This document shows positions 1 to 64,000 of a DNA stretch of 64,000 bases, piece by piece. The stretch is from Candidatus Woesearchaeota archaeon (GTDB taxonomy: Archaea > Nanobdellota > Nanobdellia > Pacearchaeales > GW2011-AR1): assembly GCA_964547875.1 (NCBI GenBank), contig CAZJPE010000001.1:176703-240702 (forward strand), read 5' to 3'. Numbering within the stretch: position 1 is the stretch's first letter; every line of letters begins with the position of its first letter. The position numbers and the translations under genes are program-made. The notes under the pieces were generated by a model. The model searched no databases, was not told the DNA's origin, and was given only the letters and a program-made list of their open reading frames with translations.

Positions 1-889
1 CATGTGTTAAGGATTTTCCTTCTTCTCTTAATTTATTTGAATCTCTAATTGTAGATTTTAGAGTTTGCAAGAGTTTTTCTTCATTGGATTCGTCAATTAA
101 ATTTGCGTCAAATTCGTTATAAGCTATTCCTGCGCTCTCAATCATGTGTCCATCTGAATTCGCTACATAAGGAAGATTGTTTGCCATAGCAAATGCCTTA
201 GCTTTATCATTGTTTTCTCTTGTATATTTTCCTATTTTAGGAACATTTTTCCAAATTTTTCCAAAACGAATTTGCGCATTATGTCCTTCTACGAAATCCA
301 CTTTGTTCGTATACTCCTTTGCTCTTTCCAAACCAATTCCAAAATGTGCTTCCAGAGAGGGATGTTCAAAGCCATGCAGTAAACCTTTATCATTACAATA
401 ATTAATTGTGTCCTCAAGAGTTTTTAAACTAGTGTTATCAATAGAATTTGGCACTTGATCAGAGCCAATAACTAAATGGTCAAATCTTATAATTTTATCT
501 CCTGAAATTTTTTCTTTAATAATAGGTGTTTGGCCTGATATTAAATAAAGTGTTTTTTTGCCTTTCTCGTCTTCTTTTTCTACAATTATTGAATTATTTC
601 CAAACTTGTCTGCATGATATCCTTCATAATATTTATTGAGATTATTAATGTAAGTTTGGGCAACATAATTAATCCTATCGTGAACTGAATTTAGATAAAT
701 AAGACCCCTTTTATTAACTTGGTCGCTCTCTGATGTAAGTGCGCAGATTGTTATATCTCTCTTGAAACAAGTATCTGCAATTAGTTTAAGGAGATTTTTT
801 CCAGAATATCCTTGAACTCTAAGCCAATAAGGTTCAAAACCTATAGGACCATGATAATGCAAGTCTGCTTTATGCTTTTGAGATGCCAT
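1..889 (-). CDS. PHP-domain metal-dependent phosphoesterase (3' end runs off window)
   Basis: Edge ORF, absent from the ORF track. Reverse translation from the ATG at 889-887 reads MASQKHKADLHYHGPIGFEPYW and stays open to the window edge. DLHYH, EGHN and SDGH motifs fit the PHP fold. Consensus promoter motif at 910-924 (-). Confidence 0.65.
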   Translation of the reverse strand, partial: MASQKHKADLHYHGPIGFEPYWLRVQGYSGKNLLKLIADTCFKRDITICALTSESDQVNKRGLIYLNSVHDRINYVAQTYINNLNKYYEGYHADKFGNNSIIVEKEDEKGKKTLYLISGQTPIIKEKISGDKIIRFDHLVIGSDQVPNSIDNTSLKTLEDTINYCNDKGLLHGFEHPSLEAHFGIGLERAKEYTNKVDFVEGHNAQIRFGKIWKNVPKIGKYTRENNDKAKAFAMANNLPYVANSDGHMIESAGIAYNEFDANLIDESNEEKLLQTLKSTIRDSNKLREEGKSLTH

Positions 890-909
890 AAAATTTAAAT
901 TTCTGTTAA

Positions 910-924
910 GTATATAAATCTTTC
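910..924 (-). promoter_or_regulatory. BRE/TATA-like consensus promoter motif (gaaagatttatatac on minus strand)
   Basis: Matches the recurrent motif. The ATG at 889 lies about 25 nt downstream. Confidence 0.45.
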
Positions 925-1010
925 CCATGTTGCTATTTGAAAGATACTACTAAAACTTATACAAATTTATAAACAAAAAAATTTAAATAATTATCAATTT
1001 AAGAATAAAG

Positions 1011-1694
1011 ATGTCATTCAAAAAATTTGCGAAGGAATTAAATGGAAAAGGCGTTGAAGGCGAGCTTATCAAAACAATTCTTTATTCTTTAATTACTTCA
1101 TTTTTAACTCTTGGAATCCTTTATTTTTTAAAATTTAAAAACATTACAGATTTTATTCCAAAATATGGCTTTTCCCTTTTTTTCTCTGCTCTAAGCTACG
1201 CATTAATCATGCCAACGATAAGGCAGATTAGGGCGTATAAAGAATTGCCATGTATGAGCGGAATGATGGTTGGCATGACAATAGGAATGATATCTGGTTT
1301 CTTGCCTGGTTTTTATGTTGCTTCTACAAATGGAATGTTTATCGGAGGATTTTTCGGAGCTGCTTTAGGGATTGTTATTGGAATTTACAATGGGAAATGC
1401 TGTGGTGTAATGGGAATAATGGAAGGAATAATGGCTGGATTCATGGGAGGATTAATGGGAGCTATGACTGCGTTTATGTTATTTAATGATAATCTGAAAA
1501 TTGCCGCAGTATTAGTCTTTGTAATAGGAGCTGTAATTATGATAGGATTGAATTACATGATTTATAAAGAAACAAAAGAATTAGAAAGAAAATTAGTTGA
1601 AAGCCATTTTTTAACAATATTTTTTACATTTTTATTAATTTCTATTACTACTTGGATTATTGTGTTTGGCCCAAGAAGCGCGATATTTGGATAA
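1011..1694 (+). CDS. Met/Gly-rich polytopic membrane protein (possible metal-related; function unknown)
   Basis: 227-aa ORF with several hydrophobic segments, GxxxG/Met-rich stretches (MSGMMVGMTIGMISGF) and a CC pair. It is immediately followed by a cupredoxin-like gene. Confidence 0.55.
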   Translation: MSFKKFAKELNGKGVEGELIKTILYSLITSFLTLGILYFLKFKNITDFIPKYGFSLFFSALSYALIMPTIRQIRAYKELPCMSGMMVGMTIGMISGFLPGFYVASTNGMFIGGFFGAALGIVIGIYNGKCCGVMGIMEGIMAGFMGGLMGAMTAFMLFNDNLKIAAVLVFVIGAVIMIGLNYMIYKETKELERKLVESHFLTIFFTFLLISITTWIIVFGPRSAIFG

Positions 1695-1724
1695 ATTTAT
1701 ATATTTAATTATAATTATGTAATT

Positions 1725-2117
1725 ATGAGAAATACGACATTAGGAATAATAGCTCTTTTGATAATTGTCTTTGTAGGAGGATATATATTTCTTGGCTCTG
1801 CTAAAACTAACGGGAATTCTATAACAGGGAATGTTGTAAATAATGGAAATAACGGAGAAGTTCAAAAAATAGTTCTAAGCGAAAAGGGACTTAATTATTA
1901 TCCGAATACGATTAATGTAAAAGCAGGAGAGCCTGTAAGCATTTCTTTAGATGAAAAAGTTAAGGGATGTTTAAGGGCGATTACAATTCGTGATTTGGGA
2001 TTGTCTAAATATCTGAAGACGACATTGGATACATTAGATTTTACTCCAACAAAAAAGGGAGCATTTACCATTGCCTGCACAATGGGAATGGGCTATGGGA
2101 AGCTGATTGTTGAATAG
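1725..2117 (+). CDS. Cupredoxin-like domain protein with N-terminal membrane anchor
   Basis: N-terminal hydrophobic helix. C-terminal YYPNTINVKAGEPVSISL...FTIACTMGMGYGKLIVE resembles cupredoxin_1-type small metal-binding domains. Confidence 0.6.
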   Translation: MRNTTLGIIALLIIVFVGGYIFLGSAKTNGNSITGNVVNNGNNGEVQKIVLSEKGLNYYPNTINVKAGEPVSISLDEKVKGCLRAITIRDLGLSKYLKTTLDTLDFTPTKKGAFTIACTMGMGYGKLIVE

Positions 2118-2152
2118 GGCTTAAAATGTTTTTCCTTTCTGAATCAAAAGAA

Positions 2153-3280
2153 TCAACTGGCCTTATGTTCTAACCACATTTTAATTTCCTGAACAATAAC
2201 ATCCAACCTCTTTTTGTCTCTGATATCAGATTCTCGATATACTTTGCATTCAATTCCTTTTTTTGCGTATTCTTCAATAAGTCTTTCAGGAATCCATTTA
2301 TAATCTGGCAATCCTTTCTCTCTACAAAACTCTTCACTGTGCCAATAGCATCCATTAATTTCAATAACTTTAGGTTGCCCCTTAACTTTAAAGTCGGGAA
2401 GTGCAAATCTTCCATCTTCAAGTTTCTTAAACCAGTTGTTCCCTTTCAATCCGGTATAATAGATTTGCCCAGATTGGGCATTCTTCGCATGAGGAACATA
2501 CAATCCATGTTCTTCAAGAGAATTTATAAAAGCATATTCTAAATTATTAGGTGTTCGCTGAGATTTTCTTAATAAATTTTCAATTCGTTGTTCTTTTGGT
2601 AATCCAGATAATGATCCTTTGCGAGCATTCTTAATTCTTTGTTCTGCAGATAATAATGCCAATCCTTTTGGATAAGCTATTATTCCACCCTTTCTTCCAT
2701 TTCCTACTCTTTGTTCCTTTGTAAACTTTGCTAATCCTGCTTTATAACCTAGCTCATTAAATTTCACCCTTTGTTCAGGTGTCAATTGGGACATGGATTT
2801 ATGACCTGTTTGCTGAAACAAGATACGACGCCTGTAATCTATACTTTCCTTGTCAATATTCTCAGAAAGAGTATCTGCTATAGTTTGTGAACAGACCTGA
2901 TAAGACTCTGCTAAGTGGCTATTTGTGGATAATCTTTTTATTCTCCCCTCTTTAAAATCAGTAATTTCTCTTGTAATAAGACCAACTAACTCCTCCGTTT
3001 TTCCACTGAGTTTTTTATGACCCTGATGAGGTTTTCTTTTTTTTGTGCTTTGAGAAAAAAGCTGTTTTGCTCTTTTAAGAAGATCTTCTCTCGATATCAT
3101 ATTATTCCTATTATAGAGCAGATAATTAATATGTGTTTGAGACACATCATACAAAGAAGCTAATTCTTTATTAGGCGTTAATTCTCGGACAGTTCCAGCT
3201 TTATAATTCTCTATTTCTCTCTGAACTCTTTGTATTAATTCTAAACTTTTCTCTAGTGGAATTTCATTTTTTTTCGCCAT
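2153..3280 (-). CDS. Homing-endonuclease-like protein: duplicated N-terminal HTH-like modules, 4 NUMOD3-like repeats, C-terminal Vsr/DUF559-like PD-(D/E)xK nuclease
   Basis: Repeats: LTPEQRVKFNELGYKAG, FTKEQRVGNGRKGG, LSAEQRIKNARKGS, LPKEQRIENLLRKS. C-terminal ALPDFKVKGQPKVIEINGCYWHSEEFC matches the Vsr-type PD...IE..GC(F/Y)WH core. Confidence 0.65.
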   Translation of the reverse strand: MAKKNEIPLEKSLELIQRVQREIENYKAGTVRELTPNKELASLYDVSQTHINYLLYNRNNMISREDLLKRAKQLFSQSTKKRKPHQGHKKLSGKTEELVGLITREITDFKEGRIKRLSTNSHLAESYQVCSQTIADTLSENIDKESIDYRRRILFQQTGHKSMSQLTPEQRVKFNELGYKAGLAKFTKEQRVGNGRKGGIIAYPKGLALLSAEQRIKNARKGSLSGLPKEQRIENLLRKSQRTPNNLEYAFINSLEEHGLYVPHAKNAQSGQIYYTGLKGNNWFKKLEDGRFALPDFKVKGQPKVIEINGCYWHSEEFCREKGLPDYKWIPERLIEEYAKKGIECKVYRESDIRDKKRLDVIVQEIKMWLEHKAS

Positions 3281-3376
3281 TTTATCTTTTATAATAGTAT
3301 CACGATGACTTTATAAATCTTACTATATTAACTACTAATTAGTTAATACAAGAGAGGGGATTTAAAGGATTTGAAG

Positions 3377-3390
3377 AAAGATTTATAAAA
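3377..3390 (+). promoter_or_regulatory. Consensus promoter motif aaagatttataaaa
   Basis: ATG of 3410 ORF about 25 nt downstream. Confidence 0.45.
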
Positions 3391-3409
3391 CTTAAATATA
3401 TCACTCAAT

Positions 3410-3685
3410 ATGGCAAAGAAAAAAACCTCTCTTGAGAATGAAGGATGGTCTCTAGTTGGAATGCATAAAGAAAACCGCTTAGAAGCCAATTTAATTAGAA
3501 CTGAAATAAGAGGGAATACTACAATAAGAACATATCAAGAATATAATATAACAGTAGAAGTTGCTCAATATAGAAAAGGTAAAGAAACTAAGAGATTAGA
3601 AGAAATAAAAGAAAAGATATTCCGAAGAGAGTATAAAGAGGAATCTGGTTTTTTTCAATCTGTTTCAGGAGATTATAATAAATAG
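3410..3685 (+). CDS. Hypothetical protein
   Basis: 91-aa ORF with a consensus promoter at the correct distance. No recognisable domain. Confidence 0.5.
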   Translation: MAKKKTSLENEGWSLVGMHKENRLEANLIRTEIRGNTTIRTYQEYNITVEVAQYRKGKETKRLEEIKEKIFRREYKEESGFFQSVSGDYNK

Positions 3686-3728
3686 TTCTATTTCTTTAAA
3701 TTTTAAACTTGATTATACAAAGATTTAA

Positions 3729-3767
3729 ATATACCTAAAATATATAGATATATACCTAAAATATATA
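3729..3767 (+). promoter_or_regulatory. Tandem direct repeat 2 x atatacctaaaatatata (21-bp period), candidate operator of downstream TA operon
   Basis: Exact 18-nt copies at 3729-3746 and 3750-3767, between a promoter motif (3719-3733) and the ATG at 3778. Confidence 0.55.
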
Positions 3768-3777
3768 AATTAATAGA

Positions 3778-4044
3778 ATGAAGACACAAAATCAGATATC
3801 ACACTCGCCAACACTAAATACAGTATTAATGGTAGAGAGAACCTTAAAAGACGCAAAAGAAGTTATAACTCTAGCCGAGCTAAAAAGAAGACTTCCTAAA
3901 AAAGTGATGCATCAAACACTTCTTCAAATTTTTGATTATCTTCAATTTAGCGGTAAGATAATAATTGGAACAAAAGGTATTCTCTGGATATACGCGGAAA
4001 GAAAAGAACTAAATTTGTTAATTAGTAAAGGTCTTGAAATATGA
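3778..4044 (+). CDS. Putative antitoxin (partner of RelE/ParE-like toxin)
   Basis: 88-aa ORF whose stop overlaps the toxin start (ATGA at 4041-4044). The call rests on position only. Confidence 0.5.
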   Translation: MKTQNQISHSPTLNTVLMVERTLKDAKEVITLAELKRRLPKKVMHQTLLQIFDYLQFSGKIIIGTKGILWIYAERKELNLLISKGLEI

Positions 4045-4400
4045 ATAAAACTATTAGAGTAATTCTCATTGATAATGCAAAAGAGGAATATAGTAGATTG
4101 AATATGATAGTTGGATATCAAACCAATGCAGGAAAAATGAATACAAATGAAATGCAATTATTAAAATCAATACGACAAAAAATAGAGCTAATAAAGGCAA
4201 ACCCTTTTTATGGGGATAATATTAAAAAACATTTAATTCCAAAAGAATATAATGTTGATAATCTATGGAGAGTTGAATTAAGTCAATTTTGGAGAATGCT
4301 ATATACTATAAAGGGAGATCAAATAGAGGTTATTTGTTTTATTCTTAATATAATAGATCATCTAACATATGATAAAATATTTGGATATAGAAAAAGATGA
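4041..4400 (+). CDS. RelE/ParE-family toxin
   Basis: C-terminal pattern IKANPFYGDNIKKHLIPKEY...LWRVELSQFWRMLYTIKGDQIEVICFILNIIDHLTYDK is typical of RelE/YoeB-like toxins. Confidence 0.7.
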   Translation: MNKTIRVILIDNAKEEYSRLNMIVGYQTNAGKMNTNEMQLLKSIRQKIELIKANPFYGDNIKKHLIPKEYNVDNLWRVELSQFWRMLYTIKGDQIEVICFILNIIDHLTYDKIFGYRKR

Positions 4401-4840
4401 GGCGCGTTTTTAAAAAACCATATTTATATTTTACAATTGGAATTTTTTTATTATATTTGTTAGTAAACTTTTTAATTAGCGGATTTTATGATACTATTCC
4501 TTTGATAATTGCTTATGCTAATAATGTGAATTGGTTAAAATTGGGACTATCTTTAATTTTATCATTAATTATAGGAATTTTAGTTGCTGTTAATGGTGTT
4601 TATGTTTACATAAAACATAGAGAAAGAAAAGAATGTACTGGCGGAGGGACAATTGCAGGAGCTGGAACTCTTGGCGGGCTTTTAACTGGTTTTTGCCCAC
4701 TCTGTATAACTGGATTATTTCCTCTGATATTTGGATTGTTTGGAGTTTCTTTTTCTCTGGCTTCATTGCCTTTTCAGGGCATAGAGATACAACTGGCTGT
4801 TATTGTTCTGTTAGCGATTAGCTTGAAGATGCTTAGATAA
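4397..4840 (+). CDS. Membrane protein with intramembrane CPLC motif (possible metal handling)
   Basis: 147 aa, hydrophobic, with the motif GGLLTGFCPLCITGLFPL. Its start overlaps the RelE stop (ATGA 4397-4400). Confidence 0.55.
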   Translation: MRRVFKKPYLYFTIGIFLLYLLVNFLISGFYDTIPLIIAYANNVNWLKLGLSLILSLIIGILVAVNGVYVYIKHRERKECTGGGTIAGAGTLGGLLTGFCPLCITGLFPLIFGLFGVSFSLASLPFQGIEIQLAVIVLLAISLKMLR

Positions 4841-4850
4841 TTGAAAGCAG

Positions 4851-4866
4851 GAAGATTTATATATTA
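4851..4866 (+). promoter_or_regulatory. Consensus promoter motif gaagatttatatatta
   Basis: ATG of the ArsR gene (4886) lies about 25 nt downstream. Confidence 0.45.
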
Positions 4867-4885
4867 ATATGTATTCTATTATCAT

Positions 4886-5272
4886 ATGATAAATAAGAGC
4901 ATATTGAGACTTTGCCATAAAGAAGGATTTAAAGAGGGAGAATTATGCGAAGCATATAAAATCTTTTTTGGCACTTTGGTTTCTGAGCCGCGATTGAACA
5001 TCATAAATTTATTAAGGAAGGGCAAAAAAAATGTCTCTGAAATTATGGAAGGACTTGGTATGGATCAGACTTCTGTTTCACATAATTTAGCAAGATTGAA
5101 GCTCTGCGGTTTTGTAAACTCGGAAATAGAGGGAAAGTATAGGTATTATAAGATTAACGAAGAGACGATTAAACCATTAATGGAAATAATTGAAAGTCAC
5201 ATGTCTCAATATTGCATTCATATTTTAAGAGCAATGAGAAATCAGGCTGAAATGAAAGGAGGTGCAAAATGA
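4886..5272 (+). CDS. ArsR/SmtB-family metalloregulator
   Basis: PRLNIINLLRKGKKNVSEIMEGLGMDQTSVSHNLARLKLCGFV is a canonical ArsR wHTH. Confidence 0.85.
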   Translation: MINKSILRLCHKEGFKEGELCEAYKIFFGTLVSEPRLNIINLLRKGKKNVSEIMEGLGMDQTSVSHNLARLKLCGFVNSEIEGKYRYYKINEETIKPLMEIIESHMSQYCIHILRAMRNQAEMKGGAK

Positions 5273-5541
5273 AAACTGAAAATTTAGTATTAATGATAGT
5301 CTTAATCATACTTGCACTATTTGTCTTCAGCAATTTATTTGGATATGGAACAAGAGGCTATAATTACGGGATGATGGGCATGATGAACAATTTCTTCGGG
5401 GGATTTGGCTTTATGTGGCTTTATGGCTCGCTATTCATGATTTTGATTTTTGTAGCATTAGTGCTCTTTGTAGTCTGGCTTGTCAGGCAATTGCAACAAC
5501 CACAACATTTGTCTCGTCAAGAGATTAGGAGAAGAAGATAA
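5269..5541 (+). CDS. Small membrane protein
   Basis: 90 aa with two hydrophobic helices and a Gly/Met-rich loop. ATGA overlap with the arsR stop. Confidence 0.5.
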   Translation: MKTENLVLMIVLIILALFVFSNLFGYGTRGYNYGMMGMMNNFFGGFGFMWLYGSLFMILIFVALVLFVVWLVRQLQQPQHLSRQEIRRRR

Positions 5542-5655
5542 ATGGTAAAAGAAACTAATTATAGAGACGGGGAAATTGCTGAAAAATGCCAGAACTGGTG
5601 TGAAAAATATAAAAGCTATAATTTAAAATTTGTTAAACATGCTATAAAATTGTAA
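5542..5655 (+). CDS. Unannotated 37-aa CxxC micro-ORF (MVKETNYRDGEIAEKCQNWCEKYKSYNLKFVKHAIKL)
   Basis: Read by hand. The ATG directly follows the stop at 5541. CQNWC motif, located inside the metal operon, and below the ORF-track size cutoff. Confidence 0.3.
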   Translation: MVKETNYRDGEIAEKCQNWCEKYKSYNLKFVKHAIKL

Positions 5656-5662
5656 GAAAAAA

Positions 5663-5881
5663 ATGAAGAAACTAAAACTAACTATATTGGGAATGCACTG
5701 CGCTTCATGCGCTTCTAATATAGAAAGAAGCTTGAAAAAGGTTAATGGCGTGAGGGGCGCATCTGTAAGCTTAATGACAAAAAAAGGATTTGTTGAGGCA
5801 GAGGATTCTGTTTCAGATGACGAGTTAAAAAAAGCAGTTACAAGAACAGGATATAAACTAATTAGTATTGAAAAAGAATAA
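5663..5881 (+). CDS. copZ: HMA-domain copper chaperone (CopZ-like)
   Basis: GMHCASCASNIERSLKKVNGV metal-binding loop and beta-alpha-beta-beta-alpha-beta length. Confidence 0.85.
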   Translation: MKKLKLTILGMHCASCASNIERSLKKVNGVRGASVSLMTKKGFVEAEDSVSDDELKKAVTRTGYKLISIEKE

Positions 5882-5882
5882 A

Positions 5883-7838
5883 ATGGATCATGGACATCAT
5901 GAAACAAAGGTTGATGAGAATCTAGAAGATATTGAGATGAGGACATGGCTAAAAAGAATGATTTTTGGCTGGATATTCGCAATACCTGTCGCAATAATAA
6001 TGCTTTCTGAAAGAATATTTGGACTTATGATTATTCCAGAGCAATATTTTGTAATTGTTTTATTGCTCTTGGCATTTCCTGTTGTTTTTATTTTTGGCTG
6101 GGAAACTATCAGAGGAGGAATGCGCGGACTTTTCACATTTTATTTTAACATGGATTCGTTGATTGCTTTAGGGACAGTCATTGCCTATATTACAGGCATA
6201 TTAAGTTTTATAGGCATAGTTGATGACTATTCTGGCGTTGCTGCAATGATAATGGCGTTTTTCATCACAGGAAAATATGTTGAAAGCAAGGCGAGGGGAA
6301 GGGCATCTCAAGAAATAAGAAAATTGCTTGAATTAGGAGCAAAAAAAGCGAGAGTTTTGAGAAATAGGAAAGAAATGGAAATACTAATTTCTGATGTTAA
6401 AGTAGGAGACATTATGATTATAAAACCTGGCGAGAAAATCCCGACTGATGGAATTGTGATTAAAGGCGAGAGTGCTATTGACGAGAGCATGATAAGCGGA
6501 GAGAGCATGCCTGCAGAAAAAAGAGCAAAGAGCAATGTTATTGGAGCAACAATCAATCAGGATGGAATTTTATATGTAAAGGCAACGAAAATAGGGAAAG
6601 ATACTTTTTTAGCTCATATTATAAAGTTAGTTGAAGAAGCCCAAGGCACAAAGGTTCCGATACAAAAATTAGCCGATAGAATAACTAGTATTTTTGTGCC
6701 TATGATTTTAATTATTGCGATTTTAACATTTATAGCATGGTGGTATTTTTCAGGGAATTTAAGCACGGCAATTGGAGTTGGAGTGGCTGTACTAGTTATA
6801 GCATGCCCTTGTGCATTGGGGTTAGCAACGCCGACTGCTTTGATGGTTGGCTCTGGAATGGGAGCAAGAAGGGGAATATTGTTCAGAAAAGGCGAAGCAA
6901 TCCAGACAATGAAAGAAGTGAAGATAGTTGTGTTTGACAAAACAGGGACAATTACTAAAGGAAAGCCAGAAGTTAGGGAAATATATTCAAAAATCAGAGA
7001 ATCTAATTTACTGGAGATTGCTGCGTCTTTGGAAAAACTTAGCGAGCATCCAATTGCTAAGGCAATTGTTGAAAAAGCGAAACAGAGAAAATACAAGGAT
7101 GTCGAGAAATTTAATATATTAAGAGGAAGGGGTGTAGAAGGTTTTATAGGTAAAAATAAGATAATTATTGGGAATTCTACATTGATGAAAGAGAGGAAGA
7201 TTTCATTAAATGGATTTGAAGAAATAATACAAAAATTTGAGAATTCTGGCTATACTACAATGATTGTATCTGAAAAAGAAAAACCAATAGGAGTTATAGG
7301 AGTGGCTGATTCTGTTAAAGACGATTCTGTTGAAGCGATAAACGCATTGAAAAATAGGGGCTATAAAACAATTATGATTACGGGAGACAATGAAAGAACT
7401 GCAAAGGCGATTGCAAAAGAGGTTGGAATAGATGAAGTTATCGCAAATGTCCTGCCAGAGGATAAAGCAAAAAAATTAGAGGAATTGCAGAAGCAAGGAA
7501 TGACTGCGTTTGTTGGGGACGGAATTAATGATGCCCCTGCATTGAAGCAGGCAAATGTGGGAATTGCAATGGGCAGCGGAACAGATATTGCTATTGAGTC
7601 AGGAGATATAGTTTTAGTTAAGGGCTCTTTAACAGGAGTTGTTCAGGCAATTAATTTATCAAAGGCTACTTTTAGGAAGATAAAGCAAAATTTGTTCTGG
7701 GCATTTGCTTATAACGTTATAGCTATTCCGTTGGCTGTTGCAGGATTATTGCATCCTGTAATTGCAGAGATTGCTATGGCTCTTTCTTCTGTGACAGTTG
7801 TAACTAATGCGAATTTGCTGAGGCGAGCGAGAATTTAA
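5883..7838 (+). CDS. copA: Copper-translocating P1B-type ATPase
   Basis: CPC motif (ACPCALGLATP), DKTGTIT phosphorylation site, TGDN, GDGINDAP. The track ORF starts at TTG 5868, but ATG 5883 (MDHGHHE) is preferred. Confidence 0.92.
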   Translation: MDHGHHETKVDENLEDIEMRTWLKRMIFGWIFAIPVAIIMLSERIFGLMIIPEQYFVIVLLLLAFPVVFIFGWETIRGGMRGLFTFYFNMDSLIALGTVIAYITGILSFIGIVDDYSGVAAMIMAFFITGKYVESKARGRASQEIRKLLELGAKKARVLRNRKEMEILISDVKVGDIMIIKPGEKIPTDGIVIKGESAIDESMISGESMPAEKRAKSNVIGATINQDGILYVKATKIGKDTFLAHIIKLVEEAQGTKVPIQKLADRITSIFVPMILIIAILTFIAWWYFSGNLSTAIGVGVAVLVIACPCALGLATPTALMVGSGMGARRGILFRKGEAIQTMKEVKIVVFDKTGTITKGKPEVREIYSKIRESNLLEIAASLEKLSEHPIAKAIVEKAKQRKYKDVEKFNILRGRGVEGFIGKNKIIIGNSTLMKERKISLNGFEEIIQKFENSGYTTMIVSEKEKPIGVIGVADSVKDDSVEAINALKNRGYKTIMITGDNERTAKAIAKEVGIDEVIANVLPEDKAKKLEELQKQGMTAFVGDGINDAPALKQANVGIAMGSGTDIAIESGDIVLVKGSLTGVVQAINLSKATFRKIKQNLFWAFAYNVIAIPLAVAGLLHPVIAEIAMALSSVTVVTNANLLRRARI

Positions 7839-7839
7839 T

Positions 7840-8367
7840 CTATCCCGCAATACCCTTTAATGTATAGCCAACAAAAAAAGCAATCAGCGCCGCAATTCCG
7901 CCAATAATTAAAGTTTCTAAGGCGGATTTAAATTTGCTTTTCTCTGTGATTTTGCCTTTGACAGAACCGACTATAATAAAAGCTATTCCTGTTAGTATTA
8001 TGGAAAACATAAACTCATTATTGTTGAAAGCAGGAAAGAATAAAGCAAAGATAAAAGATATTAGAGGGATGAAGCCTATCAATACAAATGCTATGAAAGT
8101 TGCCAGCGCTGTTTTCTTTGGATCTTTTTGATTATGCTCGTGCTGATGCTTTAAATTCAGCTCTTTCTGCGATTTAGTTGAGAGATAATTTGAAATAGCC
8201 ATTGAAAATCCGTCTGCGAACAAATTTGCAAATCCTAAAATTAATATTATTGAAGAGCTTAAGGACGCGCCTAACGAGCCTGCAACAATTGCAAATGTCG
8301 TGATTATTCCGTCAATTGCGCCATAAACAAATTCAGGAAGATATCTTCTTTCAAGACTCTTTTTCAT
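7840..8367 (-). CDS. VIT1/CCC1-family iron/manganese transporter
   Basis: EFVYGAIDGIITTFAIVAGSLGA and five hydrophobic helices. Confidence 0.8.
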   Translation of the reverse strand: MKKSLERRYLPEFVYGAIDGIITTFAIVAGSLGASLSSSIILILGFANLFADGFSMAISNYLSTKSQKELNLKHQHEHNQKDPKKTALATFIAFVLIGFIPLISFIFALFFPAFNNNEFMFSIILTGIAFIIVGSVKGKITEKSKFKSALETLIIGGIAALIAFFVGYTLKGIAG

Positions 8368-8605
8368 TATTAAATAAATGAGCTTTTATTAATAAATCTA
8401 TTCCAAATGTCAAATCTAATTTATATTTTAACTAAAGTACATTCAATCAATCTCAAATTGTATCTTCTCGTTATTTCTGTTATTAATGGATATATTAATC
8501 TTTATGATTTTAGCTTTTCTTTGTATAAAAACAAAGGTATAAATAATTATAACGAGAGAGCAAAATATAGCTAAAGACAAACTGATAAATTACTTCAGTC
8601 TTTTG

Positions 8606-9133
8606 CTATATTCCTATGGAATTGTAGATATGGGATATGTAATCTCTGTCCAAAGGAGCATAATCTGATTCTGTTTGCTCAAATAACATAATATCTTCTT
8701 CCTTACAGCCCATATTGTTGAGAAGAGATGGAATCTCTCTTAATTCTACGATGTTCACTGATTCGCCTATCTCAATTGAGAATAGAGAATCCATAAAAAC
8801 ATTATATCTTTTATTTAATTTTTTAGGATAATCCTTGTTAGATAGTTTTGTTAGTATGACTAAAGGTCTTGAAAGAGCTTTAAGCAGATTCTCTAATTTA
8901 TCATTTGGCATAATATCTGTCGATATTGGATTTTCTGTTCCTATATTATCTATTTGCGATGGATGTACGTTAAATAATCTTAATAATCTAGAGAAATCCT
9001 CAAATGATTGAGAGCTTGCGAAACTGGCTTTGTCATATGTCTCCCATGCGTATCTTTGACCGCCCTCTAATAAAGGATTATAAAATCTTGTGTATCCTAC
9101 TTTTACTATTCCTTCTAAAGGCTTGTATTTCAT
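8606..9133 (-). CDS. Hypothetical protein
   Basis: 175-aa ORF with no recognisable motif. Confidence 0.5.
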   Translation of the reverse strand: MKYKPLEGIVKVGYTRFYNPLLEGGQRYAWETYDKASFASSQSFEDFSRLLRLFNVHPSQIDNIGTENPISTDIMPNDKLENLLKALSRPLVILTKLSNKDYPKKLNKRYNVFMDSLFSIEIGESVNIVELREIPSLLNNMGCKEEDIMLFEQTESDYAPLDRDYISHIYNSIGI

Positions 9134-9177
9134 TTGTTATTCTTATTAAGAGGGTTTAAAAAACTTTGTGATTGTTT

Positions 9178-9393
9178 TTATTTTGTATTATATTTCTTAT
9201 TTTCGTCCTTGCCTAATTTTAAAATAACTATTGGATAGAATATTATGGGCTCACCTTGATTATTCACTTTTTGATAAGATGAGAGATATGCCTCCTCTTC
9301 TACATAATTATTATGCTTATTTTCTTTAATGCTAAACGCACAGCTATTGAGAATTAATGGCAAAGAAATCAATAATTTCTCTAAATTTTTCAT
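9178..9393 (-). CDS. Small hypothetical protein with N-terminal signal/lipobox-like segment (LILNSC)
   Basis: 71-aa ORF. The call is weak. Confidence 0.35.
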   Translation of the reverse strand: MKNLEKLLISLPLILNSCAFSIKENKHNNYVEEEAYLSSYQKVNNQGEPIIFYPIVILKLGKDENKKYNTK

Positions 9394-9669
9394 AAATTTT
9401 ATTGATATTTAGTAGTTAAATATCTTATGAGTTTTAAGCTGTGTAGAGCACACACATTTTACACAAGTTATTTTATAAAAATTTACATACAAATCCAAAG
9501 AATTATTAAAAGTTTGTAATTTTGTTAATTATATCGACAAATATCATAATTAATCGAATCTAGAATGAACGGGGAATATGCTAATTCATCAGTTGTACAA
9601 AATGTCACTAACCCACACAATTATGTTTAAAAGCAATAGCTTTAAAAATACTAAGATTTATCACTTGAA

Positions 9670-11490
9670 GTGGACGATACGAAGCAGGATAAACACGAGA
9701 ACAAACACGAAAAGAAGACTGATTTAACTGGATATGTGAGCGGGACAGGGGGAGGCGGAAAGCCTGGCGGACTTAATCAGTCTGTGCCTAACGACAATAT
9801 TGAGAAACTTAAGAATAAGCTTGAAGCTTTAAAGAAGGCAATTTTAAAGAAATTTTCGTTTACTAAGGCTTTGGGACTGCTTCCTGCAAAGGCATTTCCA
9901 ATGTTTGAAGAGGAAGAGGTGCCTCAAGAATTCCATGAAGAGATTAAGAAAAACAAGCCCTTGCATTTGATTATGGTTATTCCTGAAGAAGAATACAAGA
10001 ATCTTGGGAAAATTAAACCAGAGGTTGTCAAGCTTGCAAAGGAGTCAGGGGAAAAATTATGGATTCATATAAAGACAGAGATTGATTTGTGGAATTATGG
10101 ATTAGATAGCAAATTTAATTTCATAGATGCTATTTCCGCAAGCATGCCTTTGCATGACAGCGGCTTCTTAGGAGCATTGAGAGTTGCTAATATTCACAAA
10201 TCTTTAGTTCTTGGGAGATTTGACAGATACATCGCGAGCTATTGCATTGGGGGAAGCTTAGTCAGAGGCACTGCTGACCCTACAAGTGATATTGACGTGT
10301 TCATTGTCATTGACGACACTGACGTGAAAAGAATGTCCCGCATTGAATTGCTAGAGAGATTAAGAGGCATAATCTATGAATATATAAAAGAAGCTACTGC
10401 ATTGGCTGGAGTTAAGAACAGATTAGAACCGCAGGTTTATTTATTGACTGATTTTTGGCAGGGCGTTAAAGACGCAAGCCCTGTTTATTTCACTTTTATA
10501 AGAGACGGTGTTCCTTTATACGACAGAGGTACATTCCTGCCATGGAAAAGGTTACTTTTAATGGGAAGGATAAAACCAAGTCCAGAAGCTATTGATCAAT
10601 ACATGAAAGAGGGCGAGAGGACAGAGGAATTTGTCAAAAGGCGTTTAATAGACACTATGATTGACATTTATTACGGGGTTGTTACTCCAACGCAAGCTTT
10701 GATGATGCTTGCAGGACATTCACCGCCTGTTCCGAAAACAATAGTTGCAGAAGTTAAGGATGTATTAGTTAACAAAGAAAAAGTTATGAATTCTGAAGAG
10801 TTAAAGACATTAGAGAAAGCAGTCAAATACTTCAAAGATTATGAGCATGGCAAACTAAAAGAGATATCAGGGAAGGAGATTGACGAATTGCAGAAAGAGG
10901 CTGATGCTTATAGGAAGAAATTAAAGGCTATAAGAGAAAAATTAGAAATGAAAATGCAAGAGCATATGGTTGAAAAGCTGCATTCTGAAATGGAGAAGCT
11001 TCTTAAGAATATATTCGGCAATAAAAGCCAGGATGCCCTGATTGATAATCTGGATAATGAATTAGTAAAAAAGGGTAAATTGCAGCCAAGAATGTTTGAT
11101 ATTGCAAAAGAGATTCTAAAAATTAAAGTCAAAGTCAAAAACAAGAAATTAACGCAGACTGAATTGCAGAGAATTGGTAGGGATGCTAATGATTTGATCA
11201 GTGCCTTAGTTGAATACTTGCAGAGAAAAGAGCTTGTTTCTGCGCAGAAGGGAGTTGTGCAGATTGCTTACAGCGGGAAGAAAGGAGAGCTTGTGCTAAC
11301 AGATTCCGGGGTTTTTTTCGTTTCTGAAGGCAAAGTGCAGAAGGTTGAAAAAAAAGGCTTTGAAAACAGCGACAAGAAAGAATTGGAAGAGGCTTTGAGC
11401 AAGACGAGAGATAAATTGCAATTCAAATTAGACTCTGATATCCTAAATGTCTTGAAGAAAGAGCTTGGGAATTTTGAGATGGTACTATAA
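9670..11490 (+). CDS. Large Pol-beta-fold nucleotidyltransferase fused to helical HEPN-like region and long coiled-coil tail
   Basis: GGSLVRGTADPTSDIDVFIVIDD NTase motif. The downstream segment is paralogous to 18462-19370. GTG start, with TATA-like agctttaaaaata about 25 nt upstream. Confidence 0.7.
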   Translation: MDDTKQDKHENKHEKKTDLTGYVSGTGGGGKPGGLNQSVPNDNIEKLKNKLEALKKAILKKFSFTKALGLLPAKAFPMFEEEEVPQEFHEEIKKNKPLHLIMVIPEEEYKNLGKIKPEVVKLAKESGEKLWIHIKTEIDLWNYGLDSKFNFIDAISASMPLHDSGFLGALRVANIHKSLVLGRFDRYIASYCIGGSLVRGTADPTSDIDVFIVIDDTDVKRMSRIELLERLRGIIYEYIKEATALAGVKNRLEPQVYLLTDFWQGVKDASPVYFTFIRDGVPLYDRGTFLPWKRLLLMGRIKPSPEAIDQYMKEGERTEEFVKRRLIDTMIDIYYGVVTPTQALMMLAGHSPPVPKTIVAEVKDVLVNKEKVMNSEELKTLEKAVKYFKDYEHGKLKEISGKEIDELQKEADAYRKKLKAIREKLEMKMQEHMVEKLHSEMEKLLKNIFGNKSQDALIDNLDNELVKKGKLQPRMFDIAKEILKIKVKVKNKKLTQTELQRIGRDANDLISALVEYLQRKELVSAQKGVVQIAYSGKKGELVLTDSGVFFVSEGKVQKVEKKGFENSDKKELEEALSKTRDKLQFKLDSDILNVLKKELGNFEMVL

Positions 11491-11538
11491 ATTGATATTT
11501 CTCGGAAGTTTTAAAAAGCTATAATCTCTCTCAGAGAA

Positions 11539-11826
11539 ATGAAAGGCATAGTTGTACAATTCAGGCGTGGTAGGCACACAATTCATGAAAAGCACTTTTT
11601 GTTGGATTTGGGTTTTTCTAGCAGGGAAGAGGCAAGAAAACTCGCGGGAAAAGAAGTTATTTGGAGAAGTCCTTCAGGAAAAACTATTAAAGGAAAGATT
11701 AGCGATGCACACGGAAATAAAGGCCTTGTCAGAGCTATTTTTGAAAAGGGTTTGCCTGGACAGGCAATTACTACAGAGATTGAAATCGCAGATATTGATA
11801 TCAATAAGAAGGAAGGCAAAAAATGA
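11539..11826 (+). CDS. rpl35ae: Ribosomal protein L35Ae (eL33)
   Basis: SREEARKLAGKEVIWRSPSGKTIKGKISDAHGNKGLVRAIFEKGLPGQA matches archaeal L35Ae. Confidence 0.9.
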   Translation: MKGIVVQFRRGRHTIHEKHFLLDLGFSSREEARKLAGKEVIWRSPSGKTIKGKISDAHGNKGLVRAIFEKGLPGQAITTEIEIADIDINKKEGKK

Positions 11827-12137
11827 ATGTAAGAATTGACAGGGAAAGAGAATTATTTTTTGATTTAGAGATATTTGAAAAAGACTCTAATGGGAAAACT
11901 AGAAAGAAAATTAGGGAATTGAATAGGGGAGAGGAATATGATTGGGTTGTGACATATCCTGGAGAATCGGCTGAAGATGGTACTAATTTATTCTTTAAAA
12001 CTCCAGCGCAAGCTTTTAATTATCTCTCCCGCATTAGACCAGAGATTATAAAGCCTAAAAATAGAGAAGATTTTGAGATTTATGTTACTAATAAGAAAAA
12101 TTTTAGGATAATGCATAGGAGGAAAACATGGGAATAA
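11823..12137 (+). CDS. Hypothetical protein
   Basis: 104 aa, with ATGA overlap onto the L35Ae stop. Confidence 0.5.
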   Translation: MNVRIDRERELFFDLEIFEKDSNGKTRKKIRELNRGEEYDWVVTYPGESAEDGTNLFFKTPAQAFNYLSRIRPEIIKPKNREDFEIYVTNKKNFRIMHRRKTWE

Positions 12138-12240
12138 GCAGAGGAATCGGAATTAGTATAGATTTAAGAGTTAATGTAAAAAGAGAACGGAACGGAGAAA
12201 GAATGATATTAAAAAGGAAATCAGGAGGAATCTAGAAATA

Positions 12241-12783
12241 ATGGCGTTAAGAAAAGCCGTAGCATATTCAAAGAAGAGGGTAAGGCCATACACTAGAAAG
12301 TCCAAGACTAGAAAAAAGGCATACATCAAAACAGTGCCTCAGATGAAGATTGTGAAATTTGCGATAGGAAATTCTAAAGCTTCTAAAGGAGGGGGGCATC
12401 CTTATGTTGTCAGGCTTATAGCTGACGAGAGCGTTCAGGTAAGAGATAATGCGCTTGAGGCATGCAGGATGTTTATAACAAAAGTTCTTGATACTAATGC
12501 GCCTAATCAATATTATTTTGCTATAAAAGTATATCCACACCATATACTAAGGGAGAATAAGACTGCTGCAGGAGCTGGGGCAGACAGGCTTTCAAGCGGA
12601 ATGAAGCATTCTTTTGGAATCACTATAGGAAGAGCTGCAATTGTGAATGCGGGAAAGGAAATATTTTATATTTCATGCGAGAACGAGAAAACAGCGAGAA
12701 TTGCCAGAGATGCCTTGACAGATGTTAAAGCTAAATTGCCATGCAGATGCAAAATTGTTTTTGAAAAATTAGCTATTCATTAA
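12241..12783 (+). CDS. rpl10e: Ribosomal protein L10e (uL16)
   Basis: MALRKAVAYSKKRVRPYTRKSK...KIVKFAIGN. GGAGG lies upstream of the ATG. Confidence 0.92.
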   Translation: MALRKAVAYSKKRVRPYTRKSKTRKKAYIKTVPQMKIVKFAIGNSKASKGGGHPYVVRLIADESVQVRDNALEACRMFITKVLDTNAPNQYYFAIKVYPHHILRENKTAAGAGADRLSSGMKHSFGITIGRAAIVNAGKEIFYISCENEKTARIARDALTDVKAKLPCRCKIVFEKLAIH

Positions 12784-13131
12784 TCTCGATTCAATATTTT
12801 AAGAAATATAACAGGGCTAACTATTTTTATTTTATTAAATTCTTTTAGCTTCAATAAATGCTCGTCTCCCGTGAGTATATAATCTGCATTGCTTTCTACT
12901 GCGACCTCTAATATTTTATTGTCTTTAGGATCTTCCAAAATAATATTGAATTTTTGTTCTGGGTTTACTAATTCGCTAAATTACTTCAATAAATTCTGTT
13001 AATAAAGAACTACTTAAAATAAAAATAATCTTGTCATTTAAAAATTTATGAAAAATTTCTCTTGGCTTTCCTGTTTTTATAAAGGCTGAAATTAAAACAT
13101 TAGTGTCTGGCACGATTCTTGGCTTTTTCAT
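12780..13131 (-). pseudogene. PIN_3-type VapC toxin disrupted by a 1-nt frameshift in a T3 run
   Basis: Hand translation. Frame 1 gives MKKPRIVPDTNVLISAFIKTGKPREIFHKFLNDKIIFILSSSLLTEFIEVI then a stop at 12978-12976. The +1 frame continues FSELVNPEQKFNIILEDPKDNKILEVAVESNADYILTGDEHLLKLKEFNKIKIVSPVIFLKILNRD. Neither piece is in the ORF track. Confidence 0.6.
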
Positions 13132-13381
13132 TTCTTACCGCCCTTATCTCTTCTTGTATATCCTCCTCTGTAATGTCTTTCTCTTCAAATTTTTTAGCCA
13201 TATAATCCATCAATTCCAGCAATTTTCTCTTTGCTCTTTCTTTAAAGACCTTTTTTAGAATAATCTGTCCTTTATCGCTTATTATTAATACCTTGTCTTG
13301 CTCTGCTAAGCCTACTTCTTCTCTTACTCTCTTTGGGATTACTATCTGTCCTTTAGTTGAAATAGTGGCTATATCTATCAT
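13100..13381 (-). CDS. AbrB/SpoVT-family antitoxin (VapB-like)
   Basis: MIDIATISTKGQIVIPKRVREEVGL is a looped-hinge-helix motif. Confidence 0.8.
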   Translation of the reverse strand: MIDIATISTKGQIVIPKRVREEVGLAEQDKVLIISDKGQIILKKVFKERAKRKLLELMDYMAKKFEEKDITEEDIQEEIRAVRNEKAKNRARH

Positions 13382-13382
13382 C

Positions 13383-13420
13383 TAAAAGTAAGACAAGACT
13401 TACTTTTAAATCTTTACATT
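13383..13420 (-). promoter_or_regulatory. Promoter motif overlapped by 10-bp inverted repeat TAAAAGTAAG-N6-CTTACTTTTA (candidate antitoxin operator)
   Basis: Arms at 13383-13392 and 13399-13408. The minus strand reads gtaaagatttaaaagtaag, about 25 nt upstream of the ATG at 13381. Confidence 0.5.
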
Positions 13421-13453
13421 ATATTAATAATTATTATATAATGGTAACAAAGG

Positions 13454-13467
13454 AGAGATTTAAATAG
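13454..13467 (+). promoter_or_regulatory. Consensus promoter motif agagatttaaatag
   Basis: ATG at 13488 lies about 25 nt downstream. This supports a plus-strand gene here. Confidence 0.45.
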
Positions 13468-13487
13468 TTAGAATTTTGTAAATTATT

Positions 13488-13779
13488 ATGGAAAACAGAA
13501 TACTAGAAAGATATTTAGGGCATATTGTCCATATAGAACCAAATCATACAAGTAATAAGTAGCAATGATTATATAGGAAGAGTTAAAGCGGTAGATAATA
13601 CTTTTATTATGCTTGGGCCATATGCCATATACAAACGATCTGATATTAATGCAGAAAGAATGAAGATAGAAGGTATTAGAGAATTTGAGAGTGGAAATTT
13701 TAGGTCGGATACAGGTATTAAAGCGGAAATTACACTTCATAAAGATTTAATAGCAACAATAAAAACTCTTGGGGAATAA
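13488..13779 (+). pseudogene. Small plus-strand gene (about 96 aa if repaired) interrupted by a +1 frameshift
   Basis: MENRILERYLGHIVHIEPNHTSNK then stop. The +1 frame continues NQIIQVISSNDYIGRVKAVDNTFIMLGPYAIYKRSDINAERMKIEGIREFESGNFRSDTGIKAEITLHKDLIATIKTLGE. The promoter is at the correct distance. Confidence 0.4.
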
Positions 13780-13836
13780 AAAAATCTATTTTTCGCAATC
13801 AACAATATTTATTAACTCGTTTCTTCTATTTTATTA

Positions 13837-16530
13837 ATGAAAGAAAAAAAGAGCGATTCGCATAATTTTGTAAAATGGTTTTCTGAATTGAGCAACAAAA
13901 ACGTTGCAATTGCTGGCGGAAAAGGGGCAAGCTTGGCAGAGATGTATAACAATAAATTTCCTGTGCCGCCCGGCTTTATTGTGACTGCACAAGCTTATCA
14001 GCATCTTATTGAAAAATCTGGATTGAAAGAAAAGATTAACTATGTTTTGGATAATTTAGATATTGAAGATACAGAAAGCTTGAATAAAGCCGCTAAAAAA
14101 GTAAGAGACATGATAGAAAATGCAGAGATGCCGAAAGACATGGGCGATGAAATTATTGAAGCATACGAGATTCTTGACATTGATAGAGAGCATATTGCTA
14201 AAGCTGGAAGCAAGGCTATGGACATATTAAAAACAAGCCATGAAATGCCATTTGTTGCAGTTCGCTCAAGCGCAACAACTGAAGACTTGGCTGAAGCAAG
14301 TTTTGCAGGACAGCAGGAAACTTTTCTGAATGTAAAGGGAAACAGGCAGCTATTATTAAAAGTGAAGGAATGTTTTGCGTCCTTGTTTACTGCAAGAGCT
14401 GTTTATTACAGGCAGAAAAAAGGCTTTAAGCATGATAAATCCTATCTCGCTGTTGTTGTGCAGAGAATGATTGACTCTGAAAAATCAGGCGTTATTTTCT
14501 CTAAAAATCCAGTTAAAAATGACAATAATATCATGATAGAGGCTGTTTGGGGATTAGGTGAGGGTATTGTTTCAGGGAGAATAAAACCAGATCATTATGT
14601 TGTTGATTCTAATTTGGCTAATTTTAACTTTGTTAAATGTAATGTAGTTGAAAAAGACATTGCAATTGTCCGTGACTCAAGTGGAGAGAATAAGATTGTT
14701 AAATTGACTAAGGAGAGAAGCAGGCAACAAGTTCTAAATAATTACGAGATAAAAAGACTTGCGCAATATGCATTAAAACTTGAAGAGCATTATGGCAAGC
14801 CGCAAGATATTGAATTTGCAATTGAAGGTAATGAGATTTATATTGTGCAATCAAGGCCGATAACTACAAAAGCTAGAGAAGGAAAAGAAGGAGAGATAGA
14901 AGGAAAAGTGCTGCTTTCTGGACTAGGAGCAAGCCCGGGAGTTGCTTCTGGTACTGTAAAAATAGTGCATAAGATGGAGGAATTGAGCAAGATAAAGAAA
15001 GGTGATGTTCTTGTGACAAAGATGACAAATCCAGACATGGTTGTTACAATGCAAAAATCTGCAGCTATTGTCACTGACGAAGGAGGAATTACGTCTCACG
15101 CAAGCATAGTGAGCAGAGAAATGGGAATTCCAGCTGTTGTTGGAACTAATGAAGCTACTACAAAATTGAAAGATGGAGAAATTGTTACAGTTGATGGGAA
15201 TAGCGGAAGAGTTTTTGAGGGCAAAGCAGAAACAAAATTAGCAGAAGTAAAAGAGATAGTGCCTACAAAGACTAAAATCAAGGTTATTGTTGATTTGCCT
15301 GATTTTGCAGAAAGGGCTGCAAAGTCAGGGGCAAAAGAAGTTGGATTAGTAAGACTAGAAGGAATTATCGCTAGTTCTGGAAAGCATCCGATAAAATATG
15401 TCAAAGACAAGAAAATTGGAGAATATACCTCTGTTTTAGTTTCAGGATTAAAAAAAATTGCAGAGCCTTTTGATGAGATATGGATAAGAAGCTCTGATAT
15501 AAGGAGTGACGAATTCAGGCATTTAGAAGGGGCGCCTAAAGAGATTGAAGGAAATCCCATGCTTGGGGATCACGGCATAAGATTCAGCTTGAAGCATCTG
15601 GACATAATGAAGGCTGAATTGGCTGCTATAAAAGAGATAGCTAAAAACTTCCCTCAAAAGAAAATAGGACTAATGGCTCCTCAAATTATCAGCGTTGATG
15701 AAGTCAGAAAAATGAAAGAACTTGCAGCTAATATTGAAATGGCTGATAATGTAAAAATAGGAATAATGGTGGAAACTCCTGCAGCAGTTGAGATTATTGA
15801 AGATTTATGCAAGGAAGACATTGATTTTATCAGTTTTGGAAGCAATGATTTGACGCAATACATACTTGCAATTGATAGAAATAATGCAGAAGTGCAGCAT
15901 CTATATGACGAAACAAATCCTGCTGTTTTAAATGCAATTGCACACGTTATTAAAGTGTGTAGAAAATATGATGTAGAAACAAGCATCTGCGGACAGGCAG
16001 GAAGCAGAGAGGACATGGTTAGATTTTTGCTTTCGCAAGGAATTGACAGCATTTCTGTTAACGCAGACGCTGCTTATAAAATCAGCAAATTGGTTGCTGA
16101 AGTTGAGAGTTCAAGAGAAGATAATGTTTTAGACAAGGATTCTTATGACAAAGAAAAAGAAGTGCAGGACGAGAGCCAACTAGAGACAGGACAGGAGATT
16201 ATGATTCCGATGATGGAAGCTACTCCTGTTAAAGAAGATACAAATAAGGATGTTGAAGAGCTTGCACTGGATGAATTGGAAGATGATTATGTGCCTGGGA
16301 ATGCTGACAATAAAGAAGACATACCAAAATTGAATGAAGCTATTAGTGTTGAATTGCCTATTGAATCTGAAAATGCTGAATTTGAGCAGATTGAAGAAAA
16401 AAATGAAGAGAAGCGTGAGGAAAATAAAGACGAGGGAAAAGTTGAGCAAAGAGAAGAACAGCATTTGGATAAAGATGATAAGTTAAGTGAGGAATGGAAG
16501 GGCGAGAGGCATGACGAGAAACCGGCATAA
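13837..16530 (+). CDS. ppsA: Phosphoenolpyruvate synthase (pyruvate, water dikinase) with acidic C-terminal extension
   Basis: N-terminal ATP-grasp (IAGGKGASLAEM, FPVPPGF), phosphohistidine loop GGITSHASIVSREMGIPAVVG, and a PEP-utilising TIM barrel. The last 130 aa or so are D/E/K-rich. Confidence 0.92.
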   Translation: MKEKKSDSHNFVKWFSELSNKNVAIAGGKGASLAEMYNNKFPVPPGFIVTAQAYQHLIEKSGLKEKINYVLDNLDIEDTESLNKAAKKVRDMIENAEMPKDMGDEIIEAYEILDIDREHIAKAGSKAMDILKTSHEMPFVAVRSSATTEDLAEASFAGQQETFLNVKGNRQLLLKVKECFASLFTARAVYYRQKKGFKHDKSYLAVVVQRMIDSEKSGVIFSKNPVKNDNNIMIEAVWGLGEGIVSGRIKPDHYVVDSNLANFNFVKCNVVEKDIAIVRDSSGENKIVKLTKERSRQQVLNNYEIKRLAQYALKLEEHYGKPQDIEFAIEGNEIYIVQSRPITTKAREGKEGEIEGKVLLSGLGASPGVASGTVKIVHKMEELSKIKKGDVLVTKMTNPDMVVTMQKSAAIVTDEGGITSHASIVSREMGIPAVVGTNEATTKLKDGEIVTVDGNSGRVFEGKAETKLAEVKEIVPTKTKIKVIVDLPDFAERAAKSGAKEVGLVRLEGIIASSGKHPIKYVKDKKIGEYTSVLVSGLKKIAEPFDEIWIRSSDIRSDEFRHLEGAPKEIEGNPMLGDHGIRFSLKHLDIMKAELAAIKEIAKNFPQKKIGLMAPQIISVDEVRKMKELAANIEMADNVKIGIMVETPAAVEIIEDLCKEDIDFISFGSNDLTQYILAIDRNNAEVQHLYDETNPAVLNAIAHVIKVCRKYDVETSICGQAGSREDMVRFLLSQGIDSISVNADAAYKISKLVAEVESSREDNVLDKDSYDKEKEVQDESQLETGQEIMIPMMEATPVKEDTNKDVEELALDELEDDYVPGNADNKEDIPKLNEAISVELPIESENAEFEQIEEKNEEKREENKDEGKVEQREEQHLDKDDKLSEEWKGERHDEKPA

Positions 16531-16533
16531 TTT

Positions 16534-17181
16534 TTAGCCTTTTTTTAGAACAGCTTCTAACTTATTATTTTGATATTCAATTTGTTGAACTGCTGGCTGA
16601 ATAACAGGCTCTTTATTTGGTGTTAAGTTATATATCAAACCCATCAAACCAAGAGAGGATGCTACTAAACCTGCAGCAATTGCTTTCTTTAGCCTTGGGC
16701 TTCTTTTTTTTAAGAATTTTGGAACTCTTTGAGATTCTCGCAATCCTGTTAAATCACGAGAAGTATCAATAGAATATCCTCCAATAACGCCCATTGGAAG
16801 TGCCATAACCATGCCTCCAAGTGTGCCCAATGCAATTTCCTTCCAGTTTTGCGCTCCGGATATTAAATACAGAATAGGACATGTTAAACCATTAAAGGCA
16901 GAAGTGTAAAGTGCATCATGAATTTTCTGAATCTTTTCCCTAGTTTTATCTGTAATATGAAAAATTTCTCTGGATAAATCCCTTCCTTTAACATATAACA
17001 AAGCAATGCCTGCATAAGACATCCATGCGACATTAAGTCTTGCATTTATTGAAGTTTCATCTGTCATTCCATAGGCTATTTTTTCTAGAATAGAGTAAAA
17101 AGGATTTGTAGAAACCAATAGTGCCGTGGTATCTACTATGTGATATTTGCCCCACTCTTTTAATTTCCTTAAATTAGTCAT
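16534..17181 (-). CDS. Membrane protein, AlaE-like (tentative)
   Basis: HIVDTTALLVSTNPFYSILEKIAYGMTDETSINARL resembles the L-alanine exporter family. The assignment is weak. Confidence 0.45.
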   Translation of the reverse strand: MTNLRKLKEWGKYHIVDTTALLVSTNPFYSILEKIAYGMTDETSINARLNVAWMSYAGIALLYVKGRDLSREIFHITDKTREKIQKIHDALYTSAFNGLTCPILYLISGAQNWKEIALGTLGGMVMALPMGVIGGYSIDTSRDLTGLRESQRVPKFLKKRSPRLKKAIAAGLVASSLGLMGLIYNLTPNKEPVIQPAVQQIEYQNNKLEAVLKKG

Positions 17182-17250
17182 TTTCCATAGAGAGAAATAG
17201 CATTTATATACCTTTTCATATTGTTACTTCTATATAGTTATCACAAATAG

Positions 17251-17264
17251 AAAGATTTAAATAG
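17251..17264 (+). promoter_or_regulatory. Consensus promoter motif aaagatttaaatag
   Basis: ATG at 17285 lies about 25 nt downstream. Confidence 0.5.
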
Positions 17265-17284
17265 CTCTTTTTATTAGGTTTTTC

Positions 17285-18163
17285 ATGGTAGAAAGGGATT
17301 ACAAAAAAGAATTTGTAAGATATACGAAGCAGTTGGAAGAGCTGCAAAAACTTAGCAAGGAAGACAGCCGTCCGGATAAAAGGGACAAGAAAGAAAAGAG
17401 ATTGAGAGAGCTTGCTTATAACGGATTGATGCTGGTTAAGGACGATTTAAAGGCAGGGGGATATGATACTTCTAAATTAACTCCAGAAGATGTGAAGAAA
17501 GACAAAGAGCTTTATGAAATTGGAATAAATGCAATCCAGAGAATTACAGATGAAAGTTCTGCAAAGATACTTGAAAAAAATCTTGAAAACATATTAGCAG
17601 ACGCTCCAAGGGGCTCTTTGGAAGAGCTAGTATTGCAAAAGCCATTTGTTGAAAATGCAGATGAAAAATTAGTTGAGGAATATAAAGATGTTCTTGGCTT
17701 GTATCAAAATTACTTTAGAATCAGAGAGATTATTGAGAAATATAAGAATGGCGAGAAGCTTGACCCTGAAAAAGAAGAGCCTATTTTGTATGGGGCGATT
17801 GCTAGTGAAGCTGCTCAAAGAATAAAGAAAAGGCTAAAGAAAGAGGGCTTTAGTGAAGACATGCAGAGAATAGGAGAGAGCATTGCTGTATTGACTGCAA
17901 AATACATTGAAAGAGAAGCTATCTTAAAAAATGCTGATAAGATATTAAAGAAGGCAGAAGAGGAGTATAGGAAATATGAGGCAAATAAAGGCAAGAAAAT
18001 TATAGATTATGCTACAAAGTGCCTTAGCAAGCTAGCAAAAGACGAAAATCCTGAAAAATTCAATCTGGCAAGAAATCTTGTTTATCATATTGCGAAAGAG
18101 TCTGAGAACAGAGGAGAGAATAGAATCAAACAATATCCTACTATGACGAGAGAAGCTGCTTAA
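17285..18163 (+). CDS. Hypothetical charged/coiled-coil protein
   Basis: 292-aa ORF, K/E-rich, with a consensus promoter. Confidence 0.55.
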   Translation: MVERDYKKEFVRYTKQLEELQKLSKEDSRPDKRDKKEKRLRELAYNGLMLVKDDLKAGGYDTSKLTPEDVKKDKELYEIGINAIQRITDESSAKILEKNLENILADAPRGSLEELVLQKPFVENADEKLVEEYKDVLGLYQNYFRIREIIEKYKNGEKLDPEKEEPILYGAIASEAAQRIKKRLKKEGFSEDMQRIGESIAVLTAKYIEREAILKNADKILKKAEEEYRKYEANKGKKIIDYATKCLSKLAKDENPEKFNLARNLVYHIAKESENRGENRIKQYPTMTREAA

Positions 18164-18197
18164 ATTCTGCTTTCTCATAACAAAAAGGAAAAGAGAT

Positions 18198-18251
18198 GTT
18201 ACAAATAACATATTATGCGTTATTAATAACATAAAATATGTTACTGATAAC
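18198..18251. promoter_or_regulatory. Three GTTA-N4-TAAC palindromes phased exactly 21 bp apart
   Basis: gttacaaataac (18198-18209), gttattaataac (18219-18230, perfect 12-bp palindrome), gttactgataac (18240-18251). Confidence 0.5.
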
Positions 18252-18461
18252 AGAAAGACAAAATGAAAATCATTAGAGATCTTTTAGGTTATCAATTAAA
18301 AAGGGGAAATAGGACATATAAGCAAACTGGCTAATAGAAGAACTTAAGGCAAATAAATTATCAAATGTTATAATAATAGATAAAGAAAATTATAAAAAAT
18401 CACAAGTCTGCTGAAAAATAAAAAAGTCCAATACAAAATTATTGAAATTTAGACAGATAGC

Positions 18462-19370
18462 TTACTTTTCCCCTGCCTCAAGAATCCTATCAATTATTTT
18501 TGACATTTCCAATAGGAAAGATTCTGCAATGTTCTGCCATTTGTCAATCTCATTGCCTTTAATATCATTTATCTCGCGATGCTGGATTCCTTTATGAAGG
18601 AGATAAATTTCGCGTAGCTCTCCAACTCTGTCTAATTTTAATAAGCCATTATCGGCAAATGTAGTTTTCAGCATCTGTGGAATGTGCTCTGGGCTTGGAG
18701 GCAATTTGCCTGCTGTTATTAATGCTGCTTGCGCGGCATCGACCATTGTCCAATAAACTCCTTCTATTGAACTTAAAATAGCTATCTTACTTCTTGCCAA
18801 ATGCAAAGGAGATCTTTGAAGAGCATTATAAACTGCTTCAGGAGTAGAGCGTATTCTGCCCTGCAATAGAAGGGCTTTTAATGGATTGAAAAATCCTCCG
18901 GAGTCAATTAATGCTTCTCCATAACGCAGGGCATTTATTACAACAGGATCGCCATGGACAAGATCCTGCCACCATGTCGTTAGCTTTATTGTATTGACAT
19001 GCAAATCTTTTGGATATTTTTCTGATGCTATTAGCTTGCCTAATTCTTCCCTATACCATGCTATTAATTCTAAATCCCAATTTATTGACGCATCGTCTAT
19101 AATCAAGATTACGTCAATGTCTGAAGTTGAATGGGCCGTGCTCTGCGCCTGCGAGCCGAAGAGAATAGATGCCTTTACAATCCTGTCAAATTTTTTATGA
19201 ACTTTCTCTGCAAAATCCATTGCTATTTCTTTCTCATTAATCAGAGATTTTTTCTGCAGAGGAAGAGTTTTTATAAGCTTAACTCTTGATTTAGCAGAGG
19301 CGTGCTCATTTTTTTTGCTTTCAACCTTCTTTTTTAATGCCATTTTATATTTATTGAAAGATAATGACAT
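18462..19370 (-). CDS. Pol-beta-fold nucleotidyltransferase fused to HEPN-like helical domain
   Basis: FGSQAQSTAHSTSDIDVILIIDD. The C-terminal GRIRSTPEAVYNAL...AAQAALITAGKLPPSPEHIPQML parallels 9670-11490 (GRIKPSPEAIDQYM...QALMMLAGHSPPVPKTIVAEV). Confidence 0.7.
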   Translation of the reverse strand: MSLSFNKYKMALKKKVESKKNEHASAKSRVKLIKTLPLQKKSLINEKEIAMDFAEKVHKKFDRIVKASILFGSQAQSTAHSTSDIDVILIIDDASINWDLELIAWYREELGKLIASEKYPKDLHVNTIKLTTWWQDLVHGDPVVINALRYGEALIDSGGFFNPLKALLLQGRIRSTPEAVYNALQRSPLHLARSKIAILSSIEGVYWTMVDAAQAALITAGKLPPSPEHIPQMLKTTFADNGLLKLDRVGELREIYLLHKGIQHREINDIKGNEIDKWQNIAESFLLEMSKIIDRILEAGEK

Positions 19371-19372
19371 AT

Positions 19373-19753
19373 TTAAATCTTTAATTTTTTCTTTATTAAA
19401 GTGACATCATTTTTGATAATTTTTATGTCCGTCTTTATTGAATTGATATCGTTTTTTGCATTGCTAAAACTATATGTTATTCCAACTTTTATCTCTCCGA
19501 TTTCTCTATAGGTTTTGATAATAAATCCTATTATTGCTACAATTAAAGCAGAATTAAACTGACTTAAATCCGGACTTCCACCTAATATTAATTTAATAAG
19601 CCAATAAATAATTAATATTGTTATTAATATTAATATGGTATCTAAAATCACATCGAAAATTTTTCTTTTTCTCATTTTGGCTCGCCAGTGATTAAAATTT
19701 TTATTAAGAGTATTAATAGAAGTATAAAAATTGTTAATAAAATCCAATACCAA
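19373..19753 (-). CDS. Membrane protein, unknown function
   Basis: 126 aa with two hydrophobic helices. Confidence 0.5.
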   Translation of the reverse strand: MVLDFINNFYTSINTLNKNFNHWRAKMRKRKIFDVILDTILILITILIIYWLIKLILGGSPDLSQFNSALIVAIIGFIIKTYREIGEIKVGITYSFSNAKNDINSIKTDIKIIKNDVTLIKKKLKI

Positions 19754-19826
19754 AAGTCATGCTTTAATTTCATAATAATTTATAGCTTTATATATTATTA
19801 AAACTATCTTTGATTTTATTTATTAA

Positions 19827-21695
19827 TTACTCAATAGGTGCGCCAGAAACTCTACTGCGCCCTGCCATTTGCCCGCCTAATTCAACCGGAAGATTTGAGA
19901 AACCAGAGCCCCAGATTGAGTGATGTATTGGAGGATTTATTGCGCCTTGGCCAGAGAAATAACTGCCTGTTGTGTATGCTGTCTGATTCCAATATGGAGC
20001 GTCAGCGTCAAATACTGGAGAGCCGAAGGCTGAAAGGGTTTCCCTGACAGGACTTTTTTGATTTAGACCGCTTTGACTTAACCAATCTCCGGTTTCAACA
20101 ATTTTTTTAACCTTTTTATTATATTCATGAATTAAATCAAGCATCTTCTTTGTAGGGACATTTCCCATTCCCATTGGCAATTCTGTATGCTCTAAACCAA
20201 AATTATCTGACAAATGAACGTGCTTTACAAAAGGAGCTATCTTTTTTGTTTGTTCAAGAAGATGTTTTTCTTGATAGCCATGACCTCTCAACATGTTGAT
20301 ATGGCCAACATCCCAAGTAACGCCGATTAATTTTTCTGCCTGCTTCTGCGCTTCTGATTTTGAGAGATTGAGCTTTTTTGTCGCTTCTTCTACAAATTCC
20401 TCTCTTGCTTTTTTCACCAAATCTCTTAAGTCCTCTGCCCTGCTCAACCCGCTGCCTGCAGGAGGATTTTCTATGCTTATTATAGGCGAGGCATCTTTGT
20501 ATTTTTTGTATGAATCAAAAGCTACATTCGCAAATGTTTTTCCTGCCTCTTCTATTGCCCATTTTCTAAGAGGCTTATAAATCTGAGGAGTATTTATTGT
20601 TCTTAAAACTTGAATTCCTTTCTTTAATTCTTCTGCGAGAAGAGGGACATTTTCGCGCTTTGAAATTTCAGCAAATTTTGGCTGTATTTCTTTTCTGAAA
20701 TTGTCAAGTTTTTGCAAATCCTGTTTTGCCTCTTTTGTGTCTGATTTTTTCAAAGAGTCATATGCTCTGTCATAGATATCCTGAAACCCTTGATATGCCT
20801 GCCGAAGATTTAAATCGCCGAAAGTTATGTCATTAACTGCTTTTTCTGCTTGTTTTGTATTTATTCCTTCTTTTTGCAGGACTTGAAGCATTTTTTGCGC
20901 TTCATCTGTCCCTAATTTGCCGTAAAGTTCAAATAAATCTTTTCCCTTTTCAGATTCCTTAATTGCGTCAATGACTTCTGCGCCTCTTCTTACATTGAAA
21001 TTAATTGTCTCTAACGCTCCAAACCACGCATCTGTGTTTTGCTTGTCCAGAAATTTTTTGGGGTCTTCTGCCTTTAATTCGCCTTTAAAATGGCTTAATT
21101 TTGGAGCCATATTTTGAAATTGCCCCCTATATTCGTCAATTGCCCAGAAGTCTTTTACTTCTTTCTCGCCTTTATCGTTTATTACTATTGTTTGCGGATC
21201 TGGAAGGCCGTTACTTGAATGAAATGTTACAACTAAATTTCCTTTTGGGTCTAATTCGTGGCTCCTATGAATTGTGCTTATCATCTCTCTTTCAACTCTT
21301 TTTCTGTCTTCTTCTGTCCAGCCCTGCCTGCCTTGAAAGCCGGTTGCTTCAACTAAGGGGCCATGAAATGTTAAATCAACCCCTGTAAGTTTTTTGAGAC
21401 GGTTTATTTCCTTCCACATTTGTTTTGGAATATTGTCCATCCCCTTCATTGGTTCTCTGGCCATAATATTAAAACCAGATACTTCTATTGTCTTTATACC
21501 AGTTGATATTCTGTCTGAAACATTTTTCAATTGATTTGCTCCTATAGGATTTGATGGCACTCCAAATTCTCTCGCAGGAATTCTGTAATCAAATCCTAAA
21601 AATGATTCTCCATAATTCTCGCTAAGTCCATATGAAGCACCAATGGAAGAATCAAAGCCATATCCTTTATTTCTATAGATATTTTCAGTTGGCAT
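19827..21695 (-). CDS. Endonuclease IV / xylose-isomerase-like TIM-barrel protein with a roughly 230-aa helical insertion
   Basis: TFHGPLVEATG, VTFHSSNG, WDVGHINMLRGHGY and VKHVHLSDNFGLEHTELPMGMGNVP line up with AP-endonuclease-2 family metal-ligand strands. Confidence 0.6.
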   Translation of the reverse strand: MPTENIYRNKGYGFDSSIGASYGLSENYGESFLGFDYRIPAREFGVPSNPIGANQLKNVSDRISTGIKTIEVSGFNIMAREPMKGMDNIPKQMWKEINRLKKLTGVDLTFHGPLVEATGFQGRQGWTEEDRKRVEREMISTIHRSHELDPKGNLVVTFHSSNGLPDPQTIVINDKGEKEVKDFWAIDEYRGQFQNMAPKLSHFKGELKAEDPKKFLDKQNTDAWFGALETINFNVRRGAEVIDAIKESEKGKDLFELYGKLGTDEAQKMLQVLQKEGINTKQAEKAVNDITFGDLNLRQAYQGFQDIYDRAYDSLKKSDTKEAKQDLQKLDNFRKEIQPKFAEISKRENVPLLAEELKKGIQVLRTINTPQIYKPLRKWAIEEAGKTFANVAFDSYKKYKDASPIISIENPPAGSGLSRAEDLRDLVKKAREEFVEEATKKLNLSKSEAQKQAEKLIGVTWDVGHINMLRGHGYQEKHLLEQTKKIAPFVKHVHLSDNFGLEHTELPMGMGNVPTKKMLDLIHEYNKKVKKIVETGDWLSQSGLNQKSPVRETLSAFGSPVFDADAPYWNQTAYTTGSYFSGQGAINPPIHHSIWGSGFSNLPVELGGQMAGRSRVSGAPIE

Positions 21696-21843
21696 TTTTT
21701 AATATAGAGGGCTGTTTATTTAAAAGTATGTTTTTTATCCATTGCAATAAAGAATAATATTTTATACAAAATCAGAGAAATTTATAGATATATGAAAGTT
21801 ACCAATATAGGCAACTTTGGTCAATCGTTAAACATAACAATTT

Positions 21844-22383
21844 TTACTCCCGCCTTTTTTTCAGCCTGTATTGCCTTTCCCTGTCCTCGTATTGCCTTTC
21901 TGCTTCTAACTCGTCTCGCGCGAGAATGTCTTGTTGTAATGGCTCTATTCTTGACTCTACTGGGCGGAATATTCTTTGATTAGCTTCCCTTAATTGCGGT
22001 TGTAATTCTTCTGCGTGCGAATATTCTCTTTCTTCATCATCCTGCCTCATTGCGTATGCTCCAGGCCGAATTTCTGATTGAAGCCTTGAGGTGTATGGCA
22101 ATTCTCTTGCTGTCTGATATCTTGCTCTTGACGGCGCTTCTTCAGTTTCTGTCTTGGCTTGAAATTCTCTTGTTTCATCTATTTCTATTTCCGCTGCCTG
22201 TAATTTTGAGGGCTTGAATTCTTCTGTTGAGAAACTTTCCTGAAATTGCCCTTCTTTTATTTCTTCCTCAAGCTTCAAATTTTTCTTTGGGGTTTCTAAT
22301 TCTTTTATCTTTTTTATTCTTGAGCTTGCTTCTTTTATCTTCCTTAATTTTTTGCTTTTATTTTTTTGTTTTGGAATTTTCAT
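21844..22383 (-). CDS. Highly charged (K/E/R/Q-rich) hypothetical protein
   Basis: 179-aa ORF, predicted disordered. Same strand as its neighbours. Confidence 0.5.
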   Translation of the reverse strand: MKIPKQKNKSKKLRKIKEASSRIKKIKELETPKKNLKLEEEIKEGQFQESFSTEEFKPSKLQAAEIEIDETREFQAKTETEEAPSRARYQTARELPYTSRLQSEIRPGAYAMRQDDEEREYSHAEELQPQLREANQRIFRPVESRIEPLQQDILARDELEAERQYEDRERQYRLKKRRE

Positions 22384-22519
22384 TATTTAACAAATTGAAT
22401 GAAATATATAAATATAGGGGGTTGAATTTTCTTTTTTTATTGTTTGTGTGATTTTTTTAATTCTTCTTCAAGTTTTACCTAAAGTTATTTTATATTTAGA
22501 TTTTCCTGTGAATAATGCT

Positions 22520-24013
22520 CTAGAAAAAGCCAGGCATCTCATTTGCGTTCTTGTAAGAATTGTAAAGCTTCCTGCAGTTTACTCTGGCGAGAATTATTGC
22601 CTGATTTCGTATGACCTTTTCTGCATCGGTATCTTTTCTAATGTCTTTTGATAATTCTGGCTGTTTTTTCTGCGCGAAGATTGAAAACAAGGCAGAAAAT
22701 GGGTTCGTATCTTCTGATTCTTTTTTTTGCTTTTGCTTGTCTTCAAGAAATTCGTCAAGATCGACCTTAATTTGTTCAAGGCTCTCTGTTGTCGAGCCTT
22801 CTAATAATTGCATTAAATCGCCTAAATCATCTTTCTCCAATTCTTCCTTGAGAGTTTTTAATTCCCTCTCGTTTAATGCGTAACTTGTAAAGTCAATCTC
22901 AGCTCTGCCACGGAAGCCATAGCCTCCTTGCTGCGTTCTTTCTGGAGCAGAGCGATATCTGAATTCAACGATAACTATTGGAGAATATTTTCTTTTTGTT
23001 ATTTTCTTGAATGATTTCGGGAGAAGGCCTGCAAGAACATCTTTATCTGGCTCATATTTTCCTTTTCCCAGGATTGTCAATTCCAAGAGCGTTGTGTTAA
23101 ATGCGTTAACTAAAGATGCTGTTGCTGTTGCGCGCTGCTCTAATTGCCTTGCTGATTTAAGATAGGGCTTTATCCAGCGGGCATAAAGCTTGACTGAATT
23201 TACTTGGTTTTTTAGATATATTCTCTCTATCTCAAATCTTTTTCTCAATTCCTGCTCTGATTCCTTGAGCCATTTTTCAAATTCTCCAATTCTCTGCTCC
23301 AGGATTCTTTTTACTCTTTCATTTAAATCCAATTTTTTTACATCATCCAAAGAATTGGCAGCCATGAATGCGTCAATAACAGTAACATAATCATATTGAG
23401 CGGCTAATTGTTTCAAACTGGTTGTGCCTCGTTTTGTAAAATCAACCTGATCCAGCCAGATTTGTTTCAGAGAAAGAAGCGCTGAACTTTTTTTCTTTTT
23501 ATCTTTTGAGTTTAAGTCGTCGTATGTTGAAAGGCGGATTTTGAACTCTTTTAAATCATAAATAATGTTCAATATTGATTTTACAATTGCCCCTACTGTT
23601 CCCATCATTTTCATAGCTTCCTCCTGCATCCTTGTTGTACGCTGCCCCATCTCCCCAAATTGGGCAGAGCCTGTTGATGTCACGAAATTATCAATAAGTT
23701 TTTCTGATTCCTTATATTCCTTGTTTATATAATCTAAAATCCAGAAATAAATAGGCTCTAAAGCTTGTGAAAAATTGTCATAAATAAGAGAATGTTTTTC
23801 TATTGGGTTTTTTATGCCGTTCAGCTTGAAGGGATTAGAAACAAGGCGCTCTTTGTCCAAATCCATATAATCTGATTCGCCTGGCTTGGCCATTTCTGCT
23901 GCTGCCAGAAAGCCTTTCTGCTTTGCTATTGCTCTGACTTCTGATTTCAGCTCTGGAGAGCAGTATACATCTGGATTTATTGCTGCGATTAAATTATGTA
24001 CGTTAATTGCCAT
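22520..24013 (-). CDS. Hypothetical 497-aa protein with central coiled-coil and C-terminal amphipathic segment
   Basis: Long ORF with no P-loop or other motif I can name. NPFSALFSIFAQKK lies near the C-terminus. Confidence 0.6.
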   Translation of the reverse strand: MAINVHNLIAAINPDVYCSPELKSEVRAIAKQKGFLAAAEMAKPGESDYMDLDKERLVSNPFKLNGIKNPIEKHSLIYDNFSQALEPIYFWILDYINKEYKESEKLIDNFVTSTGSAQFGEMGQRTTRMQEEAMKMMGTVGAIVKSILNIIYDLKEFKIRLSTYDDLNSKDKKKKSSALLSLKQIWLDQVDFTKRGTTSLKQLAAQYDYVTVIDAFMAANSLDDVKKLDLNERVKRILEQRIGEFEKWLKESEQELRKRFEIERIYLKNQVNSVKLYARWIKPYLKSARQLEQRATATASLVNAFNTTLLELTILGKGKYEPDKDVLAGLLPKSFKKITKRKYSPIVIVEFRYRSAPERTQQGGYGFRGRAEIDFTSYALNERELKTLKEELEKDDLGDLMQLLEGSTTESLEQIKVDLDEFLEDKQKQKKESEDTNPFSALFSIFAQKKQPELSKDIRKDTDAEKVIRNQAIILARVNCRKLYNSYKNANEMPGFF

Positions 24014-24064
24014 ATTATCCTCTTTTGTTCAGATAAGATAATAAGCAATGAGGTTTATTTAAAT

Positions 24065-24736
24065 TTAAGCAAGCCTGCTATCTTCAATCTCTTTTTTTGC
24101 CTTTTTAATCAGAATCTTGTTTGCCAGCCTGTGCTTGTACGCATCGTCTTCACTGCCCATTGTATAGTTGTACATGCTATTAATTATATTATGCGCTGTT
24201 CTTGCTAAACTTGACCTGATAAAAGAATCTCCGAGTTTTAACGCTGCCATGCCTGTCAATGCCATAATTCCTGCAGATGTTATATAATCTAAGTCTGAAC
24301 TCTGATTTAATTGTGATAGATTCATTAGTGTTTCTGTTGCATGATTTAGTGTGCCTCGGACGTTTGATAAGACTGTCTCTAAGGTCATTTCCTGTAAATT
24401 TTCAGTTCTATTTTTTATTAGGTTTGCTAGATTTGCCAAGCTAAAGTAGCCTGCTATTTGCGAAAGTTTTCTAAAGTTAGGCGAGTTGGGAAGCATTCTT
24501 CCAGTTACTCGGTCAATGCAATGCCCTAAGAGCAACCCGCCTGCTATTCCCATTCCTTTGGCAGAATAATCATTGAGCTGATTTTCTATTTCATTAATTT
24601 TCTCTGATGTTGCTATATATGTTGCTGTTGGGATTATTGTGTAAGCAACTCTTGTTAAAGCTCTCGCTGTGTCATAGAGTTTATCTTTTATCCTATTTGA
24701 TATTCTTTTTATTGGTTTAGTCATTATGTTTGTCAT
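24065..24736 (-). CDS. Hypothetical protein
   Basis: 223 aa. Consensus promoter (24761-24774, minus) about 27 nt upstream. Confidence 0.55.
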   Translation of the reverse strand: MTNIMTKPIKRISNRIKDKLYDTARALTRVAYTIIPTATYIATSEKINEIENQLNDYSAKGMGIAGGLLLGHCIDRVTGRMLPNSPNFRKLSQIAGYFSLANLANLIKNRTENLQEMTLETVLSNVRGTLNHATETLMNLSQLNQSSDLDYITSAGIMALTGMAALKLGDSFIRSSLARTAHNIINSMYNYTMGSEDDAYKHRLANKILIKKAKKEIEDSRLA

Positions 24737-24760
24737 TATAAAAAAAGAGATAAATAATGG

Positions 24761-24774
24761 TATTTAAATCTTTG
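24761..24774 (-). promoter_or_regulatory. Consensus promoter motif (caaagatttaaata on minus strand)
   Basis: Divergent from the plus-strand motif at 24821-24834. Confidence 0.45.
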
Positions 24775-24820
24775 CATTTGTTATCATTATATAGTAATTA
24801 TTAAATAGAAAGCCCGTTAA

Positions 24821-24834
24821 GAAGATTTATTAAT
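24821..24834 (+). promoter_or_regulatory. Consensus promoter motif gaagatttattaat
   Basis: Start codons at 24852/24855 lie about 22 nt downstream. Confidence 0.4.
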
Positions 24835-24854
24835 CGAGAGTTATTTTTTTAGTG

Positions 24855-25055
24855 ATGGATAAGGTATTCAGGTTTTTTGGTATTATCTTCTTCATTTTAG
24901 GGATAACTCTAATTTTTAATGCATTCCAGGGAATTACTGGATTTGCAGTTTATGAGAATGTTGATTTGAACATAGGGGCTGTTATTGGAGCATGGTTTAT
25001 TTTGACAGGCATTTTACTATTTGTTTATAAAAAAGTGCAAAAAGGAGTTAAATAA
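24855..25055 (+). CDS. Small two-helix membrane protein
   Basis: The track ORF starts at GTG 24852, and the ATG at 24855 is adjacent. Hydrophobic. Confidence 0.45.
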   Translation: MDKVFRFFGIIFFILGITLIFNAFQGITGFAVYENVDLNIGAVIGAWFILTGILLFVYKKVQKGVK

Positions 25056-25105
25056 AATCATGAGAGAATGAGTGCTAAAGACAAAAAACAGGACAGAGTA
25101 TAAAC

Positions 25106-25438
25106 ATGGGATTATTCAAAAGAAGGAAGCAAGGCGTTATTGATTTGACTAAATTGGAAAAAAGAGGAATTCTACAAAAATCAAGAGAAATTGCTATAAG
25201 AAATGACAGGGAAAATACTAACGCAAATAAGATTGTGGACTTATCAGATAATTCTGATAATGATCTTGGCTTTTTGAATAGTTTAGCTAGTGCTGGAGCA
25301 GGAGCTGGAGAGGATAGAATGAAAAGTCTTGATAGTTTGCGACATTTAAAAATCAAGATTGAAGATATAGAATACAAGTTGAATAGGTTTATTGAAAGGC
25401 TTGATAAGATAGAAGAAAAACTTGATAGCAATAATTGA
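25106..25438 (+). CDS. Hypothetical protein, N-terminal MGLFKRRK amphipathic start and C-terminal coiled-coil
   Basis: 110-aa ORF. Confidence 0.5.
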   Translation: MGLFKRRKQGVIDLTKLEKRGILQKSREIAIRNDRENTNANKIVDLSDNSDNDLGFLNSLASAGAGAGEDRMKSLDSLRHLKIKIEDIEYKLNRFIERLDKIEEKLDSNN

Positions 25439-25494
25439 GGGAAGAAAAGTGCGCAATATATTTAATCTATTTGCTATTTATTTTATAGATAAGA

Positions 25495-25565
25495 GGGCTT
25501 GTAGTCTAAAGGCAAAATATCTCTTTCACATGGAGAAGTTCGAGGTTCAATTCCTCGCAGGCCCA
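25495..25565 (+). tRNA. tRNA-Val (anticodon CAC)
   Basis: Hand fold. Acceptor GGGCTTG/CAGGCCC, anticodon stem TCTCT/GGAGA with loop TTCACAT, T arm CGAGG-TTCAATT-CCTCG, discriminator A. The D stem has one C-A mismatch. No encoded CCA. Confidence 0.78.
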
Positions 25566-25584
25566 TCTTACGCTTTCAATCAAA

Positions 25585-25881
25585 CTATAATTCAACACCT
25601 TGCTTCATTGCATCTCTCATAATTCCAATTTCTTTTTTTTTCTTATTAAGTTCTTCAGGAGTTAAACATATAATATCAATATCGTAAGGAGCGTCCCAAA
25701 GCAAGTATAATTTTGGAGACCTTTTATAGAATTTTATATCCTCAAAATCCCTTGAAACTATAATTAAATCAATATCGCTATTTTCTTTTGCCTTACCAGT
25801 TGCTCTTGAGCCAAATAAAATAAATCTTTCTACATTTATAATTTTTCTTACTTTTTCCATAAAATTTTTAAGCGGATTCAT
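25585..25881 (-). CDS. Minimal nucleotidyltransferase (MNT) antitoxin
   Basis: FILFGSRATGKAKENSDIDLIIVS. The preferred start is the ATG at 25881, which forms an ATGA overlap with the HEPN stop. The track start at 25905 is also possible. Confidence 0.8.
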   Translation of the reverse strand: MNPLKNFMEKVRKIINVERFILFGSRATGKAKENSDIDLIIVSRDFEDIKFYKRSPKLYLLWDAPYDIDIICLTPEELNKKKKEIGIMRDAMKQGVEL

Positions 25882-26255
25882 AATTTCAATTTCTTTCTTG
25901 CCCATTCTAATACCTCTTGAGCTATATTAAAATAATCTGTTGCATCTTTCTCTTCAAATTCTTCAGCAGGAATTTTGTTGGCTATATCTGGATATCTTGT
26001 TTCTTGATATACAGGTTCTAATAAAGCTAATTTATTTAGAACTTCTTCTGGAACATTACTCAATTTTCCCAGTTTAGACACGCTATGCGTTTTAACTAAT
26101 TCTTTTTTTTCTTTTATGTACAATGCTTTCAAAGCTTTTTCTGCTGCTTGTTGAGACATAAAAGCAGATAAATAATAATCTCCAGCATTTAAAGAATTTT
26201 CAGCGCTTCGTAAATCCGCTTCTGCCTGCTTCCACCAATTTTCAACTTCCTTCAT
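25878..26255 (-). CDS. HEPN-domain toxin
   Basis: WWKQAEADLRSAENSLNAGDYYLSAFMSQQAAEKALKALYI...ETRYPD. Confidence 0.8.
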   Translation of the reverse strand: MKEVENWWKQAEADLRSAENSLNAGDYYLSAFMSQQAAEKALKALYIKEKKELVKTHSVSKLGKLSNVPEEVLNKLALLEPVYQETRYPDIANKIPAEEFEEKDATDYFNIAQEVLEWARKKLKL

Positions 26256-26383
26256 GACCCTATATCCTATTTAGAGTATTTATAAATATGTTTTCTTCTC
26301 GCAGACCCATTTTATTCCATTGGGAAACAGATTCTTCGCACAAATATCTCGAGAAGGATTGCCAGAAAATGAGAATTAAATAA

Positions 26384-27346
26384 CTAAGCTTGGGGAGATT
26401 GCTCTTGTCCTTTTAATCCATATCTGGCATAGAGCATTCTGTATATGCGGGCTTCTCTTCCCGCAATACCTAATTCTCTAATTGCTTCATCAAAGCCTAT
26501 ATTTTTATTGCTCATAAAAGATTTTACTTCCCCATACCTCCTAGCCTTGCCTTGTGCCTGTCTAGATTTAACTTCTCTTTTTCTGCTTTTGCTTATTTCC
26601 ATTGACATAAATCTCCCCCTTATAATTTTTTCAAATGTTTCTCTGTGAATATGAGCAACGCCATCTATCTCTTTTAAAGGAAGATTGCCTTTTTTTATAT
26701 CTCTAGAAATTCTGTTTATATAAGCTTGCTTTGTGGGATTTTTTTTAGAAAAAAATGATTTTTCAGCCATTCTATAAACCTCTGCGGCTAAATTCCTAGG
26801 AATATATTCTAAAGTAATTATATCCTCGCCCTTGATAGACATAGACTTATAAATTGTCTCTATATTGCTGTCATATATTAATTTGCTAAGGTCGCCTCTG
26901 TTTATACTTTTTATTATCTTTCCTCTTCTTTCTACATTTATTAATCCTTTATCTGCTGCTCGGCGTATCTTAAATGTGTAACCTCCATATGTTATAGCAT
27001 TTTTACCAAACTTTTCATCGTTTTCTTTTAGAAGTTCTATCGCATCTGAATATGAAATATAATCTTTAGAAACACTTTTTCTTTCTGCACTTTTCTTCAC
27101 ACGATTTTTCTCATTAATTTCAAGTCTAGAGATTAAACTATTAATTCTTCCTTCTAACCTATTAAGTTGAACGGCATTGGATAAATTATTTATAAGCCTT
27201 TCATATGCAGTAATATAATCATAATTCTTTGTACTGAATATTAATTCAGTCATTTCCTTTTGTACATTGACTACACTCTCTTTATACTCAGAGACTTTTT
27301 TATTATATTCATTAACTATCTCGCTTAAAGATTTAATGTTTGCCAT
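26384..27346 (-). CDS. Hypothetical 320-aa protein (basic C-terminus, possibly DNA-binding)
   Basis: Long ORF with TATA-like ctttttaaatg about 25 nt upstream on the minus strand. Confidence 0.55.
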   Translation of the reverse strand: MANIKSLSEIVNEYNKKVSEYKESVVNVQKEMTELIFSTKNYDYITAYERLINNLSNAVQLNRLEGRINSLISRLEINEKNRVKKSAERKSVSKDYISYSDAIELLKENDEKFGKNAITYGGYTFKIRRAADKGLINVERRGKIIKSINRGDLSKLIYDSNIETIYKSMSIKGEDIITLEYIPRNLAAEVYRMAEKSFFSKKNPTKQAYINRISRDIKKGNLPLKEIDGVAHIHRETFEKIIRGRFMSMEISKSRKREVKSRQAQGKARRYGEVKSFMSNKNIGFDEAIRELGIAGREARIYRMLYARYGLKGQEQSPQA

Positions 27347-27450
27347 AGTTATTTAAAAGTAGTGTATTCATTTAAAAAGATTTATTCTTTGAGATATACA
27401 TATTATTTTATATATCTCATATAACTACTTTTAAGTTTCTACTGAATAAC

Positions 27451-27465
27451 AAAGTTTATAAATAT
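27451..27465 (+). promoter_or_regulatory. Consensus promoter motif aaagtttataaatat
   Basis: ATG at 27491 lies about 28 nt downstream. Confidence 0.4.
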
Positions 27466-27490
27466 AAGAGATACTTTATTTATTTCTAAG

Positions 27491-27619
27491 ATGGCAAAAC
27501 TTGAAGATGTTTATCAAACTGCGCTAGCAATAGCAACACGAGCGCAAGATCTTAAAATAGATATTCTTAAAGCAAAAGAAGAAAAAATAAAACTGATTAG
27601 TCTCCTAATTATTCTATAA
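27491..27619 (+). CDS. Unannotated 42-aa ORF (MAKLEDVYQTALAIATRAQDLKIDILKAKEEKIKLISLLIIL)
   Basis: Hand-read. The promoter motif at the right distance is the only support. Confidence 0.3.
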   Translation: MAKLEDVYQTALAIATRAQDLKIDILKAKEEKIKLISLLIIL

Positions 27620-27841
27620 GAAAGAAAGCCCCTTATAATGCAAATTTTGCGCAATCTCTCCAACAGACATTTTTAAAAGGATATTGTATCTCGCATCAAA
27701 TTCTTGCTTTTGTATTCTATTCTGTAAATATCGGCATAATTCACTAACATACCAATGTGGCGAGATAGGATGCACATCTTTGAATTCCTTGGGAACAGCT
27801 TCTATTACATCATCAAGTTTCTTTATTATTTCGTTATTCAT
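27614..27841 (-). CDS. Hypothetical small protein
   Basis: 75-aa ORF. Confidence 0.45.
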   Translation of the reverse strand: MNNEIIKKLDDVIEAVPKEFKDVHPISPHWYVSELCRYLQNRIQKQEFDARYNILLKMSVGEIAQNLHYKGLSFL

Positions 27842-27956
27842 AGTTATTGTTTAGATTACTAAAATATAAATCTTTCTAAGATATTAAGTCAATAATATAG
27901 TAGCAATTTAAATAATCAATCAACAACCTTAAATAATCTCCTTGTTTAAAATTATT

Positions 27957-29612
27957 ATGGCAGATTTTTCAAAAGAGATTAAGGCTTACGCATTAAAAAA
28001 TGCTATTAAATTTGGAAAGGCTGATGTAAATAAGATTTTGCCGAAATTGTTCCAACACGGCTTGAAAAAGGAAGACATAAAAGAAGTTTTGAAGGAAATA
28101 AAGGGGATTGTAGAAGAGGTTAATTCTCTTTCTAGCGAAGAGAGAAAATTGATTTTTGCTAATTATGAGGGAATTGTTAAGATTAGAGAAGAAAAAAAAG
28201 ATTTGGCAGAAATTCCAAATGCAAAAAGGAAGAAGCTAATATTTAGGGCTGCCCCATTTCCGTCTGGAGCATTGCATTTAGGGAATGCTAAAACATTTAT
28301 TTTGAACGCCTTGTATGCTGAAAAATATAAAGGGAAATTATTGCTCGTTATGGACGATACAATTGGAAGTGCTGAGAAACAGATTGATAAAGAATCTTAT
28401 GAGTTAATAATAAACGCTTTTGACTGGCTTGGAATAAAATACAGCAAGAATATTATTTATAAGTCAGATAGGTTAAAGATTTATTATGACTATGCTAAGG
28501 AATTAATCAGAAAAGACAGGGCTTATGTATGCCATTGCCCTCAAGAGGAATTGAGAAAAAATCGAATTGAAGGAAAGGAATGCGGCTGTAGGGTTTTACC
28601 CTTGAAAGTGCAATTGAAAAGATGGGGGGAAATGTTTGAGATGAAAGAAGGGCAAGCGACATTGAGAATAAAGACAGACATGAAGCATGCTAATCCTGCA
28701 TTTCGTGATAGAGTTTTATTCAAGATATCAAATAGAGAGCATCCGAGAGCTGGAAAGAAATACAAAGTCTGGCCGACATTAGAGATGAGCTGGGCAATTG
28801 ACGATCATCTTTTGAAAGTGAGCCATATTATTAGAGGAAATGACTTGATGATTGAGAGCGAAATGGAGAGATATATCTGGGATATTTTCAAATGGAAGCA
28901 TCCCGAGATAATTCATACCGGACTTGTTAATATCGAGAATGCTAAAATCTCTAAGTCAAAGGCACAGAAAGAGGTTAAAAGTGAGAAATTTTTTGGATGG
29001 GATGACCCGAGAACATGGAGCATTCAGAGCTTGAGAAGAAGAGGAATTTCTGCAGAAGCGATAAAAGAATTCGTGAAAGAGATAGGATTAAACAGGCAGA
29101 ACATTAGTGTTCCAATTGATAGCTTATACGCTATTAATAGAAAACTTATTGACAGCGAGGCGCATCGCTATTCTTTTATTGTCAATCCCATTAAATTAGA
29201 CATAGCCAACAAACCTGATTGGAATAAGATTGACGTGCCTATACACCCGGAGAAAAAAGAGAAACGAGAGGTTTCATTGGGAGAGATTTATATTGGCAAG
29301 AATGATTATGAAAAGTTTAAGGGAAAGGAAATAAGACTGCTTCATTTGTATAATATTAAACTAAATAAGAAATGCGAATTAACATCTATAGACAATAAAG
29401 ATATTGCCAAGATAAACTGGGTTTCTAATTATGTTACAGCGCGGATTTTAATGCCTGATGGGAGCTGGATTGAGGGAATTGCAGAAGAGGGCGTTAAGAA
29501 TCTAGAGAAGGGAGAAGTTATCCAATTTGAAAGGAATTTTTTCTGCAGATTTGACAGCACAAAGAAAATTGACGATAGGGGCGTTTATGAATTCTGGTTT
29601 GCGCATAAATGA
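27957..29612 (+). CDS. gltX: Glutamyl-tRNA synthetase (archaeal type)
   Basis: RAAPFPSGALHLGNAKTFILNALYA (HIGH region), KISKSK (KMSKS region), WDDPR. The track start TTG 27942 is replaced by ATG 27957. Confidence 0.9.
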   Translation: MADFSKEIKAYALKNAIKFGKADVNKILPKLFQHGLKKEDIKEVLKEIKGIVEEVNSLSSEERKLIFANYEGIVKIREEKKDLAEIPNAKRKKLIFRAAPFPSGALHLGNAKTFILNALYAEKYKGKLLLVMDDTIGSAEKQIDKESYELIINAFDWLGIKYSKNIIYKSDRLKIYYDYAKELIRKDRAYVCHCPQEELRKNRIEGKECGCRVLPLKVQLKRWGEMFEMKEGQATLRIKTDMKHANPAFRDRVLFKISNREHPRAGKKYKVWPTLEMSWAIDDHLLKVSHIIRGNDLMIESEMERYIWDIFKWKHPEIIHTGLVNIENAKISKSKAQKEVKSEKFFGWDDPRTWSIQSLRRRGISAEAIKEFVKEIGLNRQNISVPIDSLYAINRKLIDSEAHRYSFIVNPIKLDIANKPDWNKIDVPIHPEKKEKREVSLGEIYIGKNDYEKFKGKEIRLLHLYNIKLNKKCELTSIDNKDIAKINWVSNYVTARILMPDGSWIEGIAEEGVKNLEKGEVIQFERNFFCRFDSTKKIDDRGVYEFWFAHK

Positions 29613-29845
29613 TTTTTCGCCTGCTATAAAGAAGAACAAAGAGGGATGGAAACAAGATAGCGAATCATTTCATAAAGGTTTACAGATAAAAGCTCTGCAA
29701 TTAAGAATGAATTATATAAAATTGATACGAAAGAAAAAACCAATTAGAAGAATTTGCAGCCAAAGAGAAACTTGAATTTTTTATAAGGATAGGTTTTTTA
29801 AACTCTCTTTTTTAATAATTATCATGGATTATTGGAGATTTGAAA

Positions 29846-31573
29846 ATGAAGCAAAACATTCAGCAAGAAATGAAAATTCGTTCGCCCATTGTCACAATAG
29901 TCGGGCATGTAGACCACGGAAAGACGTCGCTGCTTGACAGATTTAGAGGAACGTCTATTCAAAAGGGAGAAGCTGGGGGAATAACGCAGAAGATATCTTA
30001 TACTAAATATCCTCTAGAACAAATAAAGAGAACATGCCCTTTGATTGAGGCAGGAAGCGTTAAGCTTGATATCCCTGGATTTTTGTTTATTGATACTCCT
30101 GGACATGCTGCTTTTACTAATTTGAGAAAAAGAGGCGGCTCTTTAGCTGACTTGGCTATTTTAGTTATTTCTATCAAAGAAGGAATCAAGCCTCAGACTG
30201 CAGAAGTTTTGCAGATTTTAAAGGCGTATAAAACTCCGTTTTTGATAGCATTGAACAAGATTGACACAATATCTGGATGGAAACATCATCCTGGAGGTTT
30301 AAGAGATTCTATCAATAGTCAGGCTATTCATGTCAGCCAGGAATTTCAGCAGGCATTGCTGACTTTTCAGGGTTCATTAAACGAGCATGGCTTTGATTCA
30401 GGATTGTATTATGAGATTGATGATTTCAGGAAAAATGTCGCGATTGTCCCGTGCTCTGCCAGAACAGGCGAGGGCATTTCTGAATTGCTGTTAGTTCTTT
30501 GCGGGTTGTGCCAGAGATTTTTAAAGGAGAGACTAAAGATTTCTGATGAAGCCAAGGGCGTTATATTAGAGATTAAAAAAGAAAAAGCAATGGATTATGC
30601 TGAATCTATATTGTATGATGGAGCATTAAAAATAGGAGATGAAATTGCAATTGCCAGTTTTTTAGAGCCCATTATTAGTAAGATCAGAGCTTTAGAGGAA
30701 ATTGAGCCTTTGTCTTTTAGATATAAATCTGTTGAAAATGTAGGCGCTGCTTCGGGAATAAGGATTCATTTGACAAATAAAGAGGGTGTTCTTCCCGGGA
30801 TGCCTTTCCAGATAATTCATAAAAATTTTGATGAATTAAAAAAAATATTTAAAAAAGAATTATCAGGGGCTTTGCAGCTGGACAATAATGGTGTAATTGT
30901 CAAGGCTGATTCTCTCGGAAGTTTAGACGCCTTAATCAGCTTATTGAGATTTGAAAATATTAATATCGTTAAAGCAGGGATAGGGCCTATTGTCAAGGCA
31001 GACATAACAGCTGCAAAAGCGAATCTTGAGATAGATCCTTTAGATGCTGTTGTAATTGGATTTAATGTTCCAATTGAAGATAGTGTTGATTCAGGGAATG
31101 TGAAAATATTAAGAGATAATGTTATTTATAAACTAATTGAGAACTTGCAGGAATGGCGCAAGGCAAGACAGGGTGAAATGGAGAAGGAGAGATTAATGGG
31201 GCTCGCAAGCATCTGCAAATTAGAGATTTTGCATAATTTTGTTTTTAGAAATTCAAATCCTGCAATTTTCGGCGTTAGAGTTTCTGGAGGAAAGGTCAGA
31301 ATCGGATTGTCTTTAATCGACGAGAGCGGAGAAAAAGTTGCCAGAGTGAAGGGCCTGCAAAAAGAGAAAGAAAGCGTTCTTGAAGCTCTCGAGGGAGAGG
31401 AATTGTCAGTCTCTTTGCCCGGAGTGAATTTTGAAAGGCGCTTGGGTGACAAGAAGTATTTGTATTCTGATATCAGCGCTAGTGATTTCAAGAATTTCAA
31501 AAAGAACAAGGATTTATTGTCTGCTAACGAGTTGAGAATTTTAGACGAAATTGCTAGGATGAAGAGATTTTAG
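29846..31573 (+). CDS. infB: Translation initiation factor aIF5B (IF2-type GTPase)
   Basis: SPIVTIVGHVDHGKTSLLD, DTPGH, NKID. The ATG at 29846 follows track TTG 29840. Confidence 0.92.
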   Translation: MKQNIQQEMKIRSPIVTIVGHVDHGKTSLLDRFRGTSIQKGEAGGITQKISYTKYPLEQIKRTCPLIEAGSVKLDIPGFLFIDTPGHAAFTNLRKRGGSLADLAILVISIKEGIKPQTAEVLQILKAYKTPFLIALNKIDTISGWKHHPGGLRDSINSQAIHVSQEFQQALLTFQGSLNEHGFDSGLYYEIDDFRKNVAIVPCSARTGEGISELLLVLCGLCQRFLKERLKISDEAKGVILEIKKEKAMDYAESILYDGALKIGDEIAIASFLEPIISKIRALEEIEPLSFRYKSVENVGAASGIRIHLTNKEGVLPGMPFQIIHKNFDELKKIFKKELSGALQLDNNGVIVKADSLGSLDALISLLRFENINIVKAGIGPIVKADITAAKANLEIDPLDAVVIGFNVPIEDSVDSGNVKILRDNVIYKLIENLQEWRKARQGEMEKERLMGLASICKLEILHNFVFRNSNPAIFGVRVSGGKVRIGLSLIDESGEKVARVKGLQKEKESVLEALEGEELSVSLPGVNFERRLGDKKYLYSDISASDFKNFKKNKDLLSANELRILDEIARMKRF

Positions 31574-31595
31574 TTAAAAACCGAAAAATATATAA

Positions 31596-31619
31596 ATACC
31601 CACACATATGTGTGGGTAT
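31596..31619. promoter_or_regulatory. Perfect 24-bp palindrome ATACCCACACATATGTGTGGGTAT between TATA and vapB start
   Basis: Read directly. GC-rich core in an AT-rich spacer. It overlaps the ATG at 31618, with TATA aaaatatataaata immediately upstream. Confidence 0.65.
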
Positions 31620-31878
31620 GGCAACAAAAAATATTTCAATAACAGAAGAAGCATATAAAATTTTAGAGAGAAATAAAAAGGACGACGATAGTTTCTCTAA
31701 AGTCATAGTCAGAGAGATGGGAGGCAAAGGCAATATTAAAAAACTTAGAGAGTTTTATGGCATTTTATCCAAGGAGGCAGGAGACGCTTTAAAAAAAAAT
31801 ATTTCAGAAGGAAGAAAAAGACATAGAGAGACGCACAAAAAAAGAATTGAAAGATTAAGAGAGGAGTTTAATAATTAA
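31618..31878 (+). CDS. VapB-type antitoxin (MATKNISITEEAYKILE family)
   Basis: The N-terminus is typical of small archaeal antitoxins paired with PIN toxins. The track start GTG 31612 is replaced by ATG 31618. Confidence 0.7.
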   Translation: MATKNISITEEAYKILERNKKDDDSFSKVIVREMGGKGNIKKLREFYGILSKEAGDALKKNISEGRKRHRETHKKRIERLREEFNN

Positions 31879-32282
31879 TGGTTTGTTTAGATACTTCAAT
31901 AATTATAGACATATTAAGAGAAAAAGTTAATTTAGATCAGTTAGAATTAAATTTAGCGGAAAACGAAATAGCTAAGATACCTTCCCCTGCCATTATCGAA
32001 ATTATTCTGGGACTCCATTTGAATTCCAATATTCTTAATATCTATAAAAATGAGAGAGAGAAAATAGACAAATTGCTTTCTTCTTTTCCTATACTGGATT
32101 TAGATAAAGAGAGTGCTATTTTAGCGGGAGAGATTGAAGCTAATTTAATAAATATGGGAAATATCATTGATATAGAAGATATTATGATTGGAGCTATAGC
32201 CTTACATAATAACGAAAAATTAATTACAAGAAATAAAAAACATTTTGAAAGAATCAAAGGACTGGAAATCGAGGGATATTAA
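31878..32282 (+). CDS. vapC: PIN-domain toxin VapC
   Basis: MVCLDTSIIIDILR...TRNKKHFERI. The start overlaps the antitoxin stop. Confidence 0.85.
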   Translation: MVCLDTSIIIDILREKVNLDQLELNLAENEIAKIPSPAIIEIILGLHLNSNILNIYKNEREKIDKLLSSFPILDLDKESAILAGEIEANLINMGNIIDIEDIMIGAIALHNNEKLITRNKKHFERIKGLEIEGY

Positions 32283-32418
32283 TCGCTATAGCGAGAGACC
32301 TAAATCTTCACTCAAGGCTATTTAGTTCTCTCGAATATAGCAACTGGCAAATTGAGGAATTATTTAAGTCATTTACTATAGAAGCAAGTTTTAAAAACTC
32401 ACTTTTTCTTCAAAAGAT

Positions 32419-32871
32419 ATGGCATTTAAAATAATTATCGGAGATAAGGGAAAGGCGTGGAGAATGGAGAAAGATGCTGAATTCTTAGTCGGGCTTTCTG
32501 TCGGAGAAAAATTTGATGGCAAGGAGCTTGGAAACGAGCTTGAGGGATACGAGCTTGAGATTACGGGAGGGAGCGATATATCAGGATTCCCATTGTATAA
32601 AGAGGTTGAAGGAATTGGGTTGAAGAGAGTTTTGCTTAAAAGAGGTTGGGGGATGAGAGATAATAGAAAAGGGGTTAGATTAAGGAAAACTGTCAGGGGC
32701 AAAACGATTTCTAACAAAGCAGTCCAGATTAACATGAAAGTTATTAAAGAAGGGAAGAAAAAATTAAGCGAGATTTTTCCAGAGCAGAATAGGGCTGTTG
32801 AAAAAGTTGAGGAAAAAAAGATTGAGAAGGTTGAGAATAAGGTAGCGCAGGAAGTAAAAACTGAAGCATGA
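32419..32871 (+). CDS. rps6e: Ribosomal protein S6e (eS6)
   Basis: MAFKIIIGDKGKAWRMEKD...ELEITGGSDISGFPL. Confidence 0.92.
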   Translation: MAFKIIIGDKGKAWRMEKDAEFLVGLSVGEKFDGKELGNELEGYELEITGGSDISGFPLYKEVEGIGLKRVLLKRGWGMRDNRKGVRLRKTVRGKTISNKAVQINMKVIKEGKKKLSEIFPEQNRAVEKVEEKKIEKVENKVAQEVKTEA

Positions 32872-32906
32872 TTTTATTAAAGAAGATTTTTGATAGACAA
32901 GGATAA

Positions 32907-32950
32907 TACATAATTGTTGACGAATTTCAGGATACTTACAAAATAAAATT
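32907..32950 (+). pseudogene. Relic fragment of a UvrD-family helicase gene (motif II YIIVDEFQDT)
   Basis: A 23-nt exact match attgttgacgaatttcaggatac (32913-32935) to 35416-35438 in the intact helicase. The flanking codons differ only synonymously, and the fragment is bounded by stops. Confidence 0.55.
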
Positions 32951-32973
32951 TTATCATGAAAATTAATCTTAAT

Positions 32974-32987
32974 GAAGATTTAAAAAC
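32974..32987 (+). promoter_or_regulatory. Consensus promoter motif gaagatttaaaaac
   Basis: ATG of aIF2-gamma (33008) lies about 25 nt downstream. Confidence 0.45.
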
Positions 32988-33007
32988 ACTTATTTCTAAG
33001 AAAAGTT

Positions 33008-34213
33008 ATGAAAGAAAAGAAAGAGCCAGAAAGCGAAGACAACATCTTGAATGTAGGTTTAGTCGGGCATATTGACCATGGAAAAACAACTTTGTTGCAA
33101 AAGCTTAGCGGGAAGTGGACAGACACTCATTCAGAGGAATTAAAGAGAGGGATTACTATCAAGCTTGGGTATGCTGATAAAAAAATTTATTACGATGAAA
33201 AAGATGGCTATAATATCTCTGGGAATGGGAGAAAAATAAGAGAATTATCTTTTATTGACGCTCCAGGGCACGAGATGCTGATGGCTACGATGCTTTCAGG
33301 GGCTGCGTTGATTGATGTTGCTTTGCTTGTCATCGCGGCAAATGAGGGCATAAAGCCACAGACTAGAGAGCACTTAATTGCGTTAAAAGTCAAGGATATA
33401 AAGCATTTAATAGTTGTCCAGAACAAAATAGATTTGGTTGATGCGAAAAGAGCAAGGGAGAATTATAATGAGATAAGGGATTTTTTAAAGGGGAAATATG
33501 ATAACGCTATGATTATTCCCGTATCTGCGCAGCAAGGCGTTAATATAGATTTAATTTGGAAAGCGCTTTCTGAAATTCCTTATCCCGAAAGAGATAAAAG
33601 CGGATATCCTTTTTTTCTAATTGCGAGAAGTTTTGATATCAATAAGCCTGGAACAGAACCGAAGGATTTGCACGGGGCTGTGTTTGGAGGAGCATTGAAG
33701 CGGGGAGCGTTGAAAGTTGGAGACGAGATAGAAATTAAGCCAGGGAGAGTTGTAAAAGAGGCTAATAAGTATAGATATGAAACTATTACGACAAAAGTTA
33801 TTAATTTATTCAAGGGTAGCAAAAGTGTTCTTGAATTAACGCCTGGAGGAAGCATGTCTATTGAGACAGAGCTTGACATGGCTTTAGGAAAATCCGATGC
33901 GTTAGCTGGGAATGTTATTTCTATAAAAGGCAAATTGCCTGAATTAACGCAGCAACTCGGGCTCAAGTATGAATTGTTTAGCGAGGTTTTCGGGATAAAT
34001 GAAAAAATGGCAGTGGGGCCTATAAAACCATCAGAAGTATTGCTATTGAGCATAAACACCTCTACGACAGGAGGCAGTGTTTTTTCTATTAAGAATGATG
34101 AGATTGGAATTTCTTTGAAAGTGCCTGTTATTGCTTTTAGCAAGGATAACGTTGGCATCGCAAGAAATATTCAAGGACATTGGAGATTGATTGGGCACGG
34201 AAGAGTTATTTAG
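33008..34213 (+). CDS. eif2g: Translation initiation factor aIF2 gamma subunit
   Basis: LNVGLVGHIDHGKTTLLQKLSGKWTDTHSEELKRGITIKLGYA, DAPGH, NKID. Confidence 0.92.
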   Translation: MKEKKEPESEDNILNVGLVGHIDHGKTTLLQKLSGKWTDTHSEELKRGITIKLGYADKKIYYDEKDGYNISGNGRKIRELSFIDAPGHEMLMATMLSGAALIDVALLVIAANEGIKPQTREHLIALKVKDIKHLIVVQNKIDLVDAKRARENYNEIRDFLKGKYDNAMIIPVSAQQGVNIDLIWKALSEIPYPERDKSGYPFFLIARSFDINKPGTEPKDLHGAVFGGALKRGALKVGDEIEIKPGRVVKEANKYRYETITTKVINLFKGSKSVLELTPGGSMSIETELDMALGKSDALAGNVISIKGKLPELTQQLGLKYELFSEVFGINEKMAVGPIKPSEVLLLSINTSTTGGSVFSIKNDEIGISLKVPVIAFSKDNVGIARNIQGHWRLIGHGRVI

Positions 34214-34242
34214 TTTGTGTATTATTTAGGGGGTAACAAATA

Positions 34243-34258
34243 GAAAGATTTTATATAG
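34243..34258 (+). promoter_or_regulatory. Consensus promoter motif gaaagattttatatag
   Basis: ATG at 34279 lies about 25 nt downstream. Confidence 0.45.
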
Positions 34259-34278
34259 AAGTTATGCCTTAATAAATA

Positions 34279-34629
34279 ATGGAAGAAACAGCTGTTTTGG
34301 ATAGGGATTTCAGCAATATTTATGAGCATTATTCCGAATTAGTTAGACTAATAAAAGAGAAAAAAGACATGCCTCTTAGAATGAAGGAACATACTCATTC
34401 AGCGAATCAGGCATATCTTGAAAGAATGAATTGTTATCCAAAGGTTTTGTATGGAAGAGAGAATAGGGCTACAAAGTTTAATCTTGGACAGGATTCAAAT
34501 TTTTTAAATGAAACTGGATTGCGCAGAGCAGATTCTAAAGAGCTTTGCCTTGAGATAGATTTGGTATTATCCACTTTGTGCAAATATAAACTGGAAGAAT
34601 TGGCTGTTTCTCAGAAGAAAGCTATATAA
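34279..34629 (+). CDS. Hypothetical protein
   Basis: 116-aa ORF with a consensus promoter. Confidence 0.5.
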   Translation: MEETAVLDRDFSNIYEHYSELVRLIKEKKDMPLRMKEHTHSANQAYLERMNCYPKVLYGRENRATKFNLGQDSNFLNETGLRRADSKELCLEIDLVLSTLCKYKLEELAVSQKKAI

Positions 34630-34677
34630 TATTCTAAGATTAATAATATTTTTAACCTCTTTATTGTATGAAAGTTT

Positions 34678-37620
34678 ATGGCGCAGGAAGAAGCTATAAA
34701 AAGCGTTAAAGGGCCTTGTGTAATTTTGGCAGGGGCAGGAACAGGGAAGACTCATACTATTGTTGAGAAAATTAAATACATTATTAATAATAAGATATAC
34801 AAACCAGAAAGAATTGTCTGCATAACTTTTTCTTATGAGGCTGCGAATGATTTGCTGAATAGGGTCAGGAAAACATTAAATTCAGTTGAAGAGAGAGAGC
34901 CGATAATAAGGACTTTTCACGGCTTTTCAGCAGATTTATTGAGGGAATATGGGGAAAAGATGGGAATTAATGCTAGATTTAACATTCTCACTCCTGATGA
35001 TGCGAAGGTAGTTCTGCATCGCTATTTGAAGATTTCCAGTGCTGACTGCCATAAATACATAAGTGCGATAGGCATTGCGAAAGATTTAGGCATAGCTCTT
35101 GATTCCCTACAGAAATACTTAGAGGCTAAAATGAGGGGCATTGGCGATTCAGAGTTTTTAGAGAAAAAAATTGGGGATCTTGATTTTCAGCTAAAAACGC
35201 TTCATTTGAAGAAGGAAAAAATAATTAAAGAAGAGATTACAGCGGAAATAAGAAAGTTAAGGAATTTATTAAATTTAAAGAAATTCATTAAAGCATGGGC
35301 TGCTTATGAAAAAATAAAGCAGATTAAGAATTATCAGGATTATTCTGATTTGAATAAAAATGCCATAAATTTGCTGCAGAAAGATAAGGTAATTGCAGAT
35401 AGCTATGATTATATTATTGTTGACGAATTTCAGGATACAAATAAGGTGCAATTAGACATGTTATTTTTGCTAGCTGCTCATAGAAATATTACAGTAGTCG
35501 GAGATTTGAACCAATCAATTTACAGATTTCGCGGGGCATACAACAGGAATTTCAGTGATTTTAAAGAGAGGTTTAAAGTTGAAGAAAAGGATTTTTTTAA
35601 TTTAGATCGTTCATATAGATCGCCTAATAAGGTCCTAAGAGCAGCCTATCGTTTAATATTGAATAATTATTCTGATTTAGACAGATGTTTTCAAGTCCTT
35701 AATCGCGATGGCAGAGATGGAGAAAATATTGAGGCGTATGAACTGAAAAATGCAAGGGAAGAAGCAAGGAATGTTATTGAATTGGTCGAAAGAGAAATTC
35801 AGAAGGGGAATGAATTAAGGGATATTTGCGTGATGTTCAGGACTCATCAGCAGGGAAGGGTTTTTAAAAGAGCTTTTGAGGCAAGAGGGATTCCTTTTGT
35901 TTCTGTCAATAAGAATTCTTTATTGAAGGAAAAAAGCATAAAAATAGTTATTGACTACTTGGCAATTCTAAAGAAATTAAAAAATCAAGAAAATGGTGGG
36001 CAGGATGTATGGTGGAATTTATTTTATCATCTTGATTTTAAAGAAGAGGATTTAATCAAAATTGGGCGCTTTATCAAAAGCAATCCTGAAAATAAGAATT
36101 TGAGTAGGTCTATACTGGAAAATTTACAGAGTTTAGAATTATTAGAATCCGGGAGAATACTTGCGAGGATTTTAGTTGAAAGGCTCAACAAGCTATTGCC
36201 GTCTGCAAGCAAGAATGTGCAGGAGCTTATCAAGGATGTTTACAATGTTGCAGGCATGATTAATGAGCAAAAAATTAAGGAAGAAAAGATTGTCATGATG
36301 AATCTAAATAGATTTTATGAGCTGGCGAAAGAGCACGGCGCTTTATATGGCGATGACTTGGATGGATTTATATATTATCTTAATATCTTAGAAAGTTTGG
36401 GGATTGAGATTGAAGCCGCTGATTTTGAGGAGAATGGCGTCAGATTAATGACGCTGCATGCTACAAAGGGCTTGGAATATAAAATAGTAATAATCACGAA
36501 TCTTGCCCAGAAAAGATTCCCAATTGAAGGCGTTAAAAACAATCCTTTGATTCCTCCTGAATTATCACCTGAATTTAATTTTAACAATCTGTCAGAAAAG
36601 GATTTGGATTATTATATTTATGAGCATGAAAGGAAGAATCAGCTTTTTGAAGAGAGGAGATTATGCTATGTTGCATTTACGCGCGCAAAAGAAAAATTAA
36701 TATTGACTTATGCGAATGATTATGGGGGGAGAAGATATTATCCTTCTCCATTCCTGCACGAGATTAATTATAAAAACAACCTTGATTTTTCTTTTTTTGC
36801 TGATAAAGAGGAGAAGTATAATGAGCTGGAAACCAATAACAATTTGGTACAAGCCATTCCTTATAAAGACGAAAAAAATATTCCTTCTGACATAACTTTC
36901 TCTCCTTCTGCCTTGCTACTGTTTAAAGAATGCCAGAAAAAATATGAATATAAATATGTCTACAACATGCCTGAGCAGAAAACGATTTCTTGGGAGGCTG
37001 TGATGCTAGGAAGCTTTGTGCATAAAATATTGGAGGCAGGAGTAAATAAGAGATTTAGGAGTTTGAAGGAATATGAGGATTTGGCAAAGGAGATGCATAT
37101 TGAAGGTGATTGGAAGGATATAGATTTGCCTGAAGCGTTGCAAATAATAAGGATATTTTTTGAAAGGAATAAAAATAAGTACAATCTTAATTCAAAAACA
37201 GAGCAGGTTTTAAGGGCGCATTTAGGCGATTTTAATTTTGTCGGATTTGCAGACAGGATTGATTTCAATCCTGATGGAATTGAGATTGTGGATTATAAAA
37301 CAGGAAAGAGCGACGTGCCTTTATTGAATAGAAGCTGGCAATTGGGATATTATGCCTTGGCTGCTTCTTCTTTAGGAAAAGTGAGGAGAATTGTTTTAGA
37401 CGTGCTAAGGCACGAGAGGCCTTTGGAATTTGAGCTGGACGAGATGGGCAATGCACATGCGATCAATTCGCCGAAGATGGAAGGATTTAATGTTTTCGCA
37501 GTTGAGCAGGAACTGATTAAAACTGCCCAGGCAATTTTAGACGCCTATAAAAAAGGCTTTCAGCCGTGCGCTGTTGAGAAGAACTGCGAATTTTGCAACG
37601 AGTGGGTTTGGAGATTGTGA
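34678..37620 (+). CDS. UvrD/PcrA-type SF1 helicase fused to C-terminal Cas4/RecB-like PD-(D/E)xK nuclease with Cys cluster
   Basis: AGAGTGKTH (Walker A), VDEFQDT, TLHATKGLEY. C-terminal CQKKYEY...VDYKTGK...CAVEKNCEFC. Confidence 0.88.
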   Translation: MAQEEAIKSVKGPCVILAGAGTGKTHTIVEKIKYIINNKIYKPERIVCITFSYEAANDLLNRVRKTLNSVEEREPIIRTFHGFSADLLREYGEKMGINARFNILTPDDAKVVLHRYLKISSADCHKYISAIGIAKDLGIALDSLQKYLEAKMRGIGDSEFLEKKIGDLDFQLKTLHLKKEKIIKEEITAEIRKLRNLLNLKKFIKAWAAYEKIKQIKNYQDYSDLNKNAINLLQKDKVIADSYDYIIVDEFQDTNKVQLDMLFLLAAHRNITVVGDLNQSIYRFRGAYNRNFSDFKERFKVEEKDFFNLDRSYRSPNKVLRAAYRLILNNYSDLDRCFQVLNRDGRDGENIEAYELKNAREEARNVIELVEREIQKGNELRDICVMFRTHQQGRVFKRAFEARGIPFVSVNKNSLLKEKSIKIVIDYLAILKKLKNQENGGQDVWWNLFYHLDFKEEDLIKIGRFIKSNPENKNLSRSILENLQSLELLESGRILARILVERLNKLLPSASKNVQELIKDVYNVAGMINEQKIKEEKIVMMNLNRFYELAKEHGALYGDDLDGFIYYLNILESLGIEIEAADFEENGVRLMTLHATKGLEYKIVIITNLAQKRFPIEGVKNNPLIPPELSPEFNFNNLSEKDLDYYIYEHERKNQLFEERRLCYVAFTRAKEKLILTYANDYGGRRYYPSPFLHEINYKNNLDFSFFADKEEKYNELETNNNLVQAIPYKDEKNIPSDITFSPSALLLFKECQKKYEYKYVYNMPEQKTISWEAVMLGSFVHKILEAGVNKRFRSLKEYEDLAKEMHIEGDWKDIDLPEALQIIRIFFERNKNKYNLNSKTEQVLRAHLGDFNFVGFADRIDFNPDGIEIVDYKTGKSDVPLLNRSWQLGYYALAASSLGKVRRIVLDVLRHERPLEFELDEMGNAHAINSPKMEGFNVFAVEQELIKTAQAILDAYKKGFQPCAVEKNCEFCNEWVWRL

Positions 37621-37624
37621 AAAA

Positions 37625-37640
37625 GAAAGATTTTAATAAA
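37625..37640 (+). promoter_or_regulatory. Consensus promoter motif gaaagattttaataaa
   Basis: ATG at 37660 lies about 24 nt downstream. Confidence 0.45.
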
Positions 37641-37659
37641 CGCCTTCTTTCATAATTAA

Positions 37660-37755
37660 ATGAGTGATAATAAAATAAATTGGAAAGAAATTGCACTTTG
37701 GATTTTGATAATTTTGATTATTATAATGTTATTCGCATTATTTTTTAGAGAATGA
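37660..37755 (+). CDS. Unannotated 31-aa single-pass membrane micro-ORF (MSDNKINWKEIALWILIILIIIMLFALFFRE)
   Basis: Hand-read. Promoter motif at the correct distance, ATGA overlap with the next ORF, and an N-terminus paralogous to it. Confidence 0.35.
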   Translation: MSDNKINWKEIALWILIILIIIMLFALFFRE

Positions 37756-38003
37756 AGAATAAAATAAACATATACGAAATACTATTTTGGATATTTTTTA
37801 TAATTGCAATTATAATGATTTTATGGTATGTCTTTGGCGATAGCCCAACAATTGAACAAACATTATTGATTTTGATAATTACTTTTTTATTCAAGATACA
37901 GGCTGATGTAGTTTATAATATGTCTGAGATAAAGATTCTTAAGAGCAGTTTTATTAGATTGGCTGGAGATTTTAAAGAACATATAAAACAAACTAAAAGA
38001 TAA
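37752..38003 (+). CDS. Small membrane protein
   Basis: 83 aa. N-terminus MKNKINIYEILFWIFFIIAIIMILW. Confidence 0.5.
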   Translation: MKNKINIYEILFWIFFIIAIIMILWYVFGDSPTIEQTLLILIITFLFKIQADVVYNMSEIKILKSSFIRLAGDFKEHIKQTKR

Positions 38004-38021
38004 TTTAGAAAAGAGGATGAG

Positions 38022-38744
38022 ATGAAAAAAGAATTCTGGAAAGATTGGAAAAGAAAAACATCTATAGAGAAAAAAGCAATTGAAGCGGTAAAAAGAGCAA
38101 GAGAGTTAATTATAAGAGCAATTCCCAAGAAAAAACTCGTAGCTATTTATATCAAGGGAAGTTTTATAAGAAGAGAGATGAAAAGAGGAAGCGACGTTGA
38201 TATAGTTCCTATAGTAGCTGAAAACAAGTATGAAAAACCTATATTTGAATTGAATAAACCTGAAATTACGCCATGCGTAATCGTTCCTTTATCACTTTGG
38301 GAATTAAAAAATAATAAATTGTTCACTAAAAACAATTCTCCTAGAGCAAGACCAGATAGATTTATTAAATACCTAAGCCATTATAAGCTAATTTATGGAA
38401 AAGCCCTAAATACAACTAATTTTAAAATCAGAACAGATGAAGAAAGCTTTAAGGCTCTTATCAAAGCATTCAAAAAATCTTTTATCCCATTATACGAAAA
38501 AGGAAAGCTTGGATTTTCTGGAATAATAAAAGAAACATTCTGGCTAACTGAATTAGAGCAAAGAATTAAATTAATAATTCCAATCTTTTCGTTTAGAGGA
38601 GTATCTAAATCAATTAGAGACAAAAATCATATAGTTCATGATGCTTGGAAATTGAGATTACATAAAACAAAAGACAAAAGAAAGAGAAAAGCATTTATTA
38701 TTAAGTTAAAGAAACATCTTAAGCGATTGGAAGAATTAAATTAG
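38022..38744 (+). CDS. Pol-beta-fold nucleotidyltransferase domain protein
   Basis: VAIYIKGSFIRREMKRGSDVDIVPIV. Confidence 0.65.
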   Translation: MKKEFWKDWKRKTSIEKKAIEAVKRARELIIRAIPKKKLVAIYIKGSFIRREMKRGSDVDIVPIVAENKYEKPIFELNKPEITPCVIVPLSLWELKNNKLFTKNNSPRARPDRFIKYLSHYKLIYGKALNTTNFKIRTDEESFKALIKAFKKSFIPLYEKGKLGFSGIIKETFWLTELEQRIKLIIPIFSFRGVSKSIRDKNHIVHDAWKLRLHKTKDKRKRKAFIIKLKKHLKRLEELN

Positions 38745-38855
38745 CACATTTAGCGCTAATTGTTAGACACGCTCTGGAAATCGGAAGCCTTATAAATATT
38801 TGCGTAAAATATATCTAATTTAATACCAAAAAGGAAGTCGGCAAAAGCTTTTTAA

Positions 38856-38863
38856 GGGGGGGG
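38856..38863 (+). repeat. G8 homopolymer between TATA-like element and start codon of a secreted protein gene
   Basis: Read directly: ctttttaaGGGGGGGGcgtagataaggtATG. It is the longest G/C run I noticed in the window. Confidence 0.9.
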
Positions 38864-38875
38864 CGTAGATAAGGT

Positions 38876-40378
38876 ATGATGAAAAGAATCTTTTTACCAA
38901 TTAGTTTAATTATCTTAGTTGGATTTTTAGGTTTAGTAATTGCTTCAGAAATTGAGAGCGGCGTACCAATATACAAGGGATGGAATCTTATTTATGGATT
39001 TACTCCTAACTCATTAGATGGACAGGCATTTGAATTTAGCCATATAAAAGCAATATATTCTTATGTTCCTCAAGAAGGTAGGTATGTTAGACTTTTTCCA
39101 AGACCAGAAAATTCTATAGTGGATAAGTATGGTGATAGTTATTTTGAGAAGCAAGTTAATTGGGTTTACTCAGATGTTTCAGATACCTCATCACGAACAG
39201 AATATTGGCTTGAGGAACCGCTTCCTATAGGCGAGACTACTTTAGTTTCTGGTTGGAATTTTGTTAGAGTTACTCCTGACATGTTTTATGAGAAAGATGG
39301 AACTGAGGTTTTTTCTTGGAATTCTATAAAGGGAAGTTGTATTATACAAAGAGTTTATGCTTGGAATCCAGAAACTCAAGATTGGATGCAAATATCTCCT
39401 TCAGAAGAGTCTTTTGATTTTGATGATTTTCTTATGATGGGGATGGCTGTAAGAGTGTCAAATAATTGCAAATTAGAATTTTTAATTATTAGTCCGCCGT
39501 CTTTACCTATTATTGAGGAAGAGTCCACAGACGAAGATACAGAGGAAGAGTCCACTGATGACAACACAATAGAATCTACTTATTTTCCGAAAACAATTTC
39601 AACTTATTCACTTTATGATTCAGGAGAAGAACCTGAAGAATGTATTGACGATGGCTCTTTATGCGCTGAGGGATTAAGGGGAGAATATAGAGATTCTGCT
39701 ACAAATAGCGTAGTCTTTGTTGGGCTATGGGATATTGATGTGACGGATGCTACAAAGGGCAGTGAAGAAGCGCAACTTAAAGAATATTTTGCTTCTTCAT
39801 TTGACGAAGATAGTGATGGGACTTTAGATTCTATATTGATTGGCTCTAATAAGCTGTATCGTTTAGAAGATCATGAATTATTTTGGTTTACAGGCAAGGA
39901 TTTTCCTCCTTTGATATTTACTCAAGAGGGCAGTCTTCATTTAAGAGAAGAGGGAAGTTACGATTTCACTTATGGAACTGCGACTGGAGATAATGCGGTA
40001 ACTAAGAAGTTTTTATCACTTTATCCTTCTAAAGAAGTGGAAGATGCTACGCAGTTTGTAAGTGCCTGTGTTACTAATGCGCCTTTCAATTGCAAGGATT
40101 ATACTATCGGGACAAACGCAATTAATCTGAATATTGGGAATGGCGGAGGAGAATTTTTTGTAATTGACCAAGTTAAAATAACTATCAATGAAAAGATTTG
40201 CTCAACTTCTTCTGCTTGGACACTTGGCCCTAATACATCACATAGTTTTATACTTTCCTGCAATAATGCTCTTACGCTTGGAGCAAATATAGATGGTGAC
40301 ATTGCAATTATGTATCATAAATCAGGCAGTAATATAAAACTAGTATCTACGGGCGCAATTAAGGGCCAAGTTTATTGA
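38876..40378 (+). CDS. Secreted/surface protein with signal peptide and acidic linker
   Basis: MMKRIFLPISLIILVGFLGLVIA signal-like N-terminus and an EEESTDEDTEEESTDDN linker. Confidence 0.6.
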   Translation: MMKRIFLPISLIILVGFLGLVIASEIESGVPIYKGWNLIYGFTPNSLDGQAFEFSHIKAIYSYVPQEGRYVRLFPRPENSIVDKYGDSYFEKQVNWVYSDVSDTSSRTEYWLEEPLPIGETTLVSGWNFVRVTPDMFYEKDGTEVFSWNSIKGSCIIQRVYAWNPETQDWMQISPSEESFDFDDFLMMGMAVRVSNNCKLEFLIISPPSLPIIEEESTDEDTEEESTDDNTIESTYFPKTISTYSLYDSGEEPEECIDDGSLCAEGLRGEYRDSATNSVVFVGLWDIDVTDATKGSEEAQLKEYFASSFDEDSDGTLDSILIGSNKLYRLEDHELFWFTGKDFPPLIFTQEGSLHLREEGSYDFTYGTATGDNAVTKKFLSLYPSKEVEDATQFVSACVTNAPFNCKDYTIGTNAINLNIGNGGGEFFVIDQVKITINEKICSTSSAWTLGPNTSHSFILSCNNALTLGANIDGDIAIMYHKSGSNIKLVSTGAIKGQVY

Positions 40379-40380
40379 AT

Positions 40381-40575
40381 ATGAAAACAAAAGGAGATGA
40401 TAAAAAAGGGAGTGCTTGGATTTGGATTTTAGTAATTGTTATTTTAATTGTTATTGGAATTGTGATTTATATGGCAGTTTCCGGCAGTTTTGTTCCAAAA
40501 CCGCCTGCTTTGCCTGATGCTGGCGGCGCTGCTTCTGGCAGTTCAATACCGGCGCCACCTGGATTGCCTAAGTAG
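40381..40575 (+). CDS. Small single-pass membrane protein with Pro-rich tail
   Basis: WIWILVIVILIVIGIVIYMAV, then PKPPALPDAGG...PAPPGLPK. The ATG at 40381 follows track TTG 40375. Confidence 0.45.
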   Translation: MKTKGDDKKGSAWIWILVIVILIVIGIVIYMAVSGSFVPKPPALPDAGGAASGSSIPAPPGLPK

Positions 40576-40638
40576 TAAGAATTGTTTTTTATAAGAAAAA
40601 TAGATTCGAGTATTCAAAATATAGCTATGGTTTCTTAA

Positions 40639-40654
40639 AAAACCATATGGTTTT
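40639..40654. promoter_or_regulatory. Perfect 16-bp palindrome AAAACCATATGGTTTT (plus extra ATGGTTT half-site at 40627-40633) abutting promoter of the MNT/HEPN/PRTase operon
   Basis: Read directly. It ends 2 nt before the promoter motif at 40656-40670. Confidence 0.6.
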
Positions 40655-40655
40655 A

Positions 40656-40670
40656 GAAAGATTTATATAG
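40656..40670 (+). promoter_or_regulatory. Consensus promoter motif gaaagatttatatag
   Basis: ATG at 40691 lies about 24 nt downstream. Confidence 0.5.
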
Positions 40671-40690
40671 TTTCTATTGATACCATTAAT

Positions 40691-41257
40691 ATGAAAATAA
40701 AAGAAGTTAATTTGGACAGCAATGAACCTTATTTGAAAGTAATGAGATGGTTTTTCTCTTTTCCAGAGAGAAAAATAGGGCTAAATGACTTAATAAAAGA
40801 AGTCCATATATCTAAAACTACAGCGAATAAAGTTATTAACAGGCTGGAGAAGGAAGGCTTCTTAATAAAGGAAGTTATCGGCAAGGCATGGAGAATTAGT
40901 TGTAACCAAAAACATCAATATAATATAACCAAGAAGATATGTTATAATCTTGAATTGATTTATGAGTCTGGGATAATAAAAGAGATAGATAAAAAATATA
41001 AGCCCAAATCTATAATATTATTTGGTAGTTATAGAAAAGGAGATGATAATGAAAAAAGTGATATTGATATTGCAGTTGAGATTGTTTCTAATATTGGATT
41101 AAGAATTGAAGAATTTGGAATATTAGAGAAATTTGGATTTAGGAAAAATGTGAAGATTAATGTTCATATGTTTTCAAGAAAAAAGATAAACAATAATCTT
41201 TTTTCAAATATCGCTAATGGAATCATTCTCGATGGGTTTTTGGAGGTTAAACAATGA
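40691..41257 (+). CDS. Winged-helix-like domain fused to minimal nucleotidyltransferase (MNT)
   Basis: N-terminal GLNDLIKEVHISKTTANKVINRLEKEGFLIK. NTase motif IILFGSYRKGDDNEKSDIDIAVE. Confidence 0.8.
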   Translation: MKIKEVNLDSNEPYLKVMRWFFSFPERKIGLNDLIKEVHISKTTANKVINRLEKEGFLIKEVIGKAWRISCNQKHQYNITKKICYNLELIYESGIIKEIDKKYKPKSIILFGSYRKGDDNEKSDIDIAVEIVSNIGLRIEEFGILEKFGFRKNVKINVHMFSRKKINNNLFSNIANGIILDGFLEVKQ

Positions 41258-41646
41258 GGCAGAGAATTCCTGATAAAGAAAAGGCAAAAAGCTTGATTGC
41301 ATCTGCAAAAAAAGATTATGAATATACTTTAACTTTAGAAGTAAATGATAATTCTGCAAATACTATAATTAGAAATATTTATGAATCTTTTAGGATGTTG
41401 GGAGAATCTCTGCTAACTATAAAAGGAATTGAATTTACGGAGCATATTGAATGTATCAAGGAATTAATTAATTTAGATATAAAAACAAAGAGGCCAGCCC
41501 AGATTTTGGATTATTTGAGAAAAACAAGGCATAGAATCAACTATTATGGATATATTGCTAAAAAAGAAGAAGCAGAAGAAATTATTTCAATAGCTAAAGA
41601 CTTCTTTTTGGAATTTTATAAGGAGGTTGAAAAGAGGGCGAGATGA
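41254..41646 (+). CDS. HEPN-like helical protein
   Basis: 130 aa, all-helical, with an LRKTRHRINYYGY region resembling the HEPN R-x-H/Y motif zone. ATGA overlap with the MNT stop, and GGAGG upstream. Confidence 0.65.
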   Translation: MRQRIPDKEKAKSLIASAKKDYEYTLTLEVNDNSANTIIRNIYESFRMLGESLLTIKGIEFTEHIECIKELINLDIKTKRPAQILDYLRKTRHRINYYGYIAKKEEAEEIISIAKDFFLEFYKEVEKRAR

Positions 41647-42143
41647 AAATTCAAGCTGAATTAAAGAAGAGAATGAAAGAGGATAGTGGATATTTAATTA
41701 CGGCATATCCCAAATTATATAGAAAAGTCATAAGTGCTATGATAAAACCATTTAAAAACAAGGATATTGATAAAATAATGTCTCCGGAAATGAAAGGTAT
41801 GCTCTTTGGACCTGTTGTTGCATTTAAAATGAATTTGCCCTTTGTGAGTATTGTAAAAGGTGGAAGAATTCCAAAGAAATTTATATTGAGTAGAACTTTC
41901 AAAGATTATACCAATAATACAAAAACGCTTAATATCGCTAAAATTACTGTAAATAGAGGAGATAAGATACTTCTAGTGGATGATGTTTTTGAGAGCGGAA
42001 AATCTGGAAAAGCAATAATAAAAATGATAGAGAAACTAGGAGGAAAAGTCGTTGGTATCTCACTAGTCTATAATAAATTAAATGAAAAGAATGAGAATTT
42101 TTTTAAGAAATATAATTTTCATTATTGTGTAAAAATGAAATAG
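41643..42143 (+). CDS. Type I phosphoribosyltransferase, adenine-PRTase-like
   Basis: IDKIMSPEMKGMLFGPVVAFKMNLPFVSIVKGGRIP...GDKILLVDDVFESGKSGKAIIKMIEKLGGKV (PRPP-binding loop). ATGA overlap with the HEPN stop. Confidence 0.8.
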   Translation: MKIQAELKKRMKEDSGYLITAYPKLYRKVISAMIKPFKNKDIDKIMSPEMKGMLFGPVVAFKMNLPFVSIVKGGRIPKKFILSRTFKDYTNNTKTLNIAKITVNRGDKILLVDDVFESGKSGKAIIKMIEKLGGKVVGISLVYNKLNEKNENFFKKYNFHYCVKMK

Positions 42144-42157
42144 TCTGAGGTAATAAG

Positions 42158-42259
42158 ATGAAAAACTTAGAAATTGCCAAGATTCTTTATGAAATAGCAG
42201 ACATGCTTGAGATAAAAGGAGTGGAATTCAAAGATATAAAAGAGAGACGATTACGATAG
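42158..42259 (+). pseudogene. 5' fragment of a polX gene (33 codons; first 25 homologous to 43564-43638)
   Basis: MKNLEIAKILYEIADMLEIKGVEFK versus PolX MKNLEIAKILYEIADMLEIQGVAFK. 64/75 nt identical, and 7 of 9 changed codons are synonymous. Confidence 0.8.
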
Positions 42260-42300
42260 GTTTATAAATTACTAGTAATTATTAATAATAACTTTAAGTC

Positions 42301-42333
42301 CCCAGTATGACCTCTTCATGAGGGAATGCTGGG
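42301..42333 (+). other. Imperfect 14-bp-arm hairpin CCCAGTATGACCTC-ttcat-GAGGGAATGCTGGG followed by T-rich tract
   Basis: 12 of 14 positions pair. The following sequence is tttaatattttattttt. Possibly a terminator or RNA element at the cassette boundary. Confidence 0.4.
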
Positions 42334-42386
42334 TTTAATATTTTATTTTTACAAATATTTATAATCTTATTTTCTAATTGAATTAT

Positions 42387-43064
42387 ATGAAAAAGCCAAA
42401 AGCCATTATTTTCTTTGATGCAAATAACTGGTATCATAATGTAAAGAACATGGTAAAGCCAAGCGATATTGATATAAGAAAGATTGCAAACTTAATATGT
42501 TCTGCTAATGAATACGAATTAGAAGGAGTAAGATGGTATGTATCAACTCCAAGCATAAAAGATGGGGAAGCAATGTATTATCGTCATATGTCTTTCTTAT
42601 CACATTTAGAGAAGCAAGGAATTAAAGTTGTTACAAGAAAACTTCAGAGATTATCTAATAAAGAGGTACAGGAAAAGAAAAAAGAACTGATTGATTCATT
42701 GGGGTTTTGTAAAGTTTGTAAACCATTAGCAGAAGAGAACTTTCTTGAATTAGCTGATATGAAAAGAAAGGAAAAAGGAATAGACGTCTGGATTGCAATT
42801 GATATGATTAGAAAATTAATAATAGAAAATAAGTGTGATGTCTGTATTTTGATATCCGGAGATGCTGATTTTGTTCCAGCCTTAGAATTAATTAAGGAAA
42901 GCGGAAAAGAGATATTAAGCTCTTTTGTCCCAATTGGTTATTCTTATGAATTAAGAAGCAAATTCAAATATTTCTTTCTAGGTAAGAACAATATAATAAG
43001 TTGTTTAAAGGGTTATAAGCAGACCAAGAAGGAGAAAAATAATAGTGAAAAGAGGCTGAAATGA
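42387..43064 (+). CDS. NYN/LabA-like domain protein (PIN-like nuclease fold)
   Basis: KAIIFFDANNWYHNV...GIDVWIAIDMI...ILISGDADFVPALELIKESGKEI. The ATG at 42387 follows track TTG 42378. Confidence 0.8.
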   Translation: MKKPKAIIFFDANNWYHNVKNMVKPSDIDIRKIANLICSANEYELEGVRWYVSTPSIKDGEAMYYRHMSFLSHLEKQGIKVVTRKLQRLSNKEVQEKKKELIDSLGFCKVCKPLAEENFLELADMKRKEKGIDVWIAIDMIRKLIIENKCDVCILISGDADFVPALELIKESGKEILSSFVPIGYSYELRSKFKYFFLGKNNIISCLKGYKQTKKEKNNSEKRLK

Positions 43065-43567
43065 AATTCAAAACAAAAAACTTTATTTTAAGACCGCCCA
43101 AAAAGGGTGATGAAGGTAGCTTATGGGAGAATTATAATGAACCCCAAGTTATTAGAAGTTTTGTAACAAATCCTACAGAGAAGCAATTTAAATCTGATTT
43201 TAAAAAAGGACTAAAAAATCAAGAAAAAGATGCAGAAAGATTTGTTATCGAAATTGATGGAAAAGCTGTTGGGAAAATAAATATAAAACTCTTTGATCCT
43301 TATAATAAGACAAAGGCGAAAATAGGATATTGGATAGGGAAGAAGTATCGTGGAAAGGGAATTGTTACTGAAGTAATTAAATTAGCTGTTCCTTATTGGA
43401 TGAAAAAATATAAATTAAAAAGAGTTGAAGCAAGAGCGAGAACCTATAACAAAGCTTCAGCGAGAGTGCTTGAAAAAGCTGGTTTTGAGTTGGAAGGAAT
43501 TTTAAGAAAGAATGTTCTTAAAGATGGAAAATTGTATGACGATTTTCTCTATGCGAGGCTGAAATGA
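43061..43567 (+). CDS. GNAT-family N-acetyltransferase (RimJ/RimL-like)
   Basis: GYWIGKKYRGKGIVTEVIKLAVPYWMKKYKLKRVEARARTYNKASARVLEKAGFELEG. Confidence 0.85.
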   Translation: MKFKTKNFILRPPKKGDEGSLWENYNEPQVIRSFVTNPTEKQFKSDFKKGLKNQEKDAERFVIEIDGKAVGKINIKLFDPYNKTKAKIGYWIGKKYRGKGIVTEVIKLAVPYWMKKYKLKRVEARARTYNKASARVLEKAGFELEGILRKNVLKDGKLYDDFLYARLK

Positions 43568-45276
43568 AAAACCTAGAAATTGCGAAAATCCTTTATGAAA
43601 TAGCAGACATGCTTGAAATACAGGGAGTTGCGTTCAAGCCGAGGGCTTATCAACGAGCAGCTCGGGCTATTGAAAGTCTGTCAGAGGACATAGAAAAGAT
43701 TTACAAGAGAGGCGAATTGACGAGCATTCCTGGAGTTGGCGAGCATATTGCAGAGAAGATTTCTGAATTTCTTGAGACTGGAAAGCTGAAATATTATGAT
43801 GATTTGAAGAAGAAAATGCCGATAAAAGTTGAGGAGCTGACAGGCGTTTCAGGGATAGGGCCAAAGAGGATTATGACATTGTACAAAAAACTTGGGGTGA
43901 AAAATTTGAAAGATTTGCAGAAAGCTGCTGAAAAGCATAAAATCCAGAAGATAGAGGGATTTGGAGAAAAGGTTGAAGAGGACATACTTAAGGGCATTGA
44001 ATTCGCCAAGAAGAAAACAGGAAGATTTTTGCTGGGCTATATCATGCCTCTTGCAGAAGAAATTAAAGATAATATCGCCAAGCTGAAGAGCGTTAAAAAA
44101 GTGGAGATAGCTGGCTCTTACAGGAGAAGAAAAGAGACTGTTGGAGATATTGATATTTTAGTTACTTCTAATAAGCCAAAAGATGTAATGGATTATATTA
44201 TTAAAATGCAGGATGTTGATGCGGTTTTAGCGCATGGAATTACAAAATCAATGATAAAATTAAAAAATGGCTTGGAAGTTGATGTAAGAGTTTTAGACGA
44301 GAAAGAATATGGAAGCGCATTGCAGTATTTTACAGGGAACAAAGAGCATAATATTGCTTTAAGGAACATTGCACTGAAAAAAGGATATAGTTTAAGCGAG
44401 TATGGCTTGTTCAAACTAAAGGGGAAAAAATGGATTGCTGGAAGAGCGGAAAAAGACATTTATCAAAAACTTGGATTACAATACATAGAGCCTGAGATGA
44501 GAGAGAATAATGGCGAGATTGAATTGGCTTTGAAGAAGAAATTGCCCGGCCTTATTAATTATGGGGATGTTAAAGGAGATTTGCAGATGCATAGCGAATG
44601 GAGTGACGGAAGCAATACAATTGAAGAAATGGCTTCTGAAGCCAAGAAATTAGGAATGAAATTTATTGCGATTACAGATCATGTTGGACAATTGGCAATT
44701 GCGCATCCTTTAAATAAAAAAAGGCTTGAGAAACAGAGCAAAATTATTGACAAATTAAATGACAAGCTGAATATCAGAATTTTTAAGGGAGCTGAAGTTG
44801 ATATATTAAAAGACGGAAAATTAGCTCTTGATAGGAAAATGCAGGATGAGCTGGATATTGTGCTTGCAGCTGTTCATTCTGGCTTTAAGATGAGCGAGGG
44901 AGAGATGACTGCAAGAATATGCAAAGCGCTAGAGAATGATAGAGTTCATATTTTTGCGCATCCAACTGGAAGGTTATTACAGCAGAGAGAGCATTACGCT
45001 GTGAATTTTGAGAAACTCTTTGAAACTGCAAAGCAGAACGATGTTTTTTTGGAGATTAATTGCTATCCTGAAAGGATGGACTTAAATGGGGGGCTTATAA
45101 AATCTGCAAAAGAAAGCGGTTGCAAGTTCAGCATTGGCACAGATTCTCATAATAAAGAGCATTTAAAATATTTGAAATTAGGAGTTTCTTTGGCAAGGCG
45201 AGGCTGGCTTGAGGCAAGGGATGTTTTAAACACATTCAATGCAAAGATGATTGAGAGGGTTTTGAGAAGGAAGTAG
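43564..45276 (+). CDS. polX: Family X DNA polymerase with C-terminal PHP domain
   Basis: HhH motifs, GSYRRRKETVGDIDILV, and PHP DLQMHSEWSDG...HP...GTDSH. Confidence 0.92.
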   Translation: MKNLEIAKILYEIADMLEIQGVAFKPRAYQRAARAIESLSEDIEKIYKRGELTSIPGVGEHIAEKISEFLETGKLKYYDDLKKKMPIKVEELTGVSGIGPKRIMTLYKKLGVKNLKDLQKAAEKHKIQKIEGFGEKVEEDILKGIEFAKKKTGRFLLGYIMPLAEEIKDNIAKLKSVKKVEIAGSYRRRKETVGDIDILVTSNKPKDVMDYIIKMQDVDAVLAHGITKSMIKLKNGLEVDVRVLDEKEYGSALQYFTGNKEHNIALRNIALKKGYSLSEYGLFKLKGKKWIAGRAEKDIYQKLGLQYIEPEMRENNGEIELALKKKLPGLINYGDVKGDLQMHSEWSDGSNTIEEMASEAKKLGMKFIAITDHVGQLAIAHPLNKKRLEKQSKIIDKLNDKLNIRIFKGAEVDILKDGKLALDRKMQDELDIVLAAVHSGFKMSEGEMTARICKALENDRVHIFAHPTGRLLQQREHYAVNFEKLFETAKQNDVFLEINCYPERMDLNGGLIKSAKESGCKFSIGTDSHNKEHLKYLKLGVSLARRGWLEARDVLNTFNAKMIERVLRRK

Positions 45277-45351
45277 ATAGCTACGATGTTATTATCAAAG
45301 ATTTAAAAGCAAATGAATAATTTTAATAAGGTAATTTAGCCTATTTTATTT

Positions 45352-46557
45352 ATGATTAAATGTGATTATTGTAGCAAGAAAATAGAACAGGTTTTACCAC
45401 ATAAATGTAAATTTTGTGGACTAACCCATTGTCATAACCATCTGTTACCAGAATCTCATTATTGTGTTGGGTTGGAACAACATAAAAAAGGAAATTTAGA
45501 AAGATGGAAAAAAGGAATTTTACAAAGTCGTCCTATTAATTATTATTCTGATGTAAATGAAGGGCTTGAAAAATTAGATAATCCTAAACCAGTAAAAGCA
45601 AAACAAAATATAAAACAAAAGTTTTCTGATAAGATAAAGAGTTATTTGATTGATAAATATGAAAACTTTGGATATTGGTTAAGAAAAAGAGAGCATCATA
45701 AATATGACTTTGAAGGAAGGTTAAATCATCTTATAGTAACTATCTTATTTTCGATAGCGTCTATTGTTGGGCTTGCTATATTTTATTCAAATGCCCCAAA
45801 ACTAAATGAGATAGATTTTTGGATAATTAAGTTAGGAGGGGTTTTAATCTTAACTTCTCTATTCTTTACTATAAAATTTGGGTGGAGGCTTGGCAAAGAA
45901 ATATTAAATATTTTCAAAAGACAGAGAAATTGGTTGAAATATCTAATAGTTATTTTAATTGCCTTCTTCTTATGGTCAGCATATATAGATAAAGATACTA
46001 TATTAGACCCAGTTTTTGATATTTATAATAAAATAAATTTTAGTTTATCTGTTCCAATTAATTTAGGCAATTTTAGTTTTGAAAGTAATTCAAATCCTTT
46101 AAGCACAAATTCTGATGCAAATAAAGAAGGAAATAGCTGGTTTGATAGTAATTCGGATAGAGACGTAGGAGAAATAGAACAAGAGATATTAATATTAGTA
46201 AACGAAGAACGTCAAAGAAATGGGGTTAGAGCATTAAGTGCTAAAAGCAACCTTAATAGTTTCGCAAGAAGTTGGAGCGAGAAGATGATTTCTCAAAACT
46301 TCTTTGAACATAGCAATTTGGATTTTCCTTATCCCTCAATAGCAGGAGAAAATATTGGCGAGACCCCTGTTCATTACAATGTTGTTGGATGTGGTTCGAC
46401 ATATACAAATTATCAGATGGCTGAATGTTTCGTAAGCGGATGGATTAGTAGTTATGGTCATCATGAAAATATGATAAGCAAGAGCTTTTCTATGACTGGA
46501 GTAGGCGTAGCTTGTGATTCTTCTAAATGTAGAGCAACGCAGGTGTTTAGTGGTTAA
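45352..46557 (+). CDS. AN1-like zinc-finger / transmembrane / CAP (SCP/PR1) domain protein
   Basis: CDYCSKKIEQVLPHKCKFCGLTHCHNHLLPESHYC, three or four hydrophobic helices, and C-terminal LVNEERQRNGVRAL...GHHENM. Confidence 0.7.
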   Translation: MIKCDYCSKKIEQVLPHKCKFCGLTHCHNHLLPESHYCVGLEQHKKGNLERWKKGILQSRPINYYSDVNEGLEKLDNPKPVKAKQNIKQKFSDKIKSYLIDKYENFGYWLRKREHHKYDFEGRLNHLIVTILFSIASIVGLAIFYSNAPKLNEIDFWIIKLGGVLILTSLFFTIKFGWRLGKEILNIFKRQRNWLKYLIVILIAFFLWSAYIDKDTILDPVFDIYNKINFSLSVPINLGNFSFESNSNPLSTNSDANKEGNSWFDSNSDRDVGEIEQEILILVNEERQRNGVRALSAKSNLNSFARSWSEKMISQNFFEHSNLDFPYPSIAGENIGETPVHYNVVGCGSTYTNYQMAECFVSGWISSYGHHENMISKSFSMTGVGVACDSSKCRATQVFSG

Positions 46558-46601
46558 TTAGATAAAAGAATGCTTTAATAATATGAGAATCCCGTTATCT
46601 T

Positions 46602-47051
46602 ATGGACATATATTCTTATATTGAGAATATCTCTCAAAATATAATTTCAAGTCTAGTTAGTATAGAAAGACCTATAGATGATTTTTTTAATGTTCTTTTT
46701 AATAGCTTTTCTGATTGGATATTTATTTTAATAGCAACGATTATTGGTTCAGTTGTTGCAGTAACTGTGGATAGGAAATTTAAAGACCATAAAAGTATAC
46801 AAACAAAATATTTATTGAAAGAGGTTTTTAAACAGACTATCGCCGTTACAATCACAGTTGCGATTACTTTAATATTTGCTGGAATATTTTTAGGTTTATT
46901 TGCTGGATTGTTGAATGTTGGAGCAAAATATTCTGCTTTAGTAACTTTATTAGTAGTTATAGCAATTGGATTTTGCATTTATCTTAAAAGAAAAAAGAGA
47001 AAGAGGGCTCTTTTGGCTAGACTTAGAAAAATAAAGAATAGAAAAGTGTAA
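46602..47051 (+). CDS. Membrane protein, basic C-terminus
   Basis: 149-aa ORF with hydrophobic helices. Confidence 0.5.
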   Translation: MDIYSYIENISQNIISSLVSIERPIDDFFNVLFNSFSDWIFILIATIIGSVVAVTVDRKFKDHKSIQTKYLLKEVFKQTIAVTITVAITLIFAGIFLGLFAGLLNVGAKYSALVTLLVVIAIGFCIYLKRKKRKRALLARLRKIKNRKV

Positions 47052-47130
47052 ATTGTTATTTCACATCTTCACTTCCGTTCAAAATGCCTCTGTTTTTGTT
47101 CATTTGAAGTCATCTTTAGTTAATCCTGTC

Positions 47131-47157
47131 AAAAACCTTTGAAAGCCAAAGGTTTTT
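47131..47157. other. Perfect 11-bp stem hairpin AAAAACCTTTG-aaagc-CAAAGGTTTTT
   Basis: Read directly. It lies between the gene ending at 47051 and the TATA (ttttatatat) of rpoE. Confidence 0.6.
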
Positions 47158-47196
47158 AAATCAATTTTTCCCATAATTTTATATATTTTGAATAAT

Positions 47197-47790
47197 ATGT
47201 TTTATCTTTTAGACGTTGAGGATTATGTAAGAGTTGAGCCGAAGCATTTCGGACTTGCTACTAAAGAAGCTATTGAAAGGCAGTTGAATGAGAGTCATGT
47301 CAATAACTTCAATAAGGAATTGGGCTATATAATTACTATTGTCAGTGTTGACAAGATAGAAGAAGGAGTTATTATTCCAGGCGATGGAGCTGCTTTTTAT
47401 AAGTCTCTTTTCAAACTTGTTGTTTGGAGGCCAGAACTGCACGAGCTTGTCTATGGGACTATTACCGAGATAACAAATTTTGGGGCTTTCATGCAGATAG
47501 GGCCTGCTCAAGGAATGATTCATATTTCGCAGGCTATGAACGATTACGTCTCTTTGACAAAGATGGGCACTCTGTCTGGGAAAAGCTCAAAGAGAAGCCT
47601 GAGCAGGGGAGATGATTGCGTTGCAAGAGTTGTTGCTATTAGCTACAAGGGCGACAATCCAAAAATAGGATTGACAATGAGGCAGCCGGGATTGGGAAAG
47701 ATTGAGTGGCTTGTTGAAGAGAAGAGGAAGCAGGAAATTGTAGTTAAAAAGAGCGCTAAAAAATCCAAGAAGGAGGAGAAAACTAAATAA
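47197..47790 (+). CDS. rpoE: DNA-directed RNA polymerase subunit E' (Rpo7)
   Basis: MFYLLDVEDYVRVEPKHFG plus an S1 domain. The ATG at 47197 follows track TTG 47188. Confidence 0.9.
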   Translation: MFYLLDVEDYVRVEPKHFGLATKEAIERQLNESHVNNFNKELGYIITIVSVDKIEEGVIIPGDGAAFYKSLFKLVVWRPELHELVYGTITEITNFGAFMQIGPAQGMIHISQAMNDYVSLTKMGTLSGKSSKRSLSRGDDCVARVVAISYKGDNPKIGLTMRQPGLGKIEWLVEEKRKQEIVVKKSAKKSKKEEKTK

Positions 47791-47975
47791 TGGCGGAAAA
47801 ATTCGTTAAGATTTTTGAATTGAATGAGACTGGAATTAGCAGCACAAAACTTGTTCCCAAGGAAGAATTTGAAAACTTAAGAGGCAAGATTGTTATTCTT
47901 AATCCAGAGCAGTCAGAGATTGCCAAAAATTTGACGATAAAGGAAAAAGGCGTTTATGGGGCGCGGTTTAGATAG
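47790..47975 (+). CDS. spt4: Spt4 / RpoE''-like protein lacking all zinc-ribbon cysteines
   Basis: C-terminal RGKIVILNPEQSEIAKNLTIKEKGVYGARF matches the Spt4 core. Canonical position between rpoE and rps24e. There are no Cys residues in the protein. Confidence 0.65.
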   Translation: MAEKFVKIFELNETGISSTKLVPKEEFENLRGKIVILNPEQSEIAKNLTIKEKGVYGARFR

Positions 47976-47986
47976 AATGAGTAAAA

Positions 47987-48256
47987 ATGAAGACTATTAA
48001 GGATTTTAGGAATGAATTATTGAAGAGAAAAGAAATAGTTTTTTCAATAGACGCTATATCTAATCCTGGATTTACCAAGATGCGGGAAGAATGCGCAAAA
48101 TATTTCAATGCTGAAATTGAAAGAGTTGTCGTGAGGAACGTCTCAAACAAATTTGGAAGCAAGGAATTTTTTATAGAAGCATTTATTTATGATTCTGCAA
48201 AAGACAAGGAAAAAATAGAACAAAAACCAAAACCTAAAAAGGAGGCAAAAAAGTAG
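47987..48256 (+). CDS. rps24e: Ribosomal protein S24e (eS24)
   Basis: NELLKRKEIVFSID...VVVRNVSNKFGSKEFFIEAFIYD. Confidence 0.9.
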   Translation: MKTIKDFRNELLKRKEIVFSIDAISNPGFTKMREECAKYFNAEIERVVVRNVSNKFGSKEFFIEAFIYDSAKDKEKIEQKPKPKKEAKK

Positions 48257-48257
48257 A

Positions 48258-48482
48258 ATGACTACAAAAGTTGGAGGGGCGGCAGAGGGAAAGAAAAAGG
48301 GCAAGAAACCGCATAAAAATAAGCCGACTGCGAAGAAGTATAAGCATTATATCATTGAAGGAGATAAAGTCAAGCGCGGCAAGTCGTGCCCAAGATGCGG
48401 GCTTGGAATTTTCCTTGCAAATCACAAGAACAGATTGTATTGCGGGAAATGTAGATATACTGAATTTATTAAAATAAGATAA
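48258..48482 (+). CDS. rps27ae: Ribosomal protein S27ae (eS31)
   Basis: CPRCGLGIFLANHKNRLYCGKCRYT zinc ribbon. Confidence 0.9.
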   Translation: MTTKVGGAAEGKKKGKKPHKNKPTAKKYKHYIIEGDKVKRGKSCPRCGLGIFLANHKNRLYCGKCRYTEFIKIR

Positions 48483-48484
48483 AG

Positions 48485-48724
48485 ATGACTTCGATACAAA
48501 AATTAAGATTTGCTTATGAATGTGGAGAGGAAAAAGCAGATTTGATTTATAAGGTGAAATATTATCGGCCTAGAGATTTTAGTCTGCTAGACGATCCTGT
48601 TTACGAGGAGATTTGTCGCAATTTAGCAGAAACTGAAGAAAGGGAGAGACAATATGGATTTTTGGAAAGAATAGCTTTTGGAATAGGCTATTCTTTTGCA
48701 AGAAAATATCAAATCATTTCTTAA
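48485..48724 (+). CDS. Hypothetical protein
   Basis: 79-aa ORF directly after rps27ae. Confidence 0.45.
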   Translation: MTSIQKLRFAYECGEEKADLIYKVKYYRPRDFSLLDDPVYEEICRNLAETEERERQYGFLERIAFGIGYSFARKYQIIS

Positions 48725-49373
48725 ATTGAAGTCTAAATCCTGGATTAAATTGAATAATATCTTTATTATCTAATTGGCATAATGTATTATGTTCAATAAG
48801 TGCTTCAATATTCTCTTTTTGATTTTCTGACATAAAACGATTTAAAAAATAATCCATTCTCATTTCCCATTCTTCAAAACCAATTTCTATTTCTCCTCCA
48901 GTTACTAAAACTCTTTTTTGGGGAGCGTAAAGATCTTTCTCAAGATTTAGTTCTCCATAAGTTTCTCTAAATCTAGATTCAAATATAGGTACTCTTAAGA
49001 GATTAGGAAGTTTTAAACTCTCTCTTTTCAAAAAGCCAATTCTTTTTTCTATATATGTTACAGGAAATGCTTTCATAGAAAGCAATGCTACTGGCAGCCT
49101 TTTCTTTTTCGTCAATACATAACCTCTAAGGTCGCTATCAGGATAAAAGCTTCCCGCACTTAAGGTTCCAGCATAAAATCTTTTATGAAATTCTGCAAGA
49201 AAAACCTCTGGACCATGACTAACCTTACCATGAACATATGGACAAGGTTTTTTATTAGCAAAATCAACTCCAATTACCTCGTATCCTTTCTCAAAATTTA
49301 AATGCATTGGTTCAATTCTTTCATATCTTTCACCAAAAAGATCTTTCGGTGTTTTATCAATTAATCTTGCCAT
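48714..49373 (-). CDS. Hypothetical protein
   Basis: 219-aa ORF. Confidence 0.55.
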   Translation of the reverse strand: MARLIDKTPKDLFGERYERIEPMHLNFEKGYEVIGVDFANKKPCPYVHGKVSHGPEVFLAEFHKRFYAGTLSAGSFYPDSDLRGYVLTKKKRLPVALLSMKAFPVTYIEKRIGFLKRESLKLPNLLRVPIFESRFRETYGELNLEKDLYAPQKRVLVTGGEIEIGFEEWEMRMDYFLNRFMSENQKENIEALIEHNTLCQLDNKDIIQFNPGFRLQFKK

Positions 49374-49433
49374 GGTTTTTACGAGAATGAGTGCTATTTA
49401 AACCTTTTGTTTCTTTATAGTAGTTACAAAATG

Positions 49434-49449
49434 AAAAGATTAATAAATA
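49434..49449 (+). promoter_or_regulatory. Consensus promoter motif aaaagattaataaata
   Basis: ATG at 49471 lies about 25 nt downstream. Confidence 0.4.
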
Positions 49450-49470
49450 CTTCTTTGCCCATTTAAAACC

Positions 49471-49613
49471 ATGACAAAATAAGATTTAATGAGAAATCTA
49501 ATATCAAATATACCGAGGCATTCCTTGATCCGACTACTGGACAACATTCTATTTCAGAACCATCTCAAGAAACTCCTTACACTCCAAGAAGAGGATTAGA
49601 AACAGAGATTTAA
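49471..49613 (+). pseudogene. Small gene (47 aa if repaired) with stop at codon 4 caused by apparent 1-nt loss in an A-run
   Basis: ATG ACA AAA TAA. With A5 instead of A4 the frame reads MTKIRFNEKSNIKYTEAFLDPTTGQHSISEPSQETPYTPRRGLETEI. A promoter motif is present. Confidence 0.35.
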
Positions 49614-49643
49614 TCTCTAAAATTCAATGGTATCTTGTGCGTT

Positions 49644-49877
49644 CTAAATTGAAGAAAAATTAACTTCAAAGGGCAAATTAAGTTCAATGTCTCTAAGAGA
49701 TTTTGTTCTTTTCTTAAAATTAAGAATGCCTATGCCAACTGCCTCATTAGTTTCCTCTTTCTTAAATAAAGTAATATCCTCTCCAATCTCTTCTCCATAA
49801 GTTGGGCTGGCATTGGCTATGAAAATTTCTAAATAATCTGCTTCTTCATCATAATAAATTTGCATTTTACCTTTCAT
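49644..49877 (-). CDS. DUF2283-family small protein (antitoxin-like)
   Basis: MQIYYDEEADYLEIF...EAVGIGILNF. Confidence 0.7.
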   Translation of the reverse strand: MKGKMQIYYDEEADYLEIFIANASPTYGEEIGEDITLFKKEETNEAVGIGILNFKKRTKSLRDIELNLPFEVNFSSI

Positions 49878-50068
49878 CTTAAACTCTTAACAAAATATGA
49901 TGTTATTACATACCCATCTCCATTTAAATATTTAACTACAACTTTTAGATATTTTCCTTTATTTTTATAATATTTGTAAAGATTTATTTTATATTCGTCA
50001 TAAAGACTCTCAATAATTTTGTCAGGTTTAATTAAAGTTTCCTTGACTTCTTCTAAATAATTTGTCAT
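49874..50068 (-). CDS. Small toxin-like partner of DUF2283, apparently 5'-truncated or decayed
   Basis: EEVKETLIKPDKIIES...KYLKVVVKYLNGDGYVITSYF. Upstream in frame, RKIRLTKEQWKHITSLSSPHAH has no start codon. An A5 run at about 50128-50132 separates it from a further upstream coding-like frame (FEFVIKVNGKEVWRGLNPKEK). Confidence 0.5.
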   Translation of the reverse strand: MTNYLEEVKETLIKPDKIIESLYDEYKINLYKYYKNKGKYLKVVVKYLNGDGYVITSYFVKSLR

Positions 50069-50303
50069 ATGTGCGTGTGGAGAACTTAGAGAAGTAATGT
50101 GCTTCCACTGCTCTTTTGTTAATCTAATTTTTCTTTAGGATTTAATCCACGCCAGACTTCTTTCCCATTTACTTTTATTACAAATTCAAATTTCTTTTCA
50201 ATTTTTAAATAAGAACTTTTTAGTTAATAATGTTTTCTGTTATGTTTGTATCGGAAGTAATTTATAAAAAACTTTAAAAATAATAAATGAAGTATAATTT
50301 AAA

Positions 50304-50525
50304 ATGATAGAAAGGCAATTTCTTAAGGAGAGATTAGTTATTTTTGGAAGAGGGGATTTGTTTGGAGAAGCTAATTTACAGGATAAAGATGTGGCAATAG
50401 TTGAAGTGAGATATACACTAAAACGCATTAAAGGAGATAGCGTAGAGAGATTTGGAGGAGCGAGAATTAAAGAACTTTACAAAATAGTTATTCCTTTGGA
50501 TAACAGCAGACTCGCTTGCGGATAA
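50304..50525 (+). CDS. Hypothetical protein
   Basis: 73-aa ORF with TATA-like ctttaaaaataat about 25 nt upstream. Confidence 0.45.
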   Translation: MIERQFLKERLVIFGRGDLFGEANLQDKDVAIVEVRYTLKRIKGDSVERFGGARIKELYKIVIPLDNSRLACG

Positions 50526-50559
50526 AATAGGTTTAAATATTTTCATTCTTTCTATTGTT

Positions 50560-51759
50560 ATGGGATATCTCATAAAAAAGAGGAATCTTTTGCGTTTTAA
50601 TCTTAGCATAAGGAAATTAGCTTTAATAGCGATATTAACAACTTTTTCTGCTGCGCTTATTGATACAATCTGGGCTATTTATCTTGACAGCTATTTGAAC
50701 AGCCTAACTTTGGTTGGTTTTTTCTCTTCTGCTTTAACTTTTATTTCTTTTATCTCATTTTTTTTATTTATACCTATGATTGAAAAAAAGGATAAAGAAA
50801 AGCTTTATATTTTCGCCTTAGTAATTTCAATATTCTCCTATATATTATTTAGTTTTGTTGAAGAAATTAAGGCGATATTTTTTCTTGCTTTGTTATTGAC
50901 ACTTGCTATAAATTTGAGAATATCAAGCTGGGGCATTATTGTAAGAGACAAATCAAAGAGAAAAGAATTAACTAAGAACGAGGGCATTCTTTATACTGTT
51001 TATAATGCCGGCTGGCTTATAGGACCGCCTGTTGCAGGATATATTGCTTCAAGATTTAATTTTAAAGGAGTATTTTTTTCAGCCGCATTGATTTTGTTTA
51101 TAGCGCTTATTTTATTTGTCAGATTCAAGATAAAAGATCACAAGAAGACAAAGCATATTGACGAAAATGTGCTGAAGAATTTTATTGATTTTTTCAAAAG
51201 CAAGGACAGAGTTGTTGCTTATTTATTGGGGGGAGGAGGTAATTTTTGGTGGGTTTTAATTTATCTTTTCATGCCCTTGTACATTGTTAGAGAAGGATTT
51301 GGAATATTTGGACTAAGCATCTTTTTCATGGCTGTGCTTCTGCCATCTGTTCTCTTTGCATATCCATTTGCCAGACTTGCGAGCAAGATAGGACATAAGA
51401 AGATATTTATTACAGGATATGCTGTTCTTAGCGCTGCGACATTGGCTTGTTTTCTTTTGGGTAATATTTACTTAATATTTGCTTTTCTTGTAATTGCGAG
51501 CATAGGCATTTCAATGCTGGAATCAACAACAGAGGCTTATTTCTTTGATATTTCGACAAATGAAGAAGTGTATAGGTTTTTCGCGCCCTTTAACACGAGC
51601 ATTGACGCCAATCATTTAGTTGCCAAGTTTCTTCCTTCTGTTATCCTTATTTTTCTTCCGTTTAGATTTGTCTTTCTATTCTTCGGGATTTTTATGATTG
51701 GATTTTGCGTCTTAGCTACATGGACGAGGAATATTATTGAGGCAAGGAGAAAGGGTTAA
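50560..51759 (+). CDS. MFS-type transporter
   Basis: 399 aa, about 11-12 hydrophobic helices, and a central basic loop. Confidence 0.78.
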   Translation: MGYLIKKRNLLRFNLSIRKLALIAILTTFSAALIDTIWAIYLDSYLNSLTLVGFFSSALTFISFISFFLFIPMIEKKDKEKLYIFALVISIFSYILFSFVEEIKAIFFLALLLTLAINLRISSWGIIVRDKSKRKELTKNEGILYTVYNAGWLIGPPVAGYIASRFNFKGVFFSAALILFIALILFVRFKIKDHKKTKHIDENVLKNFIDFFKSKDRVVAYLLGGGGNFWWVLIYLFMPLYIVREGFGIFGLSIFFMAVLLPSVLFAYPFARLASKIGHKKIFITGYAVLSAATLACFLLGNIYLIFAFLVIASIGISMLESTTEAYFFDISTNEEVYRFFAPFNTSIDANHLVAKFLPSVILIFLPFRFVFLFFGIFMIGFCVLATWTRNIIEARRKG

Positions 51760-51786
51760 TTTAACGTATGCGATTAAGAGAAGTTG

Positions 51787-51875
51787 TTAGGCGACATATT
51801 ACTCAGTGGGCTCGAAAACGATTACGAATATTTTTCTTTCAGAAAAATTAGGGGGTCGGCTCGAAGTCGCCCTAA
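51787..51875 (+). repeat. Repeat element copy X (TTAGGCGA ... GTGGGCTC ... GGGGTCGGC) with self-complementary ends
   Basis: Blocks at 51787-51794, 51806-51813 and 51852-51860. The ends TTAGGCGAC / GTCGCCCTAA (51866-51875) can pair. T-runs follow. Confidence 0.6.
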
Positions 51876-52645
51876 GAGCTTTTATTATTTTTTTCAAGAT
51901 GGAAAGTCAATTCTGTATCAATTTCTAAAGGACGAGTATATGCTATTAATCTTTTATTTGGATTGTCTGTCCCTGATCCAAAATGATGCCAGATTCTCAT
52001 AACTAAACTTTTCCTAATTGCATCTATGTCTTTACCTAAAGATTCATCATAAGAAGCCCCTACTACTTTTCCAGTTATATTATAATGGTCGCTACCTCTT
52101 GGTCTATGAATATCGATTGTTTCGCATTCTAAATGAGCCAAACATTCTTCAATTAATGGGGGATATACTTCGTGTTGTTGTGGGAAAATAAATGGTTTTA
52201 ATTTAGTAAGATTTGCTAATGCAATTTTATCTTTTAATTTATTCCTTGGATATGGTTGTGCAACAATGTCTAACAATCCTGACGCCCATTTTCCCTCACA
52301 ATTACCGTATAGGAGTTCTCTTGGTGGGACATTTACAATAAATAACCCATTTTGTTTTATGTTAAGATAAGTGTTCATTTTCGCATTAGTTGGCTTCTCT
52401 CCATGTGCTACATGCTGTTTTGTTGCACAAGATATTTGTACATAAGGAGGTTCATAACTTGTGTCCAAGCAAGTTGCAAAGGGGGCAATATCGGTTTTTA
52501 ATTCCCCCCCTATTTTACCAATAGTTGTTATAAATTCAACTGGGTGAGTAGTCAAGAGATATTTAGTCCAAGAAGAGGTAACTTGTATTTTAGAGCAGGG
52601 GCTATGAAAATCAAGCCCGGTATCTATTTTATTTATTAATTTCAT
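51872..52645 (-). CDS. Flavin-reductase-like split-barrel protein (tentative)
   Basis: PVEFITTIGKIGGELKTDIAPFATCLDTSYEPPYVQIS resembles the flavin reductase-like domain. The assignment is weak. Confidence 0.5.
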   Translation of the reverse strand: MKLINKIDTGLDFHSPCSKIQVTSSWTKYLLTTHPVEFITTIGKIGGELKTDIAPFATCLDTSYEPPYVQISCATKQHVAHGEKPTNAKMNTYLNIKQNGLFIVNVPPRELLYGNCEGKWASGLLDIVAQPYPRNKLKDKIALANLTKLKPFIFPQQHEVYPPLIEECLAHLECETIDIHRPRGSDHYNITGKVVGASYDESLGKDIDAIRKSLVMRIWHHFGSGTDNPNKRLIAYTRPLEIDTELTFHLEKNNKSS

Positions 52646-52706
52646 AGTAGTAAAACTATGATAAAAGTATTTAAAATGTTGCTGTAAATATTTTACGACA
52701 TATAAT

Positions 52707-52719
52707 AAAGTTTAAATAG
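52707..52719 (+). promoter_or_regulatory. Consensus promoter motif aaagtttaaatag
   Basis: ATG at 52740 lies about 24 nt downstream. Confidence 0.45.
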
Positions 52720-52739
52720 GTTGAACGGGTCTTAACGAT

Positions 52740-53480
52740 ATGGAAATCATAAAAGCTCTTGAAAAATTCGGACTCTCAGAGAAAGAAGCCAAAGTTTATT
52801 TAGCATGTCTTGAATTAGGGGAAGTTACAGCCAGCGATATTTCATTAAAAAGTAATTTGCCTAGAACCCTAATTTATGACATCTTAGAAAGATTAATAGA
52901 CTTGGGATTAATCTCATACGTTGTTAAAAATAATAAAAAATATTTTACTGCTTCAGACCCTCACGAATTGCAAAGGATACTTAAAGAAAAAGAAGTTGAA
53001 ATAGATAAAATTTTACCCGATCTTGAAAATCTTCAAAAAATAAAGGGATTAAAACGACCGAGAGTAGAAATTTATGAAGGAATTGAAGGAATGAAAACAA
53101 TTATGAATAACATTCTAAGGTCAAATGTAAGAGAGTTTTATGCTTACGGGAGTTCCAGATCGTCTTACGAGATAATGCCTGCTTTCATGGATGATTGGCA
53201 TAGGCAAAGAATTAAGAAAAAAGTTATTATGAAAGTATTATATAATAATACAAAACAGGCAAGAGAAAAAGTAAAAAATATTCCAGAAACTTTAAAATAC
53301 GCTGATTATAAGTTTATGCCGATAGAATTAGAGTCACCAACAGCTACATTAATATATGAGAATAAAGTTGTTTTACAATCATGGACAAAAGAACCCTTTG
53401 CGGTACTAATAGAAGATGAAAGAATGGCGGAAAATCAAAAAAGATATTTTGAGGAGTTGTGGAAGATAGCTCAAAACTAA
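52740..53480 (+). CDS. TrmB-family transcriptional regulator
   Basis: LEKFGLSEKEAKVYLACLELGEVTASDISLKSNLPRTLIYDILERLIDLGLI. Confidence 0.85.
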   Translation: MEIIKALEKFGLSEKEAKVYLACLELGEVTASDISLKSNLPRTLIYDILERLIDLGLISYVVKNNKKYFTASDPHELQRILKEKEVEIDKILPDLENLQKIKGLKRPRVEIYEGIEGMKTIMNNILRSNVREFYAYGSSRSSYEIMPAFMDDWHRQRIKKKVIMKVLYNNTKQAREKVKNIPETLKYADYKFMPIELESPTATLIYENKVVLQSWTKEPFAVLIEDERMAENQKRYFEELWKIAQN

Positions 53481-53511
53481 ATATTTATAATAAATCAATC
53501 CTTATGGAATC

Positions 53512-54093
53512 ATGGAAGAAAAAAAGATCGACAAAAGTGATGAGAAAAAGAAGGAAAGAGTTTCAATTTTTATTGATGGAAGTAACCTTTATCATGGTTT
53601 GAAGGTTCTTGGAATTAAGAGAATTGATTTTAATGAATTTACGAAATTACTTGCTGGGGGTAATGAGATAAAAAGAATTTTTTATTATACTGCTAGAATG
53701 GATAGAGCTTTTGATGAACAAAGATTCCTTAAACACCAAAAATTTCTTCGGAAATTATCTTTGATTCCAAAGTTTAAGATAGTTTTTTGTACATTTAAGA
53801 AAATTGTGGAAAAAGACGGGAAAATCAGATATGAAGTTAAGGGAGATGATGTTCAATTAGCAAATGATATGCTTGTAGGGGCCTATGAAGATTTTTATGA
53901 TATTGCAATATTAGTTTCGGGGGATGAAGATTTTAAGCCAGTAGTTCGAACTGTTAAAAGATTAGGAAAAAGAGCTGAAAATATATTTTTTAGAGGAGGA
54001 TCTTCATCTCGTTTAAGAAAAACTTGCAACTCTTCTAAGAATATAAGATTTATTTTAGAAGAATTAAAAAGGCGTCCTGGCATTACAAAGTAA
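53512..54093 (+). CDS. NYN/LabA-like domain protein
   Basis: RVSIFIDGSNLYHGL...DDVQLANDML...ILVSGDEDFKPVVRTVKRLGKR. Confidence 0.8.
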   Translation: MEEKKIDKSDEKKKERVSIFIDGSNLYHGLKVLGIKRIDFNEFTKLLAGGNEIKRIFYYTARMDRAFDEQRFLKHQKFLRKLSLIPKFKIVFCTFKKIVEKDGKIRYEVKGDDVQLANDMLVGAYEDFYDIAILVSGDEDFKPVVRTVKRLGKRAENIFFRGGSSSRLRKTCNSSKNIRFILEELKRRPGITK

Positions 54094-54159
54094 CCCAGGA
54101 CAGTTATTAATATTATAATAATATGCTACTTTAAAAAACCTTCGGTTTGTCAAAAATTT

Positions 54160-54650
54160 TCTTGCCGACCCCACAAAACCCCGAAGATACTTTTGAGCCC
54201 ACCTGCGTGGATACGCAAAATTCTTAGAATTTTTGGGACGCTGCGCTCTCATTTCATTCGCCCTCGCCTAATAGACATTTACAGGAAAATGCCTCAGCTC
54301 GGCATTTTGCCCAAATTTGCATTTTTCAAGATAGTTCGCTTTGCTCAAAATAATATTGCAAACTTCTCTAAATCGCATACGTTTGCAGTAACTTTAATAC
54401 AATAATGAGCAAACAATTTTGGTTAATTTCTGGTTTTAGACTCATCTGTGATTTCCCTTTTTCGTAAGAAAAAGGCATCAACCTGAACAATTCGGATACT
54501 CTCCTTCATTTTCAGCCAAAAAGGCTTTACTTCAACCGAAAGGAGATTTGAAGAATTGTTTTTATATAAACCCTTAGAGAGGAGGCCCAATCTTATTAAC
54601 TAGATAGATTGAACGTCCTCTCCCGGGCAAAAAGAGGTGATAATATTTAA
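54160..54650. ncRNA. Candidate structured noncoding RNA locus (class unknown)
   Basis: At least nine perfect or near-perfect stems of 6-8 bp within about 450 nt. The strongest are 54296-54318, 54350-54357/54416-54423, 54367-54397, 54466-54485 (GTAA loop), 54540-54563 and 54581-54637. There are local GC-rich patches, no credible ORF, and a promoter motif at 54672-54687 (-) aimed into the locus. Confidence 0.4.
54174..54281 (-). repeat. Repeat element copy Y (same three blocks as X, inverted orientation, with insertions)
   Basis: Minus-strand blocks: TTAGGCGA (54281-54274), GTGGGCTC (54212-54205), GGGGTCGGC (54182-54174). Order and orientation match X. Confidence 0.6.
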
Positions 54651-54671
54651 TGCATATTGAAGTATTTAAAT

Positions 54672-54687
54672 CTTTCGTTTTGTTGTA
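54672..54687 (-). promoter_or_regulatory. Consensus promoter motif (cgaaagatttaaatac on minus strand) with no protein-coding ORF downstream
   Basis: Full match to the motif used by protein genes. The predicted start is near 54650, reading leftwards. Confidence 0.45.
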
Positions 54688-54756
54688 ACTTCTTAATAAG
54701 CACATTAACTTTTTACATCTTTTGCATTGTGTTTTGATTATACGAACTTCGTAGCT

Positions 54757-54772
54757 AAAAGCATATAAATAG
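54757..54772 (+). promoter_or_regulatory. Promoter motif aaaagcatataaatag
   Basis: ATG of scpA (54791) lies about 24 nt downstream. Confidence 0.4.
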
Positions 54773-54790
54773 CTTTTTATTATAGATTTT

Positions 54791-55639
54791 ATGGATAAAA
54801 ATAGCGAGAGCATTCAGCATAAAAATTTGAGCCAGAGAATAGGACAGGAGCAGATTCACGGCTTGCTTTTTAGCGACAAATTGAGCTGGCAGTCTATAAT
54901 TTATGATTTAATTAACACTGAACAGCTGGATCCGTGGGACGTTGATATCTGCTTATTGGCAAATAAGTATTTAGAGAAGATAAAAGAACTTGAAGAGGCG
55001 AATTTTTTTATGTCCAGCAAAGTTTTATTGGCTGCTTCTTTGCTGTTGAGAATTAAATCAGAGATTTTATTGAATTATTATATTCCTGGCTTGGACGATA
55101 TATTATTTGGCAAGGAAGAGAAGAAGAATTATGTGCAGGAAAGAATTGAATTAGACGACGAGATTCCTGAATTAATTCCAAGAACGCCCTTGCCAAGAGT
55201 AAGAAAAGTGACATTGCATGAATTGATGAGTGCTTTGGGAAAGGCTATTAAGACAGAGACAAGAAGAATTAAAAGGATTGTTGTTGACAGGCAGAGGGAA
55301 TTTGATACTATGGCGGTAATTCCAAGAAAAAGCATTGACTTAAAGGCGCAGATAATAGTTTTATATAAGAAATTAAAAGACTATTTTTTAAAAAATAAAG
55401 ATGAAAAAATAGCTTTTTCAAGTTTTTGCGATAAGAAAGGCAAGGAGAAGATATTTCATTTTTTACCTTTATTGTATTTGGACAATCAGCATAGGATTTT
55501 GCTTGAGCAGGAAAATCATTTTGACGAGATTTGGATATGGCTGAAACACATACATGACAAAAAGCACGCTGATATTTTAGAGGCTGCGAGGAGAGAGGTT
55601 GAGGAAGCGATGAATAGGGAAGATGTTGAAGGAGAATAA
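54791..55639 (+). CDS. scpA: Segregation and condensation protein A (kleisin)
   Basis: LDPWDVDICLLANKYLEKIKELEEANFFMSSKVLLAASLLLRIKSE. Confidence 0.85.
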   Translation: MDKNSESIQHKNLSQRIGQEQIHGLLFSDKLSWQSIIYDLINTEQLDPWDVDICLLANKYLEKIKELEEANFFMSSKVLLAASLLLRIKSEILLNYYIPGLDDILFGKEEKKNYVQERIELDDEIPELIPRTPLPRVRKVTLHELMSALGKAIKTETRRIKRIVVDRQREFDTMAVIPRKSIDLKAQIIVLYKKLKDYFLKNKDEKIAFSSFCDKKGKEKIFHFLPLLYLDNQHRILLEQENHFDEIWIWLKHIHDKKHADILEAARREVEEAMNREDVEGE

Positions 55640-57005
55640 AAAAGAAGATGAGAAATTAGCTATAAATGACGCTTTAAATTTGGCTGTAAAATATCATAAA
55701 GAGGGAAGACTAAAGCAGGCAGAAATTCTTTATAGAAAAATTTTAGTTGAAGATTCTAATAATGCTGACGCGATGCATTTATTGGGCGTGATTGTGCATC
55801 AACTAGGCAAACATGAAGAGGCTATTGCGTATATTAGCAAGGCTATCAAATTAAATCCAAATAATGCTATTTATTATAATAATTTGGCAATGGTTTATGA
55901 TTCCTTAAATAGAGAAGAAGAATCTACTAAAAATTTTAAAAGAGCATTAGAAATTGATTCTAATCATACAAATGCTCACCTTGCATATTATAATTTAGGC
56001 GTTTGTTATGCTGATAAAGGTGATATCACAAGTGCGCTTGAATATTATGATAAAGCAATAGAGCTCAATAGGAATTTTTATGACGCACGCTGGAATAGAG
56101 GGCTATTATTGCTTACCTCAGGAAGATTTGAAGAGGGTTGGAGAGAATATGAATGTAGATTTAAAAAGAAAAGTCCAACTGATTCCAGGGTTTTTGACAA
56201 GCCGCAATGGGATGGCTCTTCCCTTAAAGGCAGAAGAATTTTAATTCTTTCAGAACAGGGTCTCGGAGATAGTATTCAGTTTATGCGATACATCCCCTTA
56301 GTTAAAGATAAAGTAGGCTATGTTATTTATGAATGTAAAAAAGAGCTGAGAAGATTGTTTGATGACTTCCCAGGAATTGACGAAATTGTAGAAAAAGAAA
56401 AAAATACGATTCCCAATGTAAAATTTGATACATATACTTATCTTATGAGTTTACCAGGAATATTTAATACGAGTTTAGATAATATTCCGAATAAAATTCC
56501 TTATTTGAAAGCTAATCCTGGACTTGCGAAAAATTTTAAACTAGAATTTAATAATGATAACTTTAAAGTTGGGATAGTTTGGGCAGGAAATCCTGAACAA
56601 GATAATGATAAGAATAGGTCAACAACATTTGAGAAATTCAAGGCTCTAAAAAATATTCAGGGAATACAATTATATTCCTTGCAAAAAGGCGAGGCTGAAA
56701 AACAATTAGATGATTCTGCAATAATTAATATGGCTGATAAAATAAATGATTTTGCTGATACTGCCGCCATTATCGAGAATTTAGATCTAGTTATTTCAGT
56801 AGACACTTCAGTAGCTCATTTAGCCGGGGCAATGGGTAAACCTGTATGGACTTTATTGACATTTATGCCAGATTGGCGTTGGTTATTAGACAGAAACGAC
56901 AGTCCTTGGTATCCAAATATGAAATTGTTTAGACAACAAAAATTAGGAGATTGGGATTCTATGTTTGATGAAGTTAGTGAGGAATTGGCTAATTTAGTTA
57001 AATGA
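55623..57005 (+). CDS. TPR-repeat protein fused to glycosyltransferase family 9-like domain
   Basis: N-terminal TPRs (AEILYRKIL...AMHLLGVI...). C-terminal ILILSEQGLGDSIQFMRY...VGIVWAGN...ISVDTSVAHLAGAMGKPVW. Confidence 0.75.
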   Translation: MLKENKKEDEKLAINDALNLAVKYHKEGRLKQAEILYRKILVEDSNNADAMHLLGVIVHQLGKHEEAIAYISKAIKLNPNNAIYYNNLAMVYDSLNREEESTKNFKRALEIDSNHTNAHLAYYNLGVCYADKGDITSALEYYDKAIELNRNFYDARWNRGLLLLTSGRFEEGWREYECRFKKKSPTDSRVFDKPQWDGSSLKGRRILILSEQGLGDSIQFMRYIPLVKDKVGYVIYECKKELRRLFDDFPGIDEIVEKEKNTIPNVKFDTYTYLMSLPGIFNTSLDNIPNKIPYLKANPGLAKNFKLEFNNDNFKVGIVWAGNPEQDNDKNRSTTFEKFKALKNIQGIQLYSLQKGEAEKQLDDSAIINMADKINDFADTAAIIENLDLVISVDTSVAHLAGAMGKPVWTLLTFMPDWRWLLDRNDSPWYPNMKLFRQQKLGDWDSMFDEVSEELANLVK

Positions 57006-57010
57006 TATTA

Positions 57011-57775
57011 TTAGTTGAAACTCTTTAAATATCGTGCGACCCTTGAGGCAATACCTCTTTTTGAATATATAAAATCTCTATTAGCAGTGTAAACCATTAA
57101 GTCTTTAGGAATAACTCCCTTTCTATATGGTAGCATATTTCTCATTTGTCTTACATAACCACATTGTTTCCAAAATAAATTAAAATCTACACTATCATTT
57201 CCTACATGAAAACAATCTGATTCTATTCCAGGCCATTGTGAAAGACCGATATAAACACCCTTTACATTAACCCCATTTGATCTTAAATAATTAGTCACTG
57301 TTCTTAATGTTCTTCCACTAACAAAATCTATATCTGTTAATAATACACTCTGACTTTTTTGCAATTGCCTTAAATCAGATGTATCTATTTCTGGCTGATC
57401 CATTTTTCTTTTATAATGAGAAAAATCTATGTTAAATATGGGCAAGCCTATCATTTCAAAAATTTTGGCAAAAGGGACGCCAGCTTCTTTAATACCAACA
57501 ACAGCATCATAATCTCTACTTAAACTAATCGCACTGTCAGCATGAGCTAAAAGAGGTGTGTCAAGATATCTTTGCCAATCATTACCATATGTCCAATTAG
57601 AAAGAAGATATGCTTCAACCTCTATCATTTTCCCATCTGGACTTAATCTTCCTCTCTCTAAAACATCCTCTAAATTTCCGTCATAGTTTATAGCGTCCTT
57701 TGTAAGTTCAGGATTCTGAATAGGAGAATGAGGTTCTACTATAAGGGCCTGTTGTAAACATAATTGCATTAACAT
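57011..57775 (-). CDS. Phosphoribosyltransferase-like protein (divergent)
   Basis: YDAVVGIKEAGVPFAKIF...SVLLTDIDFVSGRTLRTVTNYL resembles a PRPP loop. Confidence 0.5.
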   Translation of the reverse strand: MLMQLCLQQALIVEPHSPIQNPELTKDAINYDGNLEDVLERGRLSPDGKMIEVEAYLLSNWTYGNDWQRYLDTPLLAHADSAISLSRDYDAVVGIKEAGVPFAKIFEMIGLPIFNIDFSHYKRKMDQPEIDTSDLRQLQKSQSVLLTDIDFVSGRTLRTVTNYLRSNGVNVKGVYIGLSQWPGIESDCFHVGNDSVDFNLFWKQCGYVRQMRNMLPYRKGVIPKDLMVYTANRDFIYSKRGIASRVARYLKSFN

Positions 57776-57956
57776 GTTTGTATTGTCTATACTTAGTTTA
57801 TAAATCTTTCTATTTAGTATAACTAATTAATAGTAACAAAGCAAAAATTTAAATAAGGTTTATTCTGTCTAAGAATATGGAAAATGGAATGCCACCTGCT
57901 CGAGAAGAATATAAAATTGAAGAATTAGCTAAATTAAGAGAAATGCTTATTAGAAA

Positions 57957-59057
57957 ATGAAAAAAATAGTTCTATCAACAGATATTGGAACAGATGGGGA
58001 TGATGCACTTGCACTTGACATATGTATGAATCATTCTGAAATAGAAATTAAGGGAATTTATGTGACAAATGGGATTGTTGAAACGCGAGCTAAATTAGCA
58101 AAAAGCATAGTTGATAAAGCAAAATTTAAAACACAAGTTGCGACAGGCAGTGAGTATCCATTATCTGGCCACCCCAACCCATTTGTTTTAGAATATGAAG
58201 AATATGCAATTCCTAAAAAATATAAAGATAAATCACTTGAGGAATTATCAATTAGAAGAAATGGAGTAGAATCTCTTGCAGAAAAAGTCTCCGAGGGGAA
58301 TATTATTATCGCGAGTATTGCTCCTTTAACAACCATAGCAGAAGCATTAGAAAAATATCCTAATCAATTAAAAAAAGTTAAAGAGGTTTATATTATGGGC
58401 GGAAGAGAGGGAGAATATGAACATAACTTCAAATTTGATCCAGAAGCAATTAAAATTATATTAAAATCACATCTTCCAATAATTATTGTTCCAGCTGACA
58501 TATGTGACAAATTAAGATTAAGAAAAGACAAACTAGGAAAATTAATATCTTCTTATGGAAAGATGGTTTATGATTCAATAAGACCTAAATTAGCACATGA
58601 TACCACATTCAATTATAATGAAGCTTTAGTATCAAAACAAATGGATAACAATTCAATAGAATGTTATATTAATTTAATGTTGCAATCGAATAGATTCCCA
58701 TTTCATATATCAGAGTCATTTAGGATGCTTACTGACAATAAAATAGCAATGAAAAAACCGGATGAATATTTTTTGAATATGGCGGTATTAAAACATATGA
58801 TAGAGACTACACCTGAAATAAAATTTAGAAAAGATATTTTAGATTTTTTAAATAATCACCAAATAGAAAAAATTTCTGTGCATGATGTCTATACAATTTA
58901 TTCTATTATACATCCTGAAAAAACCAAAATAGAACATTGTAAGATTGAAGTGGATAATGAAGGAAGAATGACAAAAAATAAAGGGTCTAAACATAAAATT
59001 ATAACTAATTTAGACTATGAACATTTTGAAAAATTCATAGATCAATATTTATATTGA
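57957..59057 (+). CDS. Inosine-uridine-preferring nucleoside hydrolase family protein
   Basis: KKIVLSTDIGTDGDDALALDICMN (DxDxxxDD fingerprint). Confidence 0.8.
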   Translation: MKKIVLSTDIGTDGDDALALDICMNHSEIEIKGIYVTNGIVETRAKLAKSIVDKAKFKTQVATGSEYPLSGHPNPFVLEYEEYAIPKKYKDKSLEELSIRRNGVESLAEKVSEGNIIIASIAPLTTIAEALEKYPNQLKKVKEVYIMGGREGEYEHNFKFDPEAIKIILKSHLPIIIVPADICDKLRLRKDKLGKLISSYGKMVYDSIRPKLAHDTTFNYNEALVSKQMDNNSIECYINLMLQSNRFPFHISESFRMLTDNKIAMKKPDEYFLNMAVLKHMIETTPEIKFRKDILDFLNNHQIEKISVHDVYTIYSIIHPEKTKIEHCKIEVDNEGRMTKNKGSKHKIITNLDYEHFEKFIDQYLY

Positions 59058-59081
59058 TTATCCCAAAGTAAACTAATAATT

Positions 59082-60329
59082 TTATTTCCCAAATTTAGCG
59101 AATAATTGCTTTTCTGAAAGCAGTTTTTCCTCGCCGGAAGACATTTCTTTCAGTTTATATTTTTCTTTTTCTATCTCTGCATCGCCGAGAAATATAGCGT
59201 AAGGTATTCTCTGGGCATTTGCGAAATCTAAAGCCCTGCTTGGCTGGCCTTCTGTTATTGAGCACGAAATATTATTCTTTCTTAGTTTTTTAGCCAACTT
59301 TATTGCTTCCTCCTCTTGGTTGAAAGAGATGATTAAAACCTGTGGAATAGATTCTACCTCTAATTTCGCTATTTCTTCTTCGCATAATCCCATCAGCGCT
59401 TCAATACTGAAAGAAATTCCCACAGCCGGAATATCCCTGTTTACAAATTTTCCGACTGTTTTGTCATATCTCCCTCCTGCAACTATTGACGTTTTCTTTA
59501 AGGGAATAACAAATTCAAATACGTTTCCAGTATAGTATGAAAAGCCCCTCGCCAAGGTAAGATTTAATTTTGTCTTAACTCCATAAGTCTTGGATTTTTT
59601 AATTAATTCTTCCAGTTCATTAATGCCATCAAATGCATTATCCTTAAAAAATTCTACGCTTTTTTCCAGCAATTTGAATAGCGTTATTATTTGATTCGTA
59701 CTAGCATATCTTCTAAGATTTGCCTTTACAATGTCTGAACCTAATTTTTCTATTTTATCCAGCTCTCTCAAAACTTGCCTCTGCTCTCTTATCTCAACAC
59801 TTTCAATTATTGCGTTTAAGAGCTTTCTGTTGTTAACTTGTATTTCAAAGTTATTTATTTTCAGCTCTTTTAATATATCTGACGCAAGAGCTAGGCATTC
59901 TACATCCGCTGCTGTTGAAGAATCGCCGACAATGTCTGCGTCGCATTGTATAAACTGGCGAGTTCTTCCCTGCCTTATCGGCTCATCTCTGAAAACAGGA
60001 CCTATTTGATATCTTTTGAAAGGTGTTTTTATATTCTGGTTTTCTCTGAATATTCTCGCTAACTGAAATGTAAACTCATATCTCAATCCTAGATTCCTAC
60101 CTCCTCGGTCCTGTAGTTTAAATCGCTCCGCAACAGCATCATCTTCTTGCTCATTACTCATAGAATCAGGCTTCATTAATTCATCAAATTCTATTATTGG
60201 AGTTTCAATTGGCAAGAAGCCGTAAAGCTTGTAATATTTTTCTGCAATTTTCATTATTGCTTCTCTTTTCAGTGATTCTGGCGGCAGATAATCCTGAAAA
60301 CCTTTAACTGTGCCTACTTCTAATCTCAT
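59082..60329 (-). CDS. hisS: Histidyl-tRNA synthetase
   Basis: GFQDYLPPE, LRYEFT, KRYQIGPVFRDE, RQFIQCDADIVG, GGRYD. Confidence 0.92.
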   Translation of the reverse strand: MRLEVGTVKGFQDYLPPESLKREAIMKIAEKYYKLYGFLPIETPIIEFDELMKPDSMSNEQEDDAVAERFKLQDRGGRNLGLRYEFTFQLARIFRENQNIKTPFKRYQIGPVFRDEPIRQGRTRQFIQCDADIVGDSSTAADVECLALASDILKELKINNFEIQVNNRKLLNAIIESVEIREQRQVLRELDKIEKLGSDIVKANLRRYASTNQIITLFKLLEKSVEFFKDNAFDGINELEELIKKSKTYGVKTKLNLTLARGFSYYTGNVFEFVIPLKKTSIVAGGRYDKTVGKFVNRDIPAVGISFSIEALMGLCEEEIAKLEVESIPQVLIISFNQEEEAIKLAKKLRKNNISCSITEGQPSRALDFANAQRIPYAIFLGDAEIEKEKYKLKEMSSGEEKLLSEKQLFAKFGK

Positions 60330-60351
60330 AATTCTTGGAATGTTGGAATAT

Positions 60352-61488
60352 TTATAAATGTTCGGGCTTTCTCTGTCTTTTAATTTCTTTCATGAAGTCA
60401 AATTGCATTTGTTTTATTTCTTGCTTTATCGGAAGCGAATCCGGAGTTATGTATTTTCTTGGATTTTTGTTTCTTCCTATATAATCTAATATTAAGGATC
60501 GTCTTAAATGGACCTCTGTATTTCTTGTCATTTCGTCGCATTCTTCTTGATAAAAGCATCTTTTGCAATGATTTCCTCTAAAAGGAACTATATAATTTCT
60601 GTCGCTCATGTCTGTTTGCAATCCATTTGCAGCATTTATGTTTAGGCATAATTCTTTGTAATGAAAATTTTCCCTTTTTACTTTTATAATTGGATTCTTT
60701 TCAACTATGATATATTTTTTTTTCTCTTTATCCCATTCTGTTGGAAGGTCTGTCATAAAATATTCAAAAATTAGATTCTCTCCAATTAATTCTGGCTCTT
60801 TTATCATCGATTCAACTTGCTCTTTTGTGATTCCAAGGTATTTTCTAAATATTTCATCTCCTTGTAATAAAAAAGATACAGCAAATACATATTCTGTCGG
60901 CTGGAATGCATATTCTTGCTTATCTTCAATAAATTTCCATCTTCCTGTCTTATAATCTCTTATGATTATTTTATCTTCTTCTTTTCTTATTTCATCAATT
61001 TCTCCTGTAAAACCTCTGCTTCTATAGGAAAATCCAAATTCATAAGATGCGTGATAGACAATATTCCCGCTTTTTGTTTGATGAGTAAATATAATAGGAG
61101 GATTTTTTTCATGCTCTTCCATTAATGTAGGGTATATTCTTAATCCTATTTCCTTTATTTCTTCTTTTATTCTGTAAGGCTGTTTTTCATCTTCCCACAT
61201 AATTTTATCTCCCTTTATCTCGCCTTTTTTTATAGGGCCTTGATGCCAATCATTTGCTATAACATTAGCAAATGCTTTTGCTGACAAGTATCTTGGATTT
61301 TTTCCCATGTATTTTCTTAGATGATGCAATCTCAATTCCTCTATTTTTCTGTGCATATGTGTGCCTTTAGCTAAATCAGGCCATGTTAATTTCTTCTTAA
61401 ATTTTTTATGTAGAAATCTTCTTCTAGGACATTCAAGTTCTGATTCAAGTCCTGTTGGAGAGTAATGAATTAAGTCGTCTCTTTTCAT
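60352..61488 (-). CDS. Cas4/RecB-like PD-(D/E)xK nuclease with four-Cys cluster (stand-alone)
   Basis: ECPRRRFL near the N-terminus, GEIDEI...IIRDYKTGR, C-terminal CKRCFYQEEC. The ATG at 61488 follows track TTG 61494. Confidence 0.7.
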   Translation of the reverse strand: MKRDDLIHYSPTGLESELECPRRRFLHKKFKKKLTWPDLAKGTHMHRKIEELRLHHLRKYMGKNPRYLSAKAFANVIANDWHQGPIKKGEIKGDKIMWEDEKQPYRIKEEIKEIGLRIYPTLMEEHEKNPPIIFTHQTKSGNIVYHASYEFGFSYRSRGFTGEIDEIRKEEDKIIIRDYKTGRWKFIEDKQEYAFQPTEYVFAVSFLLQGDEIFRKYLGITKEQVESMIKEPELIGENLIFEYFMTDLPTEWDKEKKKYIIVEKNPIIKVKRENFHYKELCLNINAANGLQTDMSDRNYIVPFRGNHCKRCFYQEECDEMTRNTEVHLRRSLILDYIGRNKNPRKYITPDSLPIKQEIKQMQFDFMKEIKRQRKPEHL

Positions 61489-61556
61489 TCTCAACTTTAG
61501 AAAGTTTGTTTTTTAAAGATTATTGAGATTTGATGTTATGTTATTTGCAATTCAGA

Positions 61557-61921
61557 TCAATCATCTATTTTTATATCTAAATTAAGATTATTTATAACCT
61601 CTTTTATCTTTTCTATATTTAGTTTTCCTATTTTCATGATTATTCTTTTCCTTAAAATTGAATATATCTTTCCAGGTTAATGCTTTCTAGTTTCAGATTT
61701 CCTTCTTCCAAGTTCTGGTTATTTATTTTTATTCCGTGATATATTTCTCTCTTACTTGAAGTTAAAGCGCAACAGATTACATCCTGATTATTTTTATGAT
61801 AATTTTCGTTGGATATTATTAAAACAGGTCTTTTCTTTTCTGTTGACAAATCGGAATAAGGAAATGGTATTAAAACGATATCTCTTTGTTTAATATTCGT
61901 TCCAAACTTCATCGTCTTCAT
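61557..61921 (-). pseudogene. MazF/PemK-family toxin interrupted by a 1-nt frameshift near 61677
   Basis: QRDIVLIPFPYSDLSTEKKRPVLIIS...LKLESIN, then the frame closes (ERYIQF stop at 61652). The shifted frame continues PGKIYSILRKRIIMKIGKLNIEKIKEVINNLNLDIKIDD to the stop at 61557, which is the expected MazF C-terminus. Confidence 0.6.
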
Positions 61922-62081
61922 TATCCCATATTTCCGCCATAGATTCATCTATTACTGTAACTCTTTTTTTTCCTTGTTCTTCTAATATCCTTTCTTTTTC
62001 TTTAAGCATCTCTACATCTGCTTGAAGCTTAGCTAGTTTTATCAAAATTTCTTTAGGATTAAATTTTGTTTTTTGTTCCAT
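61890..62081 (-). CDS. Putative MazE-like antitoxin
   Basis: 63-aa acidic-tailed ORF overlapping the toxin start. The call rests on position. Confidence 0.5.
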   Translation of the reverse strand: MEQKTKFNPKEILIKLAKLQADVEMLKEKERILEEQGKKRVTVIDESMAEIWDNEDDEVWNEY

Positions 62082-62157
62082 AGTTTATTAAAAGACAAGG
62101 AATTTATAAAGATTTAGGATGGGATTTTATAGCAGATGATTAATTTAAATATTTTAA

Positions 62158-62514
62158 TTAAACAGTTATCTCTTTTTCTACTCTAATAATAGGCCTCTTA
62201 CCATATTCTGCTTCATAAAAATCTGCATATCTTTCAGCATTTCTTCTATGTTTGGGGTAAACTACTAAAGAAGAACCGTCCTCACTTTCAAATCTTCCTA
62301 TTGGACTTTCAAAAAATCCCAAACTTATTAATGGGATTTTAGAAATGCACTCTAACCTATTAACCTTATAAAAAGGATTGCTATGGCCTGTTTGATGACG
62401 ACTATATTTTAAATTTCCTCTTGTGGTAATGCCAAATGCTTTTTTTAATAATCTATTTACATTCCTAACTTGATTTACTTCGTTTCTTGTTTCATTTTCC
62501 ATAATATTTATCAC
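62158..62514 (-). CDS. Hypothetical protein
   Basis: 118-aa ORF. Confidence 0.5.
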   Translation of the reverse strand: MINIMENETRNEVNQVRNVNRLLKKAFGITTRGNLKYSRHQTGHSNPFYKVNRLECISKIPLISLGFFESPIGRFESEDGSSLVVYPKHRRNAERYADFYEAEYGKRPIIRVEKEITV

Positions 62515-62547
62515 TTTTAATAATATTTAAATTTTTTGTTTTTCAAT

Positions 62548-62958
62548 TTAATGAACGATGTTATAATATTGATAAAATTTCTCTAAACTTTCTCTTGCTT
62601 CCCCAATTGTATGCTCGCTGCCAATCTTAACTGTAAACCCCTCTCTTTCTAATTCTTCTCCTAAAGAAAGCATTTTCTCGATTTCCGATGCTTCATATTC
62701 TCTTAATTCTTTTTGCCCTTGTTTCCCCAATAAAAATATTATTCTATAATTGTCTTTATTCTTTAATTTTAAAGAAGTTATACCTGACTTAAGAATAGGA
62801 TAAAAAGAGCATACAAATGAGTTACCAACACCATAGTCATCTTGAAAACTGTCTAAATAAATCTCAACAACTCTCTCTCCCTCTCTTTTTTTTCTCATCT
62901 TATCTAAAAATTCTTCTTTATTTCTTGGTATTCCGAATAACTTATATGTTAATGTCAT
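62548..62958 (-). CDS. Hypothetical protein
   Basis: 136-aa ORF. Confidence 0.5.
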   Translation of the reverse strand: MTLTYKLFGIPRNKEEFLDKMRKKREGERVVEIYLDSFQDDYGVGNSFVCSFYPILKSGITSLKLKNKDNYRIIFLLGKQGQKELREYEASEIEKMLSLGEELEREGFTVKIGSEHTIGEARESLEKFYQYYNIVH

Positions 62959-63036
62959 TTATAATAAAGAGCGCTCCCATTTATAAATCTTTCGTTTTGT
63001 CTTAATTTTTAAGTGACAGAGAGACATGAAAATAAG

Positions 63037-63108
63037 GGCGGAAGGGGAGAATCGAACTCCCGTCTTCAGCGCCACAAGCTAACGTTCTGCCTTTAAACTA
63101 CAACCGCC
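63037..63108 (-). tRNA. tRNA-His (anticodon GTG) with encoded G-1 and C73
   Basis: Hand fold. G-1, acceptor GCGGTTG/CTTCCGC, D arm GTTT-AAAGGCA-GAAC, anticodon arm TTAGC-TTGTGGC-GCTGA, T arm GGGAG-TTCGATT-CTCCC, discriminator C. Positions 5:68 and 6:67 are U-U. Confidence 0.8.
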
Positions 63109-63161
63109 ATATTTTTAGATAAAAGAAGAGAGTATAAAAATGTTGTTAGCTCTATTGTTTT

Positions 63162-63794
63162 ATGAAAAGAAAATTTAGATTTTATGCCTTGAAATTGTGT
63201 TTTTTTATGATAATTATCTTCTTATTTCAGATTTTGTTTAAAGGATTTACAGAATTGCTTATTTTGAATATTTTAGCGTTTGGAGAATTATGGAGATTTA
63301 TTAGCTCTATTTTTTTGCATGCGAGTCTTTTACATTTGATTTATAATTTATTTGCGCTTGCCCTTTTTGGGAGCATTTTAGAAAGTTTAATTGGAAGTAG
63401 GAAATTTTTGGTAGTATTTTTTATCAGTGGAATATTAGCTAATTTAATATCTGTGAATTTTTATTCCAGTTCTTTAGGGGCGAGCGGAGCTATTTTTGGA
63501 ATTATAGGGGCATTAATTGCAATAAGGCCTTTGCTGATTGTCTGGGCTTTTGGACTACCTATGCCAATTTTTATTGCAGGCATTTTGTGGGGAATAGGCG
63601 ATTTATTGGGAGCAGTAGGTTTTCTTATTGGAAATCCTATTAATAACACGGGAAATATTGCACATCTTTCTGGGATGCTATTTGGCTTGATTTTGGGGAT
63701 GCTTTTCAGAGAGAGGAAAATAAGAAAAAGGAAATCTAGAGCTTTAATTGACGAGCATGCGATGAGGGGCTGGGAGGATAGTTATTTGCGCTAA
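63162..63794 (+). CDS. Rhomboid-family intramembrane serine protease
   Basis: GASGAIFGIIGA (catalytic Ser) and AHLSGMLFG (catalytic His). Confidence 0.85.
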   Translation: MKRKFRFYALKLCFFMIIIFLFQILFKGFTELLILNILAFGELWRFISSIFLHASLLHLIYNLFALALFGSILESLIGSRKFLVVFFISGILANLISVNFYSSSLGASGAIFGIIGALIAIRPLLIVWAFGLPMPIFIAGILWGIGDLLGAVGFLIGNPINNTGNIAHLSGMLFGLILGMLFRERKIRKRKSRALIDEHAMRGWEDSYLR

Positions 63795-64000
63795 TGAACT
63801 TTTAATATAGGGCTGTTTTCAGGAAGACCTAATGTTATGGCGAAATTATTAATTTCAAAGACACTTTCACCATAAATACTTAAGCAATGTACTGCTTTTG
63901 GATTATTTATTTCATATCTAATGAAGAATTCTCTTTTGTTTAGATAGTCTTGTCTTTCATATGGAAATTGTTGAGCAAATTCTTCCGATTCATCATTAAT
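63791..64000 (-). CDS. Hypothetical protein (C-terminal 69 codons; 5' end off window)
   Basis: Edge ORF read by hand: ...EEFAQQFPYERQDYLNKREFFIRYEINNPKAVHCLSIYGESVFEINNFAITLGLPENSPILKVH, stop at 63793-63791. Confidence 0.4.
   Translation of the reverse strand: MNDESEEFAQQFPYERQDYLNKREFFIRYEINNPKAVHCLSIYGESVFEINNFAITLGLPENSPILKVH

Follow-up and report, generated by a model that had tools for sequence, protein, structure and literature searches.

Within the 64,000-nt stretch of a Candidatus Woesearchaeota genome analysed here (the window), the interval between an NYN gene and scpA carries a hairpin-dense region of about 490 nt, which an earlier note had taken for one structured noncoding RNA. 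The region seems, on balance, to be a composite of unrelated parts, comprising a small RNA gene (sRNA-1), a repeat resembling integron attC sites and a lineage-specific spacer (Table 1), an assessment that covers the composite anatomy as a whole and does not reach the mechanism of sRNA-1. Pieces of the spacer and its border with the repeat recur elsewhere, 54381-54437 in four other genera and 54432-54489 in genome G002.

Table 1. Features of the locus and its surroundings in window coordinates (a single figure, or two separated by a slash, gives the true start)
Feature	Position	Strand	Remarks
Truncated inverted repeat copy	51763-51870	minus	GCCGACCCC .. TTTCGAGCCCAC .. GCCTAAC-AACTTC-TCTTAATCGC-ATAC-GTTAAAT
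NYN-end module	54062-54145	minus	Separate module just outside the locus; BRE/TATA is the reverse complement of 54129-54145
Hairpin of NYN-end module	54074-54101		Over the NYN stop codon
ctttaaaaaa	54129	plus
Repeat 5' extension	54196-54267	plus	CCTGCG, hairpin AAAATTC/GAATTTT, GGGACGCTGCGCTCTC, then ..CGCC
TGCGT	54204		54214 in the earlier note
AAAATTCT	54217		54227 in the earlier note
Repeat core, integron attC-like	54268-54386	plus	Covariance model R2, 112 bits
AAAATGCC/GGCATTTT	54286-54308		Stem P2 of the repeat
TTTGCTCA	54340
TGCAAAC	54357
GTTTGCA	54381
Spacer	54387-54566	none	Has local hairpins as well as repeat fragments; no conservation outside the genus
TGAGCAAA	54406
CCTTTTTCGTAAGAAAAAGG	54456-54475
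CTTCAA/TTGAAG	54530/54548
sRNA-1	54567-54642	minus	Stand-alone small RNA gene, 76 nt; covariance model R1, 90.2 bits, E = 1e-22
sRNA-1 hairpin	54571-54627	minus	Followed by GGGUUU
GAGAGGA/TCCTCTC	54577/54616
CAATCT/AGATTG	54588/54606
sRNA-1 5' tail	54629-54641	minus	AUCACCUCUUUUU; single-stranded, 13 nt, invariant columns
sRNA-1 BRE/TATA	54662-54677	minus	CGAAAG-ATTTAAATAC
Promoter cgaaagatttaaatac	54677 to 54662	minus

All sequences quoted in the earlier note are present, nearly all of them at positions about 10 nt lower than it gave. Folding exceeds chance only in part: the composite hairpin does so (MFE −29.4 kcal/mol, z = −4.3, with none of 200 shuffles as good), whereas for the remaining 407 nt (54160-54566) the z-score is only −2.0 when the minus strand is folded and −0.9 for the plus strand. 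Among relatives, the composite hairpin and the AAAATGCC/GGCATTTT stem are supported, comparative support for TGCGT/ACGCA and AAAATTCT/AGAATTTT is weak, and TTTGCTCA/TGAGCAAA and TGCAAAC/GTTTGCA are not kept, the conserved partner of TGCAAA in the repeat being TTTGCA at 54316.

A single hairpin-rich RNA of about 490 nt, read leftwards from the promoter to a U5 tract near 54165, would agree with the direction of the promoter and with the slightly better than shuffled fold of the minus strand of 54160-54566, and read-through is conceivable where sRNA-1 ends in only three or four U residues. Such a transcript is nevertheless very improbable: outside the genus, conservation halts at 54567, leaving a conserved part of only about 76 nt; the other stems belong to unrelated, sporadic repeat modules that occur on other genomes and contigs without sRNA-1 or this promoter; several of the listed stems are lost in homologous copies; and most relatives have a ribosomal-protein operon 0.4-1.5 kb downstream instead.

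That the region holds no credible ORF is borne out, six local ORFs being without a Pfam family match (two matches are at chance level, E ~0.05). Short ORFs of 36-79 aa on both strands might be taken as the remains of a decayed protein-coding gene, a reading that is hardly tenable given these chance-level matches, the occurrence of homologous repeat modules outside long ORFs in the non-coding DNA of other genomes, and a tblastx comparison with genome G012 in which coding-like conservation is restricted to the NYN gene. A small plus-strand ORF (Shine-Dalgarno (SD) sequence GAGGTGAT followed by ATG) is not conserved among relatives. A viral origin was also rejected, with only 4 matches among 2.9 million IMG/VR contigs.

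Structure, distribution and neighbours of sRNA-1

Broad conservation at the locus is limited to the minus strand of 54567-54642, with BLAST identities of 80-88% within the genus and 75-82% across the order, and this segment is, by its comparative signals, very probably a real structured RNA gene. The earlier note was thus right in expecting a novel structured RNA behind a full-consensus promoter. The promoter consensus from 180 loci is AAcCGAAAGaTTTAAATA, and in 139 of them the TATA 8-mer ends 21 nt before the A of AUCACC; the predicted +1, A54641, lies at this distance from the TATA box, close to the start near 54650 and the leftward direction that had been anticipated. The 3' end would fall at GGGUUU(A), judging from only three to four U residues.

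The RNA begins with a tail whose first 8 nt are AUCACCUC, the 3' terminus of 16S rRNA. Within the tail, CACCUCUUU is invariant and unpaired in consensus folds; one base differs from 16S (CCUCU vs CCUCC), and the GG that precedes AUCACC in 16S is missing. In the hairpin that follows, the CCC/GGG clamp is invariant, the internal loop is 1x2 (R opposite N-A), the 5' strand is rich in purines, the distal stem varies and the apical loop is U-rich (AUCUnUUU). The compensatory changes that had been called for in homologous loci are present, double changes occurring in 14 of 19 pairs; 94.1% of cells are paired, none of 500 shuffles did as well, and slid controls reached at most 58%. Read on the minus strand, the pairs include 88 G·U against 6 A·C (27 against 1 in a class-level set), which indicates selection on one RNA strand rather than on a DNA palindrome. 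The strand, earlier left ambiguous, is thereby settled as minus for sRNA-1; the GNRA loops that had spoken for the plus strand fall in the unconserved spacer.

Covariance model R1 finds sRNA-1, mostly in one copy, in 194 of the 201 genomes of the order (Pacearchaeota-type MAGs), in 74 of the 76 that are of high quality and in 98 of 100 genera, a prevalence comparable to that of 5S rRNA, which was found in 28 of 31 close relatives. In a sample of the phylum, 186 of 251 good genomes contain it, as do 146 of 193 genera. Outside the order, it mostly takes a short form of about 50 nt, with a stem of just 8-10 bp and a tetraloop; the tail, clamp and promoter spacing are unchanged. By this distribution, sRNA-1 is a core gene, usually single copy, of the GTDB phylum Nanoarchaeota (Pacearchaeota/Woesearchaeota-type DPANN archaea).

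In Pacearchaeales, sRNA-1 sits between a divergent scpA and a convergent rpoE'-rps24e-rps27ae operon (scpA divergent upstream in 137 of 170 loci; S24e, Rpo7 and S27ae convergent downstream). The genes downstream on the same strand differ between loci and none is conserved, so sRNA-1 is not a leader, nor a riboswitch of a downstream gene. The steady company of scpA could also mean that the conserved segment is a cis element, either a promoter-terminator insulator or a DNA site tied to divergent scpA, for example in SMC-ScpA loading or regulation. This is improbable: the G·U to A·C ratio reflects RNA-strand selection, the invariant tail lies downstream of the transcription start, and among 19 loci outside the order scpA is divergent in 3 and within about 2 kb in 2 more, 14 having no ScpA gene within ~2.5 kb. 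A functional tie to scpA was rejected, the synteny being strong inside the order and mostly absent outside, and the adjacency is probably inherited gene order.

Comparison with known RNA families places sRNA-1 in none of them. The Rfam scan proposed in the earlier note was run and gave no match to any family at the locus, sRNA-1 included, and nothing relevant at short-form loci; snoRNA matches in the E-value scan were at chance level only and lay in the promoter and spacer. The view that the locus encodes neither RNase P nor SRP RNA is confirmed, since both were located elsewhere in the genome: archaeal RNase P RNA (RF00373) at C2:169026-169356 with 110.5 bits, and archaeal SRP RNA (RF01857) with its best match at C5:45752-46013 (80.8 bits, E = 7e-19). 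5S rRNA (RF00001) lies at C2:3999-4113, and ARAGORN and Rfam place the tRNAs of the window only at 25495 and 63036. A C/D box sRNA (RUGAUGA, CUGA, C'/D') was rejected because TGATGA and CTGA are both missing from the 76 nt, and no such boxes stood out in homologues read by eye. An archaeal H/ACA sRNA, with its ACA box, pseudouridylation pocket and K-turn or K-loop, does not fit a 3' end of GGGUUU(A/U) and a helix that is continuous save for the 1x2 loop.

Given the 16S-like tail, a fragmented 16S rRNA supplying its anti-SD in trans was considered. In relatives, however, 16S is encoded intact, with its tail in place (6 of the 8 genes examined end in GGATCACCTCCT), so sRNA-1 is not a piece of fragmented rRNA. 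The source MAG lacks 16S and 23S, most likely because its rRNA genes were not binned. Like a trans-acting sRNA, sRNA-1 has its own promoter, a non-leader position and a conserved single-stranded seed. Searches for the tail sequence and for DPANN noncoding RNAs found no matching report in the literature covered, and the N. equitans RNome paper describes no such RNA; within that scope, sRNA-1 is a previously undescribed small RNA.

Possible roles of sRNA-1

Because its 5' end literally copies the anti-Shine-Dalgarno sequence, sRNA-1 lends itself to a concrete hypothesis on translation control or small-subunit maturation. The favoured candidates are a seed-plus-hairpin riboregulator acting on SD-like purine tracts and a decoy for 16S 3'-end binding factors. 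The invariant tail may be regarded as a copy of the 16S anti-SD end lengthened by U5, which could pair with A or G; it would base-pair in trans with purine-rich SD-type sequences of the form RRRRRGAGGUGAU and compete with the 30S subunit, and the hairpin, with its invariant CCC/GGG base and U-run, would provide stability, termination and a protein handle.

Purine-rich SD motifs are enriched upstream of starts in this genome (AAGAGG, 34 against 3 in the background; GAGGTG, 11 against 0). Of its 794 upstream regions, 66 can form a duplex with the tail of −9 kcal/mol or better, compared with 13 after shuffling. A strong SD-like match is found in only about 8% of the genes of this genome, no specific target of sRNA-1 was found, and neither 16S nor RNase P nor SRP RNA has a conserved site complementary to the tail. 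That sRNA-1 acts by pairing with SD-type sequences is put forward only tentatively.

Alternatively, sRNA-1 may bind protein rather than bases, as a decoy or scaffold for 16S 3'-end factors (Dim2/Pno1-type KH proteins, Nob1) or for Sm-like proteins on the U5, with a role in maturing the small subunit or in RNA turnover. In archaea, Dim2p binds GGAUCACCUCC, and oligo-U is bound by SmAPs. The tail shares eight nucleotides with the 16S 3' end; neither the CCC/GGG clamp nor the bulged A of the hairpin ever covaries, which suggests sequence-specific recognition; and the near-universal, single-copy spread resembles that of a housekeeping RNA such as 5S rRNA. Set against this, the GG before AUCACC in 16S is not retained, and the neighbourhoods of sRNA-1 contain no linked gene for such a protein; protein binding without base pairing is given a fairly low probability.

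Pairing with SD sequences and factor binding meet in the broader proposal that Nanoarchaeota-type DPANN archaea share, throughout the phylum, an essential ribosome-related RNA in sRNA-1, a free-standing mimic of the 16S 3' end. It would either compete with the 30S subunit for SD sites and so govern translation globally, or titrate factors of 16S 3'-end binding and maturation. This, too, is a tentative proposal. The single-stranded AUCACCUC is shared with the 16S 3' end (...GGAUCACCUCCU-3'), where it likewise lies beside a hairpin, although the order is reversed: in 16S, hairpin h45 precedes the 3'-end tail, whereas in sRNA-1 the 5'-end tail precedes the hairpin.

The closest parallels are trans-acting sRNAs of bacteria and archaea with pyrimidine-rich, anti-SD-like seeds, such as RsaE/RoxS, the C-rich loops of RNAIII and archaeal sRNAs (reviewed in PMC4152357), which resemble sRNA-1 in being short stand-alone genes with their own promoter and in combining a single-stranded, C/U-rich, SD-complementary segment with a stable 3' hairpin and a U-run. 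Unlike in RsaE/RoxS-type sRNAs, the seed of sRNA-1 stands at the extreme 5' end, reproduces the 16S 3' terminus literally over 8 nt and does not vary across the phylum. Nearly every genome has essentially one copy, and for these reasons sRNA-1 looks like a housekeeping rather than an accessory RNA.

DPANN genomes measure 0.5-1.5 Mb and have lost most non-essential functions. Despite this reduction, sRNA-1 has been kept, with its invariant 13-nt end and strong consensus promoter, in about 95% of the order and about three quarters of the good genomes of the phylum sample. The hypothesis concerns organisms that are hard to culture, and sRNA-1 is a useful new marker gene for annotating such MAGs; if the 16S-mimic reading is true, it would join the very few housekeeping RNAs that are near-universal within a major archaeal lineage.

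The attC-like repeat and the NYN end

The core of the repeat, 80-140 nt long (~170-200 nt with the 5' extension), consists, in order, of WTAAC.., a variable 5' box, hairpin P2, CCCAAATT, hairpin P3, AACTTC, a complementary 3' box and ..GTT. Its box helix of 9-11 bp is 87.9% paired with 86 double-change cells, a result equalled by none of 500 shuffles; MAFFT/RNAalifold recovered the outer helix only, and P2 and P3 were read by eye from the alignments. AAC and GTT are nearly universal (WTAACA ... TGTTA), and the attC 7-mers RYYYAAC (R'') and GTTRRRY (R') occur in many copies, not in all (GCCCAAC, ACTTAAC and GTTTAAC; GTTAAAT). Blocks of the 5' extension recur upstream of most copies, also in genomes G012 and G009. 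The copy in the window, which has GCCTAAT and GTTTGCA instead, stands alone and is a hybrid in which 8 of the 11 box pairs form; together with the truncated inverted copy 2.4 kb away, it brackets a block of flavin-reductase, TrmB and NYN genes.

From its sequence and arrangement, the repeat is probably a recombinase site of the integron attC-like kind. According to covariance model R2, 62 of the 201 order genomes have one to five or more copies, clustered and co-oriented, all significant copies (E <= 0.05) within a cluster sharing one orientation, and in other genomes the arrays, examples of which lie at G011:C1:368-392 kb and on G195:C6 and G121:C10, separate one to three small genes. At least two co-oriented sites less than 4 kb apart between short ORFs are found in relatives (L266-L273, L277) and not in the window. 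A tyrosine recombinase of about 270 aa stands at the predicted array head, on the opposite strand, in four of the five arrays whose head was captured. With NCBIfam NF040815, 'XerA / integron integrase', these enzymes reach 229-234 bits, over its cut-off of 220, and with TIGR02249 180-214 bits, under its cut-off of 265 and in two stretches that skip profile positions ~180-236; the additional domain or insert specific to IntI was not found in them. The source genome itself has four copies, all solitary, none adjoining either of its XerA-type genes.

The three covarying helices around the conserved junctions CCCAAAUU and AACUUC could instead belong to a functional structured RNA, mobile or multi-copy, or the repeat at 54196-54386 could be a MITE. 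The lack of an Rfam match (nothing relevant even for the better copies) and one variant (G432) that gives a G·U on minus-strand reading would suit an RNA. Both readings are unlikely, however, as a recombination site accounts better for co-oriented arrays that have cassette-sized spacing and are headed by a tyrosine recombinase, and hybrid 5'/3' boxes, including those of the window copy, look like recombination products; the copies are, besides, diverged, unlike those of a recently amplified MITE.

Integrons have been reported in archaea, mostly as arrays without an integrase, Nanoarchaeota included (Ghaly et al. 2022, PMC9668308). Read as an attC-like site, the repeat shares with integron attC sites and CALINs the co-oriented arrays between short cassettes, the imperfect palindrome, which has AAC...GTT at its ends, an inner box that covaries and a variable centre, the similarity of copies at the order level, the divergent tyrosine recombinase at the array head, and a cargo that includes toxin-antitoxin-type and nuclease genes. 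It differs in that its recombinase is of the XerA type and lacks the IntI-specific insert, that the full repeat is longer than a classical attC, with a branched centre and hybrid sites, and that the window has a single copy plus a truncated inverted one in place of an array. The recombinase family and the short, site-bounded modules are shared with archaeal XerA/dif and Xer-exploiting elements (IMEX, pdif modules), but a chromosome has just one dif, a duplex site of 28 bp, whereas the repeat supplies many long, hairpin-forming sites in arrays. The combination of attC-like arrays with a plain XerA-type recombinase suggests that in these archaea the chromosome-dimer resolvase family, and not a dedicated IntI, may drive integron-like cassette capture. 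If true, this would also explain the scattering of TrmB-, NYN- and toxin-antitoxin-type cassettes across these genomes.

The TrmB/NYN block of the window may itself be cargo of the attC-like site, and the NYN gene with its downstream region is common to another genus, in a different genomic context. The plus-strand ctttaaaaaa that had been proposed as a weak TATA element is better explained as the reverse complement of a minus-strand BRE/TATA (CCGAAGG-TTTTTTAAAG) belonging to the module at the end of the NYN gene. This module, which combines its hairpin with a U5 run, may specify a short antisense RNA or serve as the terminator of the NYN cassette. It trails NYN genes in genomes G012, G003 and G059, where its stem is compensated, and a second copy lies in the source genome itself, at C1:54888.

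A conserved small RNA gene beside scpA

The window (G000:C1:176703-240702) belongs to a genome of 947,600 bases in 13 contigs with 33% G+C, and the gap in question lies between a NYN-domain gene and scpA (see the table). An earlier note had proposed that this gap lacks a credible ORF and encodes a single structured RNA of about 490 nt. The first point holds, as none of the six local ORFs has a Pfam family match beyond two hits at chance level (E ~0.05). The stems and both promoter-like strings that it quoted also exist, about 10 nt lower than placed. The composite hairpin has a folding energy of -29.4 kcal/mol (z = -4.3), and the remaining 407 nt reach z = -2.0 (minus strand) and -0.9 (plus strand). 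The single large RNA is wrong, and most hairpins other than the composite one belong to a putative integron-like recombination site and its remnants. A novel structured RNA is nevertheless present, namely a real small RNA family, sRNA-1. Rfam returned nothing for the locus at gathering thresholds and chance-level matches only at E up to 10, and no Rfam family matches either the long or the short form of sRNA-1.

Coordinates of the features (window positions unless a genome handle is given)
Feature	Position	Description
Truncated inverted repeat copy	51763-51870	Left border of flavin-reductase/TrmB/NYN block
NYN-domain gene	53512-54093	Pfam NYN 9e-23; one border of gap
Third small module	54062-54145	Minus-strand BRE/TATA (reverse complement of CTTTAAAAAACCTTCGG); hairpin across NYN stop codon; U5 run
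attC-like repeat, core	54268-54386 (+)	One copy of a dispersed repeat
sRNA-1	54567-54642 (-)	76-nt small RNA gene
Consensus promoter of sRNA-1	54662-54677	
scpA	54791-55639	Pfam SMC_ScpA; other border of gap
Recombinase-headed array L266	G195:C6	
Recombinase-headed array L268	G121:C10	
Recombinase-headed array L269	G011:C1:368-392 kb	
Recombinase-headed array L272	G174:C31	

When the 697-nt gap was compared by BLAST with 60 relatives, 54565-54723 showed 80-88% identity inside the genus and 54617-54697 showed 75-82% across the order. Read on the minus strand, the conserved segment consists of BRE/TATA, a variable 21-nt spacer, UAUCACCUCUUUUU, a hairpin, and GGGUUU. The upstream consensus over 180 distinct sRNA-1 loci is AAcCGAAAGaTTTAAATA, and in 139 of them the TATA 8-mer ends exactly 21 nt ahead of the A in AUCACC, which is the normal archaeal TATA-to-start distance. 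From this spacing, transcription would start at A54641, and GGG followed by 3-4 U residues marks the probable 3' end.

The relatives carry compensatory changes in the hairpin: RNAalifold on 17 homologues yields 19 pairs, 12 of them with such changes. Among 43 distinct sequences aligned to the covariance model R1, 94.1% of cells are paired (shuffled mean, 79.5%), 14 of the 19 pairs have changes on both sides, and double-change cells number 122 against a shuffled mean of 33. None of 500 shuffles reached these values, and sliding the 3' partners lowered pairing to at most 58%; an alignment fitted to the model favours structure, but the MAFFT-based RNAalifold result agrees. The strand, which the earlier note had left ambiguous, is settled: there are 88 G·U pairs against 6 A·C, and 27 against one in the class-level set, which argues for selection on a minus-strand RNA rather than on a DNA palindrome.

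The earlier note had also suggested looking for RNase P and SRP RNAs elsewhere in the genome, and both are indeed found there (C2, 110.5 bits; C5, 80.8 bits), as is 5S rRNA, on C2 and away from the locus. The SRP RNA candidate (G000:C5:45752-46013) is short, 262 nt, scores below the Rfam gathering score of 96.5 bits, and may be a reduced form. Whereas the genome has 5S, RNase P, and SRP RNAs, none of the 13 contigs shows signature motifs of 16S or 23S rRNA; evidently binning missed the large rRNA genes.

Distribution and neighbourhood of sRNA-1

A pattern scan of named genomes located the element in MAGs that carry the label Pacearchaeota, Woesearchaeota, or Nanoarchaeota. The archaeon of the window belongs to the DPANN group and to GTDB phylum Nanoarchaeota. 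In the order sample (E <=1e-3), sRNA-1 occurs in 194 of 201 genomes, 74 of 76 high-quality genomes, and 98 of 100 genera, mostly as a single copy; it is found in 84 of 201 genomes of the class sample and, among phylum genomes at least 85% complete (E <=1e-4), in 186 of 251 genomes and 146 of 193 genera. Most copies beyond the order are a short form of about 50 nt, composed of UAUCACCUCUUUUU-CCCCAG, an 8-10 bp stem with a tetraloop, and then CCAGGGUUUA, with promoter spacing unchanged. Only four matches were detected in the 2.9 million contigs of IMG/VR. Literature searches for sRNA-1 returned nothing relevant, and the list in the N. equitans RNome paper contains no RNA like it.

A few genomes carry tandem duplicates or copies without a canonical promoter. 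The duplicates lie about 60-80 nt apart, outside the order (L201, G253:C5:57074-57199; G613:C5:19760/19820; G638:C2:302493/302552; G527:C28:6803/6859). At loci L190, L199, and L201, the canonical BRE/TATA at -22 is replaced by a 5' extension whose UGGGGG might base-pair with the clamp's CCCC.

In 137 of 170 sRNA-1 loci, a divergent ScpA gene lies upstream (median 165 nt), and the convergent downstream genes encode S24e (83 loci), Rpo7/RpoE' (65), or S27ae (19). The same survey found no recurrent same-strand gene downstream, and a leader RNA is therefore ruled out. Beyond the order, ScpA is divergent in 3 of 19 loci and within ~2 kb in two more, the other 14 having different neighbours, such as a Lon-like protease; the scpA-sRNA-1 synteny is treated as inherited gene order. 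The rpoE'-spt4-rps24e-rps27ae operon, adjacent to sRNA-1 in most relatives, ends at 48482 in the window; therefore, about 6 kb of accessory genes have been inserted between them. The interval 48483-54566 contains two uncharacterised ORFs (219 aa and 77 aa) and the genes for a large multi-pass membrane protein, a flavin reductase, TrmB, and NYN. As the repeat also occurs 245 nt downstream from sRNA-1 in one other genome (G161), the 3' flank may be an insertion hot spot.

Proposed role of the tail

The first eight tail bases are identical to the 3' terminal AUCACCUC of 16S rRNA, and by sequence sRNA-1 is a putative mimic of the 16S rRNA end. A missing rRNA piece is rejected because the 16S genes of relatives are intact, ending in GGATCACCTCCT in six of the eight examined. 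The U5 extension could pair with A or G, so that the tail would form up to 13 pairs with RRRRRGAGGUGAU. At -3 to -20 in G000, AAGAGG precedes 34 genes (three in the control window) and GAGGTG 11 (none in the control), and tail pairing at <=-9 kcal/mol is predicted for 66 of 794 upstream regions compared with 13 after shuffling, the 16S tail itself giving 54. These counts speak for a possible role of the tail in pairing with SD-type sequences. Weaker points are that candidate targets make up only ~8% of genes and that no conserved site complementary to the tail was detected in 16S, RNase P, or SRP RNA. A serious rival is that sRNA-1 serves as a decoy or scaffold for proteins that bind the 16S 3' end or for Sm-like proteins, because neither the CCC/GGG clamp nor the bulged A varies or covaries, which points to protein recognition. 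Overall, sRNA-1 is a real family of small RNAs, apparently undescribed, that is distributed like a housekeeping gene and strikingly mimics the 16S 3' end.

Upstream of starts in G000, AAGAGG(UG) is commoner than GGAGG. Only ~8% of the 794 long ORFs have a strong SD-like match, with no SD-like match detected in the rest, some of which may be leaderless.

The attC-like repeat and the module at the NYN gene end

BLAST and the covariance model R2 identify the repeat in 62 of 201 order genomes, with 1-5 or more copies each, often at contig ends or clustered 0.5-5 kb apart; G000 has four (the window copy, C7:13914, C2:99301, and C4:99452). Significant copies (E <=0.05) share one orientation within every cluster, with one to a few small ORFs between neighbours. 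The element includes, in order, CTCTGCG, a hairpin, and CACGCTGCGCTCTC, then TCGGG-nnnn and WTAACA-G-[9-10 nt box]-GG, a centre of hairpin P2, CCCAAATT, and hairpin P3, and AACTTC-[complementary box]-CGA-TGTTAnnn-CAATTT. Covariation of the box helix is strong, with 87.9% paired and 86 double-change cells, unmatched in 500 shuffles (slid controls, <=56%). In some copies, a 5' box of one type is joined to a 3' box of a different type; the window copy is such a hybrid, in which GACATTTACAG faces CTCTAAATCGC with 8 of 11 pairs. Beyond it, 54387-54566 holds repeat fragments and local hairpins, conserved at most genus-wide.

Four of five arrays with a captured head begin with a tyrosine recombinase of 267-275 aa on the opposite strand, and at least six repeat sites lie within 24 kb in G011. 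These enzymes contain Pfam Phage_integrase and Phage_int_SAM_4 and score 229-234 bits against NCBIfam NF040815 (XerA / integron integrase; cut-off 220). They lack the IntI-specific insert, since the integron-integrase model TIGR02249 stays below its own cut-off and aligns in two stretches. Archaeal integrons, mostly integrase-less attC clusters, are known, including in Nanoarchaeota (PMC9668308). The array architecture, the XerA-type recombinase, and this precedent therefore support reading the repeat as an integron attC-like site at which a XerA-type enzyme would mediate recombination, and the system may be integron-like but run on the Xer family. TrmB-like genes are recurrent cassette genes; the NYN gene, together with its downstream region, also occurs in genus G012, in another context. 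Neither of the two XerA-type genes of G000 (C6, C8) is near a repeat site.

The block bracketed by 51763-51870 and 54165-54386 contains TrmB and NYN, both plus-strand genes, and a flavin-reductase-like gene on the minus strand. The copy on the right is a 5'/3' hybrid, and in the truncated left one GCCTAAC joins AACTTC..GTTAAAT directly; this junction might be a recombination scar, or the block an invertible segment.

The weaker TATA-like string that the earlier note placed on the plus strand is better read as the TATA of the minus-strand BRE/TATA in the module at the NYN gene end. In this module the BRE/TATA is followed, after a spacer of ~20 nt, by ATTAATAACTG, then by a covarying hairpin that covers the stop codon or the 3' UTR of NYN, and finally by a U-run. 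Three further genomes (L017, L217, L219) have the module behind their NYN genes, with a compensated stem, which makes at least four genomes in all, and it recurs in G000 at C1:54888. It may give rise to an antisense RNA of ~45 nt directed at the nuclease mRNA, or terminate transcription in both directions. An unrelated ORF takes its C-terminus and stop codon from one of the G000 copies.

At C7:13914-14031 of G000 and at L017 of G012, the repeat lies 70-400 nt away from a tRNA gene that has its 3' end towards the repeat, and the C7 copy directly adjoins the promoter of an AbrB-type (antitoxin-like) gene.
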